This document shows, piece by piece, positions 1 to 64,000 of a DNA stretch of 64,000 nucleotides. Numbering within the stretch: the first letter of the stretch is position 1; each line of letters opens with the position of its first letter. The notes beneath the pieces were generated by a model that worked only from the letters and a program-made list of their open reading frames with translations, was not told the origin of the DNA and made no database searches. Position numbers and translations under genes: made by a program. Origin of the DNA: Octopus sinensis (lineage: Eukaryota); contig NC_042999.1 of the NCBI RefSeq assembly GCF_006345805.1, forward strand, positions 134,168,001 through 134,232,000, given 5' to 3'.

Positions 1-23
1 CGCTGCAAGTTACATATATGATC

Positions 24-455
24 CGTCATGGGTTTTCTCTCTCATCCTTTCTGTATGTAATCTTTCTTGTGCTACTCCTGCAGAAATTGGAGACTTTGAG
101 ATGCATCCCGTTTAAACTAGTAAGCGAGAGGGCCCCATTCCGGTATATGCTGATGATGTCGTGGCAATGATATTGTACACGACAGAAATCGATGGATTTG
201 GGGTATTGTTCTAAAGGGAAGCGAGGCCTTAAGAAGAGCAAAAGTTAACTCGGACGAGTCAGTGAGTTTTCAGCTCGCTACCCAGAAAACTATGTTTATG
301 TTACCGACTAGGGATATTCAATGCTGGACCGATGGACTTGTTAAACTGCTTACGAACAAGATAGTAATGACATCCAGAAATCATTTGAGTGAAAGATAAC
401 CCTCAATGGTCGAGCAAATTGAGAAGGCGCATATATCATTCCACCTAATCGAGTT
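24..455 (+). pseudogene. Decayed L1/Tx1-type LINE reverse transcriptase fragment
   Basis: Frameshifted translation gives IRHGFSLSSFLYVIFL (RT QGCPLSP-like motif), VYADDVVAM (YADD at 146-157) and VNSDES...WTDGLVKLL; stops and frameshifts present. Confidence 0.75.
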
Positions 456-466
456 GTTGATGTTAT

Positions 467-520
<54 letters not shown>

Positions 521-1964
521 TTCTTCTTCTTCTTCTTCTTCTTCTTCTTTTTCTTCTTCTTCGTTATTTTTATTATTATTGGTGTTACTCTGTAAACATC
601 GAACTGTCAAAGAAGGTAAAGAGAAAGCAAACAATAACAACAACAACAAAAATAAGATATATATTTTGTTATTAAAATAGAAAGTACATTAATACAACAC
701 AATTTACACAGACTAAGAACTGTTCGCTCCTACTTATGTACATATGTATATATATAGATACGAACGCACATCATACATACGTATATACATACATATAAAT
801 TATATAATATACAAATATATAAATACATGTGCGTGTGTATGCGTGAGTATGTGTATGTGCGTCTATATATATTTACATATACACAAAAGCCATCCACACT
901 AACTCCCTACATATGTATGCGTGCGTATGTGTCTGTGAGAGAGGAAGACAGAAAGAGAGCGACAACAAGGGAGTGAAAGAAAGAGAGAATGTAAGAGAGT
1001 ATGTGAATGTATGTATGAGAGTATGTATCTCACCCCGCCACTCACCACGAACAACGAAAGATGACAGGCAGGGACAAAAGCTGCTGTCGTTTGGATACAG
1101 AAGTAAAAAATTATAAGTAAATGATACGAGAGTCAAGAAATGTTTTATGGTTTTGAAAACAGTTTATGGCTGATATAAGAGAAGTAGGCAAATTCCTTAG
1201 CCAACAGTTTGACTTCAGCAATAAGCAATCAAACTTCAAGTGTTTCTAAGAAAGCACAGCACAATCTGACGTATACAGTTTAGTGTCATGAGCGCTGCTA
1301 TTTTCTCTCTCTCTGTCATTATAAACTTCTATCTGCATAGAACCTACTTAGCTATGAAAGAAAGAGAAATCTTGAAGTTTGGTGAGCAATGAGATAAAGT
1401 AGATGCTAAAGTTTGGGGGCGTGCAGCAATGCTGTCGGTAGTCTCTTGTTTATCTCACGGCACATACTAGCATATAGAAGGTTTTGTTTTGTTTGCTCGT
1501 TCTTTTTCTTCAAAAGTGGTCCGATGATTCATTCAACAATAATGATCGCTATCGTACTAAAACTCTGTGGCTATAGGTGCAGGCGTGGATGTGTGATAAG
1601 AAGTTAGCTTCCTAACCACATGGTACCAGGTTCAGTCCTACTGCATGGCAAAACCCTATGAGCAGTGGAACTGTTTGTTCCCTACCCACTCGACTCCCAC
1701 TGAAGAGCAAACTCTTCCCAAACTTTCTGCTTTGCAAACAAAGAACAACGACTCAAATTCCTCTTTCGATCAGATTTATCCATCTCAGAACGATTCCTTA
1801 AGGAATAACTTGGAGAAGGAAGATCAGATCGAAAGATGGCAAATAGTTTCTGAAGGGGCAAAGGGAAAAAGGAAGAGGGTATAGAGCCACTTCCGAAAAC
1901 TCCACAAAAACAACTACAAACACAAAATCCTCATCTTCAACTCATTACAAAATCACTCTAACAA

Positions 1965-3415
1965 TAGCATAGCGTCGGACACCAAAGTGGAGATGGTCGG
2001 CACTATTTTGAAGCAATACGAGTTGGTTGCAAGGGGCAAAATCGACGCGAAATCAGTGGGCTTGTGGCTGGGCTCTTGGAGAGGAAGGTTGATGCCGCCG
2101 GACGGTGTCGTTGGACGCTGGACTGACGAAACAGCTAACCACTTCGGTCTAGTTGAGCCAGTTCGGGTGGATAAGAATTGGAACGCGGTGACAAACAGGG
2201 TGGTCAGTCTTTGCACAGAAATGGGTAGAAAATAAGCTGTCCTTAAAAGATCGGTAGTGAGGTAGTGAATGCTTACATCGTTTATCGTCTGAACATCGTG
2301 TCCTGTCCTAGTTTCAATGGTCAGGGGTTCAGTCTGCTGCCAGCAAACTATGCGTGGCGGCTTACGCATGCTCTGGCTCCTGATGCGCAGGCACGCGCTC
2401 AGGTTGCACCATCTGCAACGATTTCTGAGAGGTGAACGTGTGTGCGTTCCGTTTGTGAAGCACATCTTTCTACAGCTCTCTCTCCTTGAGGAAGCTGCAG
2501 TTCTGGGCGGAGGAAAGACCGAGAGTGGACGCCGGGTACCTAAAATGTCGTCAGGCGCCCACACTCTTTTACCAGTTGAGCAATTGGATCGGTGGTTGAC
2601 GCACTTTTATAATATAGAGAGAATTAGTGGCGGGTAAGTACGAGAATCTGGGTGTCGATGAAAACGAACTGGATAGTGTGTTTCGGAGGACTTTTCCGTT
2701 TGACAATTTCCAGATGCCCTTGGCCTTGGCCTGGCAATTGCTGTCGGGCTGGGGTGGGGGCGCTACGGGTGTGCGATAAATTTTACGGGTGTGGATGTGC
2801 TATCAGACATGTTTCTACGAGGTACCTGCAGAACAACGAAACCGTTCTGCACGCATTCGTTCAGTGTCCAGGCTTTGCCGACTATTGGGGGTTATGTCGA
2901 ACAGATGCTGTCGCGTGTGGGATGGTTACGCCTATCAGCCGGGTCCATAGTGATGACTACCCCACCATCTTCCTTTAATCAGGCAGGTAAGACAGTTTGC
3001 CTTTGCTAGGTGGCTGTGGTGAAACGTTGTCTGGTGGACGAGGCTGAAAGGCATGAGGACAGAGACATTCCTCTTTGGTAGAGCCCTCATTGACTTTTCC
3101 AAGTTTCACTTGAAAAGGAAAGTGATGGTGGAGAGGGAAGTGGTATCTTCGAGTTAATTTAATGAAAGGTGTGTAAAAGTCGCGAAAGTGGCAAGAGTAG
3201 GTGATACCGCTCTTAGTATAGATCTGTGAATCAGGGAAGAGAAATCGGAGAGGTTTAAGGAGATCCTGGATTGTGGGGTTTCTCGATTATCCCTAGAGGT
3301 CCTCCTGTAATAGGACCACATCATTATCATCCTTTTTCCCTTTCTTCTTTCCCTTTACTGTTGTATACTATGTATACTTCCAGACTTTGTTTTATTGTAC
3401 ACCGTGTATACTTTC
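1965..3415 (+). mobile_element. 5'-truncated L1/Tx1-type LINE 3' portion (post-RT region, CCHC zinc knuckle, 3' UTR)
   Basis: Broken frames MVGTILKQYE..KSVGLWLGSW..KNWNAV..LSLK, ALRVCDK, NNETVLHAFVQCP, FNQAGK, FHLKRK; pyrimidine-rich UTR after ~3230. Confidence 0.8.
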
Positions 3416-3417
3416 TA

Positions 3418-3983
3418 TTGGGTTTTCCGGAAAGTTCGTACCAATTTATAGTAACTTATCTTTCGACTTATTTTAGAACATGGTTGAGTCTATAAAATAG
3501 GATTTGACTACACCTCCATTTAGAGCACAGTTTAAGTTATCTTTTTGTGGAAGAAGGTTTATGTTCCTATAACATTCGTTAAATCTGTAACCCTTTAAAG
3601 GGGAAGATAAGAAAGTTCATTTTCAGCACTTAATGCTTTGGGAATCAGACAAAAATTGCTGCAGCTCAGCTGGGATGTATTACCCCACCCTCCATATTCA
3701 CCAGATATTGCTCCTTCGGATTTCCATTTATTCAGGTCTCTGCAGAATAGTCTTAATGGTAAAAATTTCAATTCCTTAGATGACATAACAAAATACCTTG
3801 ATGAATTCTTTGCCATGAAACCATCTCAATTCTGGGAAGAGGGTGTTTTCAAGTTAAAGGAAAGATGGAGACGCATTGTGCAACAAAATGGTTCATATTT
3901 TGGTTGATTAAAAATGTAATGGCAAGTATTTATTGACCTTTTCTTTCCTTTAAAAATCGGCACGAACTTTCCGGACAACCCAA
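3418..3983 (+). mobile_element. Internally deleted mariner element with both TIRs and TA target duplications
   Basis: Left TIR ttgggttttccggaaagttcgtaccaattt, right TIR aaatcggcacgaactttccggacaacccaa, TA on both sides. ORF 3638-3907 has PHPPYSPDIAPSDFHLF (mariner catalytic C-terminus). Confidence 0.92.
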
Positions 3984-4103
3984 TATATTTTTTTAATCAT
4001 TTCAGTATGTGTAAACTCCAACACTTTATGTTTGTCTTTGTATTTTTCCCCTCATCCTTCGCCCTGGGAGCAAATAAAGAAATGATTATTGTTATTATTA
4101 TTA

Positions 4104-4310
4104 AGGTGGCGAAAAGCTGTGAGCTGGTATAATCGTTAGCACACCGGGTAAATGGCTTAGTGGCATTTTGTCCGACTTCAAATTTTGAGTTCAAATTCCG
4201 CCGAGGCCGAATTTGCCTTTCATCCTAATAGTCGAGAAAATAAGTACCAGTTAGCCACTGGTATCGATATTCAGTGTCCGGGCTTTGAACTTGCTAGCCT
4301 TGTGTAAAAA
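4104..4310 (+). mobile_element. tRNA-derived SINE family A (Nin/Deu-like core), one of many copies
   Basis: Head ggcgagctggcagaatcgttagc, gagttcaaattccgccgagg, core ctttcatcctttcggggtcgataaaataagtaccag. Other copies near 4326-4815, 5320-5920, 6235-6570, 10465-10670(-), 20705-21010(-), 21075-21180, 24412-24610, 36530-36720, 37864-38065, 57150-57340 and 58890-59100. The Nin/Deu label is from recalled motif similarity. Confidence 0.8.
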
Positions 4311-4448
4311 CCATTATCATTATTTAGGTGGCGAGCGGGAAGAATCATTAGCACGCGGAACAAAATCAGATTGGAAATTCCGCCGAAGTTGACTCTACTT
4401 TTAATCCCTTCAGGGTCGATAAAATGTGTACCAGTTAAGTAGTGGGAT

Positions 4449-4777
4449 GTGGAGGCGCAGTGGCCCAGTGGTTAGGGGAGCGGACTCGCGGTCGGAGGAT
4501 CGCGGTTTCGATTCCCAGACCAGGTCTTGTGTGTGTTTATTGGGCGAAAACACCTAAAAGCTCCACGAGGCTCCGGCAGGGGGTGGTGGCGACCCCTGTT
4601 GTACTCTTTCGCCCCAACTTTCTCTCACTCTCTCTCTCTTCCTGTTTCTTGAGTAACGCTGTGATGGACTGGCGTCCCGTCCAGCTGGGAGGAACACATG
4701 CGCCACAGAAACCGGGAAACCGGGCCCATGAGCGTGGCTAGGCTTGAGAAGGGCGCATAAATAAAATAAAAATAAGC
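4449..4777 (+). mobile_element. Young tRNA-derived SINE family C inserted into a family A SINE
   Basis: A box tggcccagtgg, B box ggtttcgattccc, A-rich tail; target duplication agtgggat at 4441-4448 and 4778-4785. Confidence 0.88.
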
Positions 4778-7767
4778 AGTGGGATAGATATCATCGACTT
4801 CCACTCATCCCATAACTTAAAGAAGAAAAAATATTTCAGGTCTTGTTCCTGCAGTAGAAAAGATTATAGCTATTATATCATCATATGATAGAGCAACAGC
4901 TGTATTACAAAGAAGATAGAAAAAAAAACCTACTAAAATACCTCGACTATAAATTACACACATTGCACTACTTTCAACTGAAGAAAGGTTATTGTTGCTG
5001 TTACTGCTGTTACTAATTCTGTGGGTGCTCTTGTTATTATTCTTGCTAATGTCATTACTGCTGATGTCTTCTCCGTTGATGTTGTTCTTATTGTCGTTCG
5101 TTTCGGTGTAATATGGATATTTATTACATGCCTGTTTTAACAGTAACAGTAGTTTCTGATTTCTCTATATCATCTTGGTAAACACACAAAAAGAAAATGT
5201 ATCCAATTTCCTTCAAGACAATGAATTCTGTTGTGTGAAAGCTCGCTTAACGAGGTAGGCAATACATATTCATAGGTATGCACATAATGTATAATATGTA
5301 TGCGTGTGTGGGGGGGGGGACGGTGAGGTAGCAGAATCGTTAGCATGCCGGGTAAAATGCTTAGAGGTATTTCGTCAGTCGCTACGTTCTGAGTTCAAAT
5401 TCCGCCGAGGTCGACTTTGCCTTTCATCCTTTCGGGGTCGATTAAATAAGTACCAGTTATGCACTGGGGTCGATATAATCGACTTAATCCGTTTGTCTGT
5501 CCTTGTTTGTCCTTTCTGTGGGTAGTAAAGGAATAGGTATTTTGCGAGTCATTACGTTCTGAGTTCAAATTCTGTCGATGTCGTCTTCACCTATCAACCT
5601 CTTGGAGTCAATAAAATAAGTACCAGTTGAGCACTGCGGTCGGTTTGTTCTACTTAGCCAGCCCCCGCCCCCACCCCGAAATTGCTGATCCTTTGTCAAA
5701 ATTTGATGCCAATCAGTGTATGCGTTTGTGTGATGACGGCGAGCTAGCAGAATCTTTAGCACGCCAGGCAAAATGATTAGCGGTTTTCGTCCGTCTTTAT
5801 GTTCTGAGTTCAAATTCCGCCGAAGTCGTCTTTTCCTATCATCTTTTTGAGGTGGATAAAATACACACCTGTTCAGCACTTAGGTCAGTGTAATCGACTT
5901 AACCTCCTCCTCCGAGGCTTTGCGCTAAAATATGAAACCAGTGTGTGAGTATGTGGTGTTCGTCTGTTTGTGTATGTGTGTACGTGCATAGGTAGCGATG
6001 GATTGACGCTAGATATGGCTAAGAAGTCATTATCGCGACAACAAAGTCCTGGACTCAATCCCATAACGTGGCAACATTGGCAAATGCCTTTTGTCATAAC
6101 TAGGCTCAATCAAAATCTGGTGAATGAAAGTGGGTGAACGGAAACAATGCGGAAGCCGTCGGATGGATCGCAACTTCCTGAATTTCAAAGGTGCAACCTT
6201 ATAACAAAAAAGCAATTTTAAATCATCATTATCTGGCAGAATCGTTAGCAAGCTGGACGAAATGCTCAGCGGTATTCCGTTTGCCGCTACGTTCTGAGTT
6301 CAAATTTCACTGAGGTCGACTTTGCCTTTCATCCTTTCGGGGTCGATTAAATAAGTACCAGTTACGCACTGGGATCGATATAATCGACTTAATCCGTTTG
6401 TCTGTCCTTGTTTGTTCCCTCTGTGTTTAGCCCCTTGTGGGTAGTAAAGAAATAGAAATAGGTATTTCGCCTGTAGCTACGTTCTGAGTTCAAGTTCCAC
6501 CGAGGTCGAGTTTGGCTTTCATTCTTTCGGGGTTGATAAATTAAGTACCAGTGAATCACTGGGGTCGATGTAAGAAGTACTCATCATGATATAATAAAAG
6601 GAAATAGTTACTCATAAATCAACATTTATGAAATATTGTCGTGTATTCTTTTTTATTTTTGTTTTTTTATTTTTTTTCAGTTATTGGACTGCGACCATGC
6701 TGGGGCACTTCCTTGAAAGATTTTAGTCGAAACAAACTACTTCAAGTAGCTATTTTTCCGGTTGACAAGCGGTGGTGCGAGACAAAAAGAAACAAAAACA
6801 AAACTTACGATTTGGTAATATATACTTGTAACGCATAGCTTCTTAGATTGTAAGCCAGGTTTCTAAACCGAATCAAGATTTTTCCTACATGTTTCTTCCC
6901 TATTGTTCTCAGCTTTTACACTTGAAAATTTATGAGAATCAACTGTCACATTTAGTTGAGTTCTCTGGTTGAAGTTAACAATCTTAGATGAAATACAGTT
7001 GGGGTGCGATAGACCTATTACTTCCCATTGTTCTCTGACCTACATCCAGTTTTCCCATTCTGTTTTTCCTTCTTTCTTTCGGCGCCGACGGAGGGAGCAC
7101 TATATGCGAGAGACTATACGGCACTTATCATCTCTACTTGTCGAGTCTCTTTTACTCTTTCTTTTTCTCTCTTCTTTTTCTACCGGTCTTCTTGTAGTCA
7201 ACAAAAGATGGATTTAACTACCTACAGAATGCATATCAGTACTGTGAATAGTCATTGTCTTACAATTTAAGAATAATTAATAATTATATTTTCGTTATCG
7301 TACTGTTTTGTTGTATGACTCCACAATTTTAGTTTATTATTTGATTTTTGATCTCTTGGAATACCAAAAACATTTCGGTAACAAAGTTGGAAATTGAATC
7401 ACCAAACAAATCGTTTTGAACTATTTCATTTCACTATACTCCATCTACATATTTTACGAGCTACACACAAACTTATATCAATATCATTTTTTCCAATAGC
7501 ACCACATGCGTCATGTTTCTCACCAGCAAGATATCACTAGCAGCGTATAGATCTTAGACTTCTATTCTTTATCTGTGTCATAAAGTATGATAAACTTAAA
7601 ACCATAATTTAAAGTCAAACAGTTAAAACATTCATATTCTGACAAATATATCGAGTTGAGCAGTTTGCTCTTTTTCTTTCTTCTTCTTAGAAACTCTTAA
7701 ATATTCCCTTCATATACAGGCATATCTTATCAAGACCAATGTGAACATAGATACGTATAGATACGCT

Positions 7768-7945
7768 GATACATACGTATGAACATACGCACACAAATAG
7801 ATTCATACGTACACATGCAAACACTAAGACACAGATGTGTATATAGTGTATATGCGCATACATACGTATGAACATACGCACACAAATAGATTCATACGTA
7901 CACATGCAAACACTAAGACACAGATGTGTATATAGTGTATATGCG
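7768..7945. repeat. 89-bp tandem duplication of a purine-pyrimidine-alternating segment
   Basis: catacgtatgaacatacgcacacaaatag... at 7772 and 7861. Confidence 0.9.
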
Positions 7946-8477
7946 CATACATACGCACATGCATACATACATTCATACTTTTCTGCTAGGACGTATGTGC
8001 ATATGTATATGAAAGTCTGTTGTTATATAGCTATTAGGCGTATGTTCTTGTGTTTGTGTATCTATATGTGTATATAGGTGCGTGTATGTTCGCACGCAAT
8101 TGTATGTGTGTGTATGTGTGTGTGTATGTGTGTGCCTGTCTGTGTCTGTATATGTGTGCGTACGCGACTGGGAAGAATTGTGATTACATACGTATGTGTG
8201 GTAATTTGCATTTAATTTTGTATTGTTTGCATGACTGAATATTTTTCTGTGAGAATGATGTATTTATCTCAATTAAATCTTACGGCAAGAAATATTAAAG
8301 GATAATTATTATTTGTTGTCTGGTGTAGTTGACTATTTATTATTCCTATGTTATTTCTCTCCTGTTGCTAAAGAGCATATCACATAAATAGAACAAACGA
8401 GTGTAAATGTAGATATGAAATACTGATAACACTATCCGTGGCAATATATCATAATGTAGACGATGTATACGCATATC

Positions 8478-8531
<54 letters not shown>

Positions 8532-8771
8532 TTCTACGTGAATACATTTATATATATACATACATACATACACACACATATATATATATATACGTAGACA
8601 CAGATGTGCATAAATTTAAACATATGTGCACACATGCGTACTTAGACACACACATATATGTGCATATATATATATACCTATATATATAGAGGTATAATGT
8701 ATGTATGTATATATATATAAGCATGCACACAGACATAAACACACGCATGCACTCACACACACGCGTATTTG

Positions 8772-8836
<65 letters not shown>

Positions 8837-9044
8837 TGTGTGTCTGTATGTGTGTATAATATATGTATATATAAATGTATGTATGTATGTATTATGAGAG
8901 AAAGAAAATGGAATTCACGAGACTCTTTATTATTCACTATGATCGTTTCGATCCATCATGCATCGGTGTCTCGTCGGTGAGATACTGTATAAACGGTATA
9001 CTACGAGGTGTATACCCAAATTTAAATATATACATACATATATA

Positions 9045-9110
<66 letters not shown>

Positions 9111-9440
9111 ATATATATATGCAGTAGTGACCACGATATAACGGTTCGTAATAACAAGTGTATTGAAATAGTTATTATTAAGATTAACAACACGTGGAAA
9201 CTAGATATTATACACATATTTAGATGTATCTAATATCGATCTTTCGTGAAAATTTCAAGTGAATGGAATACGTAAGTAATGAGAAAATAAACAAACAATC
9301 CTCCAAATTCCAGTTGCCAAAAGGTAAGGGTCACTTAGAAAAAATGAACAACTAACCGAGTATATGTTGTTTAGAAGTCTGTTAATGGGCTAACAGTTAC
9401 TTCTTATGATCTTATATTATTGGAACATTCAACTGTCAAC

Positions 9441-10415
9441 ATGGCGGCTTGTGAGATACAACCTGTGTCCTGTGATTGAAAAGAAAGGATTGTGTGCTTT
9501 CACCAAGAGGGCAAGTCAAATTCTATGATAGCAACGACTGTAGGAGGGTCTTGACGTGTTGTGCAACGAATTGTAGCTCGTTTTAAGTCATCAGGATCGA
9601 CAGATGCTAAACCCCAAACCGGTAGACCTCGTAAAACTTCACCAAGACAGGATCGTATTATAGTTAGAATGTCACTGAAGGATAGTTTTAAGAGTGCTGC
9701 TGAGATATCCCGTGTGTTTAGCTCCGCTTCCGATGTCAACGTTTCGCGCAAAATAGTTTCTCGAAGGTTACGAGGTTTTGGGTCATCAAAGAAACCTCTA
9801 ATCTCAAAGAAGAATCAAAGAGCCCGTCTTCGTTTCGCTCACGATCGTGTCGTTTGGACAGAAGATTAGTGGTCGCAGGTTCATTTTAGCGATATTATTG
9901 AAGTTTAATGTGATTGGCTCCGATGGCGTAATGTACCTCCAACGAAGAAGGGATGAAAGGTTATCTTGTGCATGTATGAAGAAGACAGGGAAATATGGAG
10001 GAGGCAGTGTAATGGTATGGGGAGTGATCTCTACTGCTGGTCCTGATCCACTTATTCGTCTACAAGGGACTGTCAATGCTGAAATCTACAAGCAGATTCT
10101 TAGACAGCATGCCCTTCCACATCTCCAATCTTCGTCAGTTCAACCTCCTATCTTCGTGCAGGACAACGCTCCCTGTCACACTGTGATGAGAGTCAAAGAT
10201 ATTTTGAGTGATGATAGGGTTGATTTCATGGACTGGCCACCTTAAAGTCCCGATCTCAACCCTATAGAAAACGTCTGGAAGATTATTGGAGATAGGGTGC
10301 GAAGAACAAATTCAAAGAACCATGATGAACTCCGGGGATTATTGAAAAACGAATGGAATAATATTACTCCGTCATTTTGCAAGAAATTAATAAGAGCTCT
10401 TCGAGATAAAGTAAA
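9441..10415 (+). pseudogene. Tc1-family DD34E transposase pseudogene
   Basis: ATG at 9441, GRPRKTS, KKPLISKKNQRARLRFA, FSD(E), GGGSVMVWG, FVQDNAPCH, WPP*SPDLNPIENVW; several stops and a frameshift; no TIR pair found. Confidence 0.92.
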
Positions 10416-11189
10416 CTAGTACTATCTAGTGTACCAGTAACTAGTAGTCATAAAAACTGATTTCAAAATTTGCCACAAGGCCAGCAATTTCGGGGAAGGA
10501 AATGAGTCTATTACGTCGACATCAGTGTTAACTGGTACTTATTTTATTGACCCCGAAAGGATGAAAGACAAAGTCGACCTCGGCTGAAATTGAACTCAGA
10601 AGGTAAAGCTAGACGAAATGCTGCTAAGCATTTCCCCCGTTGTGCTAACGATTCAGCCAGCGCGCCACCTTATTGTCGTCATAAAAATTAATTTATCATG
10701 AGTTGAGAATCTGCTGATTTCCAAGCAGTTCTCCATTAATATCCTTTGCTCTCTGGCCTTGGCTGAAATATTCACAACTGCAAAGCAGAAGACTTCAATG
10801 GCTTTACGTGATTTTTCTGTCCCAAGCGTATTTCAGAATTTATAATTTCCACTTTGTGGAATTTTTTATGGGAATGTATGCTCGTTGGCATAAGTGTATG
10901 CATGAAATAATGTATGTATGTCATTATTTAGTTTTATTTCAAGATTTCATACTGACAGAGAAAGAGAGAGCGTATGAGAAGGGTTAACAACATCAACTGC
11001 GATCCTGTAGCAATGGAATCAATTGTGTGTCCCCGTTTATTTTAATTGCAATATATATAAGACAAAAAAAAACCAGACAAGTTCATATAAAACTCATGCT
11101 TGCCTTGTGACTGGCAAGTTTTTAATTATTTAAACAAATGTTATATATTCATTAGGAGTTCAACACGCGACAGTATGTATGTATGTATG

Positions 11190-11221
<32 letters not shown>

Positions 11222-11628
11222 TGTATGTATGTATGTATGTATGTATGTATATATGTATGTATGAATTTGGAACTTGAGAAAAGTCTTGCATATTTTTACT
11301 GTCCCATTCACAGATTGCACTTGTAATGTAGGAATTCTCTTTCTGAAAATCCCAGTTTATCCAGATTTTCCTTTAAGCATTTACTAACAAACCTAGTGGT
11401 TCAATTTTTATTGGTATGAACATGAATTCTTAGTCTGGATATAGAAGCTGGAGGTTTCGAAGCAGTTGTCCATAGATACCCTATTTTTCTTCGATTTTCC
11501 ATCTGCTCCAATAATTACCGGCATAACAGGCTGTTTCTCCTTATTTTGGCATGGATAATTATCTTTCATTTTATCCTTAACATTGTAACTGAACAATTGT
11601 TACAGAGCGCGCTTTCTTTACTCAACAC

Positions 11629-11829
11629 CAGTGGTTTTCAACCAGGGTGCCGCCAGTACAGTCGAGGGGTTCCGCAAGAAGTTACAAAACTGATAAGATC
11701 GGCAGTAATTTTCAATTCTCCTGTGCAGATATGTGTGCATAAGACTATTAAATTATTGCACAGGGGTTCTTCGAGCCAGTGGAATGTTTCCTTGGGGTTC
11801 CGCTCCAGCAAAAATGTTGAAAAGCACTG
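11629..11829. mobile_element. hAT (Charlie-like) MITE 1
   Basis: TIRs cagtggttttcaac / gttgaaaagcactg; 8-bp flanks ctcaacac / ctctacac. Confidence 0.85.
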
Positions 11830-11837
11830 CTCTACAC

Positions 11838-12121
11838 CAATGCTTCTCAAACTATCTGATTTGCCGTACCGGCAGTTTTATTTCTCCCTAATGTGCCAGG
11901 GACCGGTAATATTTCTTAGTAATATTAATTTATACCGGAAACAATATATATAATGAATACAATAAAAGTTGACAATTTTTTTATCTTATATTTATTTTGT
12001 AAACAAATAATACATCATTACATATGCATTTTATAAGCATTTAATATGCATTTTATAATGTTTCATTCTTTTCTGGAAACTCGCCGCGTACCGGCACCGG
12101 TCAACACTTTGGGTAGCACTG
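11838..12121. mobile_element. hAT (Charlie-like) MITE 2
   Basis: TIRs caatgcttctcaaa / tttgggtagcactg; 8-bp flanks ctctacac / ctctatac. Confidence 0.8.
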
Positions 12122-12667
12122 CTCTATACCACATCAATGTTTTGTACATAATGTCCATCTTGTACAGAGGCATTAACAACAACGTTGTAGTAGTATTCAG
12201 TGGTGAGTCTATATCCTCCACATCACTGTACCGTCTTATATTTCCATCTTTAAGACTTTGGCTTTCTTAAGTTTATATAAAGTGTTTAAACCGAAACTTA
12301 CTTCGTCATATGTAGATAATCTTGTGGTGACATATTCTGAGAACTGCTTTATGGTGTGTGATCCATGTTCAGTGATAATTCCATAGAGTTTGCATCGATT
12401 CTCACATCTAGATGTTTTACCTGCTTCCTTACACCTTTTGCACCACAAGTATTTGTTGTTATAGTGGTTATTTCCGGTTCCTGAGATTCAAAATCATTTC
12501 TTTCGAGATGACTACAAATGTTCTATTGTTGAGCCAAGATAAAGCGACTTTAGTGATCTATGTTACAACCACTATGAAGTTTGCTGCAAGCATAACCGAG
12601 CATGGTTGGCAGAGAAGCGAAGGCTTTCGGTCGAGTGTTCTATTGTGACAGAACTATTCAACTTCCC

Positions 12668-12994
12668 TATATGTATGTATGTATGCATGTATGTATGTAT
12701 GTATGTATGTATGTATGTATGTATGTATGTATGTATGTATGTATGTATGTACGTACGTATGTATGTGTGTATGTGTGTATGTATGTATGTGCATGTATGT
12801 GTGCATGTATGTGCGTGTATGTGTGTATGTATGTATGTATGTACGTATGCATGTATGTATGTGTGTGTATGTGTGTATGTATGTATGTATGTCTGCATGT
12901 ATGTATGTATGAATGTATGTATGTATGCATGTATGTATGTATGTATGCATCTATCGATCTTTCTATCTATCTGTTTGTCTGTCTGTCTGTCTAC

Positions 12995-13036
<42 letters not shown>

Positions 13037-13135
13037 GTCTGTCTGTCTGTCTACCTATCTATGAATGAATGCATATATGAATGTATGTATGCATATATTT
13101 ACGTATACATGTATATGTGTGTGCGTATGCGTTTA
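12668..13135. repeat. Compound (TATG)n/(TCTA)n microsatellite, representative of dozens of (TA)n, (CA)n, (TATG)n, (TAGA)n, (AGT)n and (CAT)n tracts
   Basis: Direct reading; these tracts generate the MYVC/THTH/YIYI/IYLS pseudo-ORFs. Confidence 0.95.
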
Positions 13136-13532
13136 TAAATATCTGCCTACAATCAATTATGCATACTTCGATCTCCTAAAGCTTATTTAATTTGATATAT
13201 CGAGACAAAACATATCCGTAAAACCGTGCTCACAAATGTGTGCGCGTGTATCTCTGTCCGTATGTATATTCGCGCGAGCGTGTGCACACACACACACATA
13301 TATGCACATATATATACACATATATATATATACACATACAAATATGCATATATTTATATGCATATAAGAATATATACACTCATTTATATGCATATGTGCA
13401 TTCTCATATACGTACATATATACATACGTATATACATACATACTTACATACATACGTACATATATACGTCCATACATACGTGCATACATACATGCATACA
13501 TACATACATACATACATACATACATACATACA

Positions 13533-13568
<36 letters not shown>

Positions 13569-14105
13569 TATGTATGTATATATGTATAATGTATATGTGT
13601 GCGTCTGTATTGCCTTGCGAACATTTTAATGTTTGTATGCATGCTCGCACGTATGTATATGTACACGTGCGGATCCACTAAAGAGATGGATGGCTATGTA
13701 ATATGAGAAAGCGCTAAGTTTCGAAGTGCAATTATTGGCTCAGTTCGCATTGAATGAAGCTATAAAAGAAGAAAAAAGGAAAGGTAGTATGATTGAGACG
13801 AATATCCAGTGATTTAAGGTGAAACATACTGTCGGCTAGCATTGTGTTTGTGTGTCGTTTGCCATCGATCACTTACAGCAGACAGATGTCAATGACAGAT
13901 CGACCAGGCTGGTCGACAGTACCTGCAATTAATCTAGCAGCTTATTGCCGCACTGCAATAAGCATGTGCAAACGTATACCTTCACTTTCCAAAGTAGGGG
14001 GTCAAGGAAAAAGACCCGTTAAATGCTGTTGTCAGCGGGACAGTGCTGCCAATGATAAACGTGTCTTCTTTGAAAGGCTGTTCGACCCAACAGGTTGCAA
14101 GTCAG

Positions 14106-14149
<44 letters not shown>

Positions 14150-14275
14150 AATATATATATATATATCGCTAGATAGATAGATACACACATGCACTCATAT
14201 AACTAACAATATGAATGCACGTATAACATATACACTCATTTATACTTATACGTGAGTGTATTTTGTGTATAATTA

Positions 14276-14352
<77 letters not shown>

Positions 14353-14746
14353 GTCTGTTTGTCTATCTATATATCTATCTATCTATCCATCTATCTATCT
14401 ATGTTTCTGTCTTTCTGTCTGTCTGTCCATTTATCTATCTATCTACTTCTCTATCCCTCTGTGTCCATATATGCATGTGCATATGTGTGTATGTGCGTGC
14501 GCGTCTGTGTTTATAGATACATGCATACGTAATTCATACACTCATTCATACATACACACACTCACACACGCACATACATACATACCTACATACATGCATA
14601 CATACATGCATACATACACACATACATACATACACACATACATACATACCTACATACATGCATACATGCATGCATACATACATGCATACATACATGCATA
14701 CATACATACATACATACATACATACATACATACATACATACATACA

Positions 14747-14778
<32 letters not shown>

Positions 14779-15486
14779 CACACGTGTGTGTAATGTATAG
14801 TAGTTGTTTCGTAATTGTGGTTGTCCATCTTTTACTTTGTATTCCTCTTCTTTCACTTTTACTTTATGTTCTTCTCTTCGATATATTTTGTTGTATTGTT
14901 TTACTATTAATGATTGAACGATCAGTTATTTATCGTCTGCTAAATGGAAAGTGGGCAACATTTCACCAAATGCAGAGGAAATAAGATGCAATAATAGACG
15001 GTGGAGATTGGGTTGGCGAGTAAATGATAGAAACGAAACATATTTCAAATAAATACATATATAAACGTTTCATTTACCTGTTAAAATTGGGTGAAATATG
15101 ATGAAAAAAAGCCGTTAAATGTTGAAAACTGATAAGGTAAACGTTCGTTGGTCTATTACGAAACAGAATATTAGTTATTGATGTAAATAGAGAAACGATG
15201 GAAGCAGGAAGAGAGAAAGGGTTCGATACAGGAAGAAATTGAGAGAGGCGAGGAGAGACATAGAAATAGAGGAGGATAGAAATAGGTAGTTACTAAGGCA
15301 TAGAGATGGATATTAGAGACAGAAAGTGGTATGCAAAAACCAAAATTGGTAAAAAGGGAAAAGTGAAAGAACAGATGACACTAGAAAATATGGCAACTTC
15401 GCGTGAAAATGCATCCGTACGTACATACATACATACATTTGTGTATGTGTGTGTATGTGCTTGTGCACATACTTGTGTGTGTGTAC

Positions 15487-15594
<108 letters not shown>

Positions 15595-15809
15595 AGATAG
15601 ATAGATAGATATTTATGTATGTATATACATATATATTTACGTCTTTCTATATCAATATGCATATACATACAAACTTATTCACGCAATGTGAAAGGAAGGC
15701 AGGTGCACCGTCTTCGCCATCAGTCCTCAACCGCGCTTCTAGGGCTGCATGCAACCCTCGAAGGTTCTTCCTCTATAAATATAATGTTTCTTTAATTGAC
15801 TTGCCTTTT

Positions 15810-18800
15810 ATTTCTTGGTGCGCCCCATTCCCCATAAAAACCCAGGTCTTGACTCTGTCTCGTACATGAAAAGCTTGAAAACCACAAGTCTGTTAACTTC
15901 ACAGACCCACTAAGTCACCAGAGCTTGAATTTGCCGATGTTTCGGTTAAACTGTTGTTGTAAGTTAATATCTGCAGGAAAGATGTTTACAATGTTAGGGA
16001 GTAGACGAATGAGTCGTACAAAGCCAATCAGTTCCAAGGAACACAGACCATTGTAGTACGGTAGAATATGCATCATGAGGGGACAGCATGCTCGTGGAGT
16101 TGAGGCTGGAGAACAGCTGTGTATGATATTATGCTAATCAGCCTTATGTCTTTTTTTCTAACTATGGTCTTATGTTAATCAGTTGTGTGTGGTCATGGTC
16201 TGGATGTAATTTTATGATCAAAATAATAAGCCGAGTGGTCTTTTTTTGTGGAGTGCTATATATAAATATAAATATTATCAATTTAGCTAGGGATATACAT
16301 CATCCATAACGTCACCTACGAATCATATCGTTGTCATTTATATTCAGTTTCAGTTTCTATTGTGGGCAGCTACATGAACAACCATGAACAGGGAATTAAT
16401 TTTGATGATATGCAATGGTTGTCACACTTTACGGCTTTACCTGCATCTTTATTACTTTTGTCCATCAGGTTGATGTTTCCTGTTCTTGGATTGCAAACGC
16501 ATGCTCTTCAAAGTGGTAGGTAATAATCCGGCTATTCGACCATTTTAAACTGATTTGATGATCGATATTATAATCATCACAGAGATTTCTACTAACATAT
16601 CCATGCATAGTCTTCTGCTTATATAGGCTCACCCTTTCATCTGATGATATGTTGCGGTAGAGTCGTGCGACTTCTTTGGCATGTATTCTAGGTTATCAGA
16701 CAAGGAGTGTTGCTCAAGGAGCTGCCTTCCAACTCTTATGATGTTATCAGCTTCACGCATGCAAAGTTGGTCAAGGGATGCACTTCAACGCTTGGTGCTT
16801 AAAAGATGTTGCCGAAAGAATATGGTGCGGCATTCAAAGGCATTTTGGATAGATGTTAAGCCTTTGCCGCCTTGTTTTCGTTTTAGGTAGGGGCGGTCTA
16901 CAACACTGTTTATATGGAAATTATGTGTGCTTGTTAGTATTTTTCGGGTTTTCACATCAATGGCTCGCATGTCATTAAGCATCCAATCAAGCAGCCCAAA
17001 TGTTGGTATGAGTACTGGCACTGCAAACACATTGTGGGCCACTATTTTTTATTGAATGCAGAGAGTTCTGAGGTCCAGATTTTCTTTATTCGGCTGCAGT
17101 ATTATTTACTGACACGTGTTTTGTTACAGGCGCCACTGTAAGATATATTTTTATCCACCCCTAGATACCTGTAACATTCTTCGTCAGATACGGGAGAAAT
17201 AATCAAAATCATTAATAGAGATGTTACTAGTAGGTTTAAAAGTTTCCCCCTTTTCACAACCATATAACAACATTTATCCTGATCAAACTCAAATCCTACA
17301 TCCTTTGAGAATGTTGCAACTAAGTCAAGGCTCTTTTTCATCTCATGCATATTGTTTGCATAAAGTTTTAAGTTATCCACAAAGAAACAGTGTGTAATTT
17401 TGGTATTTCTGTTTTCTTGTAAACCAGAGAGATATCCTTCAGACTTCCTTAACATGAATGACAAAGGGTATACAGAAAGTATAAACAACGTCAAAGAGAG
17501 GCTGTCTCCTTGAAATATGCCTTTGCGATACTGTATTCTATTGGTGATAATACAATCACTCTTTGTGTTTAATTTCAAGATGGTGGCTCACAATGAAGTC
17601 AGATCAGCTATGGCTTTGAGTATTCTCACTGGAACTTTAGCTACTTGAAGGGCTTCTATCATCCATGAGTGAGGAATAGAGTCAAAGGCTTTCTCGTAAT
17701 CTAACCACATTAAATATAGGTTCCTCCTCTGCTCTCGCACCTCTGACATCATAGTTTTGTTGATTAGCAGTTGCTCGGCGCATCCCCAGACTCCCTCCTT
17801 TGTAGGTGCCTATTCTGCTGTGATAATGCTATTGGTTTCACAATGGTATTGGAGGAAGAGGTTTAAACATGCTGTATATATCTTATACATTAAGTTCTGG
17901 CAAGCAATTGACCGGTAGATTTTTGCCATGTCGGTGGTTCTGCATTTAGGGATCAAACTGGTCCCAGTGAAAACTTGCTGGCACAGATTGATAAGGTATG
18001 GTAGAATGTTAGCTTCTTATATCAATATCCAACAATCAATTCCATCCTGGAATTTCTGGATCACAGTTGCAAGAATTTCACCGTCAATGTTGAGTCTTGG
18101 ATGTAACGCAGGAGCAATAACTTTCTCGGATTTCTTCCAGCCACGGAGCATTTTGCTTAAATTCCTTCTCTTCACTCCAGATTTTCCTCCAGAAAAAGTC
18201 TCTTCTCGTGAAGGAGCTTCCGTGATATTTATTGCTCCTCCTCTCATGTCTCTGTATACTACTGTCTAGTTGCGTTTAAATTTTCTTGCTTATTGTTCTT
18301 CTCTTGGTTATTCTCTTCTGATGTCGGAGTTTTTCACTGACAGCTTTTAGCTCCTGCTAAAGTGAGTGCCCCCTTTTCACTGTCTCCAAACATCATTTCT
18401 AGCTCCTTCTTTACTTTCTGTTGGTGAGACGTTTAGTGATTTGCTTGTTTGCATGCAATAAGCACCATTACATGATTAATGATCTTCTGTAAACCAGTTA
18501 TCTTTTTTTTCTGTCTTCAAAACCCATGATGGTACTTTCTTTGTTATTTCGGTTTTGTTTACTTTTGAATATCATTCATGTACTGTTTTAGTAGTAGCCA
18601 GCTCATATAGACAGGCGTTAATCTGCTAGTATGTGGGCTCATCACACTGTTGTAAAAACTCATCCCCAATTTCGTTAACAGCTTTTAATACCGTATCTAG
18701 TGTTTTTTTTTACTTACTTTGGAAGTGAATTCTCTCTCCTCGAAAGAGTCCTTCAAAGCCAAAGTTATTTTCTCTCGGAAAATTTCATTAAGGGTACATT
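15810..18800 (-). mobile_element. Decayed Dong/R4-like RLE non-LTR retrotransposon (RT, CCHC and RLE remnants)
   Basis: WLDYEKAFDSIPHSW; KGIFQGDSLS..HCFFVDNLKLY; YRYLGVD; AVPVLIPTFG..RKILT..RPYLKRKQGGKGL; KQKTMHGYV..FAIQEQE; many stops. Ends are approximate. Confidence 0.85.
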
Positions 18801-18818
18801 TCACCGGCATATAATCCT

Positions 18819-18853
<35 letters not shown>

Positions 18854-19002
18854 TACTACTACAACAATAATCGCTGTGGTTGTGCCGGCTATTTACCATA
18901 GTCGTATAAGGGGGACAGTGGTCAGTTTACTTGAGCCAGTAATGTAGCTTGGCTGGCAGGCACTACGGAATCTGTTGGAACGTTGCTAGCTGCGATACCA
19001 AG

Positions 19003-19034
<32 letters not shown>

Positions 19035-19704
19035 TGTATGTATGTATGTATGTATGTATGTACGTACGTACGTATGTATGTATGTATGTATGTATGTATG
19101 TATGTATGTATGTATGTATGTGTATGCATGCATGTATGTATGTATGTATGTATGTGTACGTATGTGTGTGTGCATGCGTGTGTGCATGCGTGTGTGTGTG
19201 TGTGTGTGTGAGTGTGCGTTCGCGAGTTCACATACATGTATTGTGTGTGTTGATGTATACATACATTCATGCCTATCAATCAACTTAGACATTGCTTGTC
19301 CGTTTGTCTCATCTCTAGTTTTCATCAAATCTATCAGATTCATTCTTGTTGTACGTTGTCGTTCTCTCTTTTCCCTTTTCTTTTATTATTATTTTTTTTT
19401 TTTTTTTTTGCAGTCTCTTGAAAACCAATTTCTCAATTTTTGTTTCGTCCACATACACACGTACACCCCATGAACGTGTACAGCCCAATATGATTTAAAC
19501 AAGTTTAAGAACTTGTCAATTAAAACTATTCAGGCATTCCGTTTTCTTTCATCATCATCATCATCATCATTGACGTATGGCCTAGTAGTTAGGGTACTGT
19601 ACGCGCATATCTGTTCTTCGCTATTCTTAGTTCAGCTTCCTCGTTGGGATGTACTGCTCGTACACTGGGTTATGTGGATCTGTGCTTTTAGTTCCTTTGC
19701 TGCA

Positions 19705-20446
19705 ACAGAACCTGTTGGCTCTCCTCCTGCAACTCAACTTGATTTCGAGCCGGGTGGTCTGCTGCTGGAGAGGACCGATCAGGTAAAGGACCTGGGTATC
19801 TTGGTGGATTCCTCCTTTTCGCCTTCGGCCCAGTGCGTCCATGCTGCCAACAAAGCACGCGGAATTCTGTTCTTGATTCGACGGTCGTTCGGAATGCTCA
19901 CAGCAGCCATATTCCTACCAATCTATGTCACGCTGGTGAGACCCATATTGGAGTACGGGATTCAAGCCTTTTCTCCTTATCTCCTCAAAGACATACAGCA
20001 TCTCGAAAGAGTCCAGAAGCTGGCTACCCGCATGGTTCATGGTCTCAAAGATTTGTCCTATGAAGAAAGGCTGAGGACGCTCGACCTTTATTCTCTAGAA
20101 AAACGCCGCCGCCGTGGTGATCTCATTCTCGCCCACAACATCATAAGCGGAAAGTGTAACCTCTCGAAAGAGCTGTTCTTCAATCCTGCTCCAGAGCGTC
20201 GGCTGCGGGGTCATTCCGAAAAGGTCTACCTGCGACGATTTCATCTCAATCGAAGGAGAGGAGCTTTCTCCGTCCGGGTTGCGGATCCGTGGAATAAGCT
20301 GCCAGACGAGATGGTGAAGATGCCGACGACCACTTTGTTCAAAGCCTCCCTTGACCTCAAGTGGCCTGAACTCTTTACATGAACACCACCCTGTACTTAA
20401 CTCCATGTCCCCCTACATGGCCTTGCTATTTGCTTTTGAGCCAAAT

Positions 20447-20475
<29 letters not shown>
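19705..20475 (+). mobile_element. 5'-truncated CR1/L2-type LINE 3' end with open frame and (AACT)n tail
   Basis: ORF to 20382: VKDLGILVD..KARGILFLIRRSF..YVTLVRPILEYG..LERVQKLATRMV..LYSLEKRRRRGDLI..FSVRVADPWNKLP; the tail follows the 3' UTR. Confidence 0.9.
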
Positions 20476-20477
<2 letters not shown>

Positions 20478-21398
20478 GAACTTTTACCACAGTTGTATTG
20501 CGAAGTTTTCCTTCCATCACACCGATGTTACTGGATTAAGTTTGTATTGTGGAGAGAGCTTCTTAGTGTACGTCCACGTTGTTATTTAGCCCGGAGCTAT
20601 TATCATCATTATTATTATTATGATTGTTGTTGTTGTTTTTGTTATTATTATTATTATTATAATTATAATTATTATTATTATTATTGTTGTTGTTGTTGTT
20701 ATTATCGGCCCCGAAAGGATGAAAGGTAAAATCGACCTATGCGGGAATTTGAACTCCTAACGTAGAGCGACAGACGAAATACCCATTTCTTTACTACCCA
20801 CAAGGGGACAAACAAGGACAGACAAACAAGGACAGACAAACGGATTAAGTCGATTATATCGACCCCAGTGCGTAATTGGTACTTATTTAATCGACCCCGA
20901 AAGGATGAAAGGCAAAGTCGACCTCGGCGGAATTTAAACTCAGAACGTAACGACAGACGAAATACCACTAAACATTTCGTCAGGGTCGATAAACTGAGCA
21001 CCAGTGACACTTCTTACCACAAAGCCACCAAAAACGTGATGCATTATGAAGGTGAACGCAGAATAGACAGACAGACAGTGTTTCGTCGTTAGCACGCACG
21101 ACGAAATGCTTAGCGATATTTCGTCTGTCGTTACGTTCTGAGTTCAAATTCTGTCGAGGTCGATTTTTACCTTTACAAGGGTTTGGTCGACCAGGGACCA
21201 TAACAGAAGACACATGCCCAAGGTACCGCACAATGGGTCTGAACCGGGAACCATGTGGTTGGGAAGCAAACTTCTTACAACAAAGCCACCTAAAACGTGA
21301 TGCATTATGAAGGTGAACGCAGAAATAGATAGATTGATATATATATATATATATATAGATATATATATATATATATAGATAGATAGATAGATAGATAG

Positions 21399-21450
<52 letters not shown>

Positions 21451-21562
21451 CAGATAAAAATAAGTCATATTTTGTGAGTGATTACTGATTCGCTTACAAA
21501 ACACACGCATACCTACGTGCGGGCGCTCATTACTGGCTTTGTTATGGCAGAATTGTGTGTGA

Positions 21563-21620
<58 letters not shown>

Positions 21621-21622
21621 TA

Positions 21623-21786
21623 GGGGAGAATTCACAACAAAACAAAAGACGAAGACAGGTGGTGTAGAAAACAAACCGATATATTAGTATAACGCTCGGG
21701 AATTGAAAAAGTCTTTAACGTTTCAAGCTTACGCTCTTCCACAGAAAGGAACTCAGAAAGAAACATATATACCCTAACAGAGCCAG
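21623..21786 (-). mobile_element. Short non-autonomous element in (TA)n carrying a hammerhead-like motif
   Basis: Flanked by TA repeats; a related inverted fragment lies at ~55815-55870. Confidence 0.55.
21713..21748 (-). ncRNA. Minimal type I hammerhead-like motif (A6U variant)
   Basis: Minus strand CUUU CUGUGGA A GAGC guaa GCUU GAAAC GU U AAAG: 4-bp stem I, stem II with GUAA tetraloop, palindromic ACGU helix III. Confidence 0.6.
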
Positions 21787-21802
21787 TATATATATATATG
21801 AG

Positions 21803-21837
<35 letters not shown>

Positions 21838-21906
21838 GAGTGTGTGTGTATTTATACACACATGTATATGCATGCACACTTACACATACATACATCCATA
21901 CATACA

Positions 21907-21938
<32 letters not shown>

Positions 21939-24900
21939 CATGCAAACATACATATGAAGAAAACAGTGTGAACGGTTTTCATTTAATGTCTGAAATTAAA
22001 AAAATGTTTTCGTGTGAAAAACCCTGGAAACAGTGAGTTAATATAAAAATATATATATATATAGCACATTGTAATAGCCTGCTCTGCAGCATAAACAGCG
22101 GCGAAACTATATAACAAATCATAGCTTTGATGTAAAGCTGTCGACCATCTCACAGCTGATCAGTTCGACATGTGTGACTACGATATCACAGTTGTGTTCT
22201 AATGTCATGGGCTGTGTACTAAGAGCAAAGAGTCCAATTAAGCGTCTGAATAAATGTCTTAGGTTTTGATGTTCATGAGTGCATGGAAGAAAAAAACAAA
22301 AAAAAAACAAAAAAAAAAACAAGAATGAAATGGAGAGGACGAAAGGGGGAGACAGAAAGAAAGAGAATGTGTGTATGTATAAAGCTGTATATGTGTGGAA
22401 GTACAGATCTTGTTCTATGAATTACTTACTAAAGCAATCATTTTAGACATAATTTCTTGCGCCAGTAATTTCTTTTATTCTCTTGGCATATTTATGGTCT
22501 AGTTCACCCACTAGAAATACTTGTAAGACGAGTTTAAGTGCCTTTCAATTAATCAATGTTTGTTGTCATTTTCTTTTCAAATACTAAATGACACTAGAAA
22601 GGAGACTACTCTTTTTACACTTCTTAAGATAAGACCATTATACGTATTATATATGTGTGTGTGAGAGAGGGTGAGTATGAGTGTGTGTACTGTGATATTG
22701 AGTATGCAATCATTCATTTGATATTGGCAAAGATATTGCAAATTTCAACTAAATGCATTCATTAACTAAGAAATTATATAGCTTTTGTTAAGACAAGAAA
22801 CACATCAGAAGTGTATGATTTCATAAAATCGTTATTAGTTACGGTATGCAAACAAAACTTATAGGATAAGCTGTGAAAATATAAGGACATACCTGTAAGG
22901 TATTGATGTTAAAGTAAGTTAGTCAAGGAAACACCTGAGAGGATTTCAAAAGTGGTTTTATTTATAAGTTGTTGTGTTGAAGTAAATGCCATTCACTGTG
23001 TTTGAATCCGTGACAAACTTAAATATTTAATGCTTTTCTTATTCATTCAGTATGATTAGTGATGTTCTACAGCAACAAAGACACAGAACATAACTAGATC
23101 ATAGCAAGAGTATTATTCACAGAAACTTCACAAACAACGCACGTAGCAAACGCACAAACACACAAATATATAACCATCAAATACACCACTCTTCACATAT
23201 CAATTAACCTCACCGAAATATACACCTCCAACATACCACTACAATACACAAATGACACGTACCCATTTATATATTAAGTTAACATTTGCAATTAAGACAT
23301 TCCGAGCATCAGATGACCAAATCACATCACCAGCATGTAACTAAGAAGAAGAACTAACGAAGGGGTAATGAAAAGCTAACCAAGAGCTACTTGGTCATTT
23401 GATCTGTACAGCAGTAAAATCTCCCTCGAGCCATACCATACTGTTTTGAAAAAAGGGCATGTTATTTTTTTTCAAATAGAAAATGGAATGATTATGGCTG
23501 GAACTTTTCTCATCATGAGTTTTCTCGGTCAGCGTTGCCTGGGTATTAAACAACATTGACAACAGCCGCCAGCACTCTGTACGCTAACATATATTCTACA
23601 CACTCCCCTAGCTCTCCACACCGACACATTATATTATACACCAACTTAACATACAAAACCAGCAAGCACAGCTAACAGTAAAGAAACATTCTCAACATTT
23701 TATATAAGCATGATAAAGAGCCGAGACATACATGCAATAGCTTTCTTTTTACTTTATTTTATAACTTAATAATGCTCATCGAGATATATTTTAACTTCCA
23801 TCCGACCGGGCTTTGATCAAATAAGCGCCAGTCATATATAAAGATGAATCATATCGACTAATTGCTTTTCTTAAATTTGTGATCTTGCGCTTGCTTTCAA
23901 AATCGTTATAATTCGAGAGGGCTCGTCGACATCACAAATAATGCTTTAAAATCTTCCTCCATGGCGGATGCGAAGAACTGGATAAATTGAGACAATGTTC
24001 GAACATCTCTAATTCAATGATAGTCAGATATCAATGTTAAATTCTGAATAGGCAAGGAGTTCAATGGATAAGCAAAACTATATTAGGGGATATTTGTCCA
24101 GATCTGCCATTCGAAATCTCTATTTCTTATGGACGCTAATGTCCTAATAAGGCATGGATTCAATTACATGATTTTCATTCTTTCTTGGTCTTGTTCTGCA
24201 GCATTGAATTCCTTATTATTGCAGTTTCTCAATTAAAACATTTTTTCTTAATATATCTTGGCAATAGTCAGAGTCCTCTACGAATATCTAAAATATGTTG
24301 ACTCTTTACGAGCTCAAGCTATATATTTTTTAAAAAGTTACAATGACTCCGGAGGTTTGCCAAATCGTTCCCTTTACAATGCTTTTTTGCAATATTATAC
24401 ATGTATACAAAGGCGGTGAGTTGGCAGAACCGTAAGCACGCCTGGCAAAATGCTTAGTGGTCATTCGTCCGTTTTTACGTTCTGAGTTCAAATTCCGCCG
24501 AGATCGAATTTGCCTGTCTTCCTTTTGGAGTCGATAAAATAAGTATTGAGGTCAATGTAACCAACTATCCCCCTCCCCCGAAATTGCTGGGCTCGTGCCA
24601 AAATCTGAAATCAATATTATACATGTACATACACACATAAGCACACCCACGCGGGCATAGATACACATTCGCACGCGCGCACACACCTAACATATGTAAG
24701 TGTACATACTTACTGTTGAGGTTAAGAGTTACCGAAACATCTAGACGGATTGCAAGGTCAAATGTTCCATGCTCCTCTATGTAGTTAATTCAATGTTCAT
24801 TCTTCCTGTTTATTTAATTCACACAGAGATAAAGTCAAAGAAGCAATTCTGTGTGTGTGTGTGTGTGCACACCCGTACCTTTCACCGATATATATCTTTA

Positions 24901-25159
24901 GTTCTTCAGGTTATAGTCAACAGGCATCAGAGAGGTTAATGGAGAACATAGAGCTGTGGTAATACATTAATAAGTTGGTCTATAATTGAAGTTAATCAAG
25001 TAAATATCTTCTTTGTCTGGTTAAATAAGCGAAATTTAACGAATTAGTATGGCTCATCAGCCATAAACTCCAAGATCGAATTTGTAATGTCGTCCTGATT
25101 GAACGAACTAAAAGTACCTATGGGTAGCTAACGTGAGCTGTTGATTACTGCAGAGGTAG

Positions 25160-25264
<105 letters not shown>

Positions 25265-25932
25265 TGTGTGCTATATTTGCATTTCTTTCCAGTATGTTAT
25301 AAAAGTATGTGTTATAAACTGACTGGATACCCCTTTATTACTTGTTTATGGTTTTGTTCTATCATATATGCATATAATATGTATTTGAACCATTTTCAGA
25401 AAAATATAAATTTACAGTTTTATTTAATGAGTATAAAAAACTTAAATTATATGAATATAAAAAAAAATAAAATGTGAAACCGTTAAAAAATAATGTGTGT
25501 TCTACTTTTCATGGTGTTTGAAACCGTATTTTAACTATCATGGTCCAAAGTACATTATATATACAATGCCACCTAAAAAGAGATGAGTGTGAATGAGTTT
25601 GTGTGGGTGTTTGTATATAATCTGGTACGTATGTGCATCAACTGTACTAGAGAGAGGAGAGAGAGAGTGAGAGAGAGAGAGAAAGAGAGAGACAGACAGA
25701 AATAGAGTACGACAGAGCAAGAAGGGGAGTGCATACTACGCCATTAAACTATCAGGCATTCTCCATCACATTTCTTGGATACACTCTGTCTTACGCCAGG
25801 TTCCTCGAAATCCAGACTAATATATTTTCGTGGAATGATTTGGCTTTGTGTGTGAATCTGTGTATGCATATATACGTGCTTATATGCGGGAGTTTGTATG
25901 AGTGTGTATTGTTAGGAGTGCATATTATATCG

Positions 25933-25965
<33 letters not shown>

Positions 25966-26149
25966 TTGTTACGTGGTAGCAGGGCGTCCAAGAAATAGCA
26001 GCCAAATCTTTCCTTTTGGGGGGAAAGTAGCCGTTTACGCATGATTTCGATGTCATATTCGTTGAAAGCATGCGAAATAACGTGGAAAAGAAAAAAAACA
26101 ACACGAAACAAAACTCCGTTGGTGGGAAACTCCGAGATCCGTACCACCC

Positions 26150-26739
26150 CTCCCCACTTTCTTTTTCCGGAAGAAAGTGGCTTGCGGCGGGTTTGGAGGT
26201 GAGGTACGTTGAATGCACTTAAAAAAAACCTGTGGAAAAAAATTATTTCATACTGAAGTATGAACGAGTCCTTTATGAAATACTTACCGAAGATCGGGAC
26301 AGGTATGCGAATACAAGGATCAATGTAACTGATAAAGCAAGGGCTGAGCGTCTAGCGTAACAGAGGAGAAGAGACAGAAGAAAGAGAGATCAGGAATCGG
26401 ACGCTCGGAGAGCTGAGCGTCTGGCGAAACAGCGGGAAAGAGACAAAATTAGGAGACGTCATGAATCGGATGCTCATATGAATACAAACGGAATAAAACA
26501 AGTTTCGTGTAAATCGAACCACAGGTTACCGAAATACGCGGTTTTTTGGGGGTACCTTTATAAATAGCGAAACCGGCGTATAATAGGAAAAATGCTTTGA
26601 AAGTAAGGTACCATTGAAATGTAAATACACACGGAATAACAGAGGTTTCACGTAAATCGGACCACAGATTCCTGAGATACACGTTTTTTTTTCAGGCACT
26701 ATGAACTAGTGGTGACCGAATGGGTCACGGGTAGTCTAG
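26150..26739 (+). mobile_element. Helitron-like non-autonomous element (3' end defined, 5' end uncertain)
   Basis: Subterminal hairpin gtgacc-gaatg-ggtcac (26712-26728), then CTAG|T at 26736-26740; internal repeat gctgagcgtct.gcg(a/t)aacag encoding RAERLA-type repeats. Confidence 0.7.
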
Positions 26740-26855
26740 TATTACATATACTTTCAAACATAAGTATTTTGTTTTGACATAAACGACAATCTTAACATAA
26801 GTTGTGCAAAGATGAAACGCGTTTAATAACTTGGTAATGAGCCTTTCTTTTACCG

Positions 26856-27048
26856 TTAATCATTTAGCCTTTAAACTGGTCGTATTCTACCTGTGCTATG
26901 TTCACACGGTCAAGATCTGGTCTCTCGCATTTATCCTACCATATTATTCTAAAAATATACAGTAACATCATCAAAATCTGAAAGCTACAAGATAAAGCTT
27001 GGTCAATTCAAAACATTTGGTAGAATAATCTGAATGCTAAAGGGTTAG
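26856..27048. mobile_element. piggyBac-like MITE (degenerate TTAA-CCC...GGG-TTAA ends)
   Basis: ttaatcatttagc ... gctaaagggttag imperfect TIRs. Confidence 0.6.
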
Positions 27049-27719
27049 AGGAAAATAACAAGTTAAGAGCGGAGTGGGAGAACAATTTCGGACACTCAAC
27101 CGCCACTCAAGCAACAGTCTGACAAAAGATTGAAGGTGGAAGAGGAATTGCAGTGGTCCCTAGTGGAGGAAGAGTGAACGAGGAAGAGGGGCAGGCGAAA
27201 GTAAAGAGAGGGAGAATGCAATAGCGACTGTATAGACGTTACCAGTGCTTATGTTTAATCTTCTGGTGTCTTTTCTATTGTACATTATGTTCGATTATGA
27301 TGTGTAACATATTAACTATGCTTCCTCTAACGGCTTCAAGCACTTCAGCACTGATGAACTCCATACCTGGGGCATTATGGCTTCGTACTATTTATTGCAT
27401 TTTCTATTTCTTCTGTTGTTATTTCTACGTGAGTGTCTACAGCAGATGGCTCATCTAGGATTAATTATATAGCCTCCGGATTCTGTGGGAATTTAGCGTT
27501 ACGATGTTGTTCAAAACTCTCCTTTCAGCATTGTTGTACTTCATCAGCAGTGTTTGTTTGTCTTACAGTCTTTATCAGAGCTGATAAAGACAATAACACA
27601 TACATTTCACGTGCACATATATATGTGCATATGTGTGTGTGTGTGCGTGCGTGCATGTGTACATTCGTGCGAATAATAAAACAAAAAAGAGAGACACCGA
27701 CCGTGCGGAGGTGAAGAAC

Positions 27720-28275
27720 TGGAAAATCTTCTTTCTATGCTTCAATCGCTACCAAAGGAGAGTACAATACCCATGTTGTGGAAAGTCGAATACCATCTTG
27801 CTTCCTAACAAGGCTGATAAAAAAGATTTAAGATGCTATCGACCCCTATCCCTCTTGCACCACTTCTGTAAGCTGTTTACAAAAGGTCATAGCTGCCAGA
27901 CTATCGAAATATGTCAATGACCATCAGCCGAGGTAGCAAGCAGCTCTCCGTCAGACCCACGGTATGATAGATCACATTCTCTCTAATACAGCTCATAGAA
28001 CAAACGAATGAAATAGTAGTCGCTTCTGTACGTCGCTTTCGTTGTTTACAAAAAGGCTTTTGATAGTGTCGATTTGGACACAGTACTGAGATCTCCGGAA
28101 ATGCTAGGCCTCAATGCGCAATGCACCAAACTGCTGAGGGATTCAAACTTTGGGATGCACCACGAATATTGCTCTGCTATCGCCCTCAGTAAGACTTCCA
28201 TATAGGAAGGGCATCAAGCAAGAAGATACCATCTCTTCAAAGCTTTTCACCACACGCCCAGAAATGGTCATTAGT
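27720..28275 (+). pseudogene. RTE-clade LINE RT fragment
   Basis: KSNTILLPNKADKKDLRCYRPLSLL..KLFTK, AFVVYKKAFDSVD, KGIKQEDTISSKLFT; frameshifted. Confidence 0.85.
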
Positions 28276-28489
28276 TCTGTAGCTCAATATCATAAGAAAC
28301 GAAGTGGAGACTCTAGGGGTTATCGCTGTTCTGGAGGGAGAGTATTGGGAAGGAGTTTCTTGCTGTTTTATTCTGGAAGATAAAATGCATGGAGGATTAA
28401 AAGAAGAGAAACAAGTGGATCAGGTAGACCTGTTTTGGAGAAGTATAATATATATCAGTCTAGTAGCGGCACTTTTAGTCATATATGGG

Positions 28490-28900
28490 GCACCATAACC
28501 CACTCTAACAAAGAGGGTGTAGAAGGTTGGTCCGGGATTTTTTGAAGAAATTTGTCCAGTGAACATTTGAATTTTATGGGATCCGTTTCCGTTTTGACGT
28601 ATTTTTGTAGTAGGCGGATAGCACGGGGGCCAAGTCTTAGATGGATTTTAAAATTGATGCCAACATTATTTGTGCAATATTGATGCAATATTTTCGATAT
28701 AACACAAATCATGTAGCGCTCCCGGCGGCTTTGGAGAGAGTAGAGATCGAGTTTTTGTAGTCGACCCCAATAATCAATGCCTCTCGTGCCGTCTATCTTT
28801 CTTGTTATGGACCTCTAGAGTGCTTCTACTTTCATAATGAGTTGCTTCGTATGGGGTAACAGTACTCAAGGTGGGGTCGGGCAAAAGTAGTGTAGAGAAA
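28490..28900 (-). pseudogene. CR1/L2-type LINE 3' fragment
   Basis: FARPHLEYC..YWGRLQKLDLYSLQSRRERYMI..FKCSLDKFLQKIPDQP. Confidence 0.8.
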
Positions 28901-28988
28901 GATGATGGTGTAGGCAACTCTAGACAGGTGGTGTTATTGAGTTAGACATGGCCTGGGCCTATACTGGCCGAAATCTATCAAAGTTATC

Positions 28989-29067
<79 letters not shown>

Positions 29068-29777
29068 TATATTTGATATATATATATATATACATACATA
29101 CATAAATACATACACCACGGCGATCTTCTTTCAGTTTCCATCTACCAAATCCACTCACAAAGCTTTAGTCAGCCAGAGGCTAGAGTGGCAGACACTTGCC
29201 CAAGGCACCACGCAGTGGGACAGAACCCGGGACCATGTGGGTGGGTCGCAAATTTTTTGCTACAAAGCTACGCCTGCGCCTGTACGAAATATAATAATAT
29301 AAAATTGCCAGAAAGAAGAAAGTCTATTATGGACTCTCTCGTCAAAAATGATGCGTTTTGGTATTGTTAAATACTATCAGATAGCTAGATCTGATTGAGA
29401 AGTTACGCAGGAAGGAGCTGTTTAATGGAAGATATGGTTATTTGCAAGATGTTGATTGGACGCAATGAAAGAACGACGGTTATCAGTTAAGAAAATATAA
29501 AGTGTATGATAAATAACAAGATTTGAAATGACATTTGAATTAGTAGGTTGAGTTTCTGAGTGAGTTTTTTTTTTAGTATCTCTTTCTGTTTTTTCTTCTT
29601 GTTCTTTTGTTATGTTTTTCAACACGTGTGTATAAAGACCCATGGTAGAATTTGATATCTATGATAACAGATACGGTCGTATTTCACTTGAACGTATTGA
29701 CAACCTTTTTTACTTGATGTTGTTCATATTTGTATGAATTTGTATTTAGGGCTTTCTCCCTCCCTCCCTTTGTCTCC

Positions 29778-29840
<63 letters not shown>

Positions 29841-30015
29841 CCACTATCACTATTTCTATATCTCTATCTTTCTCTCTTTCTCTCTCTCCCTATACACACA
29901 CAGTCATATATACACGTGTGTATATTCATATGTGTGTCTGTGTGCGTGTGTGCATGCGTGTGAGCGTCCGTGTGCGTGCGTGTGTGCGTGTGTGTGTGTG
30001 TGTGTGTGTGCGTGC

Positions 30016-30083
<68 letters not shown>

Positions 30084-32511
30084 TGTGTGTTTGTCGTTCT
30101 ACTAGTGAGACACGGAGATGGATATGTTTTCGCCAAATTACTCTTATGCTCGAGTCCATCTGCTGCTAACTTAGGGGAAAATATGTTAATAAATCTTGAT
30201 ATATGAAACTTAAAATGACGACCATGGGGACTGGTAAGTGTTCGCAATCGGTGAAAAGATAATGATTTATATTTGTTTTCATTGCTATGGGTATAGTGGA
30301 GAGTAAAATGATAGGTTTGATGTCTTTAAAGGTCACACATTTCAAAAAGGTCATTGTTTGTATAGATTGGACAAATTTGTTCGCTTACATGTAGTTAACA
30401 GCAGTTTACAAAACAGGAAATATCAGTAGAACCATTTGAATATTTCAATGGTGTCGTCAAGAAATGTGGCAAATTTCCTTAATGGACTTAGAAAGAAGAT
30501 AAAAAAGATAATTCAACTCTGAAACGGAAATATAAACTAAACAGATTTGTGTTCAATAGAATGGCTGAGCAAAAGATATCCTTCTCAAGAGAAGCTACTG
30601 AAGTTTGTTATAACCTGTTTAATTAACCAGAAACTCTAGTAGTAAATTATTGGGTGGATGGAGTAGTTTGGGTATTACACTGTGTTACAAATATTTTTTT
30701 TTCTTTTGGTCAGTAGGTGTTATTTCTTCTTTGCTTCTATCTAGGAATCAGATGCAATGACTATTATTCTCTTCAAACTTTGCTTTTCGGACCTAGACAT
30801 CAGTGTTTTGAAACTGACCTATTTTCCATTACATTTCAGAGAGATTCAGCGCTGAGTTGCTGAAGCTGAAATATCGTTGTAGTAAATATTCTGCTTAATA
30901 CCACAGATTTACTTGTCAGTTGCTTGACTTTAATCACTTGAGCGTGTCCCTTAATGGCTGACAATATGTGTATCCCTAATCATGAGCAAGAGTAGTGGAA
31001 GAGCTTCATAGGAATGTGTTGAGAGGGATTCTTTGGGGTTTGAATGTAATAATAACAAAAGCAATGTTCGAAGGAAATAACCATTTTTCATACTTTATAG
31101 AGGTAAGCAAATAGGAAATAACAGTTACTACTCAAGGACAAAAATCATGTTACACAGCGTTATTGCTAATGCGTAACTGCATCATCGTCCCATAGTTGAA
31201 TTTAAATCAGTCCTCATCCAATAGATATTTGACCAAAGGCGTTCCAACCGTAGCCATCTTATCTCAAGTTTAGAAATAATGTATTTAGGACTACATTATT
31301 AATTATTTCCTTCTATTTTTAAGACGATAGGACTTACTATTCGTTGAATTAATGTAGAAATGGCTGTGTATGTCATAGGATCGTTCAGTCTTAACCTACT
31401 TTTCATGGCGTGTGATATATTGTATGACAAGACAGGACCTTTAAATCACACATACAATCTACCAGGCGAGCTTCCACACAGTTTCCATTTACACACTACC
31501 ATTTGTAATTCTTGTGTTAACCCAACAGTAATGATAAAAGACATGTGCCACGCAATGCGATCGAACATTTCATTCTATTTTTAAAAGGATGGGACGTGAT
31601 TCGAGACGTGTTTTCCTCAAACCAGGTAGCGGTAGATCTATATTCTATATGTACGAACATATACACACTATCACTGTCTCTAGCACATATTTATACGCGT
31701 ACAGACAAACATGTACACACACACACCGGTGTGTGTTTTTGTTGAGTGGGTGGATGTGTATATATGTAAGCATATATTTATGTATGTGTATATAATTATG
31801 TATGGAGTACTGCCAGTTTCATAACGTTATGCAATAGCTTTTCGCCAATACCGTCATTTCGTATTTTATGTACGACCGAAAACGAGGTTGATATATGAGT
31901 GGTTGGAAGTTATCTCTCCCTTCACTAGTTTTGAGGTATCTGGTATATTTTATGTCAAAGTATGGAGGCCGCCTTGTGTAGTGAATAAGTGTACTACTTT
32001 CGAATACAACAAAGATACTCAGGTATACACTCGCATACATAAGGATTTATGTGGATATCAGTATTTTTTACTCTGCATATTTTTGCTAATTACTATGATA
32101 TGGCATTGTATTGGTTGTAAATAATATTGTCATAAATTATACGGTCTCGGCTATTGTTATCATAATGGTACTTATATAAATTGTATTGTGATCAACCGTA
32201 TCAGTTTGTATATAATTCTTTTGTCATACAAAACTATCCTCATAAATTGTATCGAAATAAATAGTATCTTTGTAATTTTTCTGGTTTTATTTTTCCTTGT
32301 TTTTTTTGGGTTTTTTTTTCAGTCATTAAACTGCGGCCATGCTGGCGCACAGTCTTGAAGAATTTAATTCGACCAAATCGACTCTAGTACTTTCTTTTCT
32401 AAGCCCAGTGCTATCGGTCGCTTTTGCTGAACCGATAGGCTACGAGCTCGTAACCACACCAACATCGGTTTCCAAGCGGTGGTAGGGAAAAATACAGACA
32501 CATAAACACAT

Positions 32512-32559
<48 letters not shown>

Positions 32560-32902
32560 TTTATCTTTTTTTTACGTATTTCAGGCATTAAGTTGCGGCC
32601 ATGCGGAGATACCGGCCTGAAGAATTTATAGTCGAATGATTCGACCTAAGCACTTTCTTTTTAGTTAAGCTTGGTACTTGTTCTCTTTTGCCGAACCGTT
32701 GAGTTACTGGGACATAAAAATACCAACGCCAGTTGTCAAGCGGTGGTGGAGGACAAAAACAAACACACACACGCACACATATATAAATGTATGTATATAC
32801 ACGAGTAAGTACATGAATGCAAACAAAGTGGAAAAAAATAGTACACGAATACCGACGAACGAGAAAGTGAAACTTTAATAAAAAGGTATATATATATATA
32901 TA

Positions 32903-33165
32903 TTGTTGTTTGTTCCTTCTCGAGCCACGTCTGGCTCATAGGGTCGATTTCCCGGTTTCCTTGGCGGTCCGTCGCAGGTGAGCTGCAAGATGCAGGAGGA
33001 AAGAGTGAGAGAAAGAGTCAACAGAAGTTCGGCGTTACTTCCTGCTGGAGCCGCGTGGAGCTTAGGCGTTTCGCTCATAAACACACACATCGCCCGGTCT
33101 GGGATTCGAACCCGCGATCCCTCGATCGCGAGTCCGCTGATCTAACCGCTAGGCCATGTGCCTCC
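32903..33165 (-). mobile_element. tRNA-derived SINE, family C head
   Basis: Minus strand ggaggcacatggcctagcggttagatcagcggactcg..gggttcgaatcccagaccggg; tail aaaccgggaaatcgaccctatgagcc..(ACA)n. Confidence 0.85.
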
Positions 33166-33202
33166 TTCTCTCTCTCTCTCACTTTCTCTCTCTTTCTCTC
33201 TC

Positions 33203-33235
<33 letters not shown>

Positions 33236-33865
33236 GTATATATATATATATATACACCACACACACACACACACACACACGAAATTCTCTCACAAGGCTC
33301 TCGTTGTACCGAGGTTAGAGATCCAAGGTGCCACGTAGTAGATAGAACTAAACATAGAGCCACGTGGTTGGGAAGCAAACTAATTCCCACACACCCGGCC
33401 TGTGCCTAAGTATATTTTTGATAAATCGTTTTGTCATAAGTAAATAGTGGGTCCACATCGATTTCACCGATAGGCGTTGAGTTTTTTTTTTTCTTACTTA
33501 ACTGAACTAACAACTCGTTGAATTAATGTAGAAACCTAATTTTCATGGGGTGTGACTCATAGTGTAATAAGACAGTTCCTTTAAATTACAAATACAGCCT
33601 ATCCGTTAGATTCTACACAGTTTCCATCTACATACTGCCATTTGTAATTCTTGTGTTAATCCAACAGTAATGATAAAAGACATATGCCACGCAATGTGAC
33701 CGAACATGGGATCTCATGATTATCGATCAAACTTCTCAACTATTAGACCAGGTTTCGTCTATATTGTCATATATATTTTCTTATTTATTTTACGTCTTGC
33801 GGTTATTGGACAACGGTAGTCATTCGGTGGTAGGGGTCAAATACAAAGATACTCACAAATGACAC

Positions 33866-33947
<82 letters not shown>

Positions 33948-34098
33948 CGTAAGGGTATTAGCCATTGGGGTGGGGTGGGGTGTTACTGATGCTTTTAGCC
34001 CCAGGCGATCAACGTCACCAGAAGGACTTTAGACACTATCTCAGTGCCCTTGTGTTATTTGCAAAGGGAGGTCATCCTTCCTCGAAGACCGAGTACTA

Positions 34099-34143
34099 CA
34101 TACGGACTATAGTTTCAAGGTAATTGCCTCTCGTCAACGCATG
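34099..34143 (-). ncRNA. Type I hammerhead ribozyme (U3 variant), GUC site
   Basis: Reverse complement is identical to 34334-34378. Confidence 0.75.
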
Positions 34144-34333
34144 GTAAGTACCGGTCTTCGATGAAGGAGTCCCCTTGCAAATAATATATAACGTTTTTCA
34201 CAGTAACCACTGTCACTGATGTAGAAAAACTGTCTGAAAACAATAATAAATCTCTGAACGAGATATAAACAGTAACAGTAAAACGTTATATATTATTTGC
34301 AAGGGGACTCCTTCATCGAAGACCGGTGCTTAC

Positions 34334-34378
34334 CATGCGTTGACGAGAGGCAATTACCTTGAAACTATAGTCCGTATG
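34334..34378 (+). ncRNA. Type I hammerhead ribozyme (U3 variant), predicted cleavage after C34372
   Basis: CAUGCG UUGACGA GAGG caauua CCUU GAA ACUAUAGU C CGUAUG: 6-bp stem I, 4-bp stem II with 6-nt loop, palindromic helix III, GUC triplet. Confidence 0.78.
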
Positions 34379-34593
34379 TAGTACTCGGGTCTTCGAGGGA
34401 GGATGACCTCCCTTTGCAAATAACACAAGGGCACTGAGATAGTGTCTAAAGTCCTTCTGGTGACGTTGATCGCCTGGGGCTAAAAGCATCAGTAACACCC
34501 CACCCCACCCCAGTGGCTAGCCACATTCAGATGGCTAATACCCCTTACGTTGTCGAGCGGTTACTGTTTATATCTCGTTCAGAGATTTATTAT

Positions 34594-34658
<65 letters not shown>

Positions 34659-35286
34659 AGAGAGAGACACACACTCACACACACACACACACACACACAC
34701 GAAATTCTCTCACAAGGCTCTCGTTGTACCGAGGTTAGAGATCCAAGGTGCCACGTAGTAGATAGAACTAAACATAGAGCCACGTGGTTGGGAAGCAAAC
34801 TAATTCCCACACACCCGGCCTGTGCCTAAGTATATTTTTGATAAATCGTTTTGTCATAAGTAAATAGTGGGTCCACATCGATTTCACCGATAGGCGTTGA
34901 GTTTTTTTTTTTCTTACTTAACTGAACTAACAACTCGTTGAATTAATGTAGAAACCTAATTTTCATGGGGTGTGACTCATAGTGTAATAAGACAGTTCCT
35001 TTAAATTACAAATACAGCCTATCCGTTAGATTCTACACAGTTTCCATCTACATACTGCCATTTGTAATTCTTGTGTTAATCCAACAGTAATGATAAAAGA
35101 CATATGCCACGCAATGTGACCGAACATGGGATCTCATGATTATCGATCAAACTTCTCAACTATTAGACCAGGTTTCGTCTATATTGTCATATATATTTTC
35201 TTTATTTATTTTACGTCTTGCGGTTATTGGACAACGGTAGTCATTCGGTGGTAGGGGTCAAATACAAAGATACTCACAAATGACAC

Positions 35287-35366
<80 letters not shown>

Positions 35367-35368
<2 letters not shown>

Positions 35369-36015
35369 CGTAAGGGTATTAGCCATTGGGGTGGGGTGGG
35401 GTGTTACTGATGCTTTTAGCCCCAGGCGATCAACGTCACCAGAAGGACTTTAGACACTATCTCAGTGCCCTTGTGTTATTTGCAAAGGGAGGTCATCCTT
35501 CCTCGAAGACCCGAGTACTACATACGGACTATAGTTTCAAGGTAATTGCCTCTCGTCAACGCATGGTAAGTACCGGTCTTCGATGAAGGAGTCCCCTTGC
35601 AAATAATATATAACGTTTTTCACAGTAACCACTGTCACTGATGTAGAAAAACTGTCTGAAAACAATAATAAATCTCTGAACGAGATATAAACAGTAACAG
35701 TAAAACGTTATATATTATTTGCAAGGGGACTCCTTCATCGAAGACCGGTGCTTACCATGCGTTGACGAGAGGCAATTACCTTGAAACTATAGTCCGTATG
35801 TAGTACTCGGGTCTTCGAGGGAGGATGACCTCCCTTTGCAAATAACACAAGGGCACTGAGATAGTGTCTAAAGTCCTTCTGGTGACGTTGATCGCCTGGG
35901 GCTAAAAGCATCAGTAACACCCCACCCCACCCCAGTGGCTAGCCACATTCAGATGGCTAATACCCCTTACGTTGTCGAGCGGTTACTGTTTATATCTCGT
36001 TCAGAGATTTATTAT

Positions 36016-36021
<6 letters not shown>
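35367..36021. mobile_element. Fold-back hammerhead-carrying mini-element, copy 2 (HHRs at 35521-35565 minus and 35756-35800 plus)
   Basis: Near-identical to 33946-34599. Confidence 0.8.
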
Positions 36022-36063
<42 letters not shown>

Positions 36064-36734
36064 TATATAGTGATAAAGAGAGAGACACACACTCACACAC
36101 ACACACACACACGGCGAGTTCCTTTCAGTTTCCATCTATCAAACGCATTCACAAGGCATTGATCTGCTCGGGGCTGTAGTAAAATATTCTTGCCCAGAGT
36201 GCTACGTAATAGGACTGAACCTAAAACTACATAGTTGAGGAGAATGCTTCTAACCACACAACCACGCCTATAGGTTTGTGACTGTGATGGATCTTCTTGA
36301 TATAAATACATATTTTGTAAAGAGCTTTGTCCATAAGGACTATTTGCATAAATCATATTGTGATAATTAAGATTGTCAAAAGCTCGAAACTTCACACGTC
36401 TAACTCCACTAAGCAAATAAATTTGCTGACAACGGCAAATTCTCAAAGATCCTGCTGTCAGAGACTACCATAATAGTAGTAGCAATAGCAACAGCAACAG
36501 CAAGAGCAGCAGTAGCAGCGCATGAGTTGGGTGAATTGGGAGCACGCCGGGCAAAATGCTTAACAGCATTTCGCTCTTCATTACGTTCTGTGTTCAAATT
36601 CTGCCGGAAGTTAACTTTGCCTTTCATTCGTTTCGGGGTCGATAAAATAAGAACTACTTGATCATCTGCATCGATGTAATCGACTTGCCCACTCCTTCGA
36701 AATTGCTAGCCTTGTGCCAAAATTTAAAATTATT

Positions 36735-37805
36735 ATTATTATTGAGTGAGAGAGCAGTGCATGCCATCAAAGTGACACTTCGTAAAATATACGAAGCCCA
36801 GTTTATCCATCATGACTACTCGTCCGATAAGAGTATACCAGGCACATGCATTACAACCATATGTGCGCGACATGGTGATCTCATATCAAGATTAATGACA
36901 TATTACGTTGCAGGTGGGGCCCAGTTAGAATTTTCTTCAGGTCAAATAGCCAATCCTACTCAAATAGTCCTTGAATAAGGGTTGTTTAAGGATGTTGAAA
37001 AAAGACCCATACTTCCAGACGTGAATTATTCAAACTCCAAAGAGTTCCTCTTAACACATGGGTATGATGCCACCACTCTGCTTCTGATCAGAGATGCACA
37101 TTTCGTCAGCCACCAAAGGACATGCTCAACTGGTTAAGGTCAAACAACTGACAAGCAAATCTGTGGTATTGAGTAGAGTGTTAGGGGTCGATGTAACTGC
37201 CTATCCCTCTCTTCCAAATTTCAGGCCTTGTGCCGATATTAGAAAGGACTATTATTATTATTATTCGTTCTTTTATGCCATTAAAGTGACACTGGGGTGA
37301 AATATACGAAGCCCAGTATACCCATCATGACTACCCGTCTGAGAAGGGTACACCAGAGATATGCATCACAACCATATGTGTGCGACATTGGGATCTCATA
37401 TCAAGAAAAACAGCACATGACCTTGCAGGTGGGGGCCCAGTTAGAATTTTCTTCAGTTCGAGTATCCCATCCCGCTCAAAAGATCCTTGAATAACGGTTG
37501 TTTAAGGATGTTGAACAAAACACTCGTGTTTCCAAAGGTGAATTATCCAAACCCCAAAGAATTCCTCTCAACACATGGCTATGATGCACATCCACTACTT
37601 CTGCTCATGATCAGAGATGCACATATCATCAACCACTAAGGGACATGCTCAAGCAACTGACAAGCAAATCTGTGGTATTGAGCAGAATATTTGCTGTAGC
37701 CCATCTTTTAAACCAAGACAAAACAATGTACATGATGACACTTCCAATCCGTTAAGATCAGAAGCCATGGAAGCCAATGCCTGGTAGTGCATCAGGGCAT
37801 TTATT
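36735..37805 (-). mobile_element. Two adjacent copies of a long non-coding interspersed repeat bounded by (AAT)n
   Basis: ccatcaaagtgacact..aatatacgaagcccagt..gttagaattttcttcag..acaagcaaatctgtggtattgag repeated at ~36760 and ~37280; partial opposite-strand copy at ~30780-31050. Confidence 0.7.
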
Positions 37806-38086
37806 ATTATTATTATTGTTATTATTATTATTATTATTGTTGTTGTTGTTGTTGTCAGTAGTTAAGGCGACGAGTCGGCAGAATAGTTAGCACGTTGCAC
37901 GAAATGCTTAGCGGTATTACGCCCGTCGCTACGTTGTGAGTTCAAATTCCGTCGTGACTTTGCTTTCCATCCTTTCGGAGTCGATAATTTAAGTACCAGT
38001 GAATCACTTGGGTCGATGTAACCGACTAGTTTCCTCCCCTCCAGAAAATCAGGCCTTGTGCCTTTAGAAGAAAGGATTATTATTAT

Positions 38087-38178
<92 letters not shown>

Positions 38179-38520
38179 AAATAATTAAGCGAAGAAAAGC
38201 AAAAATGATGATGACGACGACGATGAGGAGGAGACCAGGAAGATTTTAAGGAAGGGGAGGACAACGACGGCGACAAAGACCACCACCACCACCACCACAA
38301 CAACAATAATGACATCGAAGGGCTCGATGGAAGACTCTGATATCATAGTAGTGACAATAAATAGTTTCAGGAAACGATGACACGATATGCTGACACGAAA
38401 TGAAGAAGAAATCAGACCACAATAGTCAAGTAAAAGAAAAGAAAGCAAAAAAAAAAAAAAAAATTTACAGTAAGTTAAATTAGAACGTTTGAAATGTTGA
38501 CCTCAATCTGTGAAGAGAGG

Positions 38521-38569
<49 letters not shown>

Positions 38570-38938
38570 TAGCGTTGTGCTTGCAACAAAGAGGGCGTGG
38601 TACTTGTCTAATAAAACATATAAGGGATGGGTGGAAGGTTAAACCGTTCTCAAGCTCCTCTTAAAGACAAAAGAACATGTTATTGTCGACTCGGCAATCA
38701 AAAAGGCTGACTATTATAAACAACGCCATTGTCTTTTTCTGATTTTGTTTAAAAAAACATCATTAAAACGAAATGTAAAAATAAAAAAAACAACATACGT
38801 ATGTGTTTGTGAGTGTTTTGTGTGTGTGTGTCTGCATGTGTGTGTGTGTTTCTTGACTCCAGTTGTGTATATATATATATATATTATATATTATATATAT
38901 ATATATATACATATATGATTCTTGGTTCTAGTTATATA

Positions 38939-38989
<51 letters not shown>

Positions 38990-39006
38990 TGATTCTTGGT
39001 TCTAGT

Positions 39007-39075
<69 letters not shown>

Positions 39076-39743
39076 CATGTATATATATATATACATATAT
39101 ATATATACATTTATATATATATATATACATATATATATATACATTTATATATGTATGCGTATGTGTATATATATGTATGTAATTATATGTATGCATGTAT
39201 GTGTACATGCATCCATGTATGTATGTGGGTATATATGTATATATGTATGTATGAATGTATGTATAGCAATAACTAGAGCCAAGATTCATAAATAAAAATT
39301 TCCCCAAATTACCGGGGCAAGTAACTAAATCAATAAATAAGGGAGTAGAAGGGTATAGAAATAGAGATATGAAACAAGTCGGCAGTGTTTTATTGATAAT
39401 AACTTCCGGTTAAGTCAGCAACAGCGTCCGCTATATTACAAGGGAAAAAAGAGACAAGAGTAATTTGATATCTCCCTTTGATATTGTGGTTTATTGCAGT
39501 TGACTGACATTGTCATCACTTGAATTGGAAACAAATGCGACAGGATGGTTGGCTGCCTACCCCGTTTGGAACATTAAAACTGACGCGTATTAAAGTGCAA
39601 GCATCTCGCATGACTGTGCGGGTATATAATAGATGCGTACATGCGTACGTACGTACATAAATGCATACGTACATACATTCATGCATACAAGCATAGATAC
39701 ATATATGCATACACATATGCATATCTATTTATCATATATATAT

Positions 39744-39809
<66 letters not shown>

Positions 39810-40559
39810 GAGCATATTGGCAGGCAGGTTGAGATGAGGGCAGTAACTATATTTGATCGAGGATCTACTTGATGAAGGGGTGCTAACATTTATACAGTGT
39901 GCATACACAGCTCCAGGCATATAAATCTTCACACACACACGCACACACACACACATACACACAGACACACACACAGACACACACACACACACACACCTTA
40001 AGAGACATGTCTACAAATGTATACATCGCATAGTCAGTACTGAAGGCGGTGATACAAAAATAATTTTCTGTAACTAAACACCTTTAAACTTCGTATACTG
40101 GTTGAATGCGTCACATAAAACATCTCTTACTCTTGGCGTTGTAGAGAAAATTCTGTGTTTTGGAAGTTATTTTTTGTTAAAGTTGTCGTATTTTGGTAAT
40201 TTCAACCAATCAATGACGTGTATTCAGCTGAATAAAACTACTGCAGTTGTTTGTCAACAACTTCCGGCGGTGTATATTTCATTTGTTACTGTTATTCAGT
40301 TGAATAAAATAACTGAAGAAAATAATGCGGGAGTGCTAAAATAGTAGTAGGGTGTTAAATGGTCAAGTGCCCCGAAAGTGACTTGTGGATGGTAGTAGTG
40401 ATTGAATTCTCGAGATATCTCTTTTGAATGTATTGTTTATTCTAAACAGCAGTAGGAAGGAAGTGGCAGAGAGGAAGAAGACGAAGAAGGAGACAGAATG
40501 ATAAGAGAATGCAGGATGGTAGGATAGTAGTAGGATGTTAAATTGTCAAGTGAGCTAAA

Positions 40560-42267
40560 AGAGATCCGTTGTGGAGTATAACAGTGATTGGAGCTGTTTT
40601 TAATGAATTCTTGGGTATCTCTTTTGAATGTGCCATTCTTAATATTTGCGTGTGTGTTTATTCTCAGGTCGTGGCGGATATATCATTTGTTGTGGATGCG
40701 TTCAAAAGGGGTTTGTATTTTGTAATAAAGAGGGGCTCTTTACTAATTCGTTGGCTACAGGTTGTATCATCTCTGAATTGATAGAGGGGAAAAATTCTGA
40801 AGCTTGGATTTTTGTTATTGGCGCAAATGTAGATGTGTTGGCTGAATGCTATTTTTCTGGGGGTTTTTTTGAATTTTGATCTGGGATCTGTGCAAAACCA
40901 TCCTTTACGTAGACTGTTTTTTGTTTGGCCTAAGTATTGTTCTTGACATCCAGAGTAGGTTAGTGTGTATATCAGGTTCTCCGAAGCACATGTGAAGCTG
41001 CTTTTCACTGTGAAACGTTGTCCCTGTTTGAAGGAGAACACTGATCCCTCACTTAAATCGACACATATCTCACAGTCTTCCACGTTTTTTTACTGACGGT
41101 TTTAGTGCTGTTGTTGAGCGTATTCGGGCTTGTGTTAGGAGACTTTCCATAGATTTGGGCTGTCTCTTGCTTTTTATCATGGTGTGTGGATTAAGTTCAT
41201 TCTGTGGGCCTTTCTTAGCAGGGGAATGTTTTGAAGGATGGTGTCGAAGACTTCGTTGTTAAGAGGGTTGTGTGTAGAGATATATGGTAGGGATTTTGGT
41301 TGTAAATCCTTCTTTAATTTAGGATGTCTGAGTCCGTGGATGTTGAGTTGTAGAGCACGTTGAAAGCCTATGTCAATTAGTGAAGGTGGGTAGTTCCTGG
41401 TGATGAGTGTATCATTTAGTTCATGTAGTCGTGTGTCCCTGGTGCTTGCATTAGAAACTATAGTACATATCCTTTTTGCTTGGTTGAAGGGAATATTCAT
41501 TCTGGTGTGTCTGGGATGGCATGAGTTGAACGGTAGATATTGCTTGGAGTTCGTGGGCTTATATCATATATCTGTCTCTATTACGTTGTTAGATTTCTTA
41601 AATAGGATGTCAAGGAAGGGAAGTTGTTGATGGCTATATTCCATCGGGAATTGAATGTTTACGTCAAGTCCATTTATAAGTACTTGAATTTTTTAAAGTT
41701 TCTCTATACTTTCATGCCAAAGAATGAAACTGTCATCCAGGTATCTCTTCCAGTGATTTTTCTATGTAGAGAGAGAATGGGCTGCCGTATTTTTCTAGAA
41801 CCATACGATAAAGACTAATTTCTAGATATCTCATGACTAGGTTGGCAAAAGAGGGGTCCATTCCCGTACCCATTGCAGTTCCCGATTTTTGTCGATAAAA
41901 GTTGTCTTTGAAGACGAAGTAGTTATTCTCCAAGATAAATTTTAACCCTTCTATCACGAATTCTCTTTTGATACGATGTGGGAGTTCGTTGTCGTAATTC
42001 TCTAACCAGAATTGAATTGCCTCTATGCCTAGGTTGTGGGGGATATTGGAATAGAGGTTGACTACATCGAAGGATACAAATAGGGTGGTTTTGTTTATTG
42101 TTTCAGGAAGGTGATTGAGCATATCCAGGTCGTCCCTTATGTAGCTTTTGACATGCTTGAGGAATGGTTTTAAGAGGGTATCTAAAAAGTTACTGAGGCG
42201 GTGGGTTTCGCATGCGGGACTTGCTATTATAGGTCTCAATTTGAGGTCATTAGGAGGAGAGACTTTC

Positions 42268-42353
<86 letters not shown>

Positions 42354-42440
42354 GCGTATATTTAATGTGTGGAGTTTTAGAAGAGGGGTTTATTTTAAGG
42401 AGAACTCGTTTTATGTCTCCATCAAAATATAGCAATAGGT
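40560..42440 (-). mobile_element. Decayed Penelope-like element: RT plus GIY-YIG endonuclease
   Basis: LRPIIASPACETHRLSNFLD..FDVVNLYSNIP..YRQKSGTAMGT..ANLVM; NIPFNQAKRICTIVS; NLIYTLTYSGCQEQYLGQTKNSLR (GIY-YIG); degenerate LPKIHK-like motif near 42370-42390. Confidence 0.9.
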
Positions 42441-43623
42441 GGAATTAAACTTTATGTAATTCATTAAAGAATTCGTTAGAAGTATTAATCTCTTTTGACT
42501 AAAAATAATGCTTATCCAGTCTGAAATTAGTCCCAGCTGTCTGAAGACATGGCTGGCTTGATACCACATGTTTACAAAACATTATTTATTAAATCTTCAT
42601 TTTGATATAGTCTTCTTTAATTTTGAAAATATTTTGACATATTGCCTCTTGAACTTGCTTCAACTTCTTACTTTAAAGCATTATGTTACATGAGAGAAAT
42701 AGAAGAAAGAATCGTAAATATTTAATTTAAAAAAAAACTATACTCGTAAATTAAACTCCTTCCGTTGAAAAAAAATTAAAGCAAAAATACTTAAGCAAAT
42801 TGTATGTTAAAGAGATTTAAATTTGATTTATATGACAAAATATAATTTATAAATGTAATTTATAAACTGATATATTACTAGTGTTGATCATACAATGTAA
42901 ATATACCTCGCACATACGTTTTTCATCTATCATAAAATCCTTAATATATTTTATTTCCTAAATTATTATCTTAAGTATTACCAAATCATTCCCTCCCTAG
43001 AACAACATTGTTCAGGAGTTTCTTTCAAAACCGCTTTCACATCAAAGAATATTCATCGAGAATTTAAATTAAACATCAACTGCTCTAAAGCCTTTCAACA
43101 GAGGCAGATCCCATGAGTACACGAGTTCTTAGACTCAAAGGCTTCGGCCTTTCACCCAAGACACATAAATTAGAAATTAAGTAATACAATGCTGAGTCGT
43201 TTACAGCGAAGGGAAAAAGGATATTGAAATGAAATAAGCATAAATCTCTCCAGTTAACAACAATAATTTCTGTGTAAAGAAAATTTAATATTTTCTTCCA
43301 GAGAATAGTTATAATAAAACTGGAAGGCTGGGTAATGTTTATGTGGGCGTCCGTTCGGTTTCATATTTTATTATTATAAGAATATAAATCTGTTTCCTTA
43401 CGAAAGAGTGTGTGCATGTGTGTAAATATGTGCAAGTGCCTTCCCTGCCTATATTTCTGCATATATCTCTTGTATGGTAATTCATCTGTTTGTTTTAACA
43501 GTCACATTCAGCCCAAGCTTCAGCAGATACTTCGGCTATGAGGTTATTTGTATTGTCTAGGCTGAGTATCACGGGATACAAAATCTTGTTTCGGGAGGCT
43601 TGCATTACACACACACATATCCA

Positions 43624-43651
<28 letters not shown>

Positions 43652-43654
<3 letters not shown>

Positions 43655-44351
43655 GTGGCAAAGTAATTTATTTTACTAAGCCCTTTTATATAATGTAATA
43701 TTTTGAATTCGCCTTAAATGGTCCTTTTACATACTGAATACTTGGTGAAATTGATTAATAACTAATTAATTTTACCCTCAATTGTTGAAATTATAATTCA
43801 TTTCTCTCTGTTTATTGCCTCGGTTTTCACCGCTAAAATATGGTGTTTTGCTAGTTTAGCCCACGTGGATGGAAGGGGAGAGCAGGAATTCTTCGCTTGC
43901 ATATTTTGAATTTGTTGGCACTGTCAGTTTGAACGGGTCGTCTGAGGTGTTAAGTCCCCAAAAGGGTTGTTCCTACTTTCAGTGTTTCCAAATCCAAATT
44001 AAGAAATTTTGGGCTGACGAAAGAAATGTCGAATTTTATTTGGCTGATCTAGAAACGTAACGTTCTCAAAAATATTTGCACTTGTGATTTTTTAATGTTT
44101 TTTACCCCCATACCTTCGTGGGTATCTGAGTAGTAAACACTATGAGAGAGAAATTTTCTTAAGTATTAGAAATAGCTAAAAAAACTTTTTTGGCTGCTAT
44201 TTCTAATGAGTTCAGTATGTGGCAAAGTAATTTATTTTACTAAGCCCTTTTATATAATGTAATATTTTGAATTCGCCTTAAATGGTCCTTTTACATACTG
44301 AATACTTGGTGAAATTGATTAATAACTAATTAATTTTACCCTCAATTGTTG

Positions 44352-44359
<8 letters not shown>
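43652..44359 (+). mobile_element. 708-bp element with identical 144-bp direct terminal repeats, inserted in (TA)n
   Basis: 43652-43795 equals 44216-44359 (period 564); TA repeats outside both ends. Confidence 0.8.
44007..44071 (+). ncRNA. Hammerhead-like motif, probably damaged by a 5-nt duplication
   Basis: UUUUGGG CUGACGA AAGA...UCUA GAAAC GU A ACGUU CUCAAAA; stem I (uuuuggg/cucaaaa) is in register only if the duplicated aacgt is removed. Confidence 0.5.
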
Positions 44360-44388
<29 letters not shown>

Positions 44389-44393
<5 letters not shown>

Positions 44394-44551
44394 TAATCCA
44401 AACAAGAAAACACAGAAAAAAAAGAGAAAAAAACACAGCAACGCGAGGACGTTGAACAATTAAAGTATTATTGACGCTCAGATGTATATATATATACACA
44501 CATACACCCCTAGACCCCCTACACACACATACACAAATACACACACACACG

Positions 44552-44603
<52 letters not shown>

Positions 44604-44816
44604 AAATGTGACCGCGTGTGTACCGTTGGCGATTTTTTTCCTCCGTCTTCCCTTCTTTGGATCTTTCCTTTTCCTATGTTTCTGACAAAGAGCTCCGCTC
44701 AAAACTTTAAGCCCTCCTTTTTTCCTTCTTTCCTGAGTGTCCAATAATACTATACTTGTGCCACGTCCTCGCGTTGTTGTGTTTTCTCTTTGTGTTTTCA
44801 TGTTTGGATTAACTTT
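44389..44816. mobile_element. Fold-back mini-element with degenerate hammerhead
   Basis: Inverted arms 44389-44481 / 44733-44816; at 44679-44711 UUU CUGACAA A GAGC ucc GCUC AAAAC UU UAA. Confidence 0.65.
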
Positions 44817-44825
44817 ATATATATA

Positions 44826-45135
44826 TCACGTGATCTAGTGACCGACCAGGCTATCAGATGTTGTTACACATCGCTGGTCACAATGCGCTTCGCATTGTTT
44901 TAGCCTTCAAATGACGCCACCCCGCTGGCTAAGCGAGCAGGCCAACAGAAGAAAGAGAGAGAAAGTTGCGGCGAAAGAGTACAGCAGGGAACGCCACCAC
45001 CCCCTGCCGGAGCTTCGTGGAGCTTTTTAGGTGTTTTCGCTCAATAAACACTCACAACGCCCGGTCTGGGAGTCGAAACCGCGATCCTACGACCGCGAGT
45101 CCGCTGCCCTAACCACTGGGCCATTGCGCCTCCAC
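44826..45135 (-). mobile_element. tRNA-derived SINE, family C head with a different 3' module
   Basis: Head nearly identical to 4449-4600; the 3' part (ttggcctgctcgcttagccagcggg..ttgtgaccagcgatgtg) is unrelated to the 4449 tail. Confidence 0.85.
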
Positions 45136-45180
45136 ACACACACACACGCGCGCGCACACACACACACGCACACACACACA

Positions 45181-45234
<54 letters not shown>

Positions 45235-45544
45235 CACACATATATAAATATATACCTATATATACGTGTGTGTGTATGTGGATTTTGTAAGCATACACAA
45301 ATATGTATATTATATGAGGTGTGAGGTATATATATTTTTCAGTTTATCGAGCTACAATATGGGAAAACATTACAACCCTCTGCGCCAATAAACTACTGTT
45401 GCTCTTCAGACTTATTTCTTATAACTACTTCGAACTGCTCGAAGCTTATTGATTACCTACAGTTGGATCCTTGGATCTTACATGTACTTATCATTATATA
45501 AAAATAATATTTGCGCCACGACCAATGTGGAAAACCGGCTGTAC

Positions 45545-45641
<97 letters not shown>

Positions 45642-45689
45642 ACTAACTAACTAACTAACTAACTATTTATCTATCTACCATAGTAACGA

Positions 45690-46170
45690 AGCTAAAGCAT
45701 GCAAAGTGAAGCCGCTTGCCAAAAATTGACCTTGGACTGTGCTGTGCATGTGCACTAAGTTTTAACTTTGTAGCTCACTTCTGCTGTTTACTGCAGTCCT
45801 CAGACGAAACGTTTGTAGCGTGTAATCGTCGTATTGACCATGAAAGAGGAAGTTGTCATGGCGACACCTGCTCTGAGGCCTATGCAATGTTGCAGAAAGT
45901 GTATGGAGAGGAGTGTATGAGCCACACACAAGTCGACGAGTGGTTCAGACGTTTCCAAAATGGCAGAAAAAATGCTGATATTGACGAACGCTCTAGGAGA
46001 CCCGCAACCAGCAGAACTGAGATGTGCGTGCAGCTGTGTGGGGAAATCGCTGAATCACCATCCATGAGTTATCAGGGTATGTACAGATTAGTTGTGGCTC
46101 AGTTCAGTCTATTATCACTGAAGTTTTAAGCATGAGACGCGTGTTTGCCAAGTTTGTGCCAAAACTTGAT
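45690..46170 (+). pseudogene. Mariner transposase N-terminal (HTH) fragment
   Basis: SEAYAMLQKVYGEECMSHTQVDEWFRRFQNGR..DERSRRPATSRT..MRRVFAKFVPKL. Confidence 0.85.
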
Positions 46171-46376
46171 ACAGATTCTCATGCACAATAGAGTTCAATG
46201 TAAATCTGTGACAGGCAGCTTCGATCTGCATTCTTTAGTTTCGTTACTATGGCAACAGTCCGGATACTCATTAATCAGACAACGTGTGTATATATATATA
46301 TATATCTATATATACATATAATATATATATATATAGAGAGAGGAGAGAGAGAGGAGAGAAAGAAAGTGAGGAGAGA

Positions 46377-46415
<39 letters not shown>

Positions 46416-46986
46416 ATATAATATATATATATATCTATATATATATATATAGCGTGTGTGGATGCACGTATGAATATATGTAATACACATACACACACAT
46501 ACACACATTAAACGAATATAATTTTGGAAAAATACTTCAGGGTGGGTGGGCAGTAGCATGTATTTGACCATCAACGATTATTAGAAGTATGATAATTATC
46601 ACACAAGATAAATACATGATTATTGTGAGCTTAATGTAAACTACCTTGGCCATAAATATGTTCCACCCCTTTTCCATCCCTCTGTTTTCACCTCAGCTAT
46701 TTCTAACATGTTTTTTTTTTCTGAGAAAACAAGGTTTTCTTCAAGTGAATGAAGAATAAAATTTGATATTTAGAATTTTTCTTACAAAATAATGCATATT
46801 GACGCTCTCACCTCGGAGCCAGTTGAGACAGTAACTGGAAGGACAATTGCTTTAGTACGTTTGTGAGTGTCCATACATACTGTTAGTGCAGAGATGTACT
46901 ACCCCCGACTCTAACTTGGTGCCTTTGTTATTAAAATACCTTGATTTTATTGTATCCTGAAGATTTTATACACACACACACACATA

Positions 46987-47018
<32 letters not shown>

Positions 47019-48249
47019 TACACACTACACATACATATTTCAGATGTGATGTTTTATTCGACGTTGACATACCACAAATACATTACTATATATATATATA
47101 TATATTATATAATATATATATTATATATATATATTAATATATATATATATAATATATTATATATGCATGTGTGTGTGTGTGTGTGTCTGTGCGTGAGCGT
47201 GCGTATGTATATTTTGCAAGTAGGTATGTGGTATGTAGGTAGGTTTGGCTTCAAAGAAAGTAGAGTACAATTTAGGACTACCAGAAGAAAGAATGAAGTT
47301 TAAAAGAGTCGGAAGAAGAAAAAAAGAAACGTATTTTAATTTAGTATTGTCAGTGTGATATGTTTGAGTGTGTTAGGCACAGCATATCAACAACATCCCA
47401 CAAGTCACACTTTTTCCCATTAAGAGGCACCTCTTTAGTTCAAATTGATAGCAGATGTTTCACTACGGACAACTTTGAACCAGACTGCGGATATATCTAC
47501 ATCTGCTAATAAATAGCTTCTGTGTGCGTGTATGCGCCGATGGTTTGTGAGTGTATCTCAAGGCTTGTGTTTGCTGTATGTCTATGGCTGGGAATGTATG
47601 AGTGACTGGGTTTTATGTTCATATATGTATGTATGAGTAGGTGTATGTATATGTGTATGTGTATGTGGGTGTGTTTGCATATGTGTGTGCGTGCTTGTAT
47701 TGTGCGTGAATGTACGAGCTTACCTCTTGACAGCGCTTTATCAGAACTACTAACAAACAGACAAAAATATTTCGCAGTTGCGTGAACCTGAGTATTGCCG
47801 TGTAGTTAACAAAGAACGCGAACAAGGGTTCCGTTATACACAATTCCAGGTAATTATTTTTACCCAGGTATTCGCAAAGATATAAGCTTTTTTTTTTTTG
47901 ACTCCCGCAAATATTTCCGGTCCTGTATTGATCACAGTACGACCTTTGACGGATCAAGATGAACCGAGATGGATCAAGACGGACCAACATACTCGATTCC
48001 AAGCAGATGCATATAACTATTTGAGCAACACTTCCCTCAGTATTTGACACCGACATGACATCTGTTTGTGAGTAGCGTCATGTCGGAGATGAAGTTTGTC
48101 ACCGCTCTACAAGCTTACTGCAGAATTTTACTATTCCAATTTTCTTCTTAATTAGTATTTAGTTGTTTACGCGGGTTTATGCCTATCTCCACTTACCTTT
48201 GTCCTTATATGTTCCTAAGTGTTATTTAAGGCCCTTGCGGGCAATAATG

Positions 48250-48561
48250 ACTCTATTACTATTATTTTCTCTTTATCACAGATTTTGTTGGAGCTCCTTG
48301 AGTCTTGCATGCGTAGCGGGCTTGCTACCTGCAGCCTACGGTACCATGCTATTCGTTGTTTTCAGCTATCTAATACTTTTTTTTATTATTCTGGCTGTGC
48401 CAAGGAGGCACTGTAACAGTTCTATTCGGCACTCTGTTCCAATTTCCTTTCTATTCCCCTTGATGCTTTCTGATACTGTTCCCAAGATCCCAACAACAAT
48501 TGGCACTATATTCATCTTCTTCATTTTCCATAGCCGTGCTACTTCGTACTTAAGAGGATTG

Positions 48562-48636
<75 letters not shown>

Positions 48637-49729
48637 ATCTATCTATATCTATCTATCTATCTTTTCGCCTTCCTTCTTGACTATTCGTGTGTCAAAGGGG
48701 CATGCAACGTCAACTATACAGCATATGTGGTGCACCTTGTTTACTACCACTAGGTCTAATCTGTTGTGCTCTAGCATCTGATCTGCTTGGATAAGGAAAT
48801 CCCAGAGGATTTTGCTAGTCTCCGACTCTGTCACTCTCTGTAGTTTGTGCTCCTACCACGTTTTGCCTCTCTCTAGCCCCCATTTTTCGTACAATTTCTA
48901 ATGTAACATTCGCTACATGGTTGTGTCGTCACAACTTGTAGTGGTTTGGGGCAAGTCTAGGGCATTCGTTCGTGATATGGGCATTGGTTTCATCCACTCT
49001 ATTGCAGATGCGGCACAGCGGAGACACTTGCTCAGGGTGACCAGAGCTTTGTCCTACGCTGCCAGTATAGTGGTCTCGATCTCTCTTTTTAGGGATCCTT
49101 TCATCAGCCAACCCCACCTATTTTTCCAGCAACTTCTGTTGTGGCTACATGGAATTGATTGTGTAGTCCGTTCCTGCGTAATTCTTTTTCGTTTTCCCTT
49201 TTTTTCTCTGCTCTCAATAATCCCTCATTCCTAACTGTCGCTAGCAAGGTTTCCTTACTTTGGGCTAGGAATCTCATCAAGCTCTCGAGTTCGATCCGCG
49301 CGCAGTCTTCCACACTTATCAGTCCCTTTCCTCCCTTTGCTCTCTTCATGTTTTGGCGATCAGTGTCTGCACGTCCATACATCGTTAGGTGCTTTCTTGA
49401 CTTCCTGTTCATCACCTTTAGCTCCTCCTCTGTCCACTTCAGGAATCCAGCGCCATACCGAACTACTGCGACTACGTATGAGTTTATTGCCGAAATTATG
49501 TTTCTGGCATTCAACTTTGAAGCCAATATTTTTCTCACTCACCGTAGGTACTCTCTTATTTGTCTATTCCCTTATGTCGTAGTGTTTTATTTCATCTACC
49601 TCAAGTATTCCCAGGTATTTATAGCTGGAGTGAGGTTGAACTGCCTTAATCATTTCACCACTTAGCAACCATATGCCTTCTCTCCTGACAAGCTTTCCTC
49701 GTCTAATCACCATTGTACCACATTTTGAG
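48250..49729 (-). mobile_element. Dong/R4-like RLE LINE 3' portion, cut by the assembly gap
   Basis: YKYLGILE, RKILASKLNARNIISAINS, RAKGGKGLISVEDC, CRICNRVDETNAHITNECP, ILWDFLIQAD..DVACPFD..KEGEKIDR(Y)NPLKYEVARLWKM..VPIVVGILG. Confidence 0.9.
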
Positions 49730-49830
49730 NNNNNNNNNNNNNNNNNNNNNNNNNNNNNNNNNNNNNNNNNNNNNNNNNNNNNNNNNNNNNNNNNNNNNNN
49801 NNNNNNNNNNNNNNNNNNNNNNNNNNNNNA
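49730..49830. other. Assembly gap (N run)
   Basis: About 100 N. Confidence 0.99.
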
Positions 49831-50406
49831 AAGTATGTGCATGTAACAATGTATACGTGTGCGAATGTGTATGTAGGTGTGTATATATGTGTATGCGTGC
49901 CTCCGTGCGCGGATGTGTGTTAGTGCGCGCGCATGTCCCTGTCTTTATCGGACCGACTATCTATCAAATTCACTCAAATGTTAAACAACGTTTGCAGAGC
50001 AAAGCCATATCTGTCATGAGCCGGCAATCTGACTACTGATGTCGACTCGAATTTCCGATAATTTGACAGCGTGACACGGGTATCTCTGCACTGGCACATC
50101 CCTCACCAAGAACCCAGTTACCAACACAGAAAAAAGCCAAAGTAAAAAACAACAAAACAATTTTATTAATAACTATTAATTGTCGGTCCTAAGTTGTATA
50201 TCGAGGCAATTTTGGGATCTACAAAGGATGCTTACAACCAGAATGATTCAGGGAATAAATGGCTATATATTTACTCTCATAAACGCAGTCAAATGAGAGG
50301 AAAGAAGGAAAAAAGACAAAGCGGAATAAACAAATAAATAAAAAGACAGAGGGAGCCCAGAATATATTGACAGATAAGTCGATACATCGACTCATTGATA
50401 GATAGG

Positions 50407-50455
<49 letters not shown>

Positions 50456-50456
50456 T

Positions 50457-50499
<43 letters not shown>

Positions 50500-50548
50500 G
50501 ATGGATAGATAGATAGATAAATAAATAACTAGATAGATAAATGGATAG

Positions 50549-50634
<86 letters not shown>

Positions 50635-50645
50635 TATAGACAGAC

Positions 50646-50712
<67 letters not shown>

Positions 50713-50772
50713 GAAAGATCGAACCGAAAACTGAAACAGGCATGGACAGATAACAGTGTATGTCTGTCTGTC

Positions 50773-50856
<84 letters not shown>

Positions 50857-51057
50857 AGTCTGTCTGTCTGTCTGTCTACATATATATAACAACTTGCAGT
50901 GCCCTGGACTTCATAATGGAATGTGAGACAGATATATACATAGATACACATAGTCTCTCTCTATCTCTATCTCTCTCTTTCACTCTCTCTCTCTCTATCT
51001 ATGTATATACACACACACATATATACATACACATATACATATATAAAGAATACACAC

Positions 51058-51139
<82 letters not shown>

Positions 51140-51183
51140 TGATCAAAATAAAAATAAAAATAAAAACATGAGGCGAAGGATTC

Positions 51184-51263
51184 AGCGGTACATATGTTTC
51201 GGGCCTTTATTAGACAGATACATAACAAATCATAATGTATGTCTGTGGCCTTCTTCAGCCGCT
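51184..51263 (-). ncRNA. Type I hammerhead with minimal palindromic helix III and long stem II
   Basis: Minus strand AGCGG CUGAAGA AGGCC ACAGACAUA...UAUGUAUCUGU CUAAUAAA GGCCC GAA AC AUAU GU A CCGCU. Confidence 0.75.
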
Positions 51264-52584
51264 CACAACAGCTTCCACAAGGACATGTGTTAGTTCCGAA
51301 ATTCTTGGCTGGGGATGCAAATCTTCTCGTTCCCGTACGACAAAATGCGGCAGCAGCATCGAATTGAATCGTCCATCTCCTTCTTCTCTCAATGTAGAAT
51401 GAGGAAACTTGGATGTTGAGGTAATGTAAATAAATAAATACGTATATAGAGGTGAAGATGGAGGGGCGAGAGTTCGGGGCGAGGGATTAAAAATATAAAA
51501 ATAATATAAAATAATGTATAAATGTAGATGATAAAGATATAAAGAGTTGTAAGGAGATGTAAAGGGGGTATAAAGGCATAATGTTGTAAAGTAAAAATAG
51601 AAATGGAAATAATAGTAAAAGAAGTAAAGGAACCTGATAAAAACATGATAAAAGTGTAAAAGAATGTAGGGATAAGGGATGTATAGAGGTCGCGGACCCA
51701 GCATGGTGGTCAAGAGATTGATAAAACTTAGTTGTAGAACTGTCAGTAAATTAACGGTTTCGTCGTAAATCAGAGCTGATGAGAGTTTAATCTGGTTCCT
51801 TGAATTAAATGGACTTCCAGTACATACATATCATCAAGGGTACATACACCCACATACACGCGTACATATACGTCTCCAAGTCTATAAGCAAACACACGCA
51901 CTCGCGTGTAAACATGTACATAAACCCACACGCACCCACACGCATGCGCGCACACACACATACATACAACAGAATATCCGCATATATAGACGGACATTAC
52001 GCGCGTATACGCTCACATGTACATACGTGCGCCCCTCACTACATACGTACACGTATATGCCCACGTCTCTAGGTCTAGGTATAAGATATTAAAGGATGTG
52101 TATAAGAACGTATGTAAAGAATCCCGTACTCATGTTAATACGCGCACGCACACACGGCTGTGTGTCCGTATGTGCGTGCACATATATATACTCACATACG
52201 CACACAGAGACACACGCGCTCATGGGTATAGTCATAAGATATCGAAGTATGCATGTACACATACGCGCGCGCACATGTATGTATGCGCATACACACGTAC
52301 GCGGACGCTCGGATACCCAAAAGGCGGATCCATAGGTGAGTAAATAAGCATATATAGAGGTGTAAAGCGATAGATTAGGGGTAAGAATGAGGGTAAGGGT
52401 AAAGATTAGAAATAAAAAATACAGTATAAAATAAGAAATACAATGTAATAGTTAGAATGAAATATAAGAATTATAAGGGTTATAAGAGTTAAGGTAAGGG
52501 ATGAAAATGAAAATGAGAGTAAATGGCAGTAGAATAAACGTAAAAATAAAAGTAAAAATAAAAATGTGAGTACTCAATTTAACA

Positions 52585-52885
52585 CACTCACCTATATTGG
52601 TTGCTCAACCTCCTGGAAATCCAGATACTACAACCACCGGTCCTCGATGAGACATAGACATAAGGCTAACAGCACCTCCCTCTCTAAGAAATTTGGGAAT
52701 TAAAAGACAAATGCATAAGCTTCAAACTCAGATGGTCCATCATCGGATCAGCTGCACCTTATTTAAATAATAGAGCAGGATGCCAACTATGCTGTGTAGA
52801 ACTCCTGAACATCTTGAAATTCAAAGACAAACACAATCTTATTAACAAAAGGTCAGAGTTCAAACCATCCTGTATACATAAAATA
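52585..52885 (+). pseudogene. Penelope GIY-YIG endonuclease C-terminal fragment
   Basis: LTYIGCSTSWKSRYYNHRSS..TSLSKK(fs)WELKDK..RWSII..APY..CQLCCVE..NLINKRSEFKPSCIHK. Confidence 0.85.
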
Positions 52886-54543
52886 TTAATACTTTCAAAT
52901 ACTACAATGCTTAGGTCTTATACCAACTCCCCCATGCTATTTCCTCCCACCCGGTGCAACCTGTCGGCTCCAGCACATCCCGTTTTCCTATATGCGCGTG
53001 TGTATGTGTGTGTGTGTGTGTGTGTGTGCGTTATGTGCACATACGTGTGTGTGTGTACATATACACATATATATATATATGTGGGCCACCCATCTCATGT
53101 TAAACTTTACAAAATTATATTTTACCTTATTTTTTTTTTTTTATATTTTTTTATTTTATTTTATTTTATTTTTATTTTTATTTTTATTTTATTTTTATTT
53201 TATTTTCATTTTATTTTTACTTTTATCCTACTTCCATGTATTTTTATTTTTAATTTTATTTTTACTTTTATTTTTACGTTTATTCTACTGCCATTAACTC
53301 TCATTTTCATTTTCATCCCTACCTTAACTCTTATAACCTTATAATTCTTATATTTCATTTCTAACTATTACATTGTATTTCTTATTTTATACTGTATTTT
53401 TATTTCTAATCTTTACCCTTACCCTCATTCTTACCCCTAATCTATCGCTTTACACCTCTATATATGCTTATTTACTCACCTATGGATCCGCTTTTGGGTA
53501 TCCGAGCGTCCGCGTACGTGTGTATGCGCATACATACATGTGCGCGCGCGTATGTGTACATGCATACTTCGATATCTTATGACTATACCCATGAGCGCGT
53601 GTGTCTCTGTGTGCGTATGTGAGTATATATATGTGCACGCACATACGGACACACAGCCGTGTGTGCGTGCGCGTATTAACATGAGTACGGGATTCTTTAC
53701 ATACGTTCTTATACACATCCTTAATATCTTATACCTAGACTAGAGACGTGGGCATATACGTGTACGTATGTAGTGAGGGGCGCACGTATGTACATGTGAG
53801 CGTATACGCGCGTAATGTCCGTCTATATATGCGGATATTCTGTTGTATGTATGTGTGTGTGCGCGCATGCGTGTGGGTGCGTGTGGGTTTATGTACATGT
53901 TTACACGCGAGTGCGTGTGTTTGCTTATAGACTTGGAGACGTATATGTACGCGTGTATGTGGGTGTATGTACCCATGATGATATGTATGTACTGGAAGTC
54001 CATTTAATTCAAGGAACCAGATTAAACTCTCATCAGCTCTGATTTACGACGAAACCGTTAATTTACTGACAGTTCTACAACTAAGTTTTATCAATCTCTT
54101 GACCACCATGCTGGGTCCGCGACCTCTATACATCCCTTATCCCTACATTCTTTTACACTTTTATCATGTTTTTATCAGGTCCTTACTTCTTTTACTATTA
54201 TTTCCATTTCTATTTTTACTTTACAACATTATGCCTTTATACCCCCTTACATCTCCTTACAACTCTTTATATCTTTATCATCTACATTTATACATTATTT
54301 TATATTATTTTATATTTTTTATCCCTCGCCCCGAACTCTCGCCCCTCCATCTTCACCTCTATATACGTATTTATTTATTTACATACCTCAACATCCAAGT
54401 TTCCTCATTCTACATTGAGAGAAGAAGGAGATGGACGATTCAATTCGATGCTGCTGCCGCATTTTGTCGTACGGGAACGAGAAGATTTGCATCCCCAGCC
54501 AAGAATTTCGGAACTAACACATGTCCTTGTGGAAGCTGTTGTG

Positions 54544-54621
54544 AGCGGCTGAAGAAGGCCACAGACATACATTATGATTTGTTATGTATCTGCTAATAAA
54601 GCCCGAAACATATGTACCGCT
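54544..54621 (+). ncRNA. Type I hammerhead, predicted GUA cleavage after 54616
   Basis: agcgg ctgaaga aggcc..gccc gaaac atat gt a ccgct; two 1-nt deletions in stem II relative to the left-arm copy. Confidence 0.7.
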
Positions 54622-54779
54622 GAATCCTTCGCCTCATGTTTTTATTTTTATTTTTATTTTGATCAATTTACTCCACCACCTACACCACCAAACGGTATAC
54701 ACAGGTGCTTATAATTATCAAGTACTCACCCCGAATTTCTACACTCAACTCACCTATATATATATATATATATATATGT

Positions 54780-55179
54780 TCTTTTATTTGTCTCAGTCAT
54801 TTGGCTGCGGCACTGCTAGAGCACCGCCTTGAAGTGTTTTTTAGTGGAACAAATCGATTCCGCGACTTATGTTTTGTTTTAAGCCTAGTACTTATTCTAT
54901 CGGTGTATTTTGCTGAACCGCTAAGTTACGGGGACATAAACACAAGAACACTGGTTGTCAAGCGGTGATGAGGGGGACAAACAAAGACACAAAGACACGC
55001 AAACACACACACACACATACGATGGTCTTCTTTCAGTTTCCGTCTACTAAATCCACTCATAAGGCTTAGGTCAGCCTGAGGCTATAGCAGAAAACACTTG
55101 CCCAAGATGCCACGCAGTGGAACTGAACCCAAAACCATGTGGTTGGGAAGCAAGCTTCTTACCACACAGCCTCGCCTGC

Positions 55180-55180
<1 letters not shown>
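54780..55180 (-). mobile_element. tRNA-derived SINE family B (head, microsatellite linker, conserved tail)
   Basis: Reverse complement matches 60778-61160. Partial copies near 1575, 6670, 21180, 29110, 32320, 32580, 36110, 55540, 57640, 59455 and 60180. Confidence 0.85.
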
Positions 55181-55220
<40 letters not shown>

Positions 55221-56109
55221 AGTGTGTATATATGTATGTGTGCGCATGTGTGTGTATGTGTGTGTGTGTATGTGTGTGTGTGTGTGTGTGGTGTGTACGT
55301 GTGTGTGTGTGTGTGTGTGTGTGTATGTAGATTATTTTCGCTGTTGTAGCTTAATGTTGGTGGAAATGGTTTTGAAGGTAGCAGTGCTTTAAAACGACGA
55401 GACTAGTACTTGAATTGTAGTATTATTGTTTATAGCGACAGTCTTGTTTGAGTGGTGTCTGTGATATTGTAATGGCCGTCGTCTCGGTGATAGTGTCAAA
55501 TTTGCTGAGGAAGGGATCACGGCTGTGTGACTAACAAGCCTGCTTTGCAACCACGTCCTTTCGAGTTCAGTCCCACTGCGTTCCACTTTGGGCAAGTGTC
55601 TTCTACTATAGCCGCGGGGGCCATCAATGCCTCGTGAGTGAATTTGGTTAATGAAAACAGTGTGGAAACCCATCGTAGCTATAAACGTGTGGCTTTCTGT
55701 CGGTGCTTGTCTCCCACCATCGCTTGACAACCGGCGTTGGCTTGTCTACCCCCTCGTAACTTGGCGGTTCCGCAAAAGACATCGATAGCATAAGTACCAG
55801 ACCTTATATATATACATCTCTTTGTTGTCTCCACCACCTGTCTTCGCCTTTTTTTGTGTGAATTCCCCCCTTACACACACAACACACACACACATATATA
55901 ATATATTATATATATATATATATATATAATATATATATATATTAAGGTATGTAGAAAAATACAACATGGACAAGAACGTATAACTCTTAGAAGACGATAC
56001 ATAATATATATATATATTATATATATATATATAGACCGGAGTAGTAAACACATAAATGTGAAACAAGGTGGAAAAAAGAGTACTCAAATACCAGTGGTAG
56101 AGTAATATG

Positions 56110-56208
56110 CTTTATTTTAAGCAGCAGAAAATTCAACAAAATCTGTTACTCTGAGTTTCTCGTTCAGAGTAACAGATTTTGTTGAATTTTCTGCTGCTTA
56201 AAATAAAG
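56110..56208. repeat. Perfect 45-bp inverted repeat with 9-nt loop
   Basis: 56110-56154 is the exact reverse complement of 56164-56208; loop gtttctcgt. Confidence 0.95.
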
Positions 56209-56449
56209 TATATAATATATATATATATATACAGGGGTAGATCTGTTCGACTAATTCCTTCAGCATACCTAGCATAGCCGCAGTCCAATAACTGAAACTT
56301 GAGGCGGCGGTGTTGGTGGTAGTGGTAGTAGTGGCAATAGAAATGATGGTGGTGGTGGTGGTGGTGGTCGACGTCATCTGGTAGTAGTGGTAGTGATGGT
56401 GTTGCTGGTGGTGGTAGTAGTTGTAGTAATAGTGTTGGTGATGTTGGTA

Positions 56450-56516
<67 letters not shown>

Positions 56517-57895
56517 CTGTTGTGTTGTTTGTTATTGTAGTTGTTTAGCCACAGGTCGGCCCCGACCAGTCGAACTTATGATCGATAGCATTCTAATCGT
56601 TACAAACCATCCTGAATTTTCTCTCAGGTACCAATGTTCACACACTGGTCAATACTTTCTCCAAGGTATCCTATTTTGTTGTTGCTATTGTTGTTGATTT
56701 TGCAATTCTGGACCGTTGGTCTGAGGGATATTTGACTGCTATGCTTAGGCAGCACGAGTAACAACGTTGAGACTCATTCGTTGGCTCGAGGCATTAGATG
56801 TTGTTTTGTTACTAATGCTTGTTCTTGTTGTTGAAGTCGATTCTGGCGATGGTGGTGGAGGTGGTGGTCGTGGTCATGTTGTTGTTCTTTTGTTTCAGCT
56901 GCTAGTATTGTGGCTGCTTGTGCCATTTTTATTGTTGTTGTTATTGTCGTTGTTGTTTCCGTAGAGTTAATGATTGAGACATGTCTCGGCAGCCATGTTG
57001 TTATTGTCTGTCATCACATCAGTCAGCTAGGGCTACCAGCAGCTTTCTCCTTGGATATATATCTCCTTCCCTACCCCGCTTACAAACATTATTTTGTCTT
57101 GTTTCTTCGTTTTTTTTATTTTTATTTTTTTCAATATCCTCTCTCGACGAACCGTGAAAGATTTATGGCCGACGCTCTGTTATTATTACACGGGAAGTGG
57201 GCGGCGGATCAACAGAATCAATGGCGTGTCAAAGTAAAAGGCTTAATGGTTTTTTATTTACTTCGCTTTTACATTCCGAGTTCAAATCCAACTGAGATCG
57301 TATTTTCCTTTCATCCTTGCAGGATTGATAAATGAGTCCTAGTCAAGTATTATGACCTTGGGTCTGTGTAAGAAATCATTATTACAGAAGCATAGACCCT
57401 GTGCAGAGACCGTAGAGTAGCGAACTAAAGATTTCGTTGTGCGATATTTCGTTACGTCCTTCATGCTTGTATAAATACCAGTTGAAATATGTATAGAGCT
57501 GATACGTCTGACACAAAGCCCAGTTCAACACCAGACCCGTATAACGAAACCTCATAGTGGTCGGTGGACGTGTAAGAAACAGCAGCAACATATTCTTCAA
57601 ATATTACTTTGCAGATTTCTAACAAATCTTTCTTTTACTTCTTTCATTCTTTAGACTGCTGCTATGTTGGGTCGTGAAGGGTTTAGTCGAACAAATCCAC
57701 GGCACAATTTTTGGTGAACCTCTAAGTTACGGGGAAGTAAACAAATTGACATCGGTTGTCAAGTGGTTATGGTGGACAAACACTAAAACGCTCGCGCACG
57801 CACTCTCACGCACATATACACACACGCACAGACACACACACCTATACACATATACATTTACATTTATATATATACATTAGATTAATAATTATATA

Positions 57896-57933
<38 letters not shown>

Positions 57934-58006
57934 TTCTAGTTTCAGCTCAGAGCTGCGGCCATGCTGATGCACCGCCGTTATATATATATATATATATATA
58001 ATTATT

Positions 58007-58448
58007 TTAAGGGAGAAAGTCAAAACAAGCCTTATCTCCTCCATATTGAATTAATGTGCAAACATTACGAAGCTACCGAAACAATTCCATAAATACATAC
58101 AATTGAAAGCGGCTGGTGAGAAGATATTTAAAGAAAGACTCCACATTAATTGCGAATTAGCTAATTTCAAGATTAAAATCTTAAATAGATTTTCTTATAT
58201 CTTCAGCGTAATATATGTATTTAAAAAATACAAACAAGTGTTAATACATACCCGTAACAAAGCGAGTTTGCACGTCTATGCACAAACACTTGCAAGTATA
58301 GATTCGAAAAAGTCAGATTAAAATCCTCCCATGACGACCTCATATATTTATATCAAAAATAGGATTGCAAAAAATGTGGGTTCTTGATGAGGAGTAAAAA
58401 TATAACACTAATATTTTATTTATTTATTTGTTTTGACTTTCTCGCTAA
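58007..58448. mobile_element. Putative MITE with 16-bp perfect TIR core
   Basis: gagaaagtcaaaacaa (58013-58028) / ttgttttgactttctc (58428-58443); ttaa and ctaa flanks. Confidence 0.55.
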
Positions 58449-58499
58449 CGTCTTCCGTAGTATTATATAAAAATAAAAGACAGAAAGGATTCTAAAGCC

Positions 58500-58886
58500 A
58501 TTCATGATGGCTTCAAGAAAATGTATGGTCCTCAAGACCACGGTGTTACTCCTATTTTTTCATCGAATAGAGAGACACTGTTGACTGACAAATCTAACAT
58601 CCTGAAGTGATGGAAAGATCACTTTGAAGCCGTGTTGAACTCCACCTCAGTCACTAATGATGACGTCATATTATCTATTCCACAGCACACTGAAATACCG
58701 GAACTGTCTCTGTAGCCAACCTTCCTGGAAGTGGTAAACTCTATTTAACAGATCTCTTCTGGTAAAGCAGCTGGCAGGGTTGCTGTCCCTCCTGAAATCT
58801 ACAAGTATGGTGGACAGAAGCTTTTTAAGAAACTGCATGACCTCTTCATAAACACCTGGATGGTAGGCCGTGTACCATAGGACTTC
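58500..58886 (+). pseudogene. RTE (BovB-like) LINE fragment
   Basis: FHDGFKKMYGP..TLLTDKSNILK*WKDHFEAVLN..SSGKAAG..PEIYKYGG..LHDLF..W. Confidence 0.85.
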
Positions 58887-60777
58887 TGTCCTTGTTTTTT
58901 CTCTCTGTGTTTAACCCCTTGTGGGTAGTAAAGATATAGGTATTTCGTCCTTCTTCACGTTCTGAGTTCAAATTCCGCCGAGGTCGACTTTGCTTTTCCT
59001 CCTTTCGGGGTTGATAAATTAAGTACCAATCAAGTACTGGCGTCGTTGTAATCGATTAGACCTCTCCCTCAAAATTTCAGGCCTCGTGACTTTAGTACAA
59101 AAGATTATTACCACCATCATAATAATCATACTATGCAATAATATGCGGAACCTTGGTTCCTTTCTTTGGGGAAAGAAATATTGTAGGTGGTCTCCCACGA
59201 CCTTCAATAATGAGGGGAGCCAAGACTGACTTCAGTATACTTAAAAAGAACTTTATTTTACCAGTCTGGATGATGTAAAGCAAAATTGATTTTGATATGA
59301 TTGGAACTTGGTATTATTTTTACCATAAAGAGCCGGAACGAATAATATACGGTATTTATCCAACTCTCTATCATTTCTACAAATCACCCACACACTATAT
59401 GAACAACTCACAGTCAGCCGAAATAACACCAACAATCAAATAACAAAAGTATAGGCGCAGGAGCGGCTGTGTGGTTAGTAGCTTGCTTACCAGCCACATG
59501 GTTCCGTATTCAGTCCCACTACGTGGCACCTTGGGCAAGCGTCTTCTACTATAACCTCGGCCGACCAAAGTCTTATGAGTGGATTTGGTAGACGGAGTCT
59601 GAAAGAAGCCTGTCTCCTGTCCCTCTTTTAAGCCGTTCTCTCAAAGCGTTCAAAATAATTTTCCCTTTCGTTCCGGCTTAACAGCCCTTACCGTTTGTTT
59701 TTACTGTGTTATTCTCCTTGTCCTGTCTTTTACTGTTTTTAATTGTATTACTCTTATTGTCTTGGTTTGTTTTCACTGTCCTGTTCTTGTTACCACTTTT
59801 ACCCCTCCGCAAAAAATACCAAATTTTATTTAATTTGCTTTGCGGGAAGGACTGTTTCAACGAAGACGTGTCTTTCCCTTACCTTCGAAACACGGAGTAG
59901 ACGAAGCAGGGACAGCTAAAGAAGGGGAATATTCCTTGTGTTGTATGTCTTGTACTCTGTTTTTTCGTTGTTTGAAAAAAGTCCGTTTCCATGGTTTTGT
60001 TTTTAGGTTTTCGTTTCTCATTGTGTTCGACGTTTTTTGGGGCGACCTGTACCCATATATCCATGTATATATACATATAGATGCAGGTATGTACACATAT
60101 GTATGCACATATGCATATGTTTTATTTATTATTTTGTTATTTTATATATATATATATACATACATACACATGTGTGTGTGTACTTGTACGTCTGTGTTTG
60201 CCCCCACCATCGCTTGACAACCGATGCTGGTGTGTTTACATCCCCGTAAATCAGCGGTTTGGCAAAAGTGATCGATAGAATAAGTACTAGGCTTACAAAG
60301 AATAAGTCCTGGGGTCGATTTGAAACAAATAACTGAAACAAATAAAAGAATAAACATAAAGTGTAACAAAAGATAAATAACTAAACCATGAAAAAGATAA
60401 AGCAGGCAAACATTTGTATCTAATGACAACAATAAAACAGTATATACTAGCACCATCACTACCACTAACAATAAAAATGAACCACTACTCCATATGTCAC
60501 GATAACAACACTGAATAATTTACAAACACTGTAGCACCAAGTATATATCCTTATAAAGTACTGCAGCAAAAGTAAGTCAACTTAAAAACACTCAAAGAAT
60601 GCAAGAAGAAAAGGAAAATATGCACCAATTACTTAGAGCACTATTTTGGCACCATCAGACACCCCAAAATCAATAGGGATATCTAATAACTTTATAGCTT
60701 CATACATTCAACACACATAGAAGACAAATGTATAGAAAATTGTACACGCTCACATCATTCACGTGTTGTAAACATGC

Positions 60778-61160
60778 GCAAGAGTGGCTGTGTGGTAAGT
60801 AGCTTGCTTACCAATCACATGTTTCCGGGTTCAGTCCTACTGCGTAGCACCTTGGGCAAGTGTATTCTACTATAGCCTCGTGCCGACCAAAGCTTTGTGA
60901 GTGGATTTAGTAGACGGAAACTGAAAGAAGCCCGTCGATATATATATATATATGTGTTTGTATGTATATGTTTGTGTATCTGTGTTTGTCCCCCAACATC
61001 GCTTGAAAACCCATGCTTGTGTGTTTACGTCCCCGTCATTTAGCAGTTCGGCAAGAGAGACCGATAGAATAAGTACTAGGCTTACAAAGAATAAGTCATG
61101 GGGGCGGTTTGCTGACTAAAGGCGGTGCTCCAGCATGGCAGCAGTCAAATGACTGGAACA
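60778..61160 (+). mobile_element. Full-length SINE family B
   Basis: gtggctgtgtggtaagtagcttgc..gggttcagtcc..ccttgggcaagtg..ggaaactgaaagaagcccg-(TA/TG)n-gtcccc..gaataagtactaggc..ggcggtgctccagcatgg; A-rich end. Confidence 0.88.
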
Positions 61161-61656
61161 AAAAAAAGAATAAAAAGAAAAGAAACAAAAGGATGCATTC
61201 TGGAAAGAATCACAGGTACTACATTTGGATAACAAACTGAACCAACGATGATGTCCAGATAATGTATTGGGTCCTATAGGGACTAAACCAGTCCTACCCG
61301 GACCACCACTCTTTCCAGAACAAGCCACAATACACTGATCAGCTGGACAACGAAATAAAAATACTAAAGATGAAAAAAATCACCTGGCTTTGTGTGAGGA
61401 GCAGCGTTTATTGTCACAGTGTTTATTCCCCCAACCTACACCACCACAACAACCAAATTTACTGCACCATATGCAAGATAACCCCCAAACACTCAGAGAC
61501 AATTACAAAACTCCAGGACACTACTACAGCAATATTCTAAAATTGCCGTCTCCCTCACCCACCATGAACAAAAACAGAAACCAAAGCACATATACATGCA
61601 GAAATAGCAACAACATCGATAGACTCACCGGCCCCCAAAATTCTATCGTACGAAAT

Positions 61657-62150
61657 ACGAGGGTGAGCTGAAAAATTCACAGGCTCTATGTCGGCGTGGT
61701 GTCAGAGCTGTGAAATCTTGTATACATTAACTTCAGCTATTTTTTATTAATAATTGCAGAGTTTTTTTTTCAGGTAAACTGATATCTGACAGTTCAAAGA
61801 AGACTTCAAAAGTAACTCGTATCGACTTCTCTTGTCACCATGGTGTTATCAAGTACCTGCAGAAAAATAGTTTAACCCCCGAGGACATTCATGCTGATAT
61901 GGTTGCTACATTAGGAGATGACTCCAGCTTTGTCAGTTGTGCAAAAGTGGGAAGATGAATTTAGGAGAGGAAGGGAGTGTCTTGAAGATGAGCCAAGGTT
62001 TGGATGTCCTGCAACTGCCACCACCAAGGAAAGCATTGATCGTGTTCACCACATGGTGATATATTACAGGCTATTCACTATACATCAAACAACCCATGCT
62101 ATTAGCACATCCCGTAAGAGAGTTCAGAATATTCTGCATAATGAACTTGT
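61657..62150 (+). pseudogene. Mariner 5' end (tacgaggg-type TIR) and HTH fragment
   Basis: LTPEDIHADMVATLG..VVQKWEDEFRRGRECLEDEPRFGCPATATT..RVQNILHNEL. Confidence 0.85.
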
Positions 62151-62390
62151 GAGATACACAGAACTATTATGACTATTCCTGTTTTTACACTTTGGTAAGA
62201 AAAACGAATTGATATTGTAGTAAAAAGTGAGTCTCTAACTTTATTTTTGATATTCGCAATGACTCAACTAATTTTTTTTATTCGAGCAACTGTTATTTCA
62301 ATTGTCTCTTCAGTCAACTGTTGTGCATTAACTTATTTTGAACAACCGTTTTTGCTCAGCTATCTGCATTACACACACACACACACATAC

Positions 62391-62498
<108 letters not shown>

Positions 62499-62537
62499 AT
62501 ACATGCATACATACATTTTCATAGCAGTAGTAATAAT

Positions 62538-62770
62538 GGAGCACTACTAAATGCTTAAAGGAGAATCTGGATAAACTGGGATTTTCAGAAAGAGAAACTG
62601 ACCGGCTTATTCGTACATTACAAGTGCAATCTGTGAGTGGAACAGTAAAAATATGCAAGACTTTTCTCAAGTTCCAAATGTGAATTTGTCTGTGTTAACT
62701 ACATCTCAAAGATAGAGCCTCGTATCTTTGTTGGAAACCGGCTCCCTCCTCAGTGGGAGATTTATAATAA
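62538..62770 (+). mobile_element. Dong/R4-like LINE extreme 3' end
   Basis: TKCLKENLDKLGFSERETDRLIRTLQVQSVSGTVKICKTFLKFQM*, then a short UTR and ataataa tail. Confidence 0.8.
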
Positions 62771-64000
62771 TTAAAAGTTAGAAGAGACATACATACTGTG
62801 TGTATACGTATACATATACACACATAAATGATATAAACATATACACGTAATTAGTTCTGAATTAATTAGTTACTATAAATTTATTTCAGATAAGCCATGC
62901 CCACACCCTGTATTATCACCAATACCGCCATAATTGATTTTAATCACTCCAATTCCACTACTAAAGATATGCTAGACATCGGAGTCAAAACTCCTTCAAA
63001 TTTCATTCAAACGGCTTAAAAAGTGGGAACACAATGGAAAATTTTGTGCTAAATACAGTATGTCTTAAATAATAGACAGGATTTTCGCAGATGGTATGTG
63101 CTTGATTATAGGTATACTCGATTCGGGGCAAAACAGCATAAACAACAGCGAAAATAACACTATTAATACCACCTTCATTCAATGTGTAACAAGGACACAG
63201 CTTTCAGCAGTAACATCCTTGTTTTTTTTTTCATCATAGCCAAGGCTAATACCACTGTAACAACTACCATCTATACAATAGAGAAGTCTAATATCACTGT
63301 CATTACCACAAGCACCACAACTACTACCACAGCCTATGAGCACCGCTACCATCATTATTACTACAACCACCATCACTACCAATTCTGCCAATTATAGTCT
63401 TCTGAATGTACGTCAGGAGAAAAGATACGTTACGCGAGGAGTAAGAAACAGAAAGAAAGCAAAATATCAAATGAAGGAGAAAAAGAGAGAAAGGGGAGGA
63501 TAAAACAGAAAAAGAGATGAAGAAAGGAAGTAAAGAAAAAAATGAAGAAAAGAAGGAACGAAGAAAATGTAGGAAGAATGAAAAGAATGAAAGAATAAGA
63601 AATGGGAGTGGAAGTTGCGGTAACAACAACGAAAAAGAACTCGTTAATATTATAATTCTAAATATCAAAGGAAATTAAAACTGCAGGCCATCTGTTCTCA
63701 TTAGCTTTGATTTCATCCTATTTATTCTTCACGGCCGCCCCCCTCTGTTATATAACACTACCCGCACATACTTTTTAATAGTGGTAAGTGCACTTATGAT
63801 TGTTATTCGTATAAGGGCGGGTAATTGACAGAATGAGCAGGTCGTCGAATGTGATTAAATTCCTTGTGGTATCTCTGGTTCACGTCTCTTTTACGTTTTG
63901 AGGCCCAGTTTGTCTTTTGTACTCCTGCGATCGATGAAATAACGTAACAATCAGGCCTTTTCGTAAACGACATAAAAATATTGAGTGATGTCTTGAAGTA

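What the first reader, a model, noticed from the sequence alone, without database searches (positions are those of the whole stretch)
33946..36021. Fold-back mini-element with a complete hammerhead ribozyme on each strand (retrozyme-like), present twice
Seen: each 252-272-bp arm is non-coding and folds into a long rod (UUAUUUGCAAGGGGA/UCCCUUUGCAAAUAA, UCCUUCAUCGAAGACC/GGUCUUCGAGGGAGGA, GU(A/G)CU/AGUAC). The rod is capped by a type I hammerhead: CAUGCG-UUGACGA-GAGG caauua CCUU-GAA-ACUAUAGU-C-CGUAUG. The arms are inverted, so both strands encode a divergent HHR (four copies in 2 kb), and the element sits in (TA)n. Established: type I HHRs with short palindromic helix III occur in Penelope pseudo-LTRs and metazoan non-LTR retrozymes and can cleave as dimers. 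The Schistosoma Sm-alpha HHR has a 4-bp stem II with loop CAAAUA, and this loop is CAAUUA. A stem I bulge 6 bp from the core fits the loop I-loop II tertiary contact. Inference: a possibly undescribed cephalopod retrozyme-like RNA, mobilised in trans by a Penelope RT/EN, with a natural C3U core variant.
Basis: partly seen in the sequence, partly recalled or inferred. Interest (0 to 1): 0.88.

Follow-up and report, generated by a model that had tools for sequence, protein, structure and literature searches.

The report
Octopus hammerhead retrozyme copies, head-to-head
The fold-back is two inverted, incomplete copies of a ~360-nt non-coding octopus retroelement that carries a genuine hammerhead self-cleaving RNA motif; this is a known kind of animal "retrozyme"/Penelope-type repeat, here seen in a cephalopod and locally duplicated.

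Summary
Window 33947-34599 is a fold-back in (TA)n. A 45-nt type I hammerhead (HHR) lies on each strand, at 34334-34378 (+) and 34099-34143 (-). The same structure recurs at 35368-36021.

The HHR is real. Homologous copies in Octopus bimaculoides and O. sinensis loci keep the same architecture. In 8 distinct sequences, 94.5% of cells are paired and 10 of 14 pairs show compensatory changes.

"Present twice" is one 1.42-kb tandem duplication bounded by (CA)n. It includes unique flanks and shows no substitutions, so it is not two insertions.

The fold-back is not the mobile unit, because other copies are single. In O. sinensis the family forms a 2.7-unit direct tandem array with a 362-bp period, the hallmark of animal non-LTR retrozymes. 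Inverted pairs, (TA)n targets and odd tail pieces are the published signature of Penelope-like (PLE) integration.

The window copy has U3 opposite G8. Relatives carry C3-G8, and the tandem array carries the U3-A8 covariant.

A transcript spanning both arms would bury the HHR in a ~240-bp duplex. This locus is therefore probably a dead insertion.

Verdict: a new cephalopod member of a known kind, of moderate interest.

The parts
33849..33946 (.). Left (TA)n microsatellite flank (target)
   Evidence: Sequence read. (TA)n tracts cover only 2.3% of the window.
33947..34197 (-). Body of the minus-strand copy (left arm, 251 nt). It ends at ...CCTTACGT next to (TA)n and lacks 18 nt that the right arm has.
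   Evidence: (nhmmer E = 1e-60).
34099..34143 (-). Hammerhead ribozyme motif of the minus-strand copy. C17 is at 34105.
   Evidence: (58.9 bits with model R1).
34198..34236 (-). 39-nt segment X with no counterpart in the plus copy. Read on the minus strand, it lies between a tail and the unit body.
   Evidence: It has no significant similarity to the L011 junction.
34237..34276 (-). 40-nt copy of the family's 3' tail. It is in sense orientation on the minus strand and is the reverse complement of 34560-34599.
   Evidence: 100% over 40 nt. Tail homologues in L001, L002 and L012 are shown.
34277..34279 (.). 3-nt junction (agt) between the two head-to-head copies
34280..34599 (+). Plus-strand copy (320 nt): rod hairpin with the HHR at its tip, 3' region, 11-nt linker and 40-nt tail. 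It ends at (TA)n.
   Evidence: nhmmer E = 3e-91. GC is 46%.
34295..34424 (+). Self-complementary rod (extended helix I) capped by the HHR
   Evidence: z = -7.0; helices I and II are in the minimum-energy structure.
34334..34378 (+). Hammerhead ribozyme motif CAUGCG UUGACGA GAGG caauua CCUU GAA ACUAUAGU C CGUAUG. Predicted cleavage is 3' of C 34372.
   Evidence: (RF00163 positions 1-45 of 45, 17.1 bits).
34600..34660 (.). Right (TA)n flank, followed by GA and CA repeats
35368..36021 (.). Second image of the whole fold-back, created by the tandem duplication. Minus copy 35368-35619, X 35620-35658, tail copy 35659-35698, plus copy 35702-36021. HHRs at 35521-35565 (-) and 35756-35800 (+).
33258..36112 (.). 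Two 1.42-kb tandem duplicates (33258-34694 and 34678-36112). Each starts and ends in (CA)n. They differ only by 6 indel columns in homopolymer or repeat runs.
40664..42269 (-). Context: a 5'-truncated Penelope-like element (RT 41733-42269, GIY-YIG-like piece 40664-41083). It is a possible type of trans-acting partner. It has no nucleotide similarity to the arms.

Best explanation
**What it is.** The 654-bp fold-back is two head-to-head, incomplete copies of one ~360-nt non-coding retroelement unit of Octopus. The unit is a long hairpin (rod) tipped by a canonical metazoan type I hammerhead, followed by a ~220-nt 3' region that ends in a conserved tail. The hammerhead has a 6-bp helix I, a 4-bp helix II with a 6-nt loop, and a short palindromic helix III.

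**The family.** It is multi-copy in O. bimaculoides and O. sinensis. In O. sinensis it also occurs as a direct tandem array with a 362-bp period. It therefore behaves as an animal non-LTR retrozyme, that is, a non-autonomous, Penelope-dependent HHR repeat.

**Inferred life cycle.**
1. Tandem arrays are transcribed.
2. Neighbouring HHRs pair through the palindromic helix III and cut after C17.
3. The ~360-nt monomers are ligated into circles by a tRNA ligase.
4. Multimeric or circular RNA is copied by a Penelope-like RT/GIY-YIG enzyme, primed at nicks in (TA)n.
5. Priming on both target strands, together with template jumps, gives inverted and permuted copies.

**This locus.**
- The plus copy is A-linker-tail.
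- The minus copy reads tail-X-A. This is almost one full turn of a 359-nt unit.
- The window HHR has U3 opposite G8, so it is probably a weak or dead ribozyme.
- Any transcript through both arms would lock the HHR into a ~240-bp duplex.
- The locus is therefore most likely an inert insertion that was later duplicated, flanks included, between (CA)n tracts.

**Shown versus inferred.**
- Shown: the anatomy, the homology, the covariation, the tandem array in a relative and the (TA)n association.
- Inferred: cleavage, circularisation, the enzyme that moved it, and the reading of the minus copy as permuted.
For: **The HHR is real.**
- RF00163 aligns end to end over 34334-34378.
- Homologous copies were found by similarity of the downstream region, not of the HHR. 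They carry an HHR of the same architecture at the same place: L001 14377-14421 and L002 19983-20027.
- On 3 sequences, 97.6% of cells are paired and 8 of 14 pairs are compensatory. Slid controls give 18-46%.
- Model R1 then found L011 (three times), L012 and L006 independently, with E from 6e-6 to 7.5e-3.
- On 8 distinct sequences, 94.5% of cells are paired and 10 of 14 pairs are compensatory.

**Retrozyme hallmarks.**
- L011 19266-20223 is a tandem array with period 362, 2.7 copies and 95% matches.
- HHR-to-HHR spacing there is 362 and 358 nt. The unit inferred in the window is 359 nt.
- GC is 46%.
- There is no ORF and no protein homologue.
- The fold is rod-like.
- These match the published definition of animal non-LTR retrozymes.

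**PLE-type integration.**
- Inverted 5'-truncated copies, partial tandems, 30-40-bp tails and (TA)n targets are described for PLEs.
- Dual HHRs 100-700 bp apart on opposite strands are described in Schistosoma.
- Further inverted arrangements were seen here: L002 68-112/480-524, L006 722-1178 and L012.
- Nine of 11 element ends abut (TA)n, although only 1.8% of window positions lie at a tract edge.
- A PLE fragment lies 6 kb away.

**Duplication.**

**Sequestration.** In a fold of the whole element, the HHR is fully paired with the other arm.
Against: - There are no RNA, cleavage or circle data.
- Only five independent family loci could be sampled, from about 290 kb of Octopus DNA. Copy number and the share of tandem versus solo copies are therefore unknown.
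- The tandem array (L011) is the most divergent relative and comes from another species.
- Segment X shows no significant similarity to the array's junction. The 'permuted unit' reading thus rests on length (359 against 358-362 nt) and on orientation only. The central tail could instead be an L012-type inverted mini-copy.
- No autonomous PLE with a matching 3' end was found. The PLE in the window has no HHR core and no similarity to the arms.
- None of these HHRs reaches Rfam's gathering score.
- The core carries U3.
Confidence: 0.7

Rival explanations
1. The arms are the 3' ends (pseudo-LTR part) of an autonomous Penelope-like element, extremely 5'-truncated and inserted as the usual inverted pair. 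There is no separate non-autonomous family.
For: PLE insertions are heavily 5'-truncated, often carry an inverted truncated copy and a 30-40-bp tail, target (TA)n and bear HHRs near the 3' end. PLE fragments are common in the window and in the sampled loci.
Against: The O. sinensis array repeats a complete 362-bp unit 2.7 times with no ORF between units. The window copies together close a 359-nt unit. The HHR is of the canonical type that the literature assigns to retrozymes, not the minimal type of PLE pseudo-LTRs. The arms have no similarity to the PLE in the window.
Confidence: 0.15
2. The fold-back is a functional mini-element in its own right. Both strands would be transcribed and each would release RNA through an active natural U3 hammerhead.
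For: Both strands carry an intact-looking HHR at the tip of a stable rod. The arms are 98% alike. U3 also occurs in the tandem array, paired there with A8.
Against: Other family copies are not fold-backs. A same-strand partner HHR, which would be needed to release a unit, lies 1422 nt away and exists only because of the duplication. A transcript across both arms sequesters the HHR completely. U3 faces G8 here, not A8. The arms differ by an 18-nt deletion and end at different sites.
Confidence: 0.08
3. The element is a fold-back or miniature inverted-repeat DNA transposon that inserts at TA, and the hammerhead-like motif is incidental.
For: It has long inverted repeats and 40-nt terminal inverted repeats around 34237-34599, with TA-rich flanks. 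The L006 element has 75-nt terminal inverted repeats in (TA)n.
Against: The inverted repeats are not conserved features of the family. L002a and the L011 array lack them. The HHR shows strong compensatory evolution, so it is under selection and is not incidental. The direct tandem array with the HHR in phase fits an RNA-mediated repeat.
Confidence: 0.04
4. The hammerhead is a chance match inside an ordinary palindromic repeat.
For: The Rfam score is only 17.1 bits against a gathering score of 34, and the core is non-canonical. A genome of gigabase size would hold hundreds of chance matches at the descriptor's rate of 0.01 per 64 kb.
Against: Homologous copies keep all three helices through compensatory changes and keep 11 of 13 core positions invariant.
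Confidence: 0.01

Closest known systems
Animal non-LTR retrozymes (Cervera & de la Pena 2020, PMC7229834; Li et al. 2026 preprint 10.64898/2026.07.22.740005)
   Same: Canonical type I HHR; a unit of a few hundred nt (here ~360); GC below 50%; no ORF, LTR, PBS or PPT; a highly self-paired RNA; direct tandem arrays in the family (L011, 362 bp x 2.7); presumed dependence on PLEs.
   Different: This locus is an inverted pair and not a tandem. Its HHR has U3 opposite G8. No circular RNA or cleavage data exist for any cephalopod member. The family is not named in the literature I could search.
Penelope-like element insertion structures and their HHRs (Cervera & de la Pena 2014, PMC4209133; Craig et al. 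2021, PMC8557442)
   Same: Head-to-head inverted copies with 3' ends pointing outward; partial tandem or tail pieces; a microsatellite (TA)n target; HHRs on opposite strands 100-700 bp apart (here 190 bp).
   Different: No RT/GIY-YIG ORF is attached. The HHR is the canonical form, with loop-bearing helices I and II, and not the minimal PLE form. No sequence match to the PLE in the window.
Schistosoma Sm-alpha SINE-like HHR repeat (the basis of the Rfam RF00163 consensus)
   Same: Identical segment lengths (6-7-4-6-4-3-8-1-6). The helix II loop is CAAUUA against CAAAUA. Helix III is palindromic. The carrier is a non-autonomous repeat.
   Different: A different phylum and an unrelated flanking sequence. 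Helix II here is weak (G-U and A-U pairs). The core has U3. The Rfam score is half the gathering threshold.
Amphibian satellite-2 / axolotl retrozyme HHRs
   Same: A short helix III that is expected to need a dimeric HHR for efficient cleavage.
   Different: Those are proven to cleave as dimers and to form circles, and they occur in huge tandem arrays. Nothing of that is shown here.

Membership tests
Hammerhead ribozyme, type I (Rfam RF00163) | 5' core CUGANGA | tested here: inconclusive
   The window copy has UUGACGA (U3 opposite G8). Homologues have CUGAGGA (L002a), CUGACGA (L006), CCGACGA (L001) and UUGAAAA, which is the U3-A8 covariant (L011). Natural U3 is documented only together with A8.
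Hammerhead ribozyme, type I (Rfam RF00163) | 3' core GAA, the A15.1-U16.1 pair, and a cleavage-site nucleotide that is not G | tested here: met
   GAA, then A...U closing helix III, then C17 (GUC). These are invariant or conservative in all copies.
Hammerhead ribozyme, type I (Rfam RF00163) | Three helices in type I topology, supported by covariation | tested here: met
   In 8 distinct sequences, 94.5% of cells are paired and 10 of 14 pairs have changes on both sides. Slid controls give 27-48%.
Hammerhead ribozyme, type I (Rfam RF00163) | Score at or above Rfam's gathering threshold | tested here: not met
   17.1 bits against 34. There are no gathering-level hits in the window or in six Octopus loci.
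Hammerhead ribozyme, type I (Rfam RF00163) | Self-cleavage | not testable with these tools
   This needs in vitro transcription.
Animal non-LTR retrozyme | Short direct tandem repeats (150-450 bp), each with a type I HHR | tested here: inconclusive
   Not met at this locus. The arrangement is inverted, and the only direct repeat is the 1.42-kb duplication. Met for the family in O. sinensis: period 362, 2.7 units.
Animal non-LTR retrozyme | Non-coding, GC below 50%, no LTR/PBS/PPT | tested here: met
   No ORF longer than 61 aa and no homologue. GC is 46%.
Animal non-LTR retrozyme | Highly self-paired monomer RNA | tested here: met
   z = -7.0 for the rod and z = -11.65 for 34237-34599.
Animal non-LTR retrozyme | Expressed as linear and circular monomer RNAs | not testable with these tools
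   No transcriptome access.
Penelope-like element (autonomous) or its pseudo-LTR | RT plus GIY-YIG ORF contiguous with the repeat | tested here: not met
   No ORF lies in or next to the element. The nearest PLE fragment is 6 kb away and unrelated in sequence.
Penelope-like element (autonomous) or its pseudo-LTR | Complex inverted or tandem insertion with a tail, in a microsatellite | tested here: met
   compared with the descriptions.
Fold-back / MITE DNA transposon | Terminal inverted repeats conserved among copies, with a target-site duplication | tested here: not met
   L002a and the L011 array have no terminal inverted repeats. A duplication cannot be read inside (TA)n.

The most novel reading that the evidence does not exclude
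The minus-strand copy (tail-X-body, 330 of 359 nt, missing only the 11-nt linker) may be a circularly permuted unit. Two independent classes of 3' end were also seen: at the tail in the window plus copy, L001, L002a and the L012 mini-copy, and about 50 nt upstream in the window minus copy, L012 and L011. Both classes abut (TA)n. Together these would be footprints of reverse transcription that started at different A/U-rich sites on a circular or multimeric hammerhead RNA. That would be genomic evidence for circle-templated, Penelope-mediated retrotransposition in cephalopods. In addition, the window's U3-G8 core would be a living intermediate between the C3-G8 and U3-A8 cores found within one family.
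Probability: 0.25. Interest if true: 0.55.

Novelty: new member of a known kind. Interest (0 to 1): 0.35.

Why it matters
The finding adds a cephalopod family to the animal hammerhead retrozymes, with structure-level proof from compensatory changes.

It also shows that Rfam's gathering threshold misses all the members sampled here. Octopus genomes may therefore hold many more hammerheads than annotation suggests. In about 290 kb of sampled DNA I saw five family loci, plus a distinct L002 pair and a related L006 element.

One family holds C3-G8, U3-G8 and U3-A8 cores. It offers a compact natural series for testing how the core pair evolves.

The permuted and inverted copies are useful material for working out how Penelope-type enzymes integrate circular or multimeric RNA.

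Long perfect inverted repeats of this kind are also candidate double-stranded RNA sources in an animal known for heavy RNA editing. That link is speculative.

For this particular locus, the practical message is that it is an ordinary, probably inert, repeat insertion.

Tried and rejected
- **Rfam at gathering level.** No hits on the window or on six Octopus loci. At E <= 10 on 801 nt, only miRNA-type hairpin hits caused by the inverted repeat appeared. I reject these as artefacts of the palindrome.
- **Protein search with the longest spurious ORF of the arm**, run to harvest copies from ORF-called assemblies. No hit.
- **Protein search with the GIY-YIG piece of the window's PLE**, run to reach full-length Octopus PLEs and their 3' ends. 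No hit. The autonomous partner therefore stays unidentified.
- **Exact and degenerate DNA pattern scans.** Metagenome contigs gave 0 hits and one chance match in a coding-looking contig. Genome contigs and viral contigs gave nothing.
- **HHR core in the 3' region of the window's PLE.** None found.
- **Similarity of segment X to L002 upstream sequence and to the L011 junction.** Not above shuffles. I withdrew an earlier idea that GTTTTTCTAC marked homology.
- **tRNA-derived SINE origin.** No tRNA in 32-38 kb.
- **MAFFT alignment of HHRs of unequal length.** It misplaced gaps, so I used a covariance-model alignment instead.
- **Argonauta locus and the ENA assembly ERZ25072999.** No family copy. 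The ENA contigs share no repeats with the window.
- **Dimer cofolding.** It gained only -5 kcal/mol and did not form the textbook helix III duplex. This is uninformative.
Full report
**1. The observation**

Window 33947-34599 is a fold-back. The arms 33959-34197 and 34280-34519 are 98% complementary, with 82 nt between them. Alignment extends the repeat to 33947 and 34548. The left arm lacks 18 nt that the right arm carries between two TGGCTA repeats. A second inverted pair, 34237-34276 against 34560-34599, is 40 nt long and perfect.

Each arm is itself a hairpin. For 34290-34430 the fold energy is -60.1 kcal/mol with z = -7.0. Hammerhead helices I and II are present in that minimum-energy structure.

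The motif CAUGCG-UUGACGA-GAGG-caauua-CCUU-GAA-ACUAUAGU-C-CGUAUG lies at 34334-34378 (+) and 34099-34143 (-). It recurs at 35756-35800 (+) and 35521-35565 (-). No other place in the 64 kb fits the descriptor. Shuffled sequence gives 0.01 such matches per window.

Rfam's Hammerhead_1 model aligns to the motif over all 45 positions without a gap. The score is only 17.1 bits against a gathering score of 34, so default Rfam scans report nothing. (TA)n tracts flank the element on both sides.

**2. 'Present twice'**

The second copy is part of a tandem duplication, 33258-34694 ~ 34678-36112. The duplicated block carries about 770 bp of non-element flank. (CA)n tracts sit at the start, the middle and the end.

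The two images differ by six indel columns, all in homopolymer or repeat runs. There are no substitutions. This is either a very recent unequal exchange or an assembly artefact. It is not a second transposition. The four hammerheads are therefore one sequence.

**3. The host**

A 5'-truncated Penelope-like element lies on the minus strand. It has an RT piece at 41733-42269 and a GIY-YIG-like piece at 40664-41083. The RT piece is 84% identical to an Octopus bimaculoides protein, and most other top hits are O. bimaculoides or O. sinensis. The window is octopus DNA.

**4. Relatives**

I fetched 20-kb stretches of Octopus chromosomes around PLE-like genes. This gave five independent family loci, counting the window.

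| Locus | Species | Position | Notes |
|---|---|---|---|
| window | Octopus | 33947-34599 | the fold-back |
| L001 | O. bimaculoides | 14425-14172 (-) | cut by an assembly gap; ends in tail plus (TA)n |
| L002 | O. bimaculoides | 19927-20235 (+) | single copy |
| L011 | O. sinensis | 19266-20223 | direct tandem array; period 362, 2.7 units, 95% matches; (TA)n on both sides |
| L012 | O. sinensis | 8951-9182 | (TA)n, then a 30-nt reverse-complement tail, then a sense copy cut inside the HHR core, then (TA)n |

L001 and L002 were first recognised through the region downstream of the ribozyme. Even so, each has a hammerhead of identical segment lengths in register with the window's.

Two other HHR elements turned up near these copies:
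- An inverted HHR pair of another family at L002 68-112/480-524.
- A 457-bp hairpin-ended element with an internal HHR, sitting in (TA)n, at L006 722-1178.

**5. Is the hammerhead real?**

Yes.
- On the three sequences aligned by homology, 97.6% of cells pair and 8 of 14 pairs change on both sides. Slid controls give 18-46%.
- A covariance model built from those three sequences then found the three L011 units, L012 and L006 as new hits in 290 kb, with E from 6e-6 to 7.5e-3.
- On the resulting 8 distinct sequences, 94.5% of cells pair and 10 of 14 pairs are compensatory. No shuffle reached the observed values for pairing, compensatory changes or covariation score.
- Core positions G5, A6, A9, G12 (except in one MAFFT mis-gapped alignment), A13, A14, A15.1 and U16.1 are constant.

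The variable core positions are informative:

| Copy | Core | Note |
|---|---|---|
| window | UUGACGA | U3 opposite G8 |
| L002a | CUGAGGA | canonical |
| L006 | CUGACGA | canonical |
| L001 | CCGACGA | U4 changed to C |
| L011 array | UUGAAAA | U3 with A8 |

The U3-A8 form is the same covariant reported in Schistosoma PLEs. That C3 pairs with G8 in the active fold is established knowledge (Martick and Scott 2006, from memory). The window's U3-G8 keeps a wobble pair but is probably less active. This last point is inference.

**6. What the family is**

The published definition of animal non-LTR retrozymes has five parts: a canonical type I HHR, direct tandem repeats of 150-450 bp, GC below 50%, no coding or LTR features, and a highly self-paired RNA that circulates as linear and circular monomers.

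The family meets the sequence-level criteria:
- Its architecture is that of the 'canonical metazoan HHR', with helix I of 6 bp, helix II of 4 bp and a short palindromic helix III.
- It forms a 362-bp tandem array.
- Its GC is 46%.
- It has no ORF and no protein homologue.
- It folds into a rod.

RNA evidence cannot be obtained here.

**7. Why a fold-back?**

The fold-back is not a family feature, because L002a and L011 lack it. The PLE literature describes exactly this insertion pattern:
- heavy 5' truncation;
- an inverted truncated copy next to the 5' end;
- partial tandems;
- a 30-40-bp tail at one end;
- (TA)n targets;
- in Schistosoma, dual HHRs 100-700 bp apart on opposite strands.

In my sample, 9 of 11 element ends abut (TA)n. 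Only 1.8% of window positions lie at the edge of such a tract.

In the window the plus copy reads body(269)-linker(11)-tail(40). The minus copy reads tail(40)-X(39)-body(251). The pieces sum to a 359-nt unit, against 358-362 nt between hammerheads in the array. The minus copy can therefore be read as nearly one turn of a circular or multimeric template that starts and ends at different points from the plus copy.

The minus copy, L012 and the L011 array all end at the same homologous site, about 50 nt upstream of the tail end. This suggests two preferred priming sites.

That reading is inference. Segment X has no detectable similarity to the array's junction. The central tail could instead be an L012-style inverted mini-copy.

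**8. Function of this locus**

A same-strand partner HHR exists only 1422 nt away, and only because of the duplication. A transcript across both arms pairs the whole HHR with its complement. The core is also non-canonical. I therefore regard the locus as an inert insertion. At most it is a source of long double-stranded RNA.

**9. Comparison and novelty**

The closest known systems are:
- animal non-LTR retrozymes;
- PLE insertion structures;
- the Schistosoma Sm-alpha repeat, whose consensus the Rfam model reproduces almost position for position.

Type I hammerheads in cephalopods were already counted: 235 Rfam hits in the giant squid genome. I found no description of this family, or of retrozymes in cephalopods, in the searchable literature. 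A 2026 preprint argues that animal retrozymes derive from PLE pseudo-LTRs in vertebrates. The finding is a new member of a known kind.

**10. Limits**

I sampled only about 290 kb of Octopus DNA, and the sample is biased towards PLE fragments. No autonomous partner was identified. No expression or cleavage data are available. The status of the duplication is open.

Noticed in passing
window 40664-42269 (-): A 5'-truncated Penelope-like element. It has an RT piece at 41733-42269, a middle ORF at 41177-41500 and a GIY-YIG-like piece at 40664-41083, broken by frameshifts. Its 5' break abuts a (TA)n/(CA)n tract at 42270. There is no hammerhead core in the 1.1 kb 39601-40700 that covers its 3' end.
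   Followed up: partly
window 33258-36112: The two 1.42-kb duplicates differ only by length changes in homopolymer or repeat runs, with no substitutions, and are bounded by three (CA)n tracts. This could be a very recent duplication or an assembly artefact.
   Followed up: partly
window 34328/34149 and 34399/34079: The substitutions between the two arms are all G in the plus copy and A in the minus copy, read in sense orientation. There are two such sites, and a third lies next to the 18-nt indel. This is compatible with an A-to-I edited template but far too few sites to test.
   Followed up: no
L002 1-561 (O. bimaculoides CM046618.1): Another inverted pair of hammerheads from a different family (AUGAAC CUGAAGA UUGC auaaau GCAA GAA AGUAUACU A GUUCAA). 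The arms are about 85-115 nt with a ~360-nt unique spacer, and the 3' ends point outward.
   Followed up: partly
L006 722-1178 (O. sinensis CM016861.1): A 457-bp element in (TA)n with 75-nt terminal inverted repeats, an internal perfect hairpin and a canonical-core hammerhead at 890-948 whose helix II is enlarged. The fold has z = -17.
   Followed up: partly
L006 11480-11600: A fragment in which a reverse-complement tail-like sequence is joined directly to the CAGTAACACCCC...GCCATATTGAGATGGC block of the family. It may be an internally deleted or snapped-back relative.
   Followed up: no
L009 9377-13417 (ENA ERZ25072999, organism unknown, shares no repeats with the window): Tandem repeats of PLE gene pieces (DUF8422, a 161-aa piece, HTH_animal) with a period of about 1.94 kb. 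This illustrates partial tandem PLE insertions.
   Followed up: no
window 17102-17578 (-), 19513-20382 (+): Fragments of non-LTR (LINE) reverse transcriptases. One matches Pfam RVT_1 at E = 5.5e-11.
   Followed up: no
window 33100-33160 and 33282-33400 / 34702-34820: A reverse-complement tRNA-like SINE head (GGTTCGAATCCCA motif) and SINE-like sequence next to the (CA)n tracts that bound the duplication. ARAGORN calls no tRNA there.
   Followed up: partly
window 49730-49829: A 100-N assembly gap.
   Followed up: no
L001 14426-14700: An assembly gap starts exactly at the 5' side of the family copy's hammerhead. This fits the published remark that tandem or inverted PLE-type structures break assemblies.
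   Followed up: no
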